Shown: positions 1 to 64,000 of the stretch, in pieces
Layout: each line of letters starts with the position of its first letter
Position numbering within the stretch: the stretch's first letter is position 1
Source: Trichoplax adhaerens
Lineage: Eukaryota > Animalia > Placozoa
Direction of reading: 5' to 3'
Assembly: GCF_000150275.1 (NCBI RefSeq)
Contig: NW_002060958.1
Span: 1,320,088 to 1,384,087 of the forward strand
Length of the DNA stretch: 64,000 nucleotides
The notes under the pieces: generated by a model
Database searches by the model: none
Told to the model about the DNA's origin: nothing
What the model saw: only the letters and a program-made list of their open reading frames with translations
Program-made: the position numbers and the translations under genes

Positions 1-673
1 CACCTAGTAAATTTCAATGTGGATTAATTCAATATTATCCGTATAAGTGATTTATGCGTATTACAATATTGAAGAAATATCCTGTTACTAAGCTATAATT
101 ATAAATTATCATGAAATTTTTGGCTATTGTAGGCGGCTGAAAGATAAAAGATTGAAGCGTTCAGAAAATTTTTACAAACATGGTGGTGCAAACTTTTATT
201 AATAGCAGCCTATATGATACAAGTATGTCAATAATATTTTGTCGTTCATAGAGATCTCGACGAAGAATATGATATACGTATCCATTTTTCTGCCATTAGC
301 AATATTATCTTTATTGCAAACGGAAGATGATTGCAAATTTTATAACCTTCAACAAGTTAGCGATAACTGCTGATAAAATACAACTTTGGGATAAGTAGAA
401 ACCTTGATGGTTTTCGATGTCTCAATGACTATTTTCGCAATCATTCAAAATTGCGGTATCATCGATTTCTATACATTTAGATTATGATATACTCGTAGAA
501 CATGTTGCGTTTACGGTATACTGTAATATATAAAATTCAATACATGTTTATGCTATTTATCTAAGCGACGACTCTGTAAACAGATTATTTCTTAACAATT
601 TTCTCTTTAATTTTACTCGACTGCACCTTTTCCTTTTTATATTCTCCACTATTATTATAATTAACAGTCGTAA

Positions 674-1162
674 TGTAGTATTTACTTCTAAATACAGTAT
701 AGTCTATTATAAGTAAAAGTATTAGTTTGCACTAGACTGTAGCATAATTCTAAAACAGTAACTTAACTCTAAATATGCATGATCTATGTTTAACAATTTA
801 CTCTGTGAAAGTATCTTCTACTCTAGGTAACTTATACCGTAGCACTAGCTTAACATACAAGTAACCTATTTTCATAAATCATTCGCGCCTTTAAATAATT
901 TCCTCCCGCTGTGGCCCTAACAATATAAAAGCTATCTTCTTTCGCCTATCGCGTTATGTAGTTCTGGTAGTTACACGGTAAGCTTGCACGCTTTACCGAT
1001 TCTACCCTACTATAGTTGTTCGACTAGTTACATCGTTACTCGCACGATAATCTTACGCGATTATTCTCTTATACTGGCTCAATAAAGGCTACTCTTCCGC
1101 TAACTATTCTATTGCACTTTATTGCGACTAATGCCGAACTCTCAACCTTCTGAAACATCACA
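674..1162 (+). mobile_element. Probable solo LTR (~489 bp)
   Basis: TGTAGTA...CATCACA termini. Flanks CGTAA/CATAA fit a 5-bp TSD with one mismatch. Internal TATAAAA (~924) and AATAAA (1081). Confidence 0.5.
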
Positions 1163-1962
1163 CATAACGTCAGCGCGATTATAGTCACATAATTATAGAA
1201 TTTACGGTTTAAGAAAGTAAAGTATGGCAACCGTAGTTTAATTTTTACCTTCCCAGCAAATCTATATCATAGACTGATATTATTCAGAATTATCTTTTTG
1301 TAACGCCAGTTTCTAAACCAGTAGATCAACCTGAGTTTCATTTAGTGATAGCTTTCCGTGCATAATTATAGCATTGTTAATTATAAGTTATTTAAAATCG
1401 AGTAATTTGTCAAATGATACAATTTATCTTAACCAATAGTACGAACAAAATATGCTGTTCTTGAGTGTTTCAGATTATGTTCGCTAGATTTCGCTAATGC
1501 TTTACATCTCGTGTGTAAGAGCTGAATGCTTTCGAAATCTATTAATATATTTTATTAATCATCACTAGGATATAAAATTTATTGCACCGGTAAAGAAAAA
1601 TAAAGTACAATACTTGATCTAATATGCTGTATCTTTAGATTTAGTTTATCATATTACGATAATAATTACACCTTTACCTACATAATGAAATCTACTTAAC
1701 ATGTACGGTACTTAGCCCTGTAACAAGCACCTCAATTGATCTCAATCATATTATTCATATGCGTAATTCTAAGTTTGATGATATACGGAATCTCATCTAT
1801 TAAGGCGGTAAAAAATATATAAGTATAGTAGCTACCGCGAACAATAGAAATCATTCTCTCTCAGTGATAGATTCAGTTTGTTACGTTTTCAAATTTTAAT
1901 ACTGTAAAGCATAGCCGGAATAGATTATTAAGTAACGAATCAGGACATAAGAATGGTTATTA

Positions 1963-2491
1963 TGTAGTAAATATAAGGTGTAGAATGATGCCATAAATAA
2001 ATATGTATAGAAATGCTGCCAAGAGTAACAGTAGGCTATCTAGCTACAGTTAGGCCATTGGCTGCAGAATGAGTCACGACTGCTCGAGGGGAGATGAGAG
2101 GGAACACCTGGGTGGGGGTGCAAATCTCATACTGAAGCTGAGAAAAGTACAAGGTTTATAGGAAGAACGTAAAGACTGAAAGAGTATGGACAATGCCGGG
2201 GAAGAAAGGATCAAAACATGTTTACCTCGAAGTTCGGACCGGACGTCTATAAAGGCCTGAAGTAGAATTAGGTTAGCCTAGCTCAGCTAGAAGAGAACCG
2301 AGCCCTAGAGTCATATCTACGAGAATAGTACTGTTAGCCTAGCTAACTTATCCGCCATGGCGGTACCTGAAGTATTTTCAATTGCTTATATTGTGATAAA
2401 CCGATTTTAACTTATACGCTCGCTGTCCTTCTATTTTTCGGTAATTACCGAAATGAGAAGTATATGTTGGAATTTGGTTGCTGCAGTTACA
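1963..2491 (+). mobile_element. LTR-like or other repeat element, boundaries uncertain
   Basis: GC-richer block starting TGTAGTA and ending GTTACA, with TATAAA near 2248. TSD is poor (TATTA/TATAG). An alternative boundary is the 10-bp inverted repeat GGTGTAGAAT (1977) / ATTCTACACC (2531). Confidence 0.3.
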
Positions 2492-4491
2492 TATAGTAAT
2501 CCATCATTTAGGATTTTAAATATTCTACACCATTTGCTAGTCATGATAAACACACCATGATATCTCAAATTATACTACTAAAGATTATTTTAGATATTAA
2601 AAGATTTTCTAGTGATCACCGGTTGAAAAGTAATCTTTTATTTCATTTTATGACTGTATACTAACAGATTTATTTGATTATAAATAGATTTATATTCCTG
2701 ACATGAAATTAACATCATGTAATGATCATTTTTTATAGTTAGTGAGATTTATAGTCAATACATTTTTCAACCGTATGAAGTTTATACCTTGAAGATGTAT
2801 TAATTATTAATATTGTTAAATTTAAACAGTTAGGCTGAAATCAATAGCTGTCGTGCATTAGTGCTACTAAAAGTTATCGCAAAACCGATTATTGTAAAAA
2901 TTTCAAATTTTTTAATTTAGTAATTGACTCCACAATGAATACTCAATGTATTATTTGCATATCCAATGTATAATTGTAAAAATATATTCGTGATCCCTTT
3001 GATCACAATTTGATGGTTTAATTTGCAGTAAAATAAATATCGCATACAGTGCATTTAAAATTAGCTGAATAGTTTAATAAAGTTTGAATTTGAGGTTCTT
3101 AACAATATTCGTACTGAATTCGGCAGTAATGAAACGAGATCTGTATTATTTGTCTACCGTTTTGTTAGTAAGATTATATTCAAAACAAGCTATAAAATAC
3201 TAATGCTTCTGTATTTTACTGCTGCTAACAGTATAACTTTAATCAATTTAGCCGTTAACTTTGACCACTACTTTAGATCCACATAAGATGCTATATTGGA
3301 GATAAATCTTTGGTTCCTAGTAGTTCTTCACGAAAAAGTAGATTTAGATAAAGTTTTGGTTCCTAGCAGCTCTTCAAGAAAATTTAGTATTCATCTTTCA
3401 TGCGAGCGTCAATGTTATATGATACTATACTGAAGTAATTCAATTAGTATCGGTTGGATAATAATGACGTTGGAATAACTTTTCATCGTATGGCTCTAAC
3501 ATGTATAGTATAATTCAATTAGCAATTATAACCTTTCCGTCATCATAAAAATACAATGGATTAATTAGGGGGTTACTATTATTCAAGTACATTTATTGAC
3601 TCTATGTTTTATTCACAAATCATTGCGATACTAATTCAATAGCTAATTTAAATTGGCTGCCCATTAGTTACGTAGTCAGCAACGAGTGACTATAATACTA
3701 TTCTAATTATCGCAGCCATCTTGATAGTTTTCTTGACCAATTGCTTTCTAGTTGGGCTAATAAAAAATTGATCATGGCTCGTAAGAGATGTTGAAAAGCC
3801 ATATTAGATGCCTATAATTGATTTTTAATAATCTATAGTACATTTCTATCATAAAGAAAAAGAAAGGTTTTTGAAATACTATTATTAATGAATAAAGAAT
3901 TGGTTTGTGTTGTACTGTATCAGTCGTTGGAAAGAGTTCACCCCTTAGTATCTGCTATGTAACGAGTAATTTGCCGTAATACATAGTCTTTTCAACTCTT
4001 TAATACGAAGAAAAGCGATTTTATGTAGGCGTACTTGACTATATGTATCGTTTGCTTACTTCATACACGCTACAACTGTAGGTGTTACAGTAACACCATC
4101 CGTAGTCAACTATTTGAAAAATTGGATTGCAATAAATCAAGAAGTTTTTATTAATTATGATGTAGCTTTTGAAGGCTGCTTTTAAAGTCCAAATACATGT
4201 TATTTTTACTTAAAAGTAATTTTCATAAGTGCAGATCGTGCTATGGAAACATTTTAATTATATCGATTTTACGGTAACGTCAAATACCATTAAGTTAAAA
4301 CAAAGCCAGCTACCCAATTAATTATCTTGCTCCTTGCTGCTGATAAAGAATCGGAAAGATTGAATTTGCTGTCTCTGAATTGGTATAAGAATGGTTTAAC
4401 TATTTGTTATTTACAGTTAAGATGAAGCCGATAGTGCAACCTTCAATACCTAACTCATTGTTGACGAAATCGTTGAAGACACAAATTTATC

Positions 4492-7400
4492 ATGGATTCT
4501 AGCAATGTTGATGAAGTAGAAAAAGAAAATAAGTCTAATGTCAATAATAAAATGGAATTGGTTGTTCCTAAGCAAATAACGCCACCTACTTCAGCAATCT
4601 TAACCGAAAAGATAACTAATCACGACAAACCGTTAAGTAAAGCTAGTACCAGCATTAGTTATACAGGTAGCCTCACTAAAAGTTCTAGATTATACTCAAA
4701 CTGGACTAAAAAGCGATCCAAGAAAAAGAACAGAGTTCAAGATATTCAAGATATGTTGGACAAAAACATAGGAGTTAGATCAGCTACGGTGGTTCGCAAG
4801 AGTTTTCGAGATATTTACGAGGTTAATGGGATAATACTGTTCCTGACTATTATATTGATCTCTTTTGCTGACTGAATTAGTCATACTCGTAATCAATCTT
4901 CACATGTTCATTTTAGTTTTAATTAACGTGATTGATAGATTAATGTCTAATCTATCTCGAATTAATTATTTGTGATGCACCATCTTGCATTAAAGTCTGT
5001 TTATCAGTAGACAATCAAAATCTGTTTTAACATTGTTAACCTCACGTTAAGTTGATCTAATTCATTCTATTTACTACTATTGCAAGTAAGAGTTTCAGGC
5101 ATAATATAATGGTCTGAAGTCCATTTCAGTCTTATTCGCCCAACAAGAGCGACTTAATTGTATATACAGTTGTAATTGACGGAAGTTTTCCTTATACTAT
5201 CTATGTTTTAAAGTGGGAAATTTATCCTCAATTTTTTACGATAACGAATAATCGGAATAGAAGGTAAAATCTGACACTTTAAATACTGTTTTCAGTCCCA
5301 AACGAAGTTTCCTTGGTATTTATTAAGCTTCATCGCTGAGTATTTCTTTATATATTTTCTTGTTAGCTACGGCGGAAAATAAAAATTTATGTATCGAATT
5401 GACACGTACAGATTCCTCTATATACACTTAACTAGAATTCATGATGTTATATTATGTTACTGTATGAAACCTATGAGCTTTAATAGTCTTACCTACATGC
5501 TAATCCACTGCTAACGTCTATAACTGCCTACTATTTCTGTTCATATACGATAAAAGTCTTAAGATTTGATAAAGGAGTATTATTCTACAATTCTGATCTA
5601 CCATATAGAAATTCTGATGTGATGCTTTGCACTAGAATATTGTACTACGGAAAAGATAGCTAGATGAATTATCTCCTCTTGCTGATATAACGTGGCTAGA
5701 GTAATTTGATTAAAAGCTAGTCTTGCAATATTATAAAGTCTCTCTTTTTGACTTTGATTTAGGTTACTCGACTTGGTCTTGTTCAGGAGCTCATTGAACT
5801 ACTTGAAATTTCTTACTATCGTGATAGAATCAATTATCAAGATAAGGAAAATTGGACTCTGATGCATTATGCTGCTCAATATAATCATGTGTCAGTTATT
5901 CAGACGCTTCTTCAATATGGAGCAGGTAAAATATTTAATTTGACAGAGAAAGGAATAAATCTACTTTCAGTCTGGTTGAGTACTGAACTAGATTTGCTAG
6001 TAATAGAAGAAGAAACTTCCTTGTTACATGTCTATAACTTTAAAATACAACATCAGTGAAATTGTAGACTTATTTCTTTTCTTATGTAGACATTAATTGT
6101 AAAGGAGGTCGCGATTCTTCCAGTCCTTTGCATTTAGCAGCACAATATGATGCAGTTAATGCCACAGCAACGCTTTTACAGTATAATGCCATTATTGATA
6201 TTGAAGATGGAAATAAAAGTACTCCATTACATCGATCTTGTCAACAAGATCATCCTAAAGTGATTAAAGTAGGTTTGGTATTAACAAGATGGAAGTAAGG
6301 TTACGTTAAGTAAATCAGTATATAGCGTTATTTTCAAATATCTTGTGAAATATGCCATTCAGCGGAAAAGATAAGTTAGAAAAAGTCGAGTAGTTAACAA
6401 TTGACATACTGCAAAGGGTTACAATATAAATATATGTTTTCTTAAAATACAGTTAATTTTGATGGAAGCACAGCGCCAAAGTAAAGCAAAACTTATAGTT
6501 AATTATCCCGATTTCGAAAAAATGACTCCATTACACAGAATAGCATTTAATGGAAGTCGAAATTCCTGTCAAGCTCTAGTTAGTAGATATTATCTAATGT
6601 GTTCATAACGATGAAATAATTTAACAATTTATGGTACAAGTTAAACTGTAGAGTTATGATATTGTAATGACGATACTAAAGAATTTGTAATATTGACTTT
6701 GCCTGAAAGTATAGTTAGAATATGGTGCTGATACTCACTCCAAAGATACATCTGGTAAAACAGCAATTCACATCGCAGCTTTATTTAAAAATATTGAAGT
6801 TGCTCAACTCCTAATGGAATACGGTAGTAAAGCTCATAGGATTGAATTATTGACTTCATGCTATGTATAGTAAATTACTATTTTCTATAAATTATTTTAT
6901 CAACTATGTAGAGAAAGCAGGTTAATATGAATTATAAGTTTTAATTTGGGTCGTTTCAAAATATAATTATTATCGTAGTGGGAATTTAAAATTTTATTAT
7001 GCTTAATCTTGCTGCAGTGGATAAATCAGAACAACAAAGTCTTATGAAAGAGCTAGATAATAATGGCTTCACTCCATTTCATATAGCTGTGGCATCAGGA
7101 TGCTTAGAGGTAATAACTTGATAGTCTATGATTTTTCTTGGTTTTGTATAAATTAATAATATAGATTAAAAATTGTGGTTAAGTACATTATCTGCGTAAT
7201 TCGTTAATAATATTTAAAATTTGATTCTTAACAATTTCCAATACTAGCTAACGGAATTATTCTTTAATAATAACACTTTTGTTGAAGATCGAACGGTTAG
7301 TTCATGGTTTCAAATTATTTATATTTAATTTCGAATGATATAGATTACGTAGCATCACGAGTTATTGTTGTAATTGTCGCCCTTGATGTATATATATATA

Positions 7401-10400
7401 TAAATATGACTTGACGTCGAGGTACTCCAGTAAAGGTACAGGAATGAAGTAATACTTGCGTAATCTTTACAAGTTACGTTTATTAACTTCTATCCAAATC
7501 ACATTAGAACTACTCTAGGTAATGTAAGAGGTTATATAACAGTAATGCTCTCTACAATCAATATCTCGAGAACTTAGCTACTTAGAGTATCTCTTAACTC
7601 TTGAACCCTTCGAAAAAGCCTGATTGCACGATATGTACAGTCATAAGTATGTAGCCTTTCGGCTACTGGTTGGTTACAGATAAGTCAGATCACCTGACTG
7701 GATATGGTTCTCTTATGATAATAAGTGCCAATACAGTTATCCTATCTTATGTTGTACAGCAGGACGATTTCCGTGCGTATTCATAACAGTACTTAGTCAA
7801 AGTATAGAACATATACTGTAGATAATACCAAATTACAATAGTTATTCAGAACTTGTGCTATACTAGATTTAAAATCGATCTGTAAAATAAATAATGCAAC
7901 CTTAATAAATCGCATTTAAGGTATTTTGAAGTTAACATTATCTATAAAGAACAAAGCATTTGAAATTAAACTACTCAAACTAACTTATAAATCGATAATA
8001 GGAGGTCAAATATCTCAGTTGATTGATATATTCATATTAGTTCCATCATGCTATCGTTAACTGAATTTACGCATTTTATGTTGTTGTTTTAGAGCCAGAT
8101 GCTAACTCCTATCCATATAGCTGCCAAAAACGGATTTTGCGATATAGCTGAATTACTTATTAAACATCACTGTAACGTCAATGCTACGGATAATTTAGGA
8201 AAGACAGCTCTACACCATGCAGCAACTAGCAATGATAGTAAAATGATAGAAATCATTCTAGAAAATGTAAGTTTACATACACGGTAAAAAAATCAAAAAT
8301 ACTTTCTTGATCAGATACTTAGGGATAATATTCGTATCTTACTCGATATTCTGATGTGATATTTATTATTTATTAAATATTCTTTGTAAGAGCGGAGAAC
8401 TTGAAGCAGTTGATAAAAATGAGATGACTCCGCTGCTGCTCGCGGCCTATCGTGGTCGTAAGAAATCTGTAAAGTATTTATTAGATCATCATGCGAACAT
8501 CTTAGCTCAGGATCTTTGCGGTAGAACAGCTATGCATTTGGTTGCACATCAACAAAATACGGCTATCTTAAAGTTAATTATGGAGGTAATGGTAAAAATT
8601 TCAGCTAGAACATATCATTCTGTATTGATTACAATTATCTATTGCGTTGGTTTAGAGTAACGGTGAACAGTTAATCCATCTTCCTGACAAGAATGGCGTA
8701 ACACCTCTCTTTATTGCAGCAGAGCAGGGTTCCGTTGCAGTACGTAAATGATTTATCATTATAACATATTGACAATAAATCGCTATTTCGATAATATTTT
8801 ACGATATATGATACCTGATGTTAAAGATGTAGATAGAATTCGTTTTAATTAAAGTTACTGTTGTAGATTCACATTTATATAGCATGTTACAGGTGCTGTA
8901 ATCGCTATAAATAAATAAATGATACTATATAAATATTATTTTGATAGTGAATTAGCATATTCCGAAGCTATCTCACGAAGATTTGTCTTAGATGGGAATT
9001 TTATTCTTACATAAAGCTTGGATATTCTACTATTTCTCTAGACACTTAAAGAATTATGGCCAAAATCTCCGAAAGCTGATGTTCAAGATCAGTATAAAAA
9101 TACAATACTCCATGTTGCGGCTAAGAATAACCATCGCGATACGGTTTGGTATATACTAAAATGTATAAGCCAAGATATTAACGCTAGAAATAATTTCGGC
9201 CAAAGACCAATCCATTTGGCCGCTAAATATGGCCATTATAGGATTATCGTTTTATTGAGTAATGCAGGATCAGAACTTAACGATAGGTATGCATTTAGAT
9301 ACTTCTACATTTATTATAGTCTGGAGAATGATGGTTTTAGAACGTCAATATTGCATGTTTAGAATGAACTAGTGCAAACTCCCGTCGCTTTGCTGACGGT
9401 TTACGATAATGTGCTCATTTAACAGATAGTATATTACCATTTGTCGTAGACCTGTCAGAGGTTCAGTAGCTTTATACCGTGTACTTAAATTCAGTTAAAT
9501 ATCAGATACACTAGCTGTAGCTATTGGTTGCTTATTTTTTCACTGTAGTATTTTCTTTTGTCTAAAAATGGTAGGGATAGTTTTTCTCATTCGTCCCTAC
9601 ATTACTGTGTGCAAGGCGGCCATTTAGCTTCGACCAAGTTACTACTTGAAAAAGAAGTCGAAATTAACATTACAGACAAGAACGGTGTAAGCTGGTGTTT
9701 ATTTTGTCAGCTTTAGTAAGATATTCACGTTGTCTAATAATGATTTATCATCATAACGTAATAATTTTCCTTTTACTGTCTATATAAAAAAATTGTATCA
9801 GAATACTCCTTTACATTTGGCTTGTTCTTACGGTTATCCTGATCTTGCGAAACTTCTTCTTGAACATGGAGCCGATCCTACTTTAACTAATTGTTATGGA
9901 CAAAATTGCCTTGATGTATCTATTGATAGCGATCAAGCAGAGATTAGTTCTATAATAATTAAAAGTAAATCGTAAGTATGGAAGTTAATGTATATTCTTA
10001 TGCTACATTATTATAGAATAAACTATCATTACTTTCACAATAGAAAAGGTACCAAGTGAGTAAACTAACAGCAATAGTTTCTGCTTGTTACGGTAGTGAA
10101 TCTACCGTGATGAATGATAACTTACTTAATTTAGACATGTATATGTATCACGTTAAGATAGTTATTAATTTGGATGTGAGCATGAATCACTTGATGACTT
10201 AATATAGCCGATACAAACCTGTTCCTAATACAGGTTGAATTGTACTAAGTATGGTATATGAATTGTCAATAGTAAATTCAATATAAATCCTGCTAATTAT
10301 AGGCTAGGGCAAACATAAAGTTAATCTATAGTAATATTACAAATTTATTGGATTAGACTAGGAATAATTTAATGTATTCACGAAGTCTTAGTGGTCGAAA

Positions 10401-13400
10401 TATATCACACATCGTAAACCAGTTTTATGGCTAGAAAAGCTATTTAAATGATTGATTTTGAATATTAAATTAGACTTGCATTTTCTAGAATAAAGATATA
10501 GTTAGAAGATTCTGAAAGTGCATTTCTCAGTTATTATTACTTAGCTACGGTAATCTAATTAGTTTAGATTAGGCAAGTTTAGTTAAGTAACACTGCTATT
10601 ATTAAGGATTAGATTCTGCATTAGGCTTATAAGAACATACATATAAACAAATGTATGTTTATACTTTTATTACATGAGATGAAATAAAGTATCGTATTAT
10701 GACCTGTTATTTTCAGTGCGGATTATTAGTATGGTATAGTATTAAGAAAGACATAGAAATTACTCTATTTTCTGTATTAATATAGCCGATGATAAAGTTG
10801 ACGGTTATAATAAAATAAGTAATTTCACTATATAGTGGAGAAAAATGTATGGAAAATCGAGAATTTGATGGTTATTCACCTATGAAACGCCTTATTGAGA
10901 AATTACCAACGGTAGCTGAAGTAAGTAATATACTTATGACGATGAAATCGATATTAACATACAAGAATAAAACATGCATCTGATTATTATTATTTAGGAT
11001 GCGCTAAATAAGAGTGTTAAATTCACTACCAGAGCTAGAGATGATTGGAAACAAGTATAGTTTCTATTTTATATAGATTGAACTAAAATGAACAATTGAA
11101 CATGAAAAGTTACCCGCGTTTCGATATACTAAATTATATATTAATTTATTGACTTTGCGATAGGTGGTATTCGATTTCCGCTATCTAGAAGTAGATCCTT
11201 TTGATACACAATTTAAGGAAGCAGAAGAAAAGTATCTAGCTGTAGAGGTAAATATCCAAAATTTTGTAGCAGCATTTAATTGGTAATGGCGTGATACAAG
11301 GCGTATGCAGGCTTACCAGAGATGGAATGATTATAAACCCGTCATTAGGTGTTTTTATTTAATTTAGTTATACAATATTTAGTTTAAATAAACGAAGGCT
11401 AGCATATAATTTATCTGAGATATTTTATTGATAATAAAATAAAATTTAGACAATGCAGCAATATCAACGTAAGAATCTAATGATGCATCCAGTTGTGACA
11501 GCCTATCGACATTTTAAGTGGTACGATATTGGAATAACAATCATTCAGTCGCTAGATAGTACACTACTGAAAATATTTTTAAGTTTAATCCTATTCTTTG
11601 CAGTAAAATTTTACATTTGCATAACTGTCATTGTCGCTATAGAACTTACTTTAGGTTAATCTTATTTCTATTTCTCGTTATTATCTAGGAACGCCTGCAT
11701 GAAACATCTATATTATGCCGGATTACTATTTAGGCTTATTTTTCTAGCCGGAATAGTTATTCCGATCAGCATGAACAACCATGGCTATATTATATTTAGA
11801 ACAACGTACGATAAAGGTGTCACGCGATTAAACTTAACTCCAAGTCAATTAAATTATTACGTAAGATTTGTAGAGATACTCGTAATAGTTGATATCAACA
11901 ATATACATAACTTATATCAGAGATTATCAGGCGTTACTGGTTATTTCTTATAAATGACATTGTAAAGTATGGTAGTTCATAAGTGTCTATAAAACACATC
12001 AGAGAAAGTTAACATAAGACAGTATCATGTATTTATAAAATTTCAGATTAGTCCGTCGATGAGCTCTCGAAATTATATTATTTTTGGCGCTGTTTGCATT
12101 GCTGTTATGGCTCATCTGATACAAATTATAATCTGTGTAAGTATTTTAAAGCATGCAAATATGTTTTAGCATGTAATCTTGCAAACCATGATTTTAACAT
12201 AGAATTTATGTGGAAGGTTAAGCACAAAACAAGAAGGAAATTTAAGCGATTGTTAAATTTTGAGCTATATATAAGAAATCAAGATTGAATTATTATATTT
12301 ATTCTTAAGACATTATTCTATTTTAGCCTAAGGTATTTTTGAAATCAATAGCTGAAGTTATATGGCAACTATTATTTGAAGGGGCTGCTTTATTCTACTG
12401 CCTTCCGTTTGGTACTACTGTGTATCCGGAAAAAGTACAAATAGGAGCATTAACCGTTTTACTAATGATGCTTACATTTCTGAGCAGCTTAAGAAGGTTT
12501 GTTAGTCCACGAAGCTATAGTATCGTATATNNNNNNNNNNNNNNNNNNNNNNNNNNNNNNNNNNNNNNNNNNNNNNNNNNNNNNNNNNNNNNNNNNNNNN
12601 NNNNNNNNNNNNNNNNNNNNNNNNNNNNNNNNNNNNNATTGAATTCTTTCCTAAAAGTTTTATTTCATTATTGAAATGTATGCTTCTTAAAATTATTACT
12701 TTACAGCAGAGGTAACTAGATTTAGATCGATTTATATGCACTTCTACGGTCTAACATGATATTACGGCTTTAGATCAATATATTATCGTTGCAGTATTTC
12801 CAATCGGTAATTTATGAGTAATAATGGACCTAAAAACCATTAATAACTAACAACTTTTGAATTTCAACTCAAATTGGGTTTATGAATATCATAAGTTTAT
12901 TAGAATTTGTAGCAACAATCTAATCACAACTATTTTAAAGATTAGCAAAATGGCAGAACTACTGCTTTTGCTAACCAAACTATCAACTTAAACGAGATTA
13001 CTTACGAATCTAAGAGCAACTTATTCCTAAATCTTCTTACTTTACAATAACTTCACTAAAGTTGAATTGCTGAAGCGCTACACTTATTTAATTGCTACGC
13101 AGAGCAGTTGGTGTTAGGTAGTACCATAATACTAACTTATCACTATAAAGTATTCCAAATAAGACTTGTAATTAATCGCATATGATAAACCAATTATTCT
13201 ATAGATTCTCGAATATTAATAAATTAATAATCGTAATTTAACTACAAATCGCATCTTTCTACAGTAAATGGTATGTAGCTGTAATAAAACACTAAGACAG
13301 GCCAATAATTATAATCTAAATTAGAATCCAGACCAAAACTTCGTAGCTCACACTGTATTCTACCACAACGTAACATAATTTTGTCACAAAACAGCTTTGC

Positions 13401-16400
13401 AATGAGATAATGTAATGTACGATCAATAAGTCAATTGCTTGAACCTCGTATCAAGGAACGATATCTGCACTACCAGGAACACTTTTGCTCTACTAGCAGA
13501 CTACTCAAAGACTTAGACGCCTCGTATTTTACGTCAAACACTAAGTTTAAGAATTAACTTTATTACACGATATACTGCATTTATACACTCTTTCTCAATA
13601 GTTCATGAATCACAGTTAGTACGATTATCTTTGGAATCATTCACTGAATATAACTATTAATTTCAGTATATGTATATATATCACTGTCATAAAAGTCAGT
13701 GCTACATTAAAACATAATATATCCAATTAAAAGTTAATTAAACTAGGATAGGCTAGCAAAATTATCCTAACATAGATATTTCTACTCCAAGACATTATAT
13801 AACACTGTCACAAATTTAAATTGTATTTTTTATGATAATCGAAACTAGCTGCCAGTTTTATCGAATTGCAGCATGAATAGTATACTTACTTAATATGTCG
13901 GTTAATTTACGAACTTACATAGTGTAATTCATAACAAAATTATGCTACCTAATGTTATTAAATTCTAATCGGAATAAAATAGTCGAGTTTACTATCTACC
14001 AGGGTATTAAGTAAAATCTAATATAATTAAACCCAATTAGGTTATTTTTGAAGCTGCAATACTTATTTAAATATAAAAAATTGAAGGAAAATTCTAAAAA
14101 TTAACCTTCCTTGCACATGACAGTTAGCATACTTTTATAATTTCTTATTCTTTGGATGAATTTCTTTTGTAGGGCATATAGTATCGGGATTTATATCTCA
14201 ATGCTATTTACAACATTAAAAACGATCCTTAAAGTATCTTTAACTATGGCACTTTTTCTTCTGGCTTTTTCTGTTGCATTCTACATGTTATTAACCGATA
14301 TGGTAATAATCTTAGTTACACCATAGAGGATAATAAGAATATACATTGGCATAATATGACTATAAATCCACTAATATGATGTTTCATATCTTCATCGCTT
14401 GTAGCCTATGTTTTCGAGTGTAGAATATGGCATATTTCGTATCATGACCATGGTTGCTGGAGATATCAGCTATAGCGAAATATTTGACCATCTATATTCT
14501 AATCAAAGGAAGCAAGGGTTGTGGGTGGTATTTATAGTCTTGACCGGTGTTGTTATCTTCATTAACGTGGCTTTCGCTAATCTGCTGGTAAATTCTTTTA
14601 TTTGACACACTAATTTAAGTTTTTAAGTAAATTATTACATAATCTGTTATATGTAAAGAATTCCATAGCTGGTATAAATTTTAAATATTTAACGTATAAA
14701 ACGAGACTACTTAATTATAAGAGGTTACTTGGCTTAATATAACCCAGCCAATGTCAATACTAAATTATGAAATTCTATCACAGTATTTAAATTCTTTACG
14801 ATATTGAATTTCGATACGAAAGTAGTCATTTTATCTAAAGATACGCATATTTAATCAATGCCAACTTTGCAATTGCCAACATTGAAAGAGCTAAATAAAC
14901 TAAAAAAATTTACAGGGATACAGGATAGGATGATAAAATTTTACAATTGGGAAAATTTTCCTATCTAGATATTTGTAAATATTTACTCCATAGCATACAC
15001 CCTGGTTAAATTAACTGAATCTCTTTTGTTTGGTATAAAATTTTTTAAAGAAAAAAATTTCTGTATGTCTGTTTGCACAAAAATCATAAAAATTACTCGT
15101 CCACTCTGTGTATAGCGATTGAGGCATTAAGTATCTCCTCTTCGTGGAGCAAGTTAGTTACTACCAACGTATTGCAAAATTAAGTTACAGTTTTTGTAGA
15201 TTATTGTACTATTTCTTGTCACAGTAATCTACTGCGTGTTTTTTGGACCGACGGACTTTTACTCTAATTTTAAGCAAATAAATGATATGATGAATCTATC
15301 GACAGCTTCGCTGTTGGCGTCGATACAAATACATTTTGCTGTTATTGTAACATGTAAGCTTATATATTATTTTATATTACTAGTTGCATTACTTATGCAA
15401 AACTGATACTGTACGCCATGTTAATAGTCAAGCTTGATTGTTTTCTTTATAATTCTGAATCTAATATTATCAAAGTATACAAAGTTAGCGATTGTTATTT
15501 CATGGAAGAAATACCGAAACTTAAATCAGGGACTGTTAATACTGTAAATCATAACAAGCTTACTTGAGTATTTTTTTATTTTGCAATTTAAATGTTATGA
15601 AATCTAAATTCAAATCGATGTAAATTTCTTAAAGTTGAGAGACTTGCAGTAATAGTATAAGTTTACTGCCCGGAATTGAGGTTGTCACTAACGTTACGGA
15701 ACCTGTAATTATAGTGTATATTATCTATGACTTGATAATGCATTGGATTAATGGATTTAATTTGATTATATTTAGGTAGGTCTAGCTGTCGGAGATATAG
15801 CTAAAATTAGAAAAAGTGCAGATTTGGCGCTCATTAAACTTGATCTTGAAGCCATAATCGATTTACAAAATTATCGCTTCCCAGCATGGATACAAAAGCG
15901 ATTATACAAGCCATCTCTCGTTATCCAGATTGATAAGGATTCAGGATACTTTAAACGGGTATCCCTCTTTAATAAAATAACTATGTGTTAATTTAATCCT
16001 TTTACAATTTATATTTACTTTATACAGAAAATTCAGTAAGTTTTTAAGCGTGATTGTATTTGTATTATTTTCGAACGTATTGATTGCAATAGAGGGAATG
16101 GTCTCAACTAACGACCAAGTTAAAGCCTTATCTTCCTAACTATGAACACGTCGATGGCGATACTAATTCAGGTTCTATGCAGCATGAAGTTACTAGACAG
16201 CAGTTAGAGTGAGTTTTAGCATTTAACTTTATGAAACAATCTATTATTACTTATTTCTAATTTAATAGACGTTGATTGAAATTTTTAACGAATCATTATA
16301 TGATTCATCATATACAATAGCATAAATTTCTCTTATCAGTATTGCCTTGCAAATTATTTTGACTTTTAGTCTGCAAGATTTACGACACCAAGTTCAAGAG

Positions 16401-16523
16401 ATTAAGTCCGATATATCCAATAAATATGACTTACTACTGACTGCTAAGTCAGACATATCCAATAAATTTGCCTTACTTGACATTAAAATAAATAAACTGC
16501 TTGCTGCTCATGAAATACAGTAA
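4492..16523 (+). CDS. TRPA1: TRPA1-like cation channel, copy A (~25 exons, ~16-17 ankyrin repeats, 6 TM segments, TRP-like helix, C-terminal coiled coil)
   Basis: Spliced exons give serial ankyrin repeats (TLMHYAAQY, SPLHLAAQY, TPIHIAAKN, TPLHLACSY etc.), pre-S1 LMMHPVVTAYRHFKW, pore TMVAGDISY (human MMLGDINY) and S6/TRP-like NLLVGLAVGDIAKIR. Stop TAA at 16521-16523. GT-AG introns keep frame where checked; the N gap (12531-12637) is intronic. Confidence 0.9.
7366..7840. mobile_element. Solo LTR in TRPA copy A intron
   Basis: TGTTGTAATT...AATTACAATA (10-bp inverted termini, 1 mismatch). Perfect 5-bp TSD GTTAT (7361-7365 / 7841-7845). Absent from the paralogous intron in copy B (~23218). Confidence 0.8.
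9369..9485 (-). mobile_element. Truncated Helitron-like 3' end
   Basis: On the - strand, hairpin CCGTCAGC-AAA-GCGACGG is followed 9 nt later by CTAG|T. Copy B has an A|T junction at the equivalent site (24748/24749). No 5' TC end found. Confidence 0.45.
10086..10592. mobile_element. Solo LTR in TRPA copy A intron
   Basis: TGTTAC...GTAACA perfect inverted termini. Perfect TSD CTGCT (10081-10085 / 10593-10597). Empty site with a single CTGCT in copy B (25421). Confidence 0.9.
12531..12637. other. Assembly gap (107 N)
   Basis: Run of N inside an intron of TRPA copy A; its flanks align to the continuous intron of copy B. Confidence 0.99.
13382..13812 (-). mobile_element. Solo LTR, same family as 20450-21083, inverted and internally deleted
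   Basis: TGTCACA...TGTCACA termini with perfect TSD AATTT. Reverse complement aligns to 20450-21083 except for ~200 bp missing. Nested inside a larger copy-A-specific intronic segment (~12820-14120). Confidence 0.9.
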
Positions 16524-19374
16524 TGATTAACATTAGCTATCTAGTTAGGTATAATAAATTTTATTAAAAGCAAATAAAATCTACACTAATCGACCATTCA
16601 AGCATTAAGTGTAGCATCTTAAACACTTATAAATCTTTTACGTGTGAATTTATTTATATAAACCCTATTTCATGTGTAATCAAGATTAATTTCAGAGTTC
16701 TTTTTTAAAATTTAAATTGCAATAAATTTTATAGATTTTTAAAATGAACCAGTTTGGCTTAATCACAATACATTTTAATTAATATCAAAGTATCGTATAT
16801 TGTGAACTCAGCTACTTTACTTGGGATAAAAGTTAGAAATATTAGGTAGCATAAATTTGTTAAGAATTATGCGATGTAAAATCCTAATTTAATTAAGCGT
16901 TGTATTTACTTGCTTTAATATTCATGCTTTAGTTATTACAGAGCTGATAGCTAATTTAATGATAAATAAATGTTCTGATCTGGGTTCTAATTTAAGGTTG
17001 TTGTTCTATCTTAGCAAATTTTTATGGTTCTATTCTGCATACCTTAGAAAGAAACAATTTGTAGTTAGATTATGATTATTATTGATTTAGTAATTTCGGG
17101 AACCTAGGATAAACTTTATCTTATTATATATGACTGCTAGTTCAATTTAGATTACTCTAGAACGATAAGTTGATAATTTGGTACTATCAACAGCTCCGCG
17201 TAGCATATTGAGGAAGTATAGCTCAGCAGTTTTAGCGCAGTAAAGTAAGAAGGTATAGGTTAGAATATTCCTAAAATTGTGACTAAATTCAATTTTTGAT
17301 GATTTGATTGGTTAAGGTATTAGATCTGCCCTTTTATAACTCTTTTAAGTGATTCTTAAGATTATTGTTAGCAATTAAAAGTAACCTACTATTTTGAAAA
17401 TCTACACTTAACTTAAATTGCAATTCAATCTAGTTAATTATAATAATTTTTTGTCTATTGTTACTCGTAATACTATAAATAGTGTCTTCTCAAAAATAAT
17501 CATATCTTACTAATCTAGTAGTAAGGTCAGTTCTAAATTTGCTGTCGAGCCATTTATTCATAATTCTGGCTTATATTAATTAAAGTATCACAATACAAAT
17601 CTTAATGTAATAACGTATTTAGCGCGAACTGTATCTCGAAATCTTTATATAAATCTCTCAATATAGGCACTTAGATAATCTACAATCTACCATATAAGCT
17701 TGACTAGAAATTCTCGTTATAATTTTACAATCGTAATCTTGAATTAAATTGGGACTGTACTACAAATTCTTTCTATAATTTAGTAGTTTGCTCCATAATG
17801 AATACATCATTTAATATTATACATTTTAGTACTTTTAATAGGCCAGCGCTGCCATTTCGATTATGGACTGCATTCAGAAACTTAATTTATATTAAAATGT
17901 ATGTTACATTCTAATCTGCGAGCTTATGGTATAATCAGATATGACTTCGTAAAGACAGTCATTATAATTAAAGTACTGTATAAAATCTACGTTTTCGTGA
18001 ATGAAATTTATGGTCAATCTATTATAAGATTTTATTTATACTTTTAATATATAATTTTAAAAGCCTTTAAGTAACTCTTCGGATTATAATTTGATGATTT
18101 AGTTTGGGATAAAATACATATCGATTTCGGAACGTTTGAAATCAGTTGATTAATTTCTAGTATTTAAATTTGAAGTTGTAAACATGCTTATACTGTAGAC
18201 AGCGATTAATAAAAGCAGGCCTGCACTGTTTCTAAATCGTTTTATTACAGATATTCTATTCAAAATAACCTATAAAATACTAATACTTTTGCACTTTTCT
18301 GTTAATTAAAATATAATTTTAATCAATTTAAACGGTAATTGCGGACTCTATTTTAGATTAACATTTCGATAGTAACTCAGCGTATGCCGTTATATTGGAA
18401 CTAAATTAAGGTACTGCTTTTTTATGAAGAGCTGCTAGGAGCCAACAATTTATCTTTCGTGCGAGCGTCAATGCTATATGGTGCCTTACCGAAGTAATTC
18501 AATTAGTATCGGCTGGATAATATTAACGATGGAATAACCTTTCATGACATAGCTCTGACTTGTATAGTATAATTCAATAAGAAATCATGACCTTTCCGTC
18601 ATCATATGAATACAATAGGCTAATTATAAGGTTACTATTATTCAAGTATATTTGTTGACTCCATGTTTTATTCACAAATAATTACTAATTCTATAGCTAA
18701 TTTAAATTAGATGCCCATTATTAATGCAGTCAGTAATGATTGACTGTCATGTTATCCTAATTACCGCAGCCATCTTAATAGTTTTCTTGACCAATTGCTG
18801 TTCAGTAGGATTAATAAAAATTGATCATGGCTTATAAAGCGGTGTTGGAAAGCTACACTAGACGTCTGTAATTAATATTTAATAATCTATAGTATAGTTG
18901 TAGCATAAAGAAAGGAAAAATTTTCGACATATTGCAAATAATTGATGAATATAAAATTGATTCTATTAGTCGTTGGAAATAATCCCCCTGTCGTAAAGCA
19001 TTTGAAAAACTGGATTGCAATAAGTCAAGAAGTTCTCGGTAATTATTATTCGCTTAAGATTTAAAGTTTTTCACTTAGAGATAAGTTACATAATATTTTT
19101 ATGTAATAGTAGCTTTTATAACAGTTGATCATTCTATTGGAAACTATTAAATTAGATAGATGTTACGGCAACTTTGAATACCATTAAACAAAGCTAGCTA
19201 ACCATTAATCAGCTTTCTGTTTACTACTATAAAGGATCGAAAAAATTTAATTTTCTTTCTTTGAATTAGCAGAAGGCTAGTTTAAGATGGCTGCTGTTTG
19301 AGAAAAATACTGATATTATAACGTTTAATATCGGAAAATAATTGTTAACAAGATCGTGGAGATACAAATTTAGT

Positions 19375-22300
19375 ATGGATTCTAGCAATATCGATGAAGT
19401 AGAACATGAAAATGACTCTAATGTCAATAATATAGTAGAGTTGGTTGTACCTAAGCAAATAACGCCACTTGCTTCGGCAATCTTAACCGAAAAGAAAACT
19501 GATCATGTCAAACCGTTAAGTAAAGGTAGCATCAACATTACTTATACAGGTAGCTGCACTAAAAGTTCACGATTATACTCGAACTGGACAAAAAAGCGAT
19601 CAAGGAAAAAGAGTGGAATTCATGATATTCAAGATACGCTAGGCAAAATTGTAGGTGTTGGATTAGCTACGGTGGTCGGCAAGAGCTTTCGAGATATCTA
19701 CGAGGTCTACAGGATAATATCTTACTATTACATTTATCTATTTTTCTATCTGAATAACTCATATTCGTAATCAATACTCGTACGTTCATTTTAGTCTTAA
19801 TTAACGGGAATAATAGATCAAAATGAAAAAATAATCTCAAATCAATTGCGATTTACGTACCATCTTAAATGAAAGTCAATTGTTCAGTAGGCAATCAAAA
19901 TCAGTTTTAATAAGTTAAGTTGCTCTAATACATTCTATTTACTACTATTACAAGTAGAGTTAATACATAATATCCTGAAGTCAATTTCAGTTTTATTCGT
20001 CCAGCAAGAGCTATCATACAGAGTCATAATAGATAGAAGTTATCCTGATACTTTTCTTTGTTTCAACGTAGAAAATTTATCCTCTATCTTTCCATATTAA
20101 ACAATAATTAGATTAGAAGGCAAAGTGTAGTACTTTATAATAGCTTTCAGTCGCAATCGAAATTTCATCAGTATTCACAAGGCTTTATCGTTGACTATTT
20201 TTCCATATAGTATCTTAATGGTGAATAGTAAATGTTTTAATCTCGAACTGGAACATACAGGTTCCTTTAAATATTCTTGATTAGAATTCGCGATTTTATA
20301 ATATATTATCTTTACTATAAGAAGCCTGCAATATTTAATAGTTTTGGATCACACACCAAAGTACTACTAACGTCTACAATCGCCAGCTATAACGGACTAT
20401 AAATTACTATAACTATATGATGAAGGCCTTAAGATTTGACAAAGGAATGTGTAACAGTGTTATATACTGTATTAGAGTAGAAATATCTATGTTAGGATAA
20501 TTCTGCTAGCCTATCCTAATTTAGTTAACTTCTAATTTGGATATACTGTGCTTTAATATAGCATTGACTTTTTATGACAGTGACACATGTACATATACTG
20601 AAATTAATAGTTATACTAGGGAACGCAAATCATCTACCTACAGTTCGAATCATTGCGATTGTAACTTACTTATGATAGATTGTAAATTATCGTGGAAATA
20701 AATATTCCGTGATAGGACATATCGTAATCTGACTATTATGTATTAGTCATCAGATATCTATATTCATAAATACTGTTGTCTGCATTAAGGGAACAGTAGC
20801 TATAATTAATATCTAATTCAGTAAACAATTCCAAAGTTAATCGTACTAACTATTACTCATGAACTATTGAGGAATAGTATATAAATGCAGTATATCGTGT
20901 AATAAAGAGGATTCTCAAACTTAGTGTTTAACGTAAAATACGAGGCGACTAAGTCTTTGTGTAGTTTGCTAGCAGAGCAAAAGTGTTTCTGATAGTGCAG
21001 ATATCGTTCCTTGATACGTGGTTCAAGGAATGGACTTATTGATCGTACATTACGTTATCTTGTTGTAAAGCTGTTTTGTGACAGAGTGTTATTCCACAGT
21101 TTTGATCTACCCACATAGAAATTCTGATGCAATATTTTACGATAAAATATTGTACTATGGAAAAGATAGCTAGATGAATTATCTCTTCTTCTTAATATAA
21201 AATGCTTAGTGTAAATAAATATTATAATTAAATTAAACGTAAGTCTTCTATTAGTATAATATCTCTCTTTTTGACTTTGATTTAGGTTGCTCGACTTGGT
21301 CTTGTTCAGGAGCTCATTGAACTACTTGAAATTTCTTACTATCGTGATAGAATCAATTATCAAGATAAGGAAAATTGGACTTTGATGCATTATGCAGCTC
21401 AATATAATCATGTGTCAGTTATTCAGACACTTCTTCAATACGGAGCAGGTAAAATATTTAATTTGACAGAGAAAGGAATAAATCTACTTTCAGTTTAGTT
21501 GTTTATTGAACTAGATTTGCTAGTAATACAAGAAGAAACTTCCTTGTTACATGTCTATAACTTTAAAATACAACATCAGTGAAATTGTAGACTTATTTCT
21601 TTTCTTATGTAGACATTAATTGTAAAGGAGGTCGCGATTCTTCCAGTCCTTTGCATTTAGCAGCACAATATGATGCAGTTAATGCCACAGCAACGCTTTT
21701 ACAGTATAATGCCATTATTGATATTGAAGATGGAAATAAAAGTACTCCATTACATCGATCTTGTCAACAAGATCATCCTAAAGTTATTAAAGTAGGTTCG
21801 GCATTGACAAGATGGAAGTAAGGTTACGTTAAGTAAATCAGTATATAGCGTTATTTACAAATATCTTGTGAAATATGCCATTCAGCGTAATAGATAAGTT
21901 AGAAAATGTCGAGTGGAAACAATTGACTAATTAGAGGGCAAATAATGTATTTACTTAAAGTAGAGTATCATTGAGGTTATATATTTATGTGTAAGCACGT
22001 TTTGCAACCGATACCATCAAAATTGACTCGTTATAACATACTGTATGAGACTCTTAACTTCGATATAACTCGTAGAATTGTAAAATTGGTTTAGAGGTAT
22101 TAAAATCTGGAAATATCGTTATCCACTTATCCGCAACTCTAGGACGAATAAATGTATTTAACACCTATTCAGGCGTTATTTAGTACCTTTAAAAATATTC
22201 CGTATAGATGTACAATTCGGCTATATGCTATATAAAAATCTCTCATTGTGTCATTGTACCGTAGTAGTTTGCGATAAAAATATATATTTTCTTAATTCAT

Positions 22301-25300
22301 AGTTAATTCTGATGGAAGCACAGCGACAAAGTAAAGCAAAATTTATAGTTAATTATCCCGATTTTGAAAAAACGACTCCATTACACAGAATAGCGTTTTA
22401 CGGGAGTCGAAATTCTTGTCAAATCCTGGTTAGTAGATATTACTTGGTGTGATTGTAATAATGAATAATTTATTAAATTTTGTTACAAATTTAAACTATG
22501 AATTTATGATATCCTATTGATGATGAAGAATTTATAATACTGATTTCCTCCAATAATTTAGATAGAGTATGGTGCTGATATTCACTTAGAAGATATCTCT
22601 GGTAAAACAGCAATTCATATCGCGGCTCTATTTAAAAATATTGAAGTTGCTCAACTCCTAATGGAATATGGTAGTGCCTCATAGAACTTAATTATCGACT
22701 TCATCCTATGTATCATAAATTACTATTCTTTATGAACTATTTCATGCACTATATAGCGAAGGCTGGTTAATACTGTATGAATTATAAACTTATATTTGGG
22801 CTCGTTTCGAGTTATTATTAGTATCATAATGTGAATTCCAAATTTTACTGTAATTAATCTTACTGTAGTGGAGAAATCAGGACAACAGAATCTTATGAAA
22901 GAGCTGGATAATAATGGCTTCACTCCGTTTCATATAGCTGTGTCTTCAGGATGCATAGAGGTAATAACTTGATAATCTTTAATTTTCTACATTAAGTATA
23001 AATTAATAATAGAGATTAAAACTATAGTTAAGTACCTTATCTGTGTAAATCACTAATAATATCTAACATTTGATTCTTTCTTATAAATTTTTTAAAATAG
23101 CTAACGGACTTATTCTTTAATAACAACACTTTTGTTGAAGAGCAAACGGTTAGTCCATGGTTGCTAATTATTTAAAATTTTATTTGAATGATATACATTG
23201 CGTACCGTACTATTACGTGTTATTTAATATTCATATTATATTAGATATGAAATTGATCACTAAGATAAATAATGCAACCTTAATAAATCGCATTTAAGAT
23301 ATTTTGAAGTTAACATTATCTATAAAGAACAAAGCATTTGAAATCAAACTACTCAAACTAACTGATAAATCGATAATAGGAGGTCAAATATCTCAGTTGA
23401 TTGATATATTCATATTAGTTCCATCATGCTATCGTTAACTGAATTTACGCATTTTATGTTGTTGTTTTAGAGCCAGATGCTAACTCCTATCCATATAGCT
23501 GCCAAAAACGGATTTTGTGATATAGCTGAATTACTCATTAAACATCACTGTAACGTCAATGCTACGGATAATTTAGGAAAGACAGCTCTACACCATGCAG
23601 CAACTAGCAATGATAGTAAAATGATAGAAATCATTCTAGAAAATGTAAGTTTAAATACACGGTAGAAAAACCAAATATACCTTCTTGACCAGATACTCAG
23701 GGATAATATTCGTATCTTACTCGATATTCTGACATGATATTTATTATTTATTAAATATTCTTTGTAAGAGCGGAGAACTTGAAGCAGTTGACAAAAATGA
23801 GATGACTCCGCTGCTGCTCGCGGCCTATCGTGGTCGTAAGAAATCTGTAAAGTGTTTGTTAGATCATTATGCGAACATCTTAGCTCAGGATCTTTGCGGT
23901 AGAACAGCTATGCATTTGGTTGCACATCAACAAAATACGGCTATCTTAAAGTTAATTATGGAGGTAATGGTAAAAATTTCAGCTAGAACATATCATTCTG
24001 TATTGATTACAATTATCTATTGCGTTGGTTTAGAGTAACGGTGAACAGTTAATCCATCTTCCTGACAAGAATGGCGTAACACCTCTCTTTATTGCAGCAG
24101 AGCAGGGTTCCGTTGCAGTACGTAAATGATTTATCATTATAACATATTGACAATAAATCGCTATTTCGATAATATTTTACGATATATGATACCTGATGTT
24201 AAAGATGTAGATAGAATTCGTTTTAATTAAAGTTACTGTCGTAGATTCACATTTATATAGCATGTTACAGGTGCTGTAATCGCTATAAATAAATAAATGA
24301 TACTATATAAATATTATTTTGATAGTGAATTAGCATATTCCGAAGCTATCTCACGAAGATTTGTCTTAGATGGGAATTTTATTCTTACATAAAGCTCGGA
24401 TATTCTACTATTTCTCTAGACGCTTAAAGAATTATGGGCAAAATCTCCGAAAGCTGATGTTCAAGATCAGTATAAAAATACAATACTCCATGTTGCGGCT
24501 AAGAATAACCATCGCGATACGGTTTGGTATATACTAAAATGTATAAGCCAAGATATTAACGCTAGAAATAATTTCGGCCAAAGACCAATCCATTTGGCCG
24601 CTAAATATGGCCATTATAGGATTATCGTTTTATTAAGTGATGCAGGATCAGAACTTAACGATAGGTATGCATTTAGATACTTCTACATTTATTATAGTCT
24701 GGAGAATGATGGTTTTAGAACGTCAATATTGTATGTTTAGAATGAATTTCGGATGTAGTAAGATATGTAGCTATTATTCGTCTTGATGTGCTACAATAGT
24801 TCAATGTTAATGAAATCTATCATGCTAAATTCAGTTAAATATCAGACATACTAGCTGTAGCTATTGGTTGCTTATTTTTTTCACTGTAGTATTTTCTTTC
24901 GTCTAAAAATGGTAGGGATAGTTTTTCTCATTCGTCCCTACATTACTGTGTGCAAGGCGGCCATTTAGCTTCGACCAAGTTACTACTTGAAAAAGAAGTC
25001 GAAATTAACATTACAGACAAGAACGGTGTAAGCTGGTGTTTATTTTGTCAGCTTTAGTAAGATATTTACGTTGTCTAATAATGATTTATCATCATAACGT
25101 AATAATTTTCCTTTTACTGTCTATATAAAAAATTGTATCAGAATACTCCTTTACATTTGGCTTGTTCTTACGGTTATTCTGATCTTGCGAAACTTCTTCT
25201 TGAACATGGAGCCGATCCTACTTTAACTAATTGTTATGGACAAAATTGCCTTGATGTATCTATTGATAGCGATCAAGTAGAGATTAGTTCTATAATAATT

Positions 25301-28300
25301 AAAAGTAAATCGTAAGTATGAAAGTTAATGTAGATTCTTATGCTACATTATTATAGAATAAACTATCATTACTTTCACAATAGAAAAGGTACCAAGTGAG
25401 TAAACTAACAGTAATAGTTACTGCTATTAGTAAGGCTTAGATTCTGCATTAGGTTTATAAGAACATACACATAAACAAATGTATGTTTATACTTTTATTA
25501 CATGAGATGAAATAAAATATCGAATTATGACCTGTTATTTTCAGCGCGAATTATTAGTATGGTATAGTATTAAGAAAGACATAGAAATTACTCTATTTTC
25601 TGTATTAATATAGCCGATGATAAAGTTGACGGTTGTAATAAAATAAGTAATTTCACTATATAGTGGAGAAAAATGTATGGAAAATCGAGAATTTGATGGT
25701 TATTCACCTATGAAACGCCTTATTGAGAAATTACCAACGGTAGCTGAAGTAAGTAATATACTTATGACGATGAAATCGATATTAACATACAAGAATAAAA
25801 CATGCATCTGATTATTATTATTTAGGATGCGCTAAATAAGAGTGTTAAATTCACTACCAGAGCTAGAGACGATTGGAAACAAGTATAGTTTCTATTTTAT
25901 ATAGATTGAACTAAAATGAACAATTGAACATGTAAAGTTACCCGCGTTTCGATATACTAAATTGTATATTAATTTATTGACTTTGCGATAGGTGGTATTC
26001 GATTTCCGCTATCTAGAAGTAGATCCTTTTGATACACAATTTAAGGAAGCAGAAGAAAAGTATCTAGCTGTAGAGGTAAATATCCAAAATTTTGTAGCAG
26101 CATTTAATTGGTAATGGCATGATACAAGGTGTATGCAGGCTTACCAGAGATGGAATGATTATAAACCCGTCATTAGGTGTTTTTATTTAATTTAGTTATA
26201 CAATATTTAGTTTAAATAAACGAAGGCTAGCATATAATTTATCTGAGATATTTTATTGATAATAAAATAAAATTTAGACAATGCAGCAATATCAACGTAA
26301 GAATCTGATGATGCATCCAGTTGTGACAGCCTATCGACATTTTAAGTGGTACGATATTGGAATAACAATCATTCAGTCGCTAGATAGTACACTACTGAAA
26401 ATATTTTTAAGTTTAATCCTATTCTTTGTAGTAAAATTTTACATTTGCATAACTGTCATTGTCGCTATAGAACTTACTTTAGGTTAATCTTATTTCTATT
26501 TCTCGTTATTATCTAGGAACGCCTGCATGAAACATCTATATTATGCCGGATTACTATTTAGGCTTATTTTTCTAGCCGGAATAGTTATTCCGATCAGCAT
26601 GAACAACCATGATTATATTATATTTAGGACAACGTACGATGAAAGTGTCATGGGATTAAACTTAACTCCAAGTCAATTAAATTATTACGTAAGATTTGTA
26701 GAGATACTCGTAATAGTTAACACCGAAAATATACATAACTTATAGCAGAGATTATCAGGTGTTACTAGTTATTTCTTATAAATGACATTGTAAAGTGCAG
26801 TAGCTTATAAATACCCGTAAAACATACCTGAGAATTTAATATAACATTGTGTTATGTATTTATAAAATTTCAGATTAGTCCGTCGATGAGCTCTCGAAAT
26901 TATATTATTTTTGGCGCTGTTTGCATTGCTGTTATGGCTCATCTGATACAAATTGTAGTCTGTGTAAGTATTTTAAAGCATGCAAATAAGCTTTAGCATG
27001 TAGTCTTGCAAACCATGATTTTAACACAGAATTTATGAGGAAGGTTAAGCACAAAACAAGAAAGGCAATTTATGCGATTGTTAAATTTTGAGCTATATAT
27101 AAGAAATCAAGATTGAATTATTATATTTATTCTTAAGACATTATTCTATTTTAGCCTAAGGTATTTTTGAAATCAATAGCTGAAGTTATATGGCAACTAT
27201 TATTTGAAGGGGCTGCTTTATTCTACTGCCTTCCGTTTGGTACTACTGTGTATCCGGAAAAATTACAAATAGGAGCATTAACCGTTTTACTAATAATGCT
27301 TACATTTCTGAGCAGCTTAAGAAGGTTTGTGAAGTACATGAAGCTATAGCATTGCGCTATCATGTGTTAAGATACTAGTTCTATCATTCAGATGCAATGC
27401 TTTGACATTCGCTGAGTGAAATTCATTCCAGAAAAGTCTTGTTTGATTAATGAAATGCACGCTTTCTTAAAATTCGTACTTTGTAACAAAAGTACTTAAA
27501 ATCACAAAACCGATCTAGATGTACGTCTACAATCTAATATACGGCTTAAGATCAACAATATATTGTCGCGGCAGTATTTACGACTGATAATTTATGATAG
27601 TAAGCATTTCTTCATAATTTCTTATTCTTGAAATAATTTTATTTTGTAGAGCATATGGTATCGGAATTTATATTTCAATGCTATTTGCAACGTTAAGAAC
27701 AATCTTAAAAGTATCTTTGACCATGGTACTTTTTCTTCTGGCTTTTTCTGTTGCATTCTACATGTTGTTAACCGATATGGTAATAATCTCAGTTTCAACA
27801 TGGATAATAATAAAAAAATATACATGGGCATGCTATGACTATAAATCCGGTAATTTGATGCTTTATATCGCACCCTTTATAGCCTATGTTTTCACAAGTA
27901 GAATATGGCGTATTTCGCATTATGACCATGGTTGCCGGAGATATCAGCTATAGTGAAATATTTGACCATCTATATTCTAATGGAAGACGGCAAGTGTTAT
28001 GGGTAGTATTTACCGTTCTAACTGGCGTTGTTATCTTCATTAATGTGGCGTTTGCTAACCTGCTGGTAAATTCTTCAACATACCAATCTAAGTATTTAAG
28101 TAAATTGATCCACAATCTATTATATGTAAAGAATTCTATAGCCGGAAAGCGTTATACAGTTCACTTCATGAGCGAGACAGCTTAGTTACAAGAGGTTACG
28201 CAATTATATATATAATCTAGCCAATGTTAAATAGATGAAATTTAATCAAAACTTCTAAATTCTTCAAGATATTAGATTCCGATCCGAAGTAGTAGTCATA

Positions 28301-30099
28301 TTATCCAAAAATGATTGATTATAAAATGAAAAGTATAAGTACACGTGTCTTAACCGAGATTGTAACACAAGAATTAAACGGGATTCTTTCCTCTAAAGTA
28401 GACTTAACTATCTAAGCAACTAACTCTAAGCACTCTTTAATCAACCAAACTTAGATTCGAGTCTTAGAGGATAGATTACTCACGTTAAATACGACATAGC
28501 ATAAAGTACGCAAAGTGCAAAGAGTGTGGGTTTTATTCGTGTTTAATTAATGCCAATTCTGTAACACAAACGTTGAAAGAGCTAAGCAACGCAGATTTAC
28601 TGTGATACAAGATAGAATAGTATAATTATACACCGGTGGAAATTCTCCTTTCAAGATATTTGTAAATATTTACTCCATAGCATCATTCATGATTAGTTTA
28701 CTTGCATTCGGAGTGAAGTTCTTGGTATTGCGTAAACAAATAACAGGTTGATACTGTACATAAAGACTAACTGAAGCAATAGCTATCTTCCTTCGTAGTA
28801 CAAATTAATTATTATCAGTATTTTGCAAATCAACCTAGTGTATTTGTTCTTTATCGTATAATTTCTAACTTTAAGTAAATAAATGATGTGGTGAATCTAT
28901 CGGCAGCCTTGCTGTTGGTGTGGACACAAATACATTTTACTGTTATTGTAATTAATAAGTTTATACGTTATGATGCAAGATATGTAATTATATATGCGGT
29001 ATTTATTTATTTATGCAAAACTGATACGGTACGCCATATTGACAGTCGAGCTCGAATGTTTTCTTTATAATTCGGAATCTAATGTTACCAAGATATACGA
29101 AATTCGCGATTATAATTTCATGAAATGAATACAATAGCTTATGCCGGGGGCTGTTAATGCTGCAGACAGCATAACCATTTTACTCAAGTATTTACTGTTA
29201 TGAAATCTAAATTTAAATCAATGTAAATTTCTTAAAGTTGAGAGGCTTTGCATTGCAAATATAAATTTGTATAAAAATGATGCAATTAATAATGTTGCGC
29301 AAAGCTGTGATCACAGTAGATATGGTGGTGTTTTGTCTTGGACTTATAATAGATCAGATTAATAGATTAAATTTCATTATATTTAGGTAGGTCTAGCAGT
29401 CGGAGATATTGCTAAAATTAGAAAAAGTGCAGATTTGGCGCTTACTAAACTTGATCTTGAAGTCATAATCGATTTACAAAGTTATCGCTTCCCAGCATGG
29501 ATACAAAGGCGATTATACAAGCCGTCTCTTGCTATCCAGATTGATAAGAATTCAGGATACTTAAAAAGGGTATCCTTCTGTAACCAAATAAACTGTGTAT
29601 TAATTTAATCCATTTACAATTTATATTCACTTTATACAGAAAAATTTAGTAAGTTTTTAAGCGTTTACATTTGTGTTATTTTCGAATGCATTGATTGCAA
29701 TAGAGGGAATGGTCCCAACTTACGACCAAGTTAAAGCTCCATCTTCCTAGTGATAAACACGTCGATCGCGAGACTAATTCAAGTTCTATACAGCATCAAG
29801 TTACTAGACAGCAATTAGAGTGAGTTTTAGCATTTAATTTTATGAAACATGCTCTTACAATTTACAGTATTTCTACTATAATTAAGACCAACGTTGACTG
29901 AATGCTATAACGAATAATTTGTTATATGCAAAAAGCATAAAATTCTCTTATTTGAATAGCATTGCAAATTATTTTGACTTTTAGTTTGCAAGATTTACAA
30001 CACCAAGTTCAAGAGATCAAGTCCGATATATCCAATAAATTTGCCTTATTGGACACTAAAATAAATAAACTGCTCGCTGCTCATGAAATACAGGAATAA
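19375..30099 (+). CDS. TRPA1: TRPA1-like cation channel, copy B (tandem paralogue)
   Basis: Same exon structure as copy A (MDSSNIDEV start, ankyrin repeats, TMVAGDISY pore, NLLVGLAVGDI, ends LLAAHEIQE*). No disablement seen in the exons read. Confidence 0.9.
20450..21083 (+). mobile_element. Solo LTR (634 bp) in TRPA copy B intron 1
   Basis: TGTAACA...TGTGACA termini. TSD GAATG/GAGTG; empty site GAGTA in copy A (~5575). TATAAA (~20880) followed by AATAAA (~20901). Confidence 0.9.
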
Positions 30100-30490
30100 T
30101 TAACATTGGTAGCCCTTTAACGTGTATAGAAATTGTATTAAGGGCACATTACAATTTGAACTAATTAACCATCCAAGCATGAATAGTGATACCTTAGATA
30201 TATGTAAATCGTTATGTTTACATTCATATTCTTATTATTTATGCTTTGTAGATTTTTCTTTAACAATATCAACTGTTCTGGAAGCTATTGTAATTAATAT
30301 TTTTCTCATTAGTGAATCTAATCACCAATACTGATGCCAGGATAACAAAAAGTGTCTACTCGTATTTAATCATATATTTTCTCTAACGCTTTAATTCAAA
30401 TTTACCATATTATTAAAGCTATAAATTTTAGGATATCTTGTGAATAGAACAAACGTTCCTTGCCTTTATTAATTAAATAAGATTTGTATT

Positions 30491-31078
30491 TGTCACGGTA
30501 CGCCGTTACTAATTAAGTAACTGTAAATTAATGAATGCTTATGAATAGATAAGATAAGGTTATGTGCTTTGTTTTAATGCGCTTGTAGCTGATAATAGGA
30601 TGGTAGAAATGAGATAAAAATAGAAGTTTTTAGCAGTTAATTTACTGTAGGTTTATAAGGTGTGTTAATCTCTAAAAATTGAGCTGTATATGGACGAAGG
30701 TTAAGCGTCTTAACACCTGATAGCTTGCAGCTATCTAAGTCTGAGAATATCGACATGTATATTTAGTAATGGTATTATACTAATTAATGTAACTTGTAAA
30801 GCATGAATTCTCACTCGTTAATATTGGAATTCACTGTAGAAACCTATTTAAGCGCGTGTGTTTGTAGAATAAAGTAGGTAATTGCTCAAGAAACGGCAAG
30901 ACTCATATCGTGAAGAATAGTGTAATAATTAGTCAGTTGTCTGTGGAGATCAGCCGAGAAATCGAGTTCTCAAATACTTCTCTCATAGAAACTGAAAGTA
31001 CTGGGAGAAATAGCCCAAGTTTTAAGTAACTACACTAGAGTTCTTTACTTTCCTTTGCCACAAGTGAGGGTTGTGACA
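30491..31078 (+). mobile_element. Solo LTR (588 bp)
   Basis: TGTCAC...GTGACA perfect inverted termini. Perfect TSD GTATT (30486-30490 / 31079-31083). TATTTAA (~30845) then AATAAA (~30868). Confidence 0.9.
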
Positions 31079-34000
31079 GTATTCTATCGCTTAAGTCTCA
31101 AGCAATAAAATGCGTTCGGAATACTTGAAGTTCGAGAAGAAACTACGAGGCTCTTCGTGCAGTAAGCAGTAGCTTTTGCTTTCTGCTATTAGCTAAGGAA
31201 ATAGATTTGGAAAGGGCTATTTGATTGTAATCTTTAAGGTGAAATATGCTTCAATGGTTTTAATGTTAGTTGGTGCGTTTTGTAAAGTAATCGAGTCAGG
31301 ATTCACCTTTAAAGTTACCGTAAGATCGTAAAATTTTCCTCTAAAGCTTTTAATCATATCGAAGACTACCCAAATAGCTAATGTTCTCGGAGTACATAGT
31401 CCTAATTCAACACACTTAGAAAATATTTCAGGAATGCAGAATAAACTTACAATGTTTGATATTTTCATCAAATAATTGGTATTACAGCTAGTTAGGGAAG
31501 GGCTTGTAAGTCCTAATATACTGTACTTTAAGCCTATGATAAGCTAAATCATTATCTTTTTGATTAAATATGATGGTCTAAATACGATTTTTTACGTCAA
31601 AAATCTACCTACGACTATCGCTCAATGATACATAAGATCTTTACAATGACAGCTAGAATCTTAACATTCCTAGCACAATATGACGATACTGCTCTAGTTT
31701 TTCAGTTATAGAGGATAGTTAGTAGACGTAAGGGTAATAATCTTCCTATGAATTACTAATTCATTGTAAGAGGCAGCAGTCCTGAAAACTTATCCTGTTG
31801 TACACATAGTAGTTCTTAAGCTTCTACAAAATTTCTAGCGTTCAAGGCCTAGTGAATGATATACCGATGAATATACTCCTATTAATTAGTAACGAGCAGT
31901 CATTTCGGAAATAACACATTACTTTCTAGATTTTCTAATACTTAAAGTTCTAAATATACTAAATCTTATATGAGAATCTGTGAATGAAATGATACTTTAT
32001 TAAAAGCATGATGTAATGAATGTTATGTAGATGTAATATAAGTATTTAGAATTTAAATAGCTTGATGGTACGAACTTTCATACAAGATACCTATATTAGA
32101 TATATTGCAATTCATTTACATATATTTCTCTTAGTTAATGTTAATTAGATTTAAATGCTAATATTCGAGAATTATACGGAAATCATTGGTAATTTTTATT
32201 AAAATTTTGATATCATGCAATGTTTCACAGGTAAAATATATTTGTTAGTCTTGGCCAATGTTTATTTATATTTCATATATATTCCAAAGATCGATATAAA
32301 TTGCTTTGGGAGACTCGCGTATTCCTAAAAGGTTATCGCATGCTGACAATTTATCAAACGTTGGATAAATCAGTACATTATACCATCACTGGCAATGCTA
32401 TCGCCTTATTTTTTTTATATAAATCCATTTTAATTCGATTTAATTAAATTGATATTTTTATCTAGAAGTTTAATTAGATTAAATCCCGATATGATTCCTT
32501 AATTACTAACGAGCCATGTTCGTATTTGATATTAGTACAAATTGACGACCAAAGGATCATCAAGAAAATTCATATCTGAAAGTGAATACGAGTATATACG
32601 CGAAGACGTAGCATGAATTTAGAGCTTAGGTGATAACTTGATGGGGAATTAGATTAGTATGGGGACTTATGACCGAAAATATAAAATTTATAAGAAGCAG
32701 AGAAATTTTTTCCTTTCTTATAATCCTGGTCAAATGTGTTGCACGATTCAGTAGTGTTGTAAATATTCGGCCTTCTAGCTTTGAGATTCCATTTTTTGGG
32801 ATTAAATAATCAATATACATCATGGCATCAGTAAAAAATTAATACCATCAGAAAATGATATTATATACTGAGTATCTTTCCTGTAATTATTTTAGATTAC
32901 TAGGAATAACTCATAATATGTGAATGGCTATCGGTATGGATACATGGGTAATTAAATTATGTCATCTCATCAAAATTAAACTAACACCAACCCAATTAAT
33001 ACTATATCAGTAATCTTAAATTTCAGTGCATGTCTTGGCCTGCCCTTGGCTAAATTAAATAAATATTTTAGGTTAAACAAGAGGAAAGAATTTGTGTTGA
33101 CTTGTTGTGTCATCGACCAGTACCCCAATCTTATAATAATCTAATTATGCATAATTTAAGTCTTCACTAAAAATAAAATCTAATTTAGATTAAGATAAAT
33201 GCCTTTACGTAATGATTACACAGCTTTATTTTAGCCTATATTTTTTCTGAAATCCCGTTTAGGCGGTTGCGTTGCCATAAGATAACATGCCAGCAATAAT
33301 TCGAATGATTGCCAAGCTACTTTAAAGGGTTAAGCGGCTTCTATTAAATTACTAGTCTAATCAATATAAATAAGTGTTGAAATTACTCATGTGTCTTTAC
33401 TTGACTATGGACGGAGATATTCGATTTTAGAGTTTTATATCTCAGCCGAATATTTTAAAGATGCAATTTAGCTGATTACGAAAATCACCTGTCAAGGTTA
33501 AATCTTGACCTAGTTGTTGGAGTAGCTTCCGGAACCTCTTTACTTGGATGATTATAATATAGAACTCCAGTAGATAATTAATTAATAGAATTTAGATATG
33601 AACATCATGATGGCTATGAGTTCACTAATGTTTATTTTGGATGCCCTTGGCTTTAAACTAGTTAAAAGCCTGTTATTGACAGTAATACTGTAGTTACATG
33701 GGGAAGTAGTTAGGAAATATTTGATGACTATAGTAGATTAAAGACCAACTACTGTTTTTTACTGTCGTCAGCGGATGCGTGCTGTTCTGATCAGAAGGTA
33801 TATAAGCAAAGAAACAGCCTAATCCAGCTAAATTTGAATCTTAGTTCATCGGATTGCATAACAAGCTACTTTACGTGCTCAAACTTATTTCATTCCTGTT
33901 AGAGATAGCTTACTCAGGTAGCATTATTTAAATAGGCCTAAGCGCGTGTCTAAAAATTAAAAAAAAACTAAACTTTGAGATTAAAATCATAGAACATTTT

Positions 34001-34175
34001 ATTATACGATTAGATAACAATTTTTCAGCTGATTAACCAAAAATTTACTTTGCTATTTATCTACAGTATACCTCTAACATTGCATCCTTGGCTTTTACAG
34101 ATCATATGTTTGTGATCTAAAAAATTACTTGAATTAAGAAAAAAAAATTTTAATTTATTTCGAACCGAAAAGAAA

Positions 34176-35459
34176 ATGGTTGCGGATCTTATGTCAGAGA
34201 GAGAGGCAATGATGAAGTTACGAGAAAGACTCTTGATTATTGCTAGCCAAGAAAGGTTCGAGCCATGTAGAGAAATCAAATTTACTGATTTAAGTTAGTT
34301 TACAAGAGCAGTAATAGTTAAATGATTATTGTATTCAGATCTTTATTTCCTGCCTACGAACCAGAATAATTATTTTAAATACTTATTTTGCATAACCAGT
34401 AGCTCGTTCATCCAGCGAAAGAAATCTCAAAGAATGCTCAAATTACAGCTAAAGAAGATGCAGCAGAATTATACAAAACGATATTATGGTAAGGAATCGG
34501 AGAGCGACGATGACGACACTACTACAAATGACTATAGCAGGGAGCATTATTATGTAACAAGGCGACTGAAGAGAAGAAATCGTAATGGTCGATATGGTCA
34601 ACGATCAGCTTCTATTTCATCAAATGGCCTACTCGATAATTGTAATACTGAAAATCTTCCGCCGTATAAATTAAGTCATAATCGCTTACCGAAAAAAACC
34701 TTAATGAAATGGAAAGATTCCAATATAAATTTCACTACAGATTGTGTATCAAATTTTAGTGATGATGGAAGTGATAGCTCTTGCCAATACTCAAAATTCA
34801 TAGATAGTACAACTTCAGGAAAGAAGCTTTTGCAATCACGCGTGATTGTGGATGCTGGATCAGAAATAGAATCAGAACCAGAACTAATTCAAGATTCATC
34901 ATCCGTAACGGCAACTGAGAATGGAATGAACTTTTCTTCTTACGCTTGTGGTGTGAATAGACATACAGATCAAGAAGTTAGCAAATGTAATGAATTTGAA
35001 GAAATGGCAAATGAAGCGGCAAATAATCAGCAAGGAAGGGCTCAAATGTCGATTGCAAAGCTTAATAATTTGTCTAGACATTCTACAATTACATCGAATA
35101 CAACTAATAATAATATTGCAAAAACTACGTCTATTACAGTCGATACGGAATCACACCAAGAAGATATAAATCAAGTGAAAGCGAAGCATGGTCAACTTAA
35201 GCGTTTAAGAAAGATATTCAAAAAATCGGTACCATTAAGACTACTTTCCCTGTTCCGATCGACTCTTTTCTCTGTTGATAACGAAGCTAGCAATAAGGAC
35301 AATTCTAGAAGCGATGGGTTTTCTTCAGGCACTGATAGTCTGGATTTTCATTTATTTTCTTGTATGGGAAAATCTGAACAAGAAATGCATAATTCAAACG
35401 AATGTTTAAATACGTGTTTATATCATAACCAGCTATCTCCGGTTTTGACACCCATTTAG
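34176..35459 (+). CDS. Uncharacterised ~378-aa protein with a helical/basic N-terminus and a Ser/Asn/Asp-rich, probably disordered remainder (exons 34176-34255 and 34403-35459)
   Basis: ORF of over 1 kb in AT-rich DNA. Exon MVADLMSEREAMMKLRERLLIIASQE splices in phase 2 (AG|gt...ag|C) into SSFIQRKKSQRML. No recognisable domain. Confidence 0.7.
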
Positions 35460-37739
35460 ATCACTATGCAATGTAAATAAATTCTTTCAATTAACTTAGT
35501 GTATCTTAAAAATAAGACAAATTAAGGATAAATTATGGGCTAATTATACAAAGGTATAAGCGATAATATAATTAGCAGTTCGCAAAACGTTCTCAGGTGA
35601 TGCTTGATAAATTCGATTTAAGCACATCTTAGTTCTGATATATATTATTTGCGATTACCGTATTTCTGTTCTATAGCCTTTCTATTTAGTGAAAAAGTTT
35701 AGGTAATTAAAAGTGAGAATTTCAAAAATTTTTCTGTAGCAACAGTCAACATTTTGAAAATGATGTCTGTAGGATCAGTCCGGACTATATATCATTACGT
35801 ATTATATATTAGTAATAGCCTGTATAGTCTGTAACACTGAGTCAGAATTATAAATTAAATTATATGTTCATTAAATAGATAGTTACGTCTCTTGCTTATT
35901 ATTCTTGAGGTCAAAACCTGTTCTATTTAATGAATAATAGCTGTAATCTAATTTAGAATCGCTGAAATTTAAACACTCCATTCCTATTTCTGTTGTTCTT
36001 CTTTCACGTGATGAAAGCGAAAAATAATTTTTATATAAAAGAGCTAATGTGTATTATAATTACTAATTGTGAATTTAGAATATTGAATTACTCGATCTGT
36101 CATCCTGTTTAAGATATTTTCAGAGCTTCGTTAATGTGTGTATACTCTTCGAACCTCCTGCTCGATTACTTGTATATATATACAAACTTTTTAAATATTT
36201 TTCCATATGGAATATGGAACTATCATGACTATAATAAAAATAAAAAATCGTTAATAATATAATAATTAGAGTCCATATATTTTTATTACGTATATAATGG
36301 AATAGTTGATATCTTACATTGAAGATATATTTTCCTTCAGTATTATGCAATGCCTCCCACTTATACTGTCTTCAGACCTCGTAGTTTTGCAATTAATCCT
36401 GAGTGGCAATTGCAAACAGTTTCTAGGTTACAGTAGTAATTCTTGATGGATTAGACTAAGAACTACAGTACTACTTTACCCATAAATTTCTATTTCGATA
36501 AGCCGTCATTTGAGATATGTCACGACATCTTTTATATGCAATGCAGTGAAGTATCGTAATTATGCTCAACCAACTCAGCTTGATGCAATTCTATATTGCC
36601 ATCGGCTGCGTTAATAAATTTTAATTAGATTTATATCAATTATTCTTACGGCGCAGCTGTATAGGTATGCCACATTTAAGATCATCAAGGAGAAATTGTT
36701 TAGGTACTAAACTCAATTATTAGAAACGATCAATCGGTTTATAGAAGTATGCCTACGGTACTTCTTAAGGTCATCAAATTATACATATTTAACCGAATGG
36801 TAATCAACAGTAAATACGTTCCAGTTCAATAGCTCGGATGGTTCAGAATGTCATTCTATAAAGATTGAATTTAAACAAAGGAAAGTTTGATTTCGAGATT
36901 CCATCGTGACTAAAGCACTGCCACTCAGCAGAGAGTGTAATATAGTTTAAATTTTATTACATCTGTAAATTGTGGTATCCATTTGTTATAACTACTATTC
37001 CAACGCAACGACTCAACAATACAATAATACTGGTCATTTTATAATCATGTCAATCGTCTTACCAATTAAACGAAGCAAAATAAATTAGCTAGCTAAATTT
37101 CTGGGTGTTTTAAAACCTTAAACAAACGTAGTAGATCGTCACTGCTAATAGTATACTACTGCAAGTCTCACGAAACCTATCAATTGCTACGTAGAGAAAT
37201 AAAATTATATTGCTAAGTATACCGAACAGTTGTGAGAGACTCAGAAAACGCTGATGTGGATAAAGTGTTAGGATCGCAAGAATTTGAGTTAATTTTTCTG
37301 AACAAATCCATCGAAAATATTCAATCATCCTCAGTCAAAGTTTAAGTTTACTCCTGGAAAAGGATTTTATTTATTCACTAATACAGTATACGTTTTGTAG
37401 GACACAAGTTATCCATAGGAAGACATTTAAAATTATAAAAAATTAACCTACAGCCAAACTATCGGCCAAGGTTAAAGTTAGACTTCAAAGTTTGTGTAAT
37501 ACGCGTATAGTATACAATACAATACAGGAAGATATGTGTATGAGCCAAGATGTCGATTGCTGAATCGAATAGAGACAAAGTCAACATTTCGAACAAAATA
37601 TGATGTTAGCGATACGATAAAATGCACACCTATAATAATATTTAAAAAGTCAATCCTGCCAAGTCGATTTGAAGTATTGAAAGATAAAGAATTAACACGT
37701 TATAGCTGTTACCGGCTGCAAATAAATCACGTATTCAGT

Positions 37740-40700
37740 TTACAGGTTCTTCTTTTTCCCTTTCGATTTACTCTTTCTAAGTTTCTTGCCCTTTACTATT
37801 TTTAGTTTCTTTTTTATTTGACCACGTTTTCTTTTGCTAGACTGTGTAACCAAATATTCAGTTTAATGGTAAGAAGAATAATTTATATCAATTTCATTAA
37901 AGAATTTATCATGTAGTATTAAATACCTTTTTACTATAATATTTAGTTTTCTTTTTGATGCCACTTTCATGTCGCTTAATTTGTAAACTTTTTACACGAT
38001 TGTTTGGCTCTCGGACTCTACGAAATTAATGTGATTGATATATGTTGTAATACATATTAATTCGGTTACACTATGTCATGAGACGATACTGTGTACGTAG
38101 TAAACTATTACAATCCATGTATTCTAGTTAATTATAGGTTCTCACTTGTAAATACGAACGAGCCAGTGTTCTGTAGTATAAGCTTCTTCAAGGACGTCCA
38201 GTGTAAAATCTTTATTTCCAATCTCAGCATTTCGGGTTCTATCATAGCCACTTGGGGTTCTAAAATCCATCTAAGTTGAACAAAGACATAGTTTTAATTA
38301 TTACGTTGCTTATAATCAATGATTATTCAACTACTAGAGTCACTACCACATTAAAATCTTATCTAAGTTGTCAAGCTACCTGCATTAATCCAAACTTCCA
38401 ATACGACATCTTGTACATTAAACAATTTAATAGTGTTGGTGAACCTAAACGATCAACTCTAAATTCTCCATTTGGTGTAAAATATTCCGATTCCTAAATT
38501 GAAATAAGTAAAACTTGAGCAAAATTTTTCATAGCGATACTTATGCGTAAATGAATTTACATAAATGCTACATTGCAATATGTCAGAATATCAAAGGGTT
38601 ATAAATCTTACCTTAATTTCTTTTGGATGTTCACCTTCCGCTATTCTTACCATCCACAAAAATTTGTTAATATCATCACCACTATAGCCGATCGCCCCAC
38701 CAAATATAATTAATACATAATCGACATCAAGTTCCCTCATAATTTTGTAAGCAGCGGTTTCATTTGATGACATTGCTTTGCCAACCTATAACATAGATAA
38801 AAGTGGCTTCAATTAATTTAACCAATAAATCAACACAACTAGTTATAAGCCAAGTTGTAGGGTTATACCAGTGCAATATGGCTGTTATTCCATGTATTAT
38901 TATCTACAAGAGTTGTTCTATTTGCCATGCCAGCAATTTGATAACCATAATCCCACCAGGACATAATTCTGTAACATTTTAGGTAATTCATTAAATTTTA
39001 GGTGTGAACAGTAGGAGAATAATTCACAATCTGGTTAGAGTACCTTGCATTTTCGTGCGTGTTTTGGCGTAGCCAATAATATGCTTCTCTAAAATCGTCA
39101 AGAACCGTTCTACTCCTGATATCACGAGTATCACATAGTAACAATAAGTGACTTTATTTTCCAAACAGTAATTTATTGCTATGAATATATAACTTAATGC
39201 TAACCCATCAGGATTACTTGATGCTAAAACTACAGATGGACTAGAATATGCAGAGCCAGTCACCCAAGTGCTATGGACTGCAAACATCATTAATAGCATA
39301 GCAAGCACCATGACGACCATACTTTTAGTATTAGCTCCTACATCACCAATGTAAAATTTAGATCGAGTCTTTGATTTCGTTTCCTAATCAGAATAAATTC
39401 TCTGTCACTATTTCATCGTAGGAAAAATGATGTATAGAAATATTGTCATGATAACTACCTCCTTTTGCTTAGCTTTATCCCTTTTCCTTGGGGACACAAT
39501 CTCTTTCTTTTCTTTCTCTGATTCGTCACCTTCTTCTTCATCTTCATCGTAATACAAATATTTATCGAATGTTGTCGAAAACGCAATGGATGATAGTATG
39601 ATAACAACGGGAGTCAAGGTAAGCATAAGTCGAACCATCACGCCAGCAAAATAGACAGCTGATACAGCGTATAAAACGACTGCAAGAAAGACGTGAATAT
39701 AATATTGAAATCAAAAACTTGCAATATTAGGTAGTAAGTAGTAGCAAACTTAAATTAAAATGTATAAACAACTTACTAAAGGCCCTTTCATCATTAATGT
39801 TATTGATTAATAGCCAAACACCATAGGGAAACATGCATATGTTGATGTGAAGATCGAAGAAAAAGGAAACCCATGTCGTTGGTTGATGCTCTGATACAGA
39901 CGCAATGATTGGAATGTGTACTTTGGCGTAACTAGTTTTTATTAATAAATGAGTTAAACATAATGTATGCATATGCATATTATTCAAATCGAGTCTACTG
40001 TATGATAATTTGTCTTATTTCTCTCACCCGGTATCCCAAAGTGAATAAAATCGACCGCTCCAAGGGGCAATATAACCTAAAAGATGTTTACAACAAGCAC
40101 GTACGTAATTCTAGCAATCAGCAATGTCAAGTACATACTGTATATACTGTAAGATAAACTACGTCTAGTACCTGCATATGTGAGTGTAACAACAACGAGA
40201 AATACAAATCCAGCAGCTCCAACCGTAGCGAACAAGATGAGTCTACCAAGGTTAACAGCAGTCGAATTGGATTTGATAAATAAAAGAGCAGAGTAGGCTT
40301 GCAGTAAAGCGAAAACACCTGAAATAGGTTATAGAAATATTTAAATAACTCAAGCATCAGATCTGTGTAGTGATAACAAACGCATATTAAATTAAGTTAA
40401 AATAATACAGGCACTATAACAATTCAATAACCTGCAGCAGCCATGTGCTCGCTCGTTCGCACAGGTTGAAATCCAACAAATGGAATTTGCATGGACATGA
40501 TCAATCCCAATATGAAAAAGCTCGTATAAGCTTTATTGAGAAAGAATATAAGAAATTGTAAGAATTAGTTATAAATAAAAAGAATGAACCGTTTCCACTT
40601 TCAACCTACAAGAGCAGTATAATGCGAATTACTGATTGAACTTGTACGAATACTGCAGATTTTTATAGCGATCAGATTCTTACCTATGTATATGCGCTTT

Positions 40701-43322
40701 GAGTACCTGCCCATTAGCAGTAAAACGAAAACATGCAGAGGTATCAAGTTAATAATAAAAACATAGCCACCCCATGCAGATACCTGTAATATATAAAACA
40801 ATTAGTGTATCGTCTAAAATTTTGTTACTTCTAATGTAATTGATATTTGTGTTTCTCACCATATAAAAATAAGACAGCGCAGTGCAACTTGACCAAAATA
40901 AAGACCCAGTTTTGATCGATTTAATCTGTAATCATTATTGATAATAACGTTATAGTACGATGAGTATCATAACAGTAGCAGTTGTAGTAAAAGTTAGATA
41001 AATAAGCCATTTCTAATTCTAATGTTATGGTATCGTTGACTAATAAAAGCTCGACGAAATTGATATCAAAGTATTGAAACTTACCCACAGAAAGTAGGTA
41101 AAGATTAAGGCGAAGATAGCTATGCCTTCGTTATCATAAGAACCAGCAACAGAACGTGATGTGTAGCCAGGTACGATAGCCATCATGACAGCGGCCAATA
41201 AACCAGCCCTTTCATTCCATAACTCTCTTGTTAAACCATAAGCAGCTAAGGACGTAAATCCACTAAATCATGGCATAGTGAACAATATTAATGATTCTAC
41301 AAATAATTTATACGCCAAATAATTGAACAAGATATTGTATTCATTCCATCTACCAAAGTTTTCGACATTTAAACTACCTGAAAATTGGAGCTAGGAATAC
41401 ACAAATATCACGAATATGAATGGATATGTTAAGACTGTTAAGGATGAAATGAATGCTACTAGCAGTTATCATCAGTCCAGGGTAGACCTAAGCCAAAATG
41501 AAAAAAATAATGTCATTCATTACCTTTTTGATACTAATTCAATTACGGTGGAAGCTATTCAACTTTTGTACAACTTACGGTTCCACCGACAATTCTGCCC
41601 AACGGATACCAAGCACGTTCATCAAACCAATTGAGGAAATTGTAAAATCCATTTTCAGCCATATGATGTGTCGCACGATAATTGAACCTTTTACAAACGT
41701 AGAAGGCAATAACGTTAAAAATGAGGCAGTTTACTGTATCATGGCTTCTACATGACTGCAAATGTCTGTAATATCGTATCCTTTGCACGCGATCAAGGGG
41801 TGTTAAGCGAGCGAGTTTTATCTCATTATGGACTTGTACACAATGTAATACCGTTCATGACGTGCGCTAGTTCAATGGAGTCCTGTTAACGTAGAAATTA
41901 TCCACCAGGATTCACGTTCTATATAGACCGATTGATAGCTTATTTTGTAGCAACTAAAACAGATCAGGCTATTGAATTCACCCTGTTCTTCAATTAGGAT
42001 CACCTATCAACTACTACTCGGTATGTATTTGCTTCGAGGATTTGTTTTGTAGGTCAATACGAGCATGCTAAAAATTTATTCTATCGTACCCTAAGTCTTA
42101 CTGCCTATAGCCAATGACACGAGCATACTATTCTACCTCGATATTTATAAAGCACTAAAATGTAAAATGTAGTAGTAAATGCATTGTCTATCCAAGTCGT
42201 GGACAGTTGATTGTATCAAGATTTTAATGATTCAGTACATATTGGTGATAAGAAGTAAACCCAATTAGTCATGTTTCATGGAGTGGAGAAGATCAGATTG
42301 TCTATTGTGATCTGATTGTGATCTATCGAATGATGAAGATTTACGGGTAAAAAGCTCAATCGATCAAACAAGTATGATCAGCATTGCATCCATTGATTAT
42401 AATACCATGGTATGGAGTGGAGAAGATCAGATTGTCTATTGTGATCTGATTGTGATCTATCGAATGATGATGATTTACGGCTAAAAAGCTCAATCGATCA
42501 AACAAGTATGATCAGCATTGCATCCATTGATTATAATACCATGGTATTAAGTGGAGAAGATCAGATTGTCTATTGTGATCTGATTGTGATCTATCGAATG
42601 ATGATGATTTACGGGTAAAAAGCTCAATCGATCAAACAAGTATGATCAGCATTGCATCCATTGATTATAATACCATGGTATAGAGTGGAGAAGATCAGAT
42701 TGTCTATTGTGATCGGATTGTGATCTGTCGAATGATGATGATTTACGGGTAAAAGCCAAATAGATCAAACAAGTATGATAAGCATTGCATCCATTAATTA
42801 TAATACCATCGTATTGGAAGTTGTAGAACAAGACAACAGCTTGACTAAAGACAAGCCCTATTTCCCTCCTGTTCTTGCCATCCTTGATTGAAGGCTACAA
42901 TTTGAACTAATTTGCCCATGGGTAATTACTATGTTATCTGATGGTACAAAAGAGGCGAATAAAAGAATTAGATACTGTCATTCTAAGATTCAATAACGTG
43001 GCTACCTATTCGACTGTCGTTGACTCCGTTTTAAAATAAAAAAGAACAGTCGACAGCCATTGATTCAAGTCAAGAGCAAACTGTATTCGCGCTATCATTG
43101 TGGTTGAAGACAAGTGTAAGCATGACGGAAAAAGACGCATTCTACAGGCAATCAAGCGTTTACTGACCATGGATCGAATTCATGGATAATACTCTCGAAT
43201 CGGATGACCGCAAACAACCTTGAAGCAAATCCTAGTAGACAGCATGATGTCAGCACAATAATCACGAGTAATGATTTAAACCCAGCTAAGCTTTTTTCCG
43301 CCGCTATCATTTGGTCCGCCAT
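37740..43322 (-). CDS. STT3B: Oligosaccharyltransferase catalytic subunit STT3B
   Basis: [19 protein letters not shown]|[73 protein letters not shown] and [10 protein letters not shown]. Lys-rich tail ending KKKNL* (KKxx ER-retrieval type). Confidence 0.96.
42281..42815. repeat. Tandem repeat, 134-bp unit x4, in STT3B intron 1
   Basis: Units start at 42281, 42415, 42549 and 42683 (GAGTGGAGAAGATCAGATTGTCTATTGTGATC...). Confidence 0.95.
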
Positions 43323-43809
43323 ATTGGATTCAAACCAATGTGCTGCTGGTAACGTCGAGGCACAATAAGAGCTCAACGTGCCTTTCTTTCTGGTCGACAC
43401 TTGGGGAGTGCAGTGCGCCTGTGCAATGGAACTACTTGAGATCGACATGACACACCGCACCGCCAATGGCTCATACTGGAGACACTGGACGGTGGACCGT
43501 GGACAGTAGAGTACAGTTCTGCCGTTATGCTGTACTGTATGACAAAAGGAAAGCAAGGTCAATTTTGGACGATAATTACTTCTTATCATGACTCATTAGG
43601 GTAGAATGGAACGGCAGACTCAATTTCGTGCTGTTCCTAGTATTCTCTACCTCATTTTTGGACTCATTTAGCACAGTACTACCTCCGAAAATGGAATTTC
43701 TACCGAACTGGACGCTCACTGTACGAGTACACAGTCTACAGTGTACAGTATAGTACACTGTAAACGGTACTGTAGCAAAATGTTGGCTATCTGGACTAGA
43801 CTTGAGACC

Positions 43810-43844
43810 GGTTCGGTTCGGTTCGGTTCGGTTCGGTTCGGTTC
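43810..43844. repeat. (GGTTC)7 microsatellite upstream of STT3B
   Basis: Seven perfect GGTTC units. Confidence 0.97.
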
Positions 43845-43894
43845 AATATCTTTATGATCTATGTTCTAGACATCGTGCAGTATGGGAAATGAGA

Positions 43895-44676
43895 ATATTT
43901 CATCAACTCAGCGGTAGTTCCATTTGAATTAAAATGGAGGCCATCAATGTTGCTAGTAAATTGACTCATTTCGATAGCAACGAATGTTCATCGTCCTTCG
44001 TTGACTTCCAACGAGTTCAATGAGTAATAGACTACAACCCTTTGGATAAAATAAAATGAATTTGCGAGTAAAGAATATCCACACAGGAGGTTGATATTTT
44101 ATCAACTGAACGGTAGTTGCATTCGAATTGAACTTGAGGCCATCGATGTGGCCAGTAAATTGACTCATTTCGATAGCAACGAATGTTCATCGTTGACTTC
44201 CAACGAGTTCAATGAGTATAGACTACAACTCTTTGGATAAAATAAAATGGATTTGCGAGTAAAGAATATCCACACAGGAGGTTGATATTTCATCAACTGA
44301 ACGGTAGTTGCATTCGAATTGAACTTGAGGCCATCCATGTGGCCAGTAAATTGACTCATTTCGATAGCAACGAATGTTCATCGTTGACTTCCAACGAGTT
44401 CTATGAGTATAGACTACAACCCTTTGGATAAAATAAAATGGATTTGCGAGTAAAGAATATCCACTCAGTAGGTTGATATTTCATCAACTGAACGGTAGTT
44501 GCATTCGAATTGAACTTGAGGCCGTCCATGTGGCCAGTAAATTGACTCATTTCGATAGCAACGAATGTTCATCGTCCTTCGGTGACTTTCAACGAGTTCA
44601 ATGAGTAATAGACGACAACCCTTTGGATAAAATAAAATGGACGTGCAAGGAAAGAATATCCACACAGGAGGTTGAC
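43895..44676. repeat. Tandem repeat, 191-199-bp unit x4
   Basis: ATCAACT anchor at 43902, 44101, 44292 and 44483. Confidence 0.95.
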
Positions 44677-45402
44677 ATGCGTTCATACTGGACGCTATAT
44701 ACCATTCCATGAATCTTTCCTTGTTCATACTGTCTTTACGAGTACCGTATATATTGCTACGGTGTTAAGAATGCCGTTGTCTTTGCAACAATCCAGATGA
44801 CCACTACGCTCATAAAAATCAATCAGTTCAAACGAAACATCCTTGGCCTTCCAAATTACTGTACTACTAGCTAATTTTAGTAATTGAGTGTATTTTAACG
44901 GAATCAAGATGATCTTGTACATTCAACTCTGCAACTACGGTAGATCGTTTAATGGATGGTATCTAGAATCTCCAGGATGAGGCATTGCACCATTGGCAAT
45001 GTTTCGTGGGCCTTCACTACTGCCTGTTCGACAATTCTACTGTCCTGTATAGTGTACAGTGTACTGGAAGTGGTCCTTGAGCGCGCAGTCCAGTCCAGTC
45101 TATATGAGTAACTTCAACACACTTTATGTCAATTTAAATTACATATTCGCATAAAGTGTCTTTTTTCCAATCAAATGATACCAAATTTGTCGAATAAGGA
45201 CTTAAAATTATAATTTCATATAGTTTCAATCGTCGGGAAAGACTGTTGAGGCACGCTCTCTACTGTAGACCTTTTACCCGACAGAACATGTAATAAAGTC
45301 ACCGCTACGTCCATGCACGTCAAAGAGCCTATGCATTTGTATTATAAAAATAAAAAAATGGATACATCATACTGCAGTACCAAAATAGTATTGTGCACAT
45401 TC

Positions 45403-45886
45403 TGCAATCTGATTCATTTCGATGGCTCTCTGAAAAGATAGAATTGTGGAAGTTCAATCAGGCCTAAACTACATCACTTCTATATGTAGTTGTATCAGTG
45501 GAGATATCCTTCTACAGCTATATTTATAAATATCATACAGGAATTTCAACGGAATACAACTTTGATTCTTGAACGAAGGATAGAATTGTAGAAGTTCAAT
45601 CAGGCCTAAACTAGATCAATTCTATATGTAGTTGTATCTGTGGAGATATCCTTCTACGGCTATATATAAAAATCATACAGGAATTTCAACGGAATACAAC
45701 TTTGATTTTTGAACGAAGGATAGAATTGTAGAAGTTCAATTAGGCCTAAACTAGATCACTTCTACATGGAGTTGTATCTGTGGAGAAATTCTTCTACAGC
45801 TATATATAAATATTATACAGGAATTTTAATGGAATACAACTTTGATTTTTGAACGAAGAAGTGCCATCGAAAATAGTCAGACTATA
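45403..45886. mobile_element. MITE-like element with an internal ~141-bp x3 tandem array
   Basis: Imperfect inverted termini TGCAATCTGATTCATTTCGATGGC / GCCATCGAAAATAGTCAGACTATA. Internal units at 45439, 45581 and 45721. Confidence 0.6.
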
Positions 45887-46872
45887 AATACTAAATTGGT
45901 CCAAAAATGACCAGATTAATGAACGAATCGGAACGGACGAGCGATCAAGCAGAATGATGATATGGTGGCACAATGGTATAAGAGCATTCTTACCTAGAAA
46001 CAGTCATGAAGTAAAATTCCTTCAAAATGATAAAGCAGTAGTATAAGGAATCACTATCGCTTTTTGGCCTACATTCATAGCAAAACCTGTCTTGATCGAT
46101 GGAACTACCAATATCATAGGCTTATGCTTTGTAGAAGCATTCCTACTCTATTCTCTCTCTGATGGCATAGCTCTATCTTTGTAACAACACCTAATTACAT
46201 GTATTCATAATTGGACAATAAATATACCTCTATCCTCATCAATCTACGAACATCTTTTCCATTTGAACTAATTATTATTACTAGCGTAACATTGATCTGG
46301 TCAAGGTCTTCTATATGTGATAGACGTTTTATTTTGACGGTAGTTTATTGTACACTGTATGAGAACTACGAGCATTTTACAGACAGATTCAATTTTTGAA
46401 TCGACGTTTGTAATAGCAAATTTAATTTTTATTTATGTCCTTTTGGTTAATAATACAGTACAGTACTGTATACATAAAAATGGTTGTAGAGAGAGCAGTC
46501 AATTTCATTTATATGTTGATTAAAGCATCTGACAGTAACATTGCTGTATGATAGGATTGATAGACTATATATACTCGTACTTGTATTAGTCATAAATAAA
46601 TAGGATAATACAATGAATTAAAAGGTAGTCAGCATACATCGACATACTGCTTCTCATACTACTGTATGTCCTGTTACTGTTAAGATTTCAAGCGTTTCTC
46701 TTCATTTATTTTTAGTAAATCAATTAATACGGCAATTCTGGTTATACTCCGAGTACTAAAGTCTAAACCTTTCCAATCCGTGACGGTAAAACTGTCGTCA
46801 CGTTAATGCACCAGCTACGCTGATTATATCCACCTGCGCTCACACTCTATCAGGGGTTTCCATCACATGCTT

Positions 46873-46985
46873 ATCCATCCGTATCCCGCAGTCTCTTATA
46901 AAATACACACCTTATCACAATTTCAATTAATCCATCCGTATCCCCCAGTCTCTTATAGAATACACACCTTATCCCAATTTCAATC
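46873..46985. repeat. 57-bp tandem duplication
   Basis: ATCCATCCGTATCCC... at 46873 and 46930. Confidence 0.9.
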
Positions 46986-47344
46986 AATGTACATCCATTT
47001 AGATTTTGTCGTATCCAAAACGTTGCTCACCGGTATACATATAAACGCCACTGTAAAATAATATCAATCGGCTAATAAAAGTGCCACGTAGTATTTGGTG
47101 TGTAAAACGATATTTATATGCGTAAATAAACGTAAGTAGTTTGAAATGCTACTAACTTGGTGTAGAAGGTATCAGTGCTATCGAAAATTAACTCTGTTAA
47201 CTCTGCACATAAAAACTCTACACCGCGATACAAAAACATCACCCGGCTTATGCAGATGCTAATTTGGTATAGAAACGCTGCTGACCCTGGACTAAACTAA
47301 TCTCTCATACAAGTCTAGAAATGAATCAGGAACTACCATCGAGA

Positions 47345-47505
47345 GAATTTGAGCAGTGAGCATTTCCATTTAGATAAACTACTGTTAGAAGTCAATTATG
47401 CTCAAGCCGTTCAGTGTTTTCCTACGGCTCGAACATAGTATTTCAGAGGCCAGCTGTACTGTAGTGGTAAATGGGTGAACGGGCATTTCTCTCCTCCTTC
47501 CCTCA
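47345..47505 (+). mobile_element. Possible degraded non-LTR retrotransposon RT fragment
   Basis: Frameshifted fragments EHFHLDKLLLE...EASCTVVVNG...HFSPP loosely resemble LINE RT motifs. Weak. Confidence 0.2.
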
Positions 47506-49830
47506 ACTAAAGAATACGAAAGGAGAATTTCGTTCCGCATCGAATAATTAGGAAAGCAGTGACTTTAGTCATGAACTTTTCAAAAATAATACCTGGATGT
47601 CTTTCGTAGTATAAACATGGAACGGTACTGAACATTGAGCAGTTGGCAAGTCGTTCATTCTCGAAACTAGGAGTTCTATGATTAAACGGAAGTAGGTTAA
47701 GACAGCACTTACAATAATTTACAGTCGAAATTTTATTAACTCGATTAAAGTAAATGTATCAAATGAGAACAATTTTACTATCCTGATCAACTAATATCTA
47801 ATAGGCGCAGCTACAATGCGGTATTTGCGGTTAGAAGTAGAAACTATCTACCCACCTATCATTGTTAAGTGCTGTAAAGAAACAGTTTCAGTGAACTGAC
47901 AAGGCCTAACATTGCCTTAAAAATGAATTAAGAAAGTCAGGAAAAATGGTAAACACTATCAAAGATGTCAATATTAACCTAATTACAAGACTATGTTGTA
48001 TTGCTTTCCTCTATGGAGTCACAAAACACTGTAGTTCGTGACATGCTGTACTCTGTAAGCGTTGATCTGATAATTTTTATCTTTGTCCATGAATGGCTTG
48101 AAAATAAATTGATGTAAAAAATAAAAGCTATCGTTGATAATCGTTATTATTCATTCATCATACGATATGATGATGTCATCTCAACACGGAGGAGAAAATT
48201 GAGACATTGTAATTAAATCAATGGATCGGAAGGGAAGCATTATAGTCATTCTATTTTACGCTATTGGCTGCGAATAAAAGTAACCATGCTGCTATCAAAT
48301 CAGATTCATTTACACCGGAATTTAGCTAACACGCTGATAGATAATTATATCTTAGTGATATGTATAGATAGAAGATATAAATGATTCATGGGCCAGGATC
48401 GAGTGGGTTGTTCATTTTCATAAGTTGGATTTGAATCCAAATTGTTCGCAAAAGTAATCAACCAGAATTAAAATTAATTCAGTGATTGATTGACAAGGGT
48501 ACGATCTCGTTGTTGACAGAAACGTACAGAATAAATGTAAGGTAAGAATGTGTTGATATCTTAATCATGGAGTCGAATAATGAATAACAAAATATAGATA
48601 TACCTATTACTTTCACGTTCAAGTACACAGCTCTACAGTCGTAGAATATCAATATCAATCAATGATGCTGTAATAAAATGAATACTTTTCGCTAAGTTAC
48701 TACTTTAGACTATTTTTCTAATCGATAAATTATAGATATTCTTTATATTTCAAAATAAACTCCCCTAGTGGATGTATGAGGGTTTCAACATCAATATAAA
48801 GTCCTGAAGATAATCTGTCAAGGCGATCTTTATTTAATTGCATTTTACATTTTTGCCTCTTCTGTTGATTAGTGTTTATCATCCTGACTATTTGCCCTCA
48901 TCATTATACAGTAATTCATTTAGAAGAGTAATTACTGATCAGAAACACCAATGCTATTTATAGATCTGCCATTAAAATATCATTAACTACTTGTAATAGA
49001 TAGTTTCGATACGGAAGTAAGCAAAATACATTAAAAATGTTTACTACAGATTAGTATCGTGGCATCATGTAATTTATCATTTGGCATCAGTTTTTATTTC
49101 GTCTTTTAGATACTATTATTAAATTATTGACGTAATTATAGCTCCAACGCATTAAGATATAAGGCCATCATGAAGCTTCCTAATATTGTATATTATATAA
49201 TATGCTAACTTATCTAATTAACTTATTTGAGACAAAGCAGACGGGAAATAAGTTGTAAGTTGAACTATAAGCATTATGCCAATTTACTTGCTTGAAAGGT
49301 GAACTGTAATTGCCTTTAAAGAAACTAAAATACACATATTGTCTAATTCCTCTCATTTACTGATTCTTATATTTTCATGTTTATTGTTTTACTGCCGATA
49401 TTTACTTAGAATAAGATAGAATTACGTTAATTCAATAAATATCGTGGCGGTTGCAGGTTGTCTAACGTTGATAAAAGTTTTTTTTACTCTTACCGTGTTA
49501 GTATTTTCTGATAAAAGATAGTTTATAAGTAATTCTAATCTTTTCCATTTTAACGGATGACTTTTTTCAGAAAATTGATTAAAATTAACCCAAATTTATC
49601 GAGTTCTATTTTCTAACATAATATGCAAGGCTAAAAATGGCCATAAAGGATGAAATTTGATATTGTTGATACACTGATCTCGATTTAATTAGAATAACTG
49701 AAATATAGTTGATATGTATATGTTATACTGAATACAGACAAGAGTTTAAGCATTAATCTTGTCCCGTTGTTGTAGATAATATTTTGATATCAATTAAACT
49801 GCTTTATTTACATTCATGATTTTATCTAGG

Positions 49831-52800
49831 ATGAAGAAGAGAAATTTTAAATCCAAGAATAGACTCAGCAAATATTCTCAGCACAGCGCTCTAGTTGAAT
49901 CAGAAAGTATAGAGGACAGAAAAACAGCTTTGAAGGTTGGTTATATCTTCGTCATGTATTGTCGCAAGGGATGTTTCGCTTCTAAGTAGGTTGTCATCTC
50001 TTAACTAATCTATTTGGCTATATGACAAAATAATTTATTACGGCAGGAACAAGCTATATTGTTGCAAGGGATTTTCGATAAGTTAACTACTGAGACTAAC
50101 GAAGATATGATCATGAAGATGCTAGAATATAACATCGAATTACCCGAGGAAGAATCAGCGGTAAATCGCTACTTACGGTATCGCAGTGTTATGAACAGTA
50201 ACAAAGCAAATATATGTTGATAAATCGTCTTTTAGGTACATTTCATTTTATTATATAGGATTTTCTAAAGGTTTCATTTACTACATTTTATTAGAATATT
50301 TTAGAATTATGCATTTATGGCATGGCTTTTGGTGCAGAATTGATTTGTCCTCGTTGTCGCAGTGGTACCTTTTACGATTATGTTAATCGGTATATATATA
50401 TTCACATAGTGGAATATGTTAAGTTTAAATCGACGCTGCATTTAAGCTACAGCTAAGATTGATAGATCCATAAAAGTCTTTCCTCCTATAAAATTTTGTC
50501 GCCATGATCTATCTTAACTAATATTACAATCAAGTAATAGCTTCATATTTTTCTCTTTCAATTCAATAGTGGAAAAACGCAGTATAAAGCATGCAATCAC
50601 CCAGCCTGCAATCACAAGGTCAAGAGAGTAGACAAAAAGTCATGGAAGGTTCCTGATGATGCAAAAGCTCGATCACCATTTTTGTATGATCATGTTTCTA
50701 TCGTTGCAATGAAATTTCAATTTCGTAGTAGTAACTTTAGCAGCCTTATTTATGATATCATTTATTTGTAAGAATTATATTCATTTCTAAAACTATCGTT
50801 GCGTGCTAATAAATAAAATTAATTTAATAATGATATTAAAAGTAAATTGTGTTTTGTTTTCTGTTATAGGAGAGAATTTACATTTGTACCACATAAACGG
50901 ATACCAACCGAAGTTCTAAAAGGACATCAGGTTCTTTCAACACAAGGCAATGAATTATGCAGGTTAGTGTTGGCTTTAATTGAATGCTAATCGAGTTCCA
51001 GGTGATATAATATAATCTTTACGAACTGTAATCTTCAGTAAAGTAATATAAATTAAATCTACAATCTGCAATCGTACTTATGTTATTAAAAGGGAGAAAC
51101 TTTTATATATCAAGCCGTTGGGTGATATTCAAATCAGTATTATCGGGAATCTTAAACGAGACAAGGTATAGACTGATATATTTCAAGATTAAACAGTAAA
51201 TAGATTGGTTTAGTGACATACTAACTTAAGATGAAGTCTGGATAGATAGAAATGGACTACTGCCATGAAATATATTCATACTGTTAATTTTACTAGTTGA
51301 CCGCAATAGAGCAGTTAGAATACTTGGGAGCTTCCATTCATACAAAGATCTCAAGTTACATCGATCTCTGTATTTGTTCTCTTGGTCAGTGAATTCATCA
51401 ACGATTTTATTATAGAGATTAGTTAAAATTTTTTTCAAATTCAGGCAATAAGTATTAATACAAGCATTTGGTTTTATAGCGGAATTAGAATCAAATCATA
51501 ATGAATGGACGGAAATGAAAAATTTTAAGTTGCCTATTGTAGCTGAGGAATTTATCGATAGCTTTGGAAAAAGCAACAGACAAGATCTTAATACCCTTAT
51601 CTTAAAATATAATATAGCTGATTGGATTAGTAAAAAGGTAAATCTTCATGCCATTATTATAGTTAATAAAGCGCAAGTCATACGATCTTTAGGGTTTATA
51701 ATCTGTATAAATGAGAGTCTGATAATTAATTATGAAAATACTTATATTTAGGATATAAAAATTGCGAATCGACGTTATGGTACGTAAACTACTATTAAGC
51801 TTGCCTAATATAAGTTTGTAAATTATTTTATGTTATTGCAAGGTAAAAGCTATAAATTACGAAATACATTATTATTTTAATGCTTATGCTATAAATAGGG
51901 TACTATTCCACTAAAGTCTTTAGATCGTCAGAAAATCCAATCACGGATTCTCTGAAAGGTATCGTAGATCGTCGCTAATATTACGTTAGAAATTGCTGTA
52001 ACTAATTTATAATTTATGAGTGAGGGCGTGATAGGTAATATCACCAAACTGCGTACCTGATCTTTTGCTATAACTCAAAAATGAAATTCATTAATTACAG
52101 TTTTATTGTAAAAATATTAAATAACGGCACCGATAACTTATATTTTAAGCCTTAATTATCGCTGTCTATGTTTTCTGGAATTACTAGACATATCTCATTA
52201 ATAGCCTTATAAATTTTCAAAACACCGCATAATAAGATAAAGAAAACATGCATTGTCCGTAGTTGCTAAGCATACACTGAATAGCTTAACGCTTATATGT
52301 ATTAATAGTAATTCCAACATTATACTCGTGTATTGTTCTATAGGTCTGCATAAAAAATTTTGTGTTTTAGAAGAATCTGGTAATCTATATAGTACTGTAG
52401 TAGAACATAATGATGATGGACAATTACCAGCCCTAACAAAGTTGCAAGCCCTGGCTCATCTTACTTCCGATATGTTAGTACTGAATTAGATTGCAAATAT
52501 TTTGGGACTGCTTTATACTACCTACAGAAGTAATAATACTTAAAAATTTCTAGTCCCATAGCTTTATTGCTATCGTCTATGTAATATTTTAGGTTCTGTG
52601 TTGTTATCATTGATAATGATGAAGGCAGCCTTGATGAAAATTTTTATCGGTTTGAAGTTCAGGTAACGTTATCAACGCTAAGCAGCAATTTTACAATTAT
52701 AATAAAGGAAAAGATTTATTTATGGTAACGATTTCGTTGAATGACATTAATTAATGTAGTTTTTAAAGTATTTCTTCTGATATACAATAGCACTTCTATA

Positions 52801-55800
52801 CTAAAGAAGAGGCGAAGCTAGCATTTCAGTTGGAATACTATGGTCTTACAGGTAAGTAACATACCGTCATACCCTTATTTTTCAATTATTGTTGGACCTT
52901 CAAGTCTATTACACGATATTTGTATATAATTTACTCGCGTTTTATCGCGTTTTAATATGATATGCTACATCGCATAATGCATCTTTCTTGCATGCAGGCA
53001 ATCGTTTTGGAAAAGATGTTGAATTCAAGCTGAAAATAGACCGTGGATTTCCTACAGGGATTTGTTCATGGGGTTTTAAGGTTTCGAGTTCATTAACTAG
53101 AAATGTATTGCAAGTAGATAGTTGACTAGAGTTACTAATTTTAGATTAACGTATTGCTAACTTATGGATTAGCTACGTGATCTAAATTATGACGTTTTAG
53201 TTATGGAAGATGTGATAAATTACTTTAGTAATAGTCTAAAATTCTGCGTGTACTCAACTTTAGAAGCTTTTAAAGCATTCCATGAAATTTAGTTCTGAAC
53301 TAAATCTATTTCTAGGATTCAGAGGCTATGAAATTGCAACAACTGCTTTACTACAGTCCCTCTGAACGTATTAAAGGACCTATTCATAAACTCTTACAGC
53401 TCCTTTTTGATGTGAAAGCTATGCAATTTTCTATCGTTCAATCCGAGGTATAATAATCTTAATAAACTAACACGATATATTAAACGTAAAAAAATAATGT
53501 GATCCAATAACTATTTTAGATCGATGCCGAAAGATTAAAATTGAAAGATTTGACAGCTGATAGACTGGTAGAGGCCTCAAAGTTGCTTGATGAAATCGCA
53601 GAGGTTGATAGAGCCACCCTACATAATATGATGGCAGTGTTGTAATGACTATATGAATAGAAATGAGTAATTTGTAATTATCTATGAAAATGGATAAGTA
53701 TTACATTAGCTACCGGTTCTAGTTCTATCATGGATGACATTATGATCTTAAAGTTAGAGATAAGTAAAGCTAGTCTTTTCCTTCCGAAAAATACTATAGT
53801 AAATGGCCTTGTGCGATGAAAGCGTCATATCTTTTGCGTTTTCTTCCTATCTATAACACTGCAAACATATCTTCTTTATTTTTATCCTTCTAATAATTTA
53901 TTGTAGCACTGTGGCTCTCTATAATTTAATTTGTAGTTCTCTAGATGTCGTAAAACAAAATTGTATTGTTTAGATAAAGAAAAGTTGCAAGACTGAACAA
54001 AACAACAAAAAAAACAAATTGAAGGAAATTGAAAACAGGATCAAAAAACTCTGTGATATTATACCCAGAAAACCGTTTTTTGATTTAACACATGCGAATC
54101 TATCTGATCTTGATGATGATGTAAAATATAGAGTTAAAAATTTTAGCTAAGTGATCTAGTATAAGATAGTAGAAACCGTAAATTAGTATGTATTAGGAAC
54201 TTACTTATTACTTGATATGATTTAACATCAATATAGTTGATACAATGTCGCTATGCATTGGAAGATTTGAAAGATATATTGGTAGCTTATGAACTGCTTG
54301 AATTTGTTGGAAAATCAACAACTGATCCTATATCGAGTCTTTACCAGAGACTTAAAACCAATATTGAGGCAGGTTTACTTATTTCTTAAACTCTTTTAGG
54401 AGTATCCTTGCTACAATAAGGTTTCATTGAAATGTTTTTAAGGAATAATAATATTATTACTATACTCTAATTTATAGGTTCTGGATCATGATAGCTATGT
54501 ATTTAACATGATCAAAGCGTACGCGAGAAATGGTTTTCGATATCCAGTGAATAAATACTATTCAATCTCCGTTGAGGAGGTACGATCGAAGTGGATGTAA
54601 TGATATAGTAATCAAAGTCAAAGGTATTAATGCTAAATTCCGGATTCAACTAAATAGGTATTCAAAATAAACAGCAAAAGAGACGATGAAAAATTCAAAG
54701 CTATTAATAATACGGATAACAGAATGTTACTATGGCATGGATTTCGAACTATTAACTACGCTCAGATATTATCGCAAGGAATAAAACCAGTACCTGAGAA
54801 ACTTGATGGAACTGTTAGTAGATAAAGTCTTAATTGCTTTTCGATATTGTTTGTTACAGCAAAATATTAATATTCACGAATCTAACCACTCTCATAATAT
54901 TCATTAATAACTAACGCATACACTTAAATGCAAAAATAAACTTTTCATGTAATATAGATTAGTGATTTTAGTTGCATAGCGTTACCAAAATCGTTGGCAA
55001 TCAAATTTAGTGATCGAGTTTAGACTAGTCCTATAATATAATTAAGCACTATGTTATCTAAATTGTTATTGGATGATATATTACTGCAATAATATATTAT
55101 TTTTGATTGTTTGAACATTAATCTTGTTAGGATGAATATAATTTTGCATTACTAGACCGATTTAGCAGCTTTCTTTGAACATAACTGTTGCAGATAAAAT
55201 AAATACTAGTGTTATGTAGTAAATTGATAATGTTATACTTCTGCATTACTGTAAACTCTGTATCAGTGATTGCTATCGGGAGAAAATTCTACTAATTGTA
55301 CTTTATGCAATTATTTCTCAATATTCATAAAGATGCAGTATAACAGATTTGCCGTTTTATCATTCATATTTTTAGTACGGACTGACGTGTGCATTAAGAT
55401 ATTTAATCATGAACTTTGTATAGCGCTAAATAAAGTTACATTGTGGTTTTCGCTTTTGCACTAATGCTATTATGACCATTTTCAGAAATGCTTTCCTGTA
55501 GGCAAGGCACTCTATTTTACTGGTAATGAAACTGTTAGACTGCTCTGTGCCTTATTCGTGATTCAAAATTTAAGACTAAAAATACAATCATTTCTACTTT
55601 CTGTTTAGATATCATGTGGGAGGTAACAGAACTTAACTACTCAAAATGAAGAGAGTTCTGTACTAAACTAATGTTCTTTAACGAATAATTAGATCACAGC
55701 AAGTTTCTTGGAAACTTAATTTCCAAATACTGCATTTGTTATTATTTAGAGCGCGAGCCGATGTGAAACTACAGCCAGTAACCCTGTCGGATTATTATTA

Positions 55801-56416
55801 CTCTGTGAGGTCGCTTTAGGTAAAATGTAAGTTCGAATTTTGAATAAGCAGATTCGATTCGTTGGAGTTCTTGGTATAGTTGATAACTTATTTTACATTG
55901 ATGAGAAATTTTAAGCTAATGAAATGGTTACTTTTTTGAAAAGTGTCCTAGTTTGAAGTTTATATTCTATTTCTTGTGTGATTACAGGCATAAAATGAAT
56001 ATAGAATCTTGCAAACTTAATCAGAAACCCAAACTACCTGAAGGAACTGACAGCTTTAAAGGTAAGCATTACGAATTATTTAAAACCATGTCCTTGATAT
56101 ACCATTTAGTAAGAACTATAAATTCTCCTCTAACTTAGCGGTAGGTGGTTACGGACCAGATCCAGCCGGAAACAAAATAATAGATGATGGTATTACAGTT
56201 CCCTTAGGCAAGATAATTCCAATTAAAGCCTATTCTCCAATTTCCAGCAGGTATATGATAAATAAAATGATTTTTTACACACTCCTCTTATACCTGACGT
56301 TCTAATTATACTGAACCAGTCATGAATTTGACTCCGATAGATATGTCGTATACAATATGGAAAAAGTTCAAATCCGATATTTGGTTCAAGTAAAATTTGA
56401 CTATTTCGATGTTTAG
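49831..56416 (+). CDS. Divergent PARP1-family protein: PADR1/Zn3 - BRCT - degenerate WGR - helical domain - ART domain (~24 exons)
   Basis: GMAFGAELICPRC...ACNHPAC...KKSWKVP (Zn3). PLGDIQISIIGNL...LGASI...PIVAEEFI (BRCT). LLQLLFDVKAM and DPISSLYQRLKTNIE (helical domain). NRMLLWHG, GKALYFTD, GLLLLCEVALG, GITVPLGK and YVVYNMEKVQIRYLV (ART). Frame is continuous across the exons checked. The start may extend further upstream. Confidence 0.88.
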
Positions 56417-58285
56417 AAGCCCTTATTAACCAATCCGGCAATATTTTACATAAATGTAAGGTAGTTTGTCTTAAATAATTTGCAACAAGATCGGTAAACC
56501 TAAGAGTTTCGATCCAACCTACTACTTTACTGTAAATGTTAGTCTCTAACAGACTCAGTTTACTCATAATATAAATTACTTTATTGTAAAATTTGGCCTT
56601 GACATTGAAGACAGGTCTCAGTATCTACCGTATCAGCTAAAAGTACTAATTCATAGAAATTTAAAGAAATATATCACAAATAGTATCGTAGGCTTACATA
56701 AGTTATTAATTAGTCTATATTGTTTGCGCAGCTACAAGGGCAGCAAACTTGTTATTAATAGAAAAAAATTAAAGTAAAGCATCAAGTGCATGAATGGAGC
56801 CATAAACTCCTTGAAATACAGTCACAAAACTATGATTTAATAGCTAGTTATAATTTTCTTTTCTGCTTTACATGCCATCTCATTATAACTTTGGATACAT
56901 TATCATAATCAGTCTAATTGAAATCTTTTCCAATTCCACGAGATTACTAAATTTAATAATTTGCTACTTACGTAACTTCAGAGTGCTGTTTAGATATTGG
57001 AAATTAACAAAGTTACCATAAATTAATTTATCCTACTCAGATGTTTGTATGCAGATAGTTGGTGATGACTTACGTTATTATCAATTTTATTTTAGATCTT
57101 GTGAATGATTGCTCTAAGCCAATGAGATTAATTAGGATTAATTAAAATCCAAGCAAAGACTATTCAAATAACTATTCATAAATATTTGGTAAATTTGTAT
57201 AGTATATTTCGCCTCTGATTATGCTCGCCTATGAATTTTGAAGGTTTTAATTTTTCCATTGGAATACCAGCAGAGGCGGAATATAACATACGAACATTTA
57301 TAATAGTAGCAACATATTGTCATATGAATTCTCGTATGATTTGACAATATTTGCATATTTACGTTCTAATATTGCGATATGCCTCTGTTCATATTTAAAA
57401 CCTCGTAACATGTGACAGAGATTTCAATAAATCTGTAAGTTTAGATGTAGCAGTCGTTATCAAAATGAATGGAAGATTAATTCTTTATTATGCCCTATAT
57501 TCCATTTTAGACGAAAAATTTCTTTATGTTATTGTGCAAGTTGTTGTGAAAGTATCATGAGTAAAGTTGGAAGTAATAACAACGACTGATATATGGAACT
57601 AAAATTAATCGCATTTATACAGTAAAATAATTTACGCGTGGAGATTGTAGTTTAAGACATTAAAAAAATGGCTATACTTTAATAATATAGATTGCAAGTT
57701 ATCTGAAATTATCCTACACTGCCACCTTCTATTCCTTATTCATTTTAACATATAATTATTAAATATCTCCAAAGGTTCTTATAGAAACATATTTATTCAT
57801 TTTATTTTGCTTGCTGCTTCATACTCAGTCTCGGCTAGATATTGTATCAGAAATAAATATTAGATGGCCCATCTAACATTCTATCATAATTTATTATATG
57901 TGTTGCGATTTACCTATGAATATACTAGGGTAAATTATGACTTCTTTTAGCGATAATAACGTAATCTTAATGGAATTGAGACGAGAGAAGGGTGCTTGTT
58001 AAATTGTAAACTACTCTGCTGGTACTAAGTATTGTAAGGCAAAATTTTATCCCAAGAACCAAACTAAGTCGGTCCAATCTTCTTAAATTTTAAGCTATCT
58101 TAGTAAATTAGCTCAAAAACTACGGTACTCCCATTAGTTTTACCATAAATAGTCCATCAGAGTGTTACAAAATGAAGTGCTTTATTTCGTAGATACTTGC
58201 ACAAAACTGACCCAGTAATCAAATGGTTAACCACAGACTGACTAACTGATTGGCAAATTACTGTCATGCAGTAATTTATATATGC

Positions 58286-58378
58286 ATATGAACGAGACCG
58301 GATGCGAAATCGGTCATTTTTGCAAAATGCCCGGGCAGTTTACAAAATGACCGATTTCGCATCCGGTCTCGTTCATAT
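58286..58378. repeat. 93-bp near-perfect palindrome (foldback)
   Basis: 35-bp perfect outer arms ATATGAACGAGACCGGATGCGAAATCGGTCATTTT, centred on the palindrome TGCCCGGGCA. Confidence 0.95.
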
Positions 58379-60470
58379 ATGCTACGATTCCATTCCGATA
58401 AGTTTAATCAGTTAACTCGATATGATATTATAAGACTGACTACACATAATACAGTACTTTTACGAGTTATTATGGTAAGGTAACAATGATATGTTGTAAT
58501 CCAAATATTAGCTCGTTGCATAGTTATGACATAAGTCGTTAGCAAGAACGAACTTTGAACTAATAACTAGTGGCTATTGACCAATAGTAGTTCTTCGATT
58601 TCTATATTCTACTAGCTTCTATCTCAACTCAGTTAGCGGATGATATCATTTTTTCCACATTTGATAGGCGATTAGATTTTATCTTAACATTAAGTTTACA
58701 ATATTTACTTACTCCAAATTAAATTTCGGCAGCTATTTGCAATAAATCAAAATAATATAAAAAAATATGCTTTATAATTGCCTTATAAAGACGCTCTTAT
58801 TAAAACTAAGTCAAAAATCTCTTTTTAAATCTCAATCTGGCTAGAACTTTCAGTAGTAAATTCAACCCATAACGGCGGATTTTCTACTGATGCAAGGTAT
58901 ACCGCGAAGTAGAAGAAGTAATTACATAAAAATCCAATAACAGGCAAAAGCAGATTAGAGAAATAATCATCTTAAAATACTACTTCAAATTCATATGTAC
59001 TTCATCGCAGAAAACTGTCGTGTGGTTAATAATGTATCTAGATGTTAAGTAGATATAGAATAACATTTTCTACCTCTTGTAATATAACAATCGTATAACT
59101 TAATAAACTTTCAGTTAGCAAAATTACTTTTCGTGTAGATAAGTCCCAAGAGGCTAACGTACTTTAGACTGTAAAGTGATAAATTAAGGCATGAAAACAT
59201 TTCTCAATGAAAAATTTATGTGTGAAAGATTGCTTAACAATCTATTATATTGCAACTCAGAATTAAGACAATGCAATCCATAAATGACTCGTATATTTCA
59301 ATCCAGTATCTTATAGCTGAAAATATATATGCAGATCATTATTTATAAATGCTGCATTTGAAGGATTCTAAATATTCATTAATTGATACTGAACGATATT
59401 TTCGATTTAATAACTGAGAGTTAATCTATATGCATCTGCATTTGTAGAAATCAATATATCATAAGAATAAATAAGAGTTTATATTTTATTTTATAGTTTT
59501 CTGTCTTTATGTGTTAAGAAATGATAATAATTTTATTATCTCCATTCATTTAATTAAGATTCTCAACGCCCTGTCTGTCATTTCCAGTTATTGTAAATGA
59601 GCTAGCTAGCAATGGTAGGTGTGCCAGGCGTTTTATCATGTTATTCCTTAGAATATTCTATTACACTAATGACGTTTACTTTGAACCATAAAGATATTTC
59701 AAAGCTACGCTTTGAACTCCATAGTAGCTTAATTTACTCTAAAATTTACTGGTATTATGATAATAAATGTTCTATTGTAAATTAAGATATGAAAAGTACC
59801 ACTTTTAAATAATAACGAATAAAGGATTGATTTATTTTACGCTGTAATGGTCAATTCAATAGATGAGATATGAATATAATGTACGAGATACTGTAATAAA
59901 CTTCATTACAGTAATTACAATTAATCCTAAACTTAACAAGAGATACAAGTTAATTAGGAAGCAACAACCTAAAAATAAATCGTACACAATATTCATATCT
60001 CCTTCATATGTTGATTTTATGACTGTGAGTAAAAGTAATGATTATTTAATTTTGCAAGGCTAATATATTGTTTACAACAAAAATTAATTTAATTGCTTTT
60101 GAGAACAAACGATCGTACATATACTATGACGCCATCAAGAAAGACTGACAAGTAGACTCAACCCTATTAATGATATCGAACAATGGCTATATTTATTTAC
60201 TGCTATTTTGCATATTTTAACGACCAAACTTTAGTTGTGGAATGGCAATTAGGAAGTTGCTATTATGAATGATAATTGTAAAGTTAGAAGTAATATTTTT
60301 AGCGAAATTTTTTTCAAGAAAAATCTCAAACAAATAAAACTTGCTTATGTCTGATTGTTGTTTAATTATATAAAAATAATTAATGCAAGGAAAGTTTAGT
60401 AATCGACTGTGCTTCACACAGTGTTATTCGATTCTAAGATAACATTTTTGTTTGTTAAAAAGGTTCAAAA

Positions 60471-60979
60471 ATGAATTTGAAATTGGTTTTGATTGCTTGC
60501 TTGCTCTTTGCCGCTACGGTTTATACCGAAGAACACGATGAAATTCCGGAGGAAATTGAAAAAGAATTAGCGGATATTCAAAATGCCATTGAAGATCGTA
60601 ATAATGAAGAAAACGAAATCATCGAAAAAGATGCAGAACTTGCAGATATCGATGAAGATGACTTAAAAAAAGAAGCAGTTAAATCTGCGGTAAAATTCTA
60701 CAATACTATTTCTTAACAGATACTTCAATAAGAGCGCTTTTACAGAAGATAAATTAAAAGTTATCTCTATTAATATTTAAAAAATTAAAGCCTAAAATTT
60801 TGTGTTTTTTTGGACAAATCTGAGAAGATTAGAAAGTCAACTGAATTTAATTTCTTTATTCATTATATTTTATTGATCAGTGGTGGAGAAGACGCCGTCG
60901 TCGACGCCGTAGACGCCGCAGACGAATTTTCCTTACCCGACGTTCATGGTGGAACCAACGAGTACCTGTAGGCAAATAA
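60471..60979 (+). CDS. Secreted prepropeptide (105 aa): signal peptide, acidic propeptide and poly-Arg/Trp cationic peptide with amidation signal; candidate antimicrobial peptide (exons 60471-60689 and 60881-60979)
   Basis: MNLKLVLIACLLFAATVYT signal, then a 54-aa D/E-rich pro-region ending EAVKSA. A phase-0 GT-AG intron joins to WWRRRRRRRRRRRRRIFLTRRSWWNQRVPVGK*. AATAAA at 61181. Confidence 0.85.
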
Positions 60980-61580
60980 AAGGAAGAAATGGAATATAGC
61001 TGTCTTCAACTAGTAGCAGTAAAAACTTTTCCATAGCAATTTTTAGCTGATTATGTCAAATGGAACACCATTGTGATCTTAAACTGCTAAAACGTTTACT
61101 ATAGACTACTAACTACGTCGGTAGTAACATTACTGAAATGTAGGTTGAATATCAATTTATATTTTGCAATAGATTTAGTCAATAAAGTCTCATTTTGGCA
61201 ACAATTTTAAATAATTATGTCTATGAACTACGAGTAATTAAGCAATATGATGGAATATCTATAGGTAATATAGGATGTGTAAGATGCCTACGATAGTACC
61301 TAAAAATTAATCTATAGTTAGTTAAATGAGCATACATGCAATCAGTAATAAATGTAAAGTATGCTATGTTTTTATACTGTAATTATTTCGGGCTGTATTA
61401 AGCTCTGGGAGTCAAACCCAACCTTCAGATTGAAGGAACTTGTTAGTTCAGATTTCGCAGTAAGAAATTAACTTTTTACAGAGCTCTACTGAAGACTGTC
61501 TGATGCATAACTGATATGCAATTAAAAATCTTAACTTGAATCTTAATCCTGGAACCCGTAAATAATGTATATTAGGATAT

Positions 61581-62075
61581 ATGAATCGATTAAATATAGA
61601 GATTACTTAATCAGGATTCCCGAAGTAAATTACAAAGACTAAATAGACACACGATCCCCAAATAAGTATAAAACTGGTGAATGAAATAGTATTATCGAAA
61701 AGCTGTTGAGTCACAGCAGGTGAATAAAGATGACTTAAGCAGCAAAGCAGTCAAATCAGCGGCAAGGAAGTTCAGAATTTATCTATCGATGTACATCCAA
61801 CTTGTTTTAACAGTTAGACTAGTACAATAGCGAAATGAGAAAATTTTACTAAATTAGCGTATAGATCGAGATGCTTTCAACTAAAATATACCATATAAAC
61901 TTTCACTTAAAGTCATTTTCCAAGTTTTGTATGCTTAAAGCGTATCATGCATTATATAACGATAAAAAATCATAACATCTAGCTTACGATATTTTTTTAA
62001 TTATCAAGTATGTTCTGTTCCTATCTAGCTATCGAAACACTGACGGCCTTAATCAGGAAGTTACCTGTAGGATAA
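61581..62075 (+). pseudogene. Decayed paralogue 2 of the cationic prepropeptide
   Basis: Relic DDLSSKAVKSA (cf. DDLKKEAVKSA) at ~61729-61761 with the donor changed to GC. Relic last exon ...LIRKLPVG* at ~62049-62075 (cf. QRVPVGK*). Stops and frameshifts upstream. Confidence 0.65.
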
Positions 62076-63294
62076 AGCGTAAAGGTAGTACCAATAATAT
62101 CGCTATAGAAACTAGTACTAGAAGGGCAGTTCAAATTTATAGCATGCTACGAGATAGAGATATCGAAGATGGGTAAAAGTTCTTAATGTTTTGTAATATC
62201 TTTCTATATAATAACCTCCGATACGACGTGTACTATAGTCACAGAATCTTTAGGATTTTATGACGATTTGGAGCGTCGACAGTTTGTCTACAATTAAAAT
62301 AAAAATTGTCATGATAGTTATTGTCTGTACTCCTAAATCTAACTACACTTAATGCTCTGATGGTCAGCCATGATGCATATGCGAGCTGTTCAGCAATAAT
62401 GGCAGTTGCTCTATTGAAACCCTTATTTCATCGGTAAGGCGACAGTAGGGGTTTCAGTTTAAATAGCACGTAAGATATGAAAAGCACAACTTCACATAAT
62501 TCTAAATAAACCGTCACTTCACTGTATACTTTATATGCTATCCAACAGGTGTATTATAGATGTAAAGTATGAGATACTATAGTCTGTAGCAGAGTTTAAT
62601 AATTACCTGTATGATTAATTCAAGTATGAGAGCAGATTAAGCTCGAAATAGATTGCAATAATCTTAAAATTAAATCGTGCACAAGATTAATATTTAATTC
62701 ATGCTGAAATTGATGGTTTATATTGAAATGTCAATTGTTTACCCAGGCAAGGCTAATAATGTATTTGTATGAGATAATATCAATTCAGTCGCTTTAGAGA
62801 ACAAATATTTGTGCAATTATCATCGCCAGACGAAAAGGGATTGACCCACTGACTAGGTCTTATTGATTTAATCCAACAACGTTAATTTATTATATCTTCA
62901 TATTTAACTTATTTTAACGACCAAACTTTATAATGAAATGACATTTAGAAAGTAGCTGTAATAAATGATCTTGTGAAATTAGAAGCATTGCCGATTACAA
63001 CTACTAGTTGCAATGCTTACTGTCTAGTTAAAACGTGTATAAGTAACTACTGAAAATTACTATTTAATTCTTTGTGTTGCAAAATATTAGGTATGGGAAT
63101 TAAAATAATTTTGACAACGTCATAGCGATGTTTCTTCAAAAATATCTGTACGAAATAGAACTTTCTTTTAATGTGATTGTAATCTTACTGCATAAATATA
63201 ATTTAAAAGGGGTACATTATTGATCAATTGTACCGTATATTGCGGTGTTAGATTTGTGTTTAAGGAATATTGTTGTTATTGAATGTGGCTCAAA

Positions 63295-63430
63295 ATGAAT
63301 TCCAAAATTAGCTTTGATCGCTTACTTACTCTATATTCGCTATGGTTTATGCCGAAATACACGATGAAATCTCAGAGAGATTAAAAAAGAATTAGCAGAT
63401 ATTCAAAATCCCACTAAGGATCGTGATTAT
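63295..63430 (+). pseudogene. Frameshifted, truncated paralogue 3 of the cationic prepropeptide
   Basis: ATGAATTCCAAAATTAGCTTTGATCGCTTACTT...CACGATGAAAT...AAAGAATTAGCAGATATTCAAAAT aligns to 60471-60605 with indels. Upstream 62910-63200 also aligns to 60215-60390. Confidence 0.85.
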
Positions 63431-64000
63431 ATGCGAAGTGAGAAGAACTTGACTTCAGTATTATGATTGTGTGTATGCTAGTTTCTCATTGATGAAACCA
63501 ATAAGCGTTCGGCTTAGTACTTGGATTAACTCGAACACAAGCTTGGTAAGTGATGAGATATCCATGAGTAAATTAGAAAAGACAAAGACTACTAGGGACC
63601 TTCACAGAGTTGATTTTGCAGAACTATACCAGCGTTATCAAAGTCTTATTCAATTACGGGTGTAGCGATGCAACCATATTTGATTATACGGATAGCTACA
63701 TTTGATATAGTTAGGTTACTTTGAATAGATATTACCGTGAAGCTAATATTAGATAATTGCTAACTACTATATTAGAAATTGCTGATGACTAATAGTAGCC
63801 AGTTGACTAATTATGGTACAAGATTTATGTAGCTAGAAACACTATAGTTGTTGAAATGCCCTTCGGAGAACGGGCCTAGACATTAATAGAAGAGTAGTGA
63901 CATCTCGATTAAAATGATTTAGATTGTAGAAAATAATGATGTCCTATTAGAGAAAAGTATTTTGTTTGATGATTTATGTCTGATTGTAGATTAATCAAGT

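What the first reader, a model, noticed from the sequence alone, without database searches (positions are those of the whole stretch)
60471..60979. Hidden second exon encodes a WW-(Arg)13 amidated secreted peptide behind a charge-matched acidic propeptide
Seen: the ORF track shows only an acidic secreted ORF, but splicing GCG|gtaaaa...gatcag|TGG adds WW-R13-IFLTRRSWWNQRVPV-GK*. The pro-region has 23 D/E and 6 K/R (net about -17), and the predicted mature peptide has 16 Arg, so the precursor is close to neutral. The Arg run uses mixed codons (AGA/CGC/CGT/CGA), so it is not simple slippage. The intron falls exactly at the putative pro/mature boundary. Established: signal + anionic pro + cationic amidated C-terminus is the layout of Hydra arminins and resembles placozoan trichoplaxin; terminal G-K is a carboxypeptidase/PAM amidation signal; synthetic poly-Arg and Arg/Trp peptides are cell-penetrating and antimicrobial. 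Inference: a natural self-neutralised poly-arginine defence, prey-lysis or cell-penetrating peptide, unlike the amphipathic helical AMPs.
Basis: partly seen in the sequence, partly recalled or inferred. Interest (0 to 1): 0.9.

Follow-up and report, generated by a model that had tools for sequence, protein, structure and literature searches.

The report
Mis-annotated placozoan poly-arginine peptide gene
The hidden second exon is real and transcribed: this Trichoplax gene makes a secreted precursor whose end is a Trp-Trp plus 13-arginine amidated peptide, but it is one more member of a placozoan family already proposed in papers to be antimicrobial, not a new kind of thing.

Summary
Exon 1 (60471-60689: signal peptide plus acidic pro-part) is spliced through a 191-nt GT..AG intron to exon 2 (60881-60979: WW, 13 Arg, a 15-residue tail, then GK and stop). 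Contigs of four runs from four studies carry exactly this joint.

The genome is Trichoplax adhaerens and the gene is TRIADDRAFT_64292. Its public model uses a wrong acceptor and frame, so the Arg peptide really is hidden in the annotation.

It is not a new kind of gene.
- The tandem paralog 5 kb downstream, TRIADDRAFT_60631 (WW-R9, same tail core), was published in 2025 as arminin-like "AMP3".
- A second paralog (WW-R13 with a different tail) is the "trichoplaxin-2" precursor of a 2020 paper, which noted the 13 arginines and found its synthetic tail antibacterial.
- I found six WW/poly-Arg genes in this genome, all with the same signal/acidic first exon, plus three relatives on other contigs.
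- This scan has reported other members of the family on other DNA of this genome.

In one paralog, cutting inside the Arg run would leave only Phe-amide, so the Arg head is probably part of the mature peptide. Exact charge matching is not a family rule (sums -7 to +9). Function and processing of this gene remain untested.

The parts
60367..60376 (+). TATA-like box (TATATAAAAA), about 31 nt upstream of the mapped cDNA 5' end
   Evidence: Read from the sequence. Its role as a promoter element is inference from its distance to the 5' end seen.
60398..60470 (+). 5' UTR; probable transcription start at about 60398-60404
   Evidence: An X4 contig starts at 60398 and is preceded by template-switch-oligo letters. 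The X13 contig starts at 60404 (tables 7 and 8).
60471..60527 (+). Signal peptide (about 19 aa, MNLKLVLIACLLFAATVYT)
   Evidence: Translation. The hydrophobic core and the motif MNxKLxLIA are invariant across family members (M1 N2 K4 L7 I8 A9 L11). The cleavage site is inferred from small residues at -3/-1 and from AYA|A in the paralog. No SignalP was available.
60528..60689 (+). Acidic pro-part (54 aa, 23 D/E, 6 K/R, net -17); end of exon 1
   Evidence: Against Ta 60631 it has dN 0.197 and dS 0.529, so it is only moderately constrained.
60690..60880 (+). Phase-0 intron, 191 nt, GT..AG
   Evidence: Skipped in contigs of 4 runs from 4 studies (table 5).
60881..60886 (+). Trp-Trp head, the first two codons of exon 2
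   Evidence: WW, FW or WS occupies this position in all family members.
60887..60925 (+). Run of 13 Arg codons (mixed AGA/CGC/CGT/CGA)
   Evidence: The run length varies in relatives: 9, 13, 8, 7, 6, 10, 6+3 and 4.
60926..60970 (+). Tail IFLTRRSWWNQRVPV; contains an internal RR site and the conserved WWNQRV core
   Evidence: Its first 14 codons show 5 synonymous and 0 non-synonymous differences from Ta 60631. The core recurs in the divergent relative L024.
60971..60979 (+). Gly-Lys plus stop: the standard signal for carboxypeptidase trimming and C-terminal amidation
   Evidence: G followed by K or R ends 6 of the 7 two-exon members. The genome holds PHM-type monooxygenase and proprotein-convertase P domains. 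Amidation itself is inferred.
60980..61495 (+). 3' UTR (end approximate)
   Evidence: Spliced contigs of X5 (846 nt) and X13 (886 nt) run 184-201 nt beyond 61300. A possible AATTAA signal lies at 61466-61471. The end point is an estimate.
63295..63436 (+). Decayed copy of exon 1 (frameshifts, stop); a remnant of a further tandem duplicate
   Evidence: Weak protein match (L007). The DNA alignment to both intact exon 1 copies shows indels.

Best explanation
Window 60398 to about 61495 is the transcribed two-exon gene TRIADDRAFT_64292 of Trichoplax adhaerens. The public model misses its true last exon.

It is a tandem duplicate of Ta 60631 ('AMP3'). It belongs to a placozoan-restricted family of secreted prepropeptides with four parts: a conserved signal peptide (MNxKLxLIA), an acidic pro-part in exon 1, a phase-0 intron, and a last exon that starts with Trp-Trp plus an Arg run and ends in Gly-Lys/Arg.

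Most likely course:
1. The precursor enters the secretory pathway.
2. The acidic pro-part keeps the very basic end harmless and packable in granules of ventral epithelial cells.
3. An unidentified protease cuts at ...KSA|WW, where there is no dibasic site.
4. A carboxypeptidase and PAM turn ...VPV-GK into ...VPV-amide.
5. The released Arg/Trp-rich peptide (WW-R13-IFLTRRSWWNQRVPV-amide, or forms trimmed in the Arg run) acts outside the animal on microbial or prey membranes.

Shown: the gene model, transcription, family membership, stronger constraint on the tail than on the pro-part, and the presence of processing-enzyme genes. Inferred: the cell type (from the paralog), all processing steps, retention of the Arg run, and the activity.

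Confidence by component: gene model about 0.97, family membership about 0.95, Arg run kept in the mature peptide about 0.55, defence or antimicrobial role about 0.5.
For: Gene model and transcription:
- The splice joint is seen in 4 runs from 4 studies, and a template-switch 5' end lies at 60398.
- The database protein P0001 (TRIADDRAFT_64292) has an identical exon 1 but a second part read in another frame. P0003 (Ta 60631) is modelled as WW-R9-...GYYGR.

Family:
- Six WW/poly-Arg sites in the genome against 0 in the control, each behind a homologous signal/acidic exon.
- Relatives on other contigs: L024 (FW-R6-S-R3-WWNQRVSYYY-GKK), L026 (WW-G-R10...) and L027.

Arg head kept in the mature peptide:
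- In the multi-exon paralog L028, each exon encodes K-[S/W]W-R4-6-F(YY)-GK. Cutting in the Arg run there would leave only Phe-amide or FYY-amide.

Constraint on the tail:
- 5 synonymous and 0 non-synonymous changes, against pN 0.158 in exon 1.

Defence reading, from papers:
- The synthetic tail of the WW-R13 paralog has MICs of 0.25-2 uM (PMC7436000).
Against: - No peptide has been observed for any family member. I found no Trichoplax peptidomics paper.
- An Arg run is an ideal proprotein-convertase substrate, the genome has such enzymes, and the tail holds a further RR site.
- The part conserved between the Trichoplax copies and L024 is only WWNQRV plus an amidated end. This fits a short product as well.
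- This tail is not an amphipathic helix, so the antibacterial result for the helical trichoplax-2 tail cannot simply be carried over.
- The cell type of Ta 64292 itself is unknown. It is not mentioned in PMC12013895.
- Contig depth cannot rank expression.
Confidence: 0.55

Rival explanations
1. The gene is a precursor of a short amidated signalling peptide. Convertases cut in the Arg run and at IFLTRR|S. Carboxypeptidase removes the basic residues, and the product is SWWNQRVPV-amide (in the paralogs, SWWNQRVPGYY-amide or WWNQRVSYYY-amide). It would act on a receptor like other placozoan regulatory peptides, and the Arg run would be only an oversized cleavage site.
For: - The WWNQRV core with an amidated end is what is conserved between Ta 64292, Ta 60631 and the divergent L024, where it follows the Arg run directly.
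- There are no non-synonymous changes in the tail.
- There is an RR site before SWW.
- Proprotein-convertase and PHM-type genes are present.
- Placozoan amidated peptides do change behaviour (10.1101/360925).
Against: - Nine to thirteen Arg are far more than a cleavage site needs.
- The WW/poly-Arg head is conserved in paralogs whose tails are unrelated. In L028 the remainder would be a single Phe-amide.
- The sister gene is one of the top transcripts of abundant epithelial cells, not of rare peptidergic cells (PMC12013895).
Confidence: 0.27
2. The precursor is not cut between its acidic and basic halves. The near-neutral zwitterionic protein, or a complex of the two halves, serves as a granule-packing or coacervate material, or as a mucus or adhesive component of the ventral epithelium, rather than as a free peptide.
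For: - There is no dibasic or other recognised cleavage motif at the ...KSA|WW boundary in any member (last five residues of exon 1).
- The two halves carry large opposite charges of similar size.
- Expression of the paralog is very high (PMC12013895).
Against: - The Gly-Lys/Arg ends and the internal GKK sites followed by further units (L028, L029) are hallmarks of processed, amidated peptides.
- Charge sums vary from -7 to +9 without correlation.
Confidence: 0.12
3. The second exon is a chance open frame or the gene is a decaying duplicate without function.
For: The cluster does hold decayed copies: the exon 1 remnant at 63295-63436, and a third copy whose exon 2 stops after WWKRRR.
Against: - The spliced transcript is seen in four studies.
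- The frame is intact.
- There is purifying selection on the tail.
- An independent variant in X13 has its only coding change in the pro-part and none in exon 2 (table 3).
Confidence: 0.03

Closest known systems
Trichoplax 'AMP3' = TRIADDRAFT_60631 (Mayorova et al. 2025, PLoS One, PMC12013895)
   Same: - It is a tandem neighbour 5 kb downstream.
- Exon 1 is 68% identical.
- The intron position is the same and the WW/poly-Arg head is the same.
- The IFLTRRSWWNQRVP tail core is identical.
   Different: - R13 against R9.
- The end is ...VPV-GK against ...VPGYY-GR.
- Ta 64292 is wrongly modelled in the public annotation and is not mentioned in the paper.
- Neither gene has a functional test.
Trichoplaxin-2 precursor (EST GR418172; Roncevic, Juretic et al. 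2020, Molecules, PMC7436000); here L015 on contig C1378
   Same: - The signal, acidic pro-part, phase-0 intron, WW plus exactly 13 Arg, and GK end are the same.
- The authors already noted the 13 consecutive Arg and suggested that natural poly-Arg-headed peptides be examined.
   Different: - Exon 1 is only 45% identical.
- Its tail is a strongly amphipathic helix (moment 0.77) whereas this one is not (0.11).
- Only the tail without the Arg head was synthesised and tested.
Hydra arminins
   Same: The layout is the same: signal peptide, anionic pro-part, cationic C-terminal peptide with a Gly-based amidation signal, and very high epithelial expression (as described in PMC12013895).
   Different: - There is no detectable sequence relationship. 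The family profile found 9 proteins in 1.84 billion: 8 of this family and one weak odd hit.
- Arminins have no Trp-Trp/poly-Arg head (own knowledge).
- It works like an arminin, but is not a member.
Synthetic Arg/Trp antimicrobial and poly-Arg cell-penetrating peptides; protamines
   Same: The composition is shared: Arg runs with Trp anchors and C-terminal amidation. Protamines are natural peptides with Arg runs (own knowledge; poly-Arg cell-penetrating literature listed).
   Different: Those are designed peptides or nuclear sperm proteins. Here a secreted, gene-encoded precursor carries 13 uninterrupted Arg behind an acidic pro-part.
Placozoan amidated regulatory peptides (SIFGamide, YYamide and others; Varoqueaux et al. 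2018, 10.1101/360925)
   Same: They are secreted precursors with a Gly-basic amidation signal in the same animal.
   Different: The published YYamide (DYDDYYY-amide) is a different gene. Those precursors lack the WW/poly-Arg head and mark rare peptidergic cells.

Membership tests
Placozoan WW/poly-Arg prepropeptide family (AMP3 / trichoplaxin-2 group) | Significant sequence similarity of the signal plus pro-part to known members | tested here: met
   E 6e-24 and 68% identity to the Ta 60631 exon 1; E 5e-5 to the trichoplaxin-2 exon 1. E 1.9e-20 to P0003. The profile retrieves the family.
Placozoan WW/poly-Arg prepropeptide family (AMP3 / trichoplaxin-2 group) | Conserved signal peptide MNxKLxLIA followed by an acidic pro-part in exon 1 | tested here: met
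   (invariant M1 N2 K4 L7 I8 A9 L11). Pro-part net -17.
Placozoan WW/poly-Arg prepropeptide family (AMP3 / trichoplaxin-2 group) | Phase-0 intron, with the next exon opening with [W/F]W and an Arg run | tested here: met
   Sequence. The joint is seen in RNA contigs. The same arrangement is found in 5 other genes of this genome and on 3 foreign contigs.
Placozoan WW/poly-Arg prepropeptide family (AMP3 / trichoplaxin-2 group) | Gly plus Lys/Arg at the end of the peptide unit | tested here: met
   GK then stop. The same holds in 6 of the 7 two-exon members.
Hydra arminins | Sequence homology to arminin precursors | tested here: not met
   The family profile, run against 1.84 billion representatives, gave 9 hits. 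Eight carry the placozoan-type signal and one is a weak, unlike hit. The library is unnamed, so the presence of Hydra proteins in it is assumed.
Hydra arminins | Signal / anionic pro-part / cationic amidated C-terminal peptide | tested here: met
   This is a resemblance in layout only.
Amidated neuropeptide precursors | Peptide flanked by basic cleavage sites and ending in Gly-basic | tested here: met
   An RR site precedes SWWNQRVPV and GK follows it. It is compatible with this class, but not specific to it.
Amidated neuropeptide precursors | Expression in peptidergic secretory cells, and a cognate receptor | not testable with these tools
   Only the paralog's cell type is published: abundant peripheral ventral epithelial cells (PMC12013895). 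No receptor data exist.
Antimicrobial peptides (functional class) | Demonstrated killing or membrane activity of the natural mature peptide | not testable with these tools
   Only the synthetic tail of a paralog was tested (PMC7436000). Nothing has been tested for this gene.

The most novel reading that the evidence does not exclude
The Trp-Trp/poly-Arg head is a conserved functional module that is secreted intact. Placozoans would then release natural, amidated peptides carrying up to 13 uninterrupted arginines. The head would supply membrane binding or entry (or granule packing against the acidic pro-part), and interchangeable tails would supply specificity. This would be a gene-encoded counterpart of synthetic poly-Arg cell-penetrating and Arg/Trp antimicrobial peptides, made at very high levels despite a polybasic tract of a length that stalls ribosomes in yeast and mammalian reporters (own knowledge).
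Probability: 0.4. Interest if true: 0.6.

Novelty: new member of a known kind. Interest (0 to 1): 0.36.

Why it matters
- It corrects a public gene model. TRIADDRAFT_64292, and likewise TrispH2_012006 in Trichoplax sp. H2, are read in the wrong frame, which hides the peptide. Single-cell atlases and peptide predictions built on those models can therefore miss or mis-assign this gene.
- It shows that the published AMP3 and trichoplaxin-2 belong to one family, defined by a Trp-Trp/poly-Arg head at an exon start. The family evolves by tandem birth and death.
- The comparison of paralogs gives a testable argument that the Arg run is part of the product.
- If that holds, placozoans would be a natural source of poly-Arg-headed secreted peptides. 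They would also be a system for asking how cells translate, pack and neutralise such peptides.
- The basic idea is already published for paralogs, and this scan has met the family elsewhere in this genome.

Tried and rejected
- **Known YYamide.** The paralog ends in ...GYY-GR, so I checked. The published YYamide is DYDDYYY-amide, a different gene.
- **Gene IDs in papers.** A full-text search for the two TRIADDRAFT numbers found nothing. Ta 60631 appears only as 'Ta 60631' in PMC12013895. Ta 64292 appears neither in that paper nor in its one held supplement.
- **Pfam.** Nothing reached a cut-off. A Conotoxin signal/pro-region hit at E 0.089 is chance-level.
- **Charge matching as a rule.** Rejected.
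- **Mapping AMP1, AMP2 and AMP4 (Ta 55945, 56030, 64402) onto the WW/poly-Arg loci.** The alignment search returned only Ta 56105 (the gene at L020/L021), Ta 60631, Ta 64292, the H2 models and unnamed contigs. Whether AMP1, 2 and 4 are members stays open.
- **Peptidomics of Trichoplax.** No paper was found.
- I repeated it from coordinates only.
- **Joined precursor.** The joined 105-residue precursor of this gene was not searched or folded. The exons were searched apart by reference, and the database protein P0003 served as the full-length example.

Full report
**1. What is in the sequence**

The window is AT-rich (about 31% G+C). It lies at G000:C1399:1320088-1384087 of a 105.6-Mb assembly in 1414 contigs. 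Database proteins identical to its product name the organism as Trichoplax adhaerens.

- The ORF at 60471-60716 (81 aa) is the only one an ORF list shows here.
- Its first 73 codons end at GCG|gtaaaa (60689/60690).
- After gatcag| at 60880, the frame reads WW, 13 Arg, IFLTRRSWWNQRVPV, GK, stop (60881-60979).
- The Arg codons are mixed: 4 AGA, 4 CGC, 3 CGT, 2 CGA.
The pro-part has 23 D/E and 6 K/R (net -17); exon 2 is net +17.

**2. Is the splice real?**

Yes. I laid contigs of four public runs from four studies on 60300-61300.

- All four carry one joint that skips 191 nt with GT..AG ends, 60689|60881. None has depth in the intron.
- X13 is on record as RNA-seq. For X4, X5 and X9 the RNA label is a guess. 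An intron-less form in contigs argues for cDNA, and the genome holds no intron-less copy.
- One X4 contig begins at 60398 directly after template-switch-oligo letters, and the X13 contig begins at 60404. This places the 5' end about 31 nt downstream of a TATATAAAAA box at 60367-60376.
- Spliced contigs of 846 and 886 nt run 184-201 nt past 61300, so the 3' UTR is about 0.5 kb.
- Contig depth cannot rank expression, so I make no claim on level.

**3. The public annotation**

- The gene is TRIADDRAFT_64292 (P0001, 121 aa, 'Expressed protein'). Its exon 1 is identical to mine, but the model continues ...KIRKSTEFNFF...GGEDAVVDAVDAADE.... That is another acceptor and another frame across the Arg codons. 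No contig supports that joint. So the Arg peptide is truly hidden in the annotation of this gene.
- The same frame error affects TrispH2_012006 of Trichoplax sp. H2 (P0004). Its true end (...NQRVPYYGR, stop) appears as loose ends of X4 and X5 contigs (table 7).

**4. Relatives in the same genome**

- *Tandem paralog.* Five kilobases downstream lies a copy with 68% identical exon 1 and exon 2 = WW-R9-IFLTRRSWWNQRVPGYY-GR. It is correctly modelled as TRIADDRAFT_60631 (P0003).
- *Third copy.* A further copy follows. Its exon 1 lies partly in an assembly gap, and its exon 2 stops after WWKRRR.
- *Remnant.* A decayed exon 1 copy lies inside the window at 63295-63436.
- *Whole genome.* The pattern TGGTGG plus six Arg codons hits six places, against none for the reversed control. 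All six sit at, or one codon after, a splice acceptor and downstream of an exon with the signal MNxKLxLIA and an acidic stretch.
  - L015 (contig C1378): WW-R13-HHWRRYARIGFRAVRTVI-GK.
  - L020/L021: F-WW-R7-HDRRRVIIIPQRPFWRRRSHFHVP, annotated as TRIADDRAFT_56105 with a spurious N-terminal extension.
  - L018/L029: two units, WW-R8-VVARRRSTVHCRCY-GKK and W-GS-R7-VVIRRRRGCYCYTVYH-GKK.
  - L019/L028: one unit per exon, K-SW-R4-F-GKK, K-WW-R6-FYY-GK and K-WW-R5-YRYYY-GK.

**5. Relatives elsewhere**

A profile of the family, run against 1.84 billion representative proteins, found nine proteins. Eight carry the same type of signal peptide; the ninth is a weak, unlike hit.

The unnamed ones come from two metagenome assemblies and one Logan assembly. 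Gene callers read their exon 1 into the intron. In their contigs I found the second exons:

- L024: FW-R6-S-R3-WWNQRVSYYY-GKK-EN.
- L026: WW-G-R10-SATDTNTRFLV-GKKK-SQ.
- L027: WS-R4-FIYL, then RRR-spaced Trp units, ending W-GKK.

No hit resembles a cnidarian protein. Pfam gives nothing.

**6. What is already published**

- *Mayorova et al. 2025 (PMC12013895).* They name Ta 60631 'AMP3', an arminin-like prepropeptide. [quoted passage not shown] They also report orthologues more than 55% identical in Hoilungia H13 and Cladtertia H23. Ta 64292 is not mentioned.
- *Roncevic, Juretic et al. 2020 (PMC7436000).* From EST GR418172 they described the precursor that I find at L015 and named its tail trichoplaxin-2. 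[quoted passage not shown] They measured MICs of 0.25-2 uM for the synthetic amidated tail, and proposed that natural peptides with the poly-Arg motif be examined.
- *YYamide.* The published placozoan YYamide is DYDDYYY-amide, another gene.
- *This scan.* Earlier notes describe other members of this family on other pieces of the genome. I reached the family and both papers before reading those notes, and they agree with my reading.

**7. How it most likely works**

Shown:
- The gene is a secretory-type precursor with an acidic first half and a very basic, Gly-Lys-ended second half.
- Between the two tandem copies, exon 1 has dS 0.54 and dN 0.18. The 14 shared tail codons have 5 synonymous and no non-synonymous differences. 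The tail is therefore the more constrained part.
- The variant seen in X13 changes Ala39 in the pro-part and nothing in the coding part of exon 2 (table 3).
- The genome has PHM-type monooxygenase domains and at least two proprotein-convertase P domains.

Inferred:
- Signal cleavage after about residue 19.
- Removal of the pro-part at ...KSA|WW. No member has a dibasic site there, so the protease is unknown.
- Trimming of Lys and amidation of Val.

The key open point is whether the Arg run stays.
- *For retention.* The WW/poly-Arg head is the one feature shared by paralogs with unrelated tails. In L028 a cut within the run would leave only Phe-amide or FYY-amide. Nine to thirteen Arg are far more than a cleavage site needs.
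- *Against retention.* Arg runs are good convertase substrates. There is a further RR before SWW. What L024 shares with the Trichoplax copies beyond the head is just WWNQRV plus an amidated aromatic end.
- *My weighting.* About 0.55 for a mature peptide that keeps all or part of the head, and about 0.27 for a short amidated peptide.

The defence or antimicrobial role rests on three things: the published cell type and abundance of the sister gene, the activity of a paralog's tail, and the Arg/Trp composition. It is not shown. This tail has no helical amphipathicity (moment 0.11, z -1.35). The trichoplaxin-2 tail does (0.77, z +2.8). The published MICs therefore cannot simply be transferred.

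**8. Charge matching**

The sum is exactly zero for this gene. Across seven two-exon members the pro-part is -10 to -21 and the last exon +11 to +21. The sums run from -7 to +9 and there is no correlation (r = 0.03). Opposite charges of similar size are a family trait. Exact neutralisation is not.

**9. Verdict**

What is new here:
- the corrected model of TRIADDRAFT_64292;
- the link between AMP3 and trichoplaxin-2 through a common exon-start WW/poly-Arg head;
- the paralog argument that the head belongs to the product.

I file it as a new member of a known kind.

**Limits**
- The joined precursor of this gene was not searched or folded. The exons were handled apart by reference, and P0003 stood in as the full-length example.
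- Read evidence is from contigs only, so starts, ends and levels are approximate.

Noticed in passing
window 63295-63436 (+): A decayed copy of the family's exon 1 (about 75% identical, with indels and a stop) lies between Ta 64292 and Ta 60631. It is a sign of tandem birth and death.
   Followed up: partly
L004 1503-1635 and 1937-1957 (G000:C1399, about 1388326-1388454 and downstream): Third tandem copy. The acidic exon 1 lies partly in a run of N (an assembly gap) and ends ...ESA|gt. Exon 2 reads WWKRRR then stop. It is either a truncated member or a pseudogene; expression was not checked.
   Followed up: no
L028 903-1620 and 9416 (G000:C1411, about 7.40 Mb): A multi-exon paralog in which each small exon encodes one unit: K-[S/W]W-R4-6-aromatic-GK(K)-spacer. 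A similar exon lies 8 kb further on. This is a one-peptide-per-exon architecture.
   Followed up: partly
L029 514-915 (G000:C1410, about 626.5 kb): A paralog with two poly-Arg-headed units, each carrying a Cys-x-Cys motif (…HCRCY-GKK and …GCYCYTVYH-GKK). They may be disulfide-linked peptides.
   Followed up: no
G000:C1411:2806000-2910400: A tandem array of at least nine genes with Cu2_monooxygen (PHM/DBH-type) domains within about 105 kb. This is a striking expansion of the amidating-enzyme-type fold.
   Followed up: no
P0004 (TrispH2_012006, Trichoplax sp. H2): The public model reads the Arg exon in the wrong frame, as for TRIADDRAFT_64292. The true end, ...NQRVPYYGR then stop, appears as loose ends of RNA contigs in X4 and X5.
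   Followed up: partly
window 60585-60586: The run X13 (organism C, a metatranscriptome) carries GC>AT, which changes Ala39 to Ile in the pro-part. It also has five substitutions and a 4-nt deletion in the 3' UTR, and no change in the coding part of exon 2.
   Followed up: no
window 40001-48000: A block of higher G+C (0.36-0.37, against about 0.30-0.31 around it).
   Followed up: no
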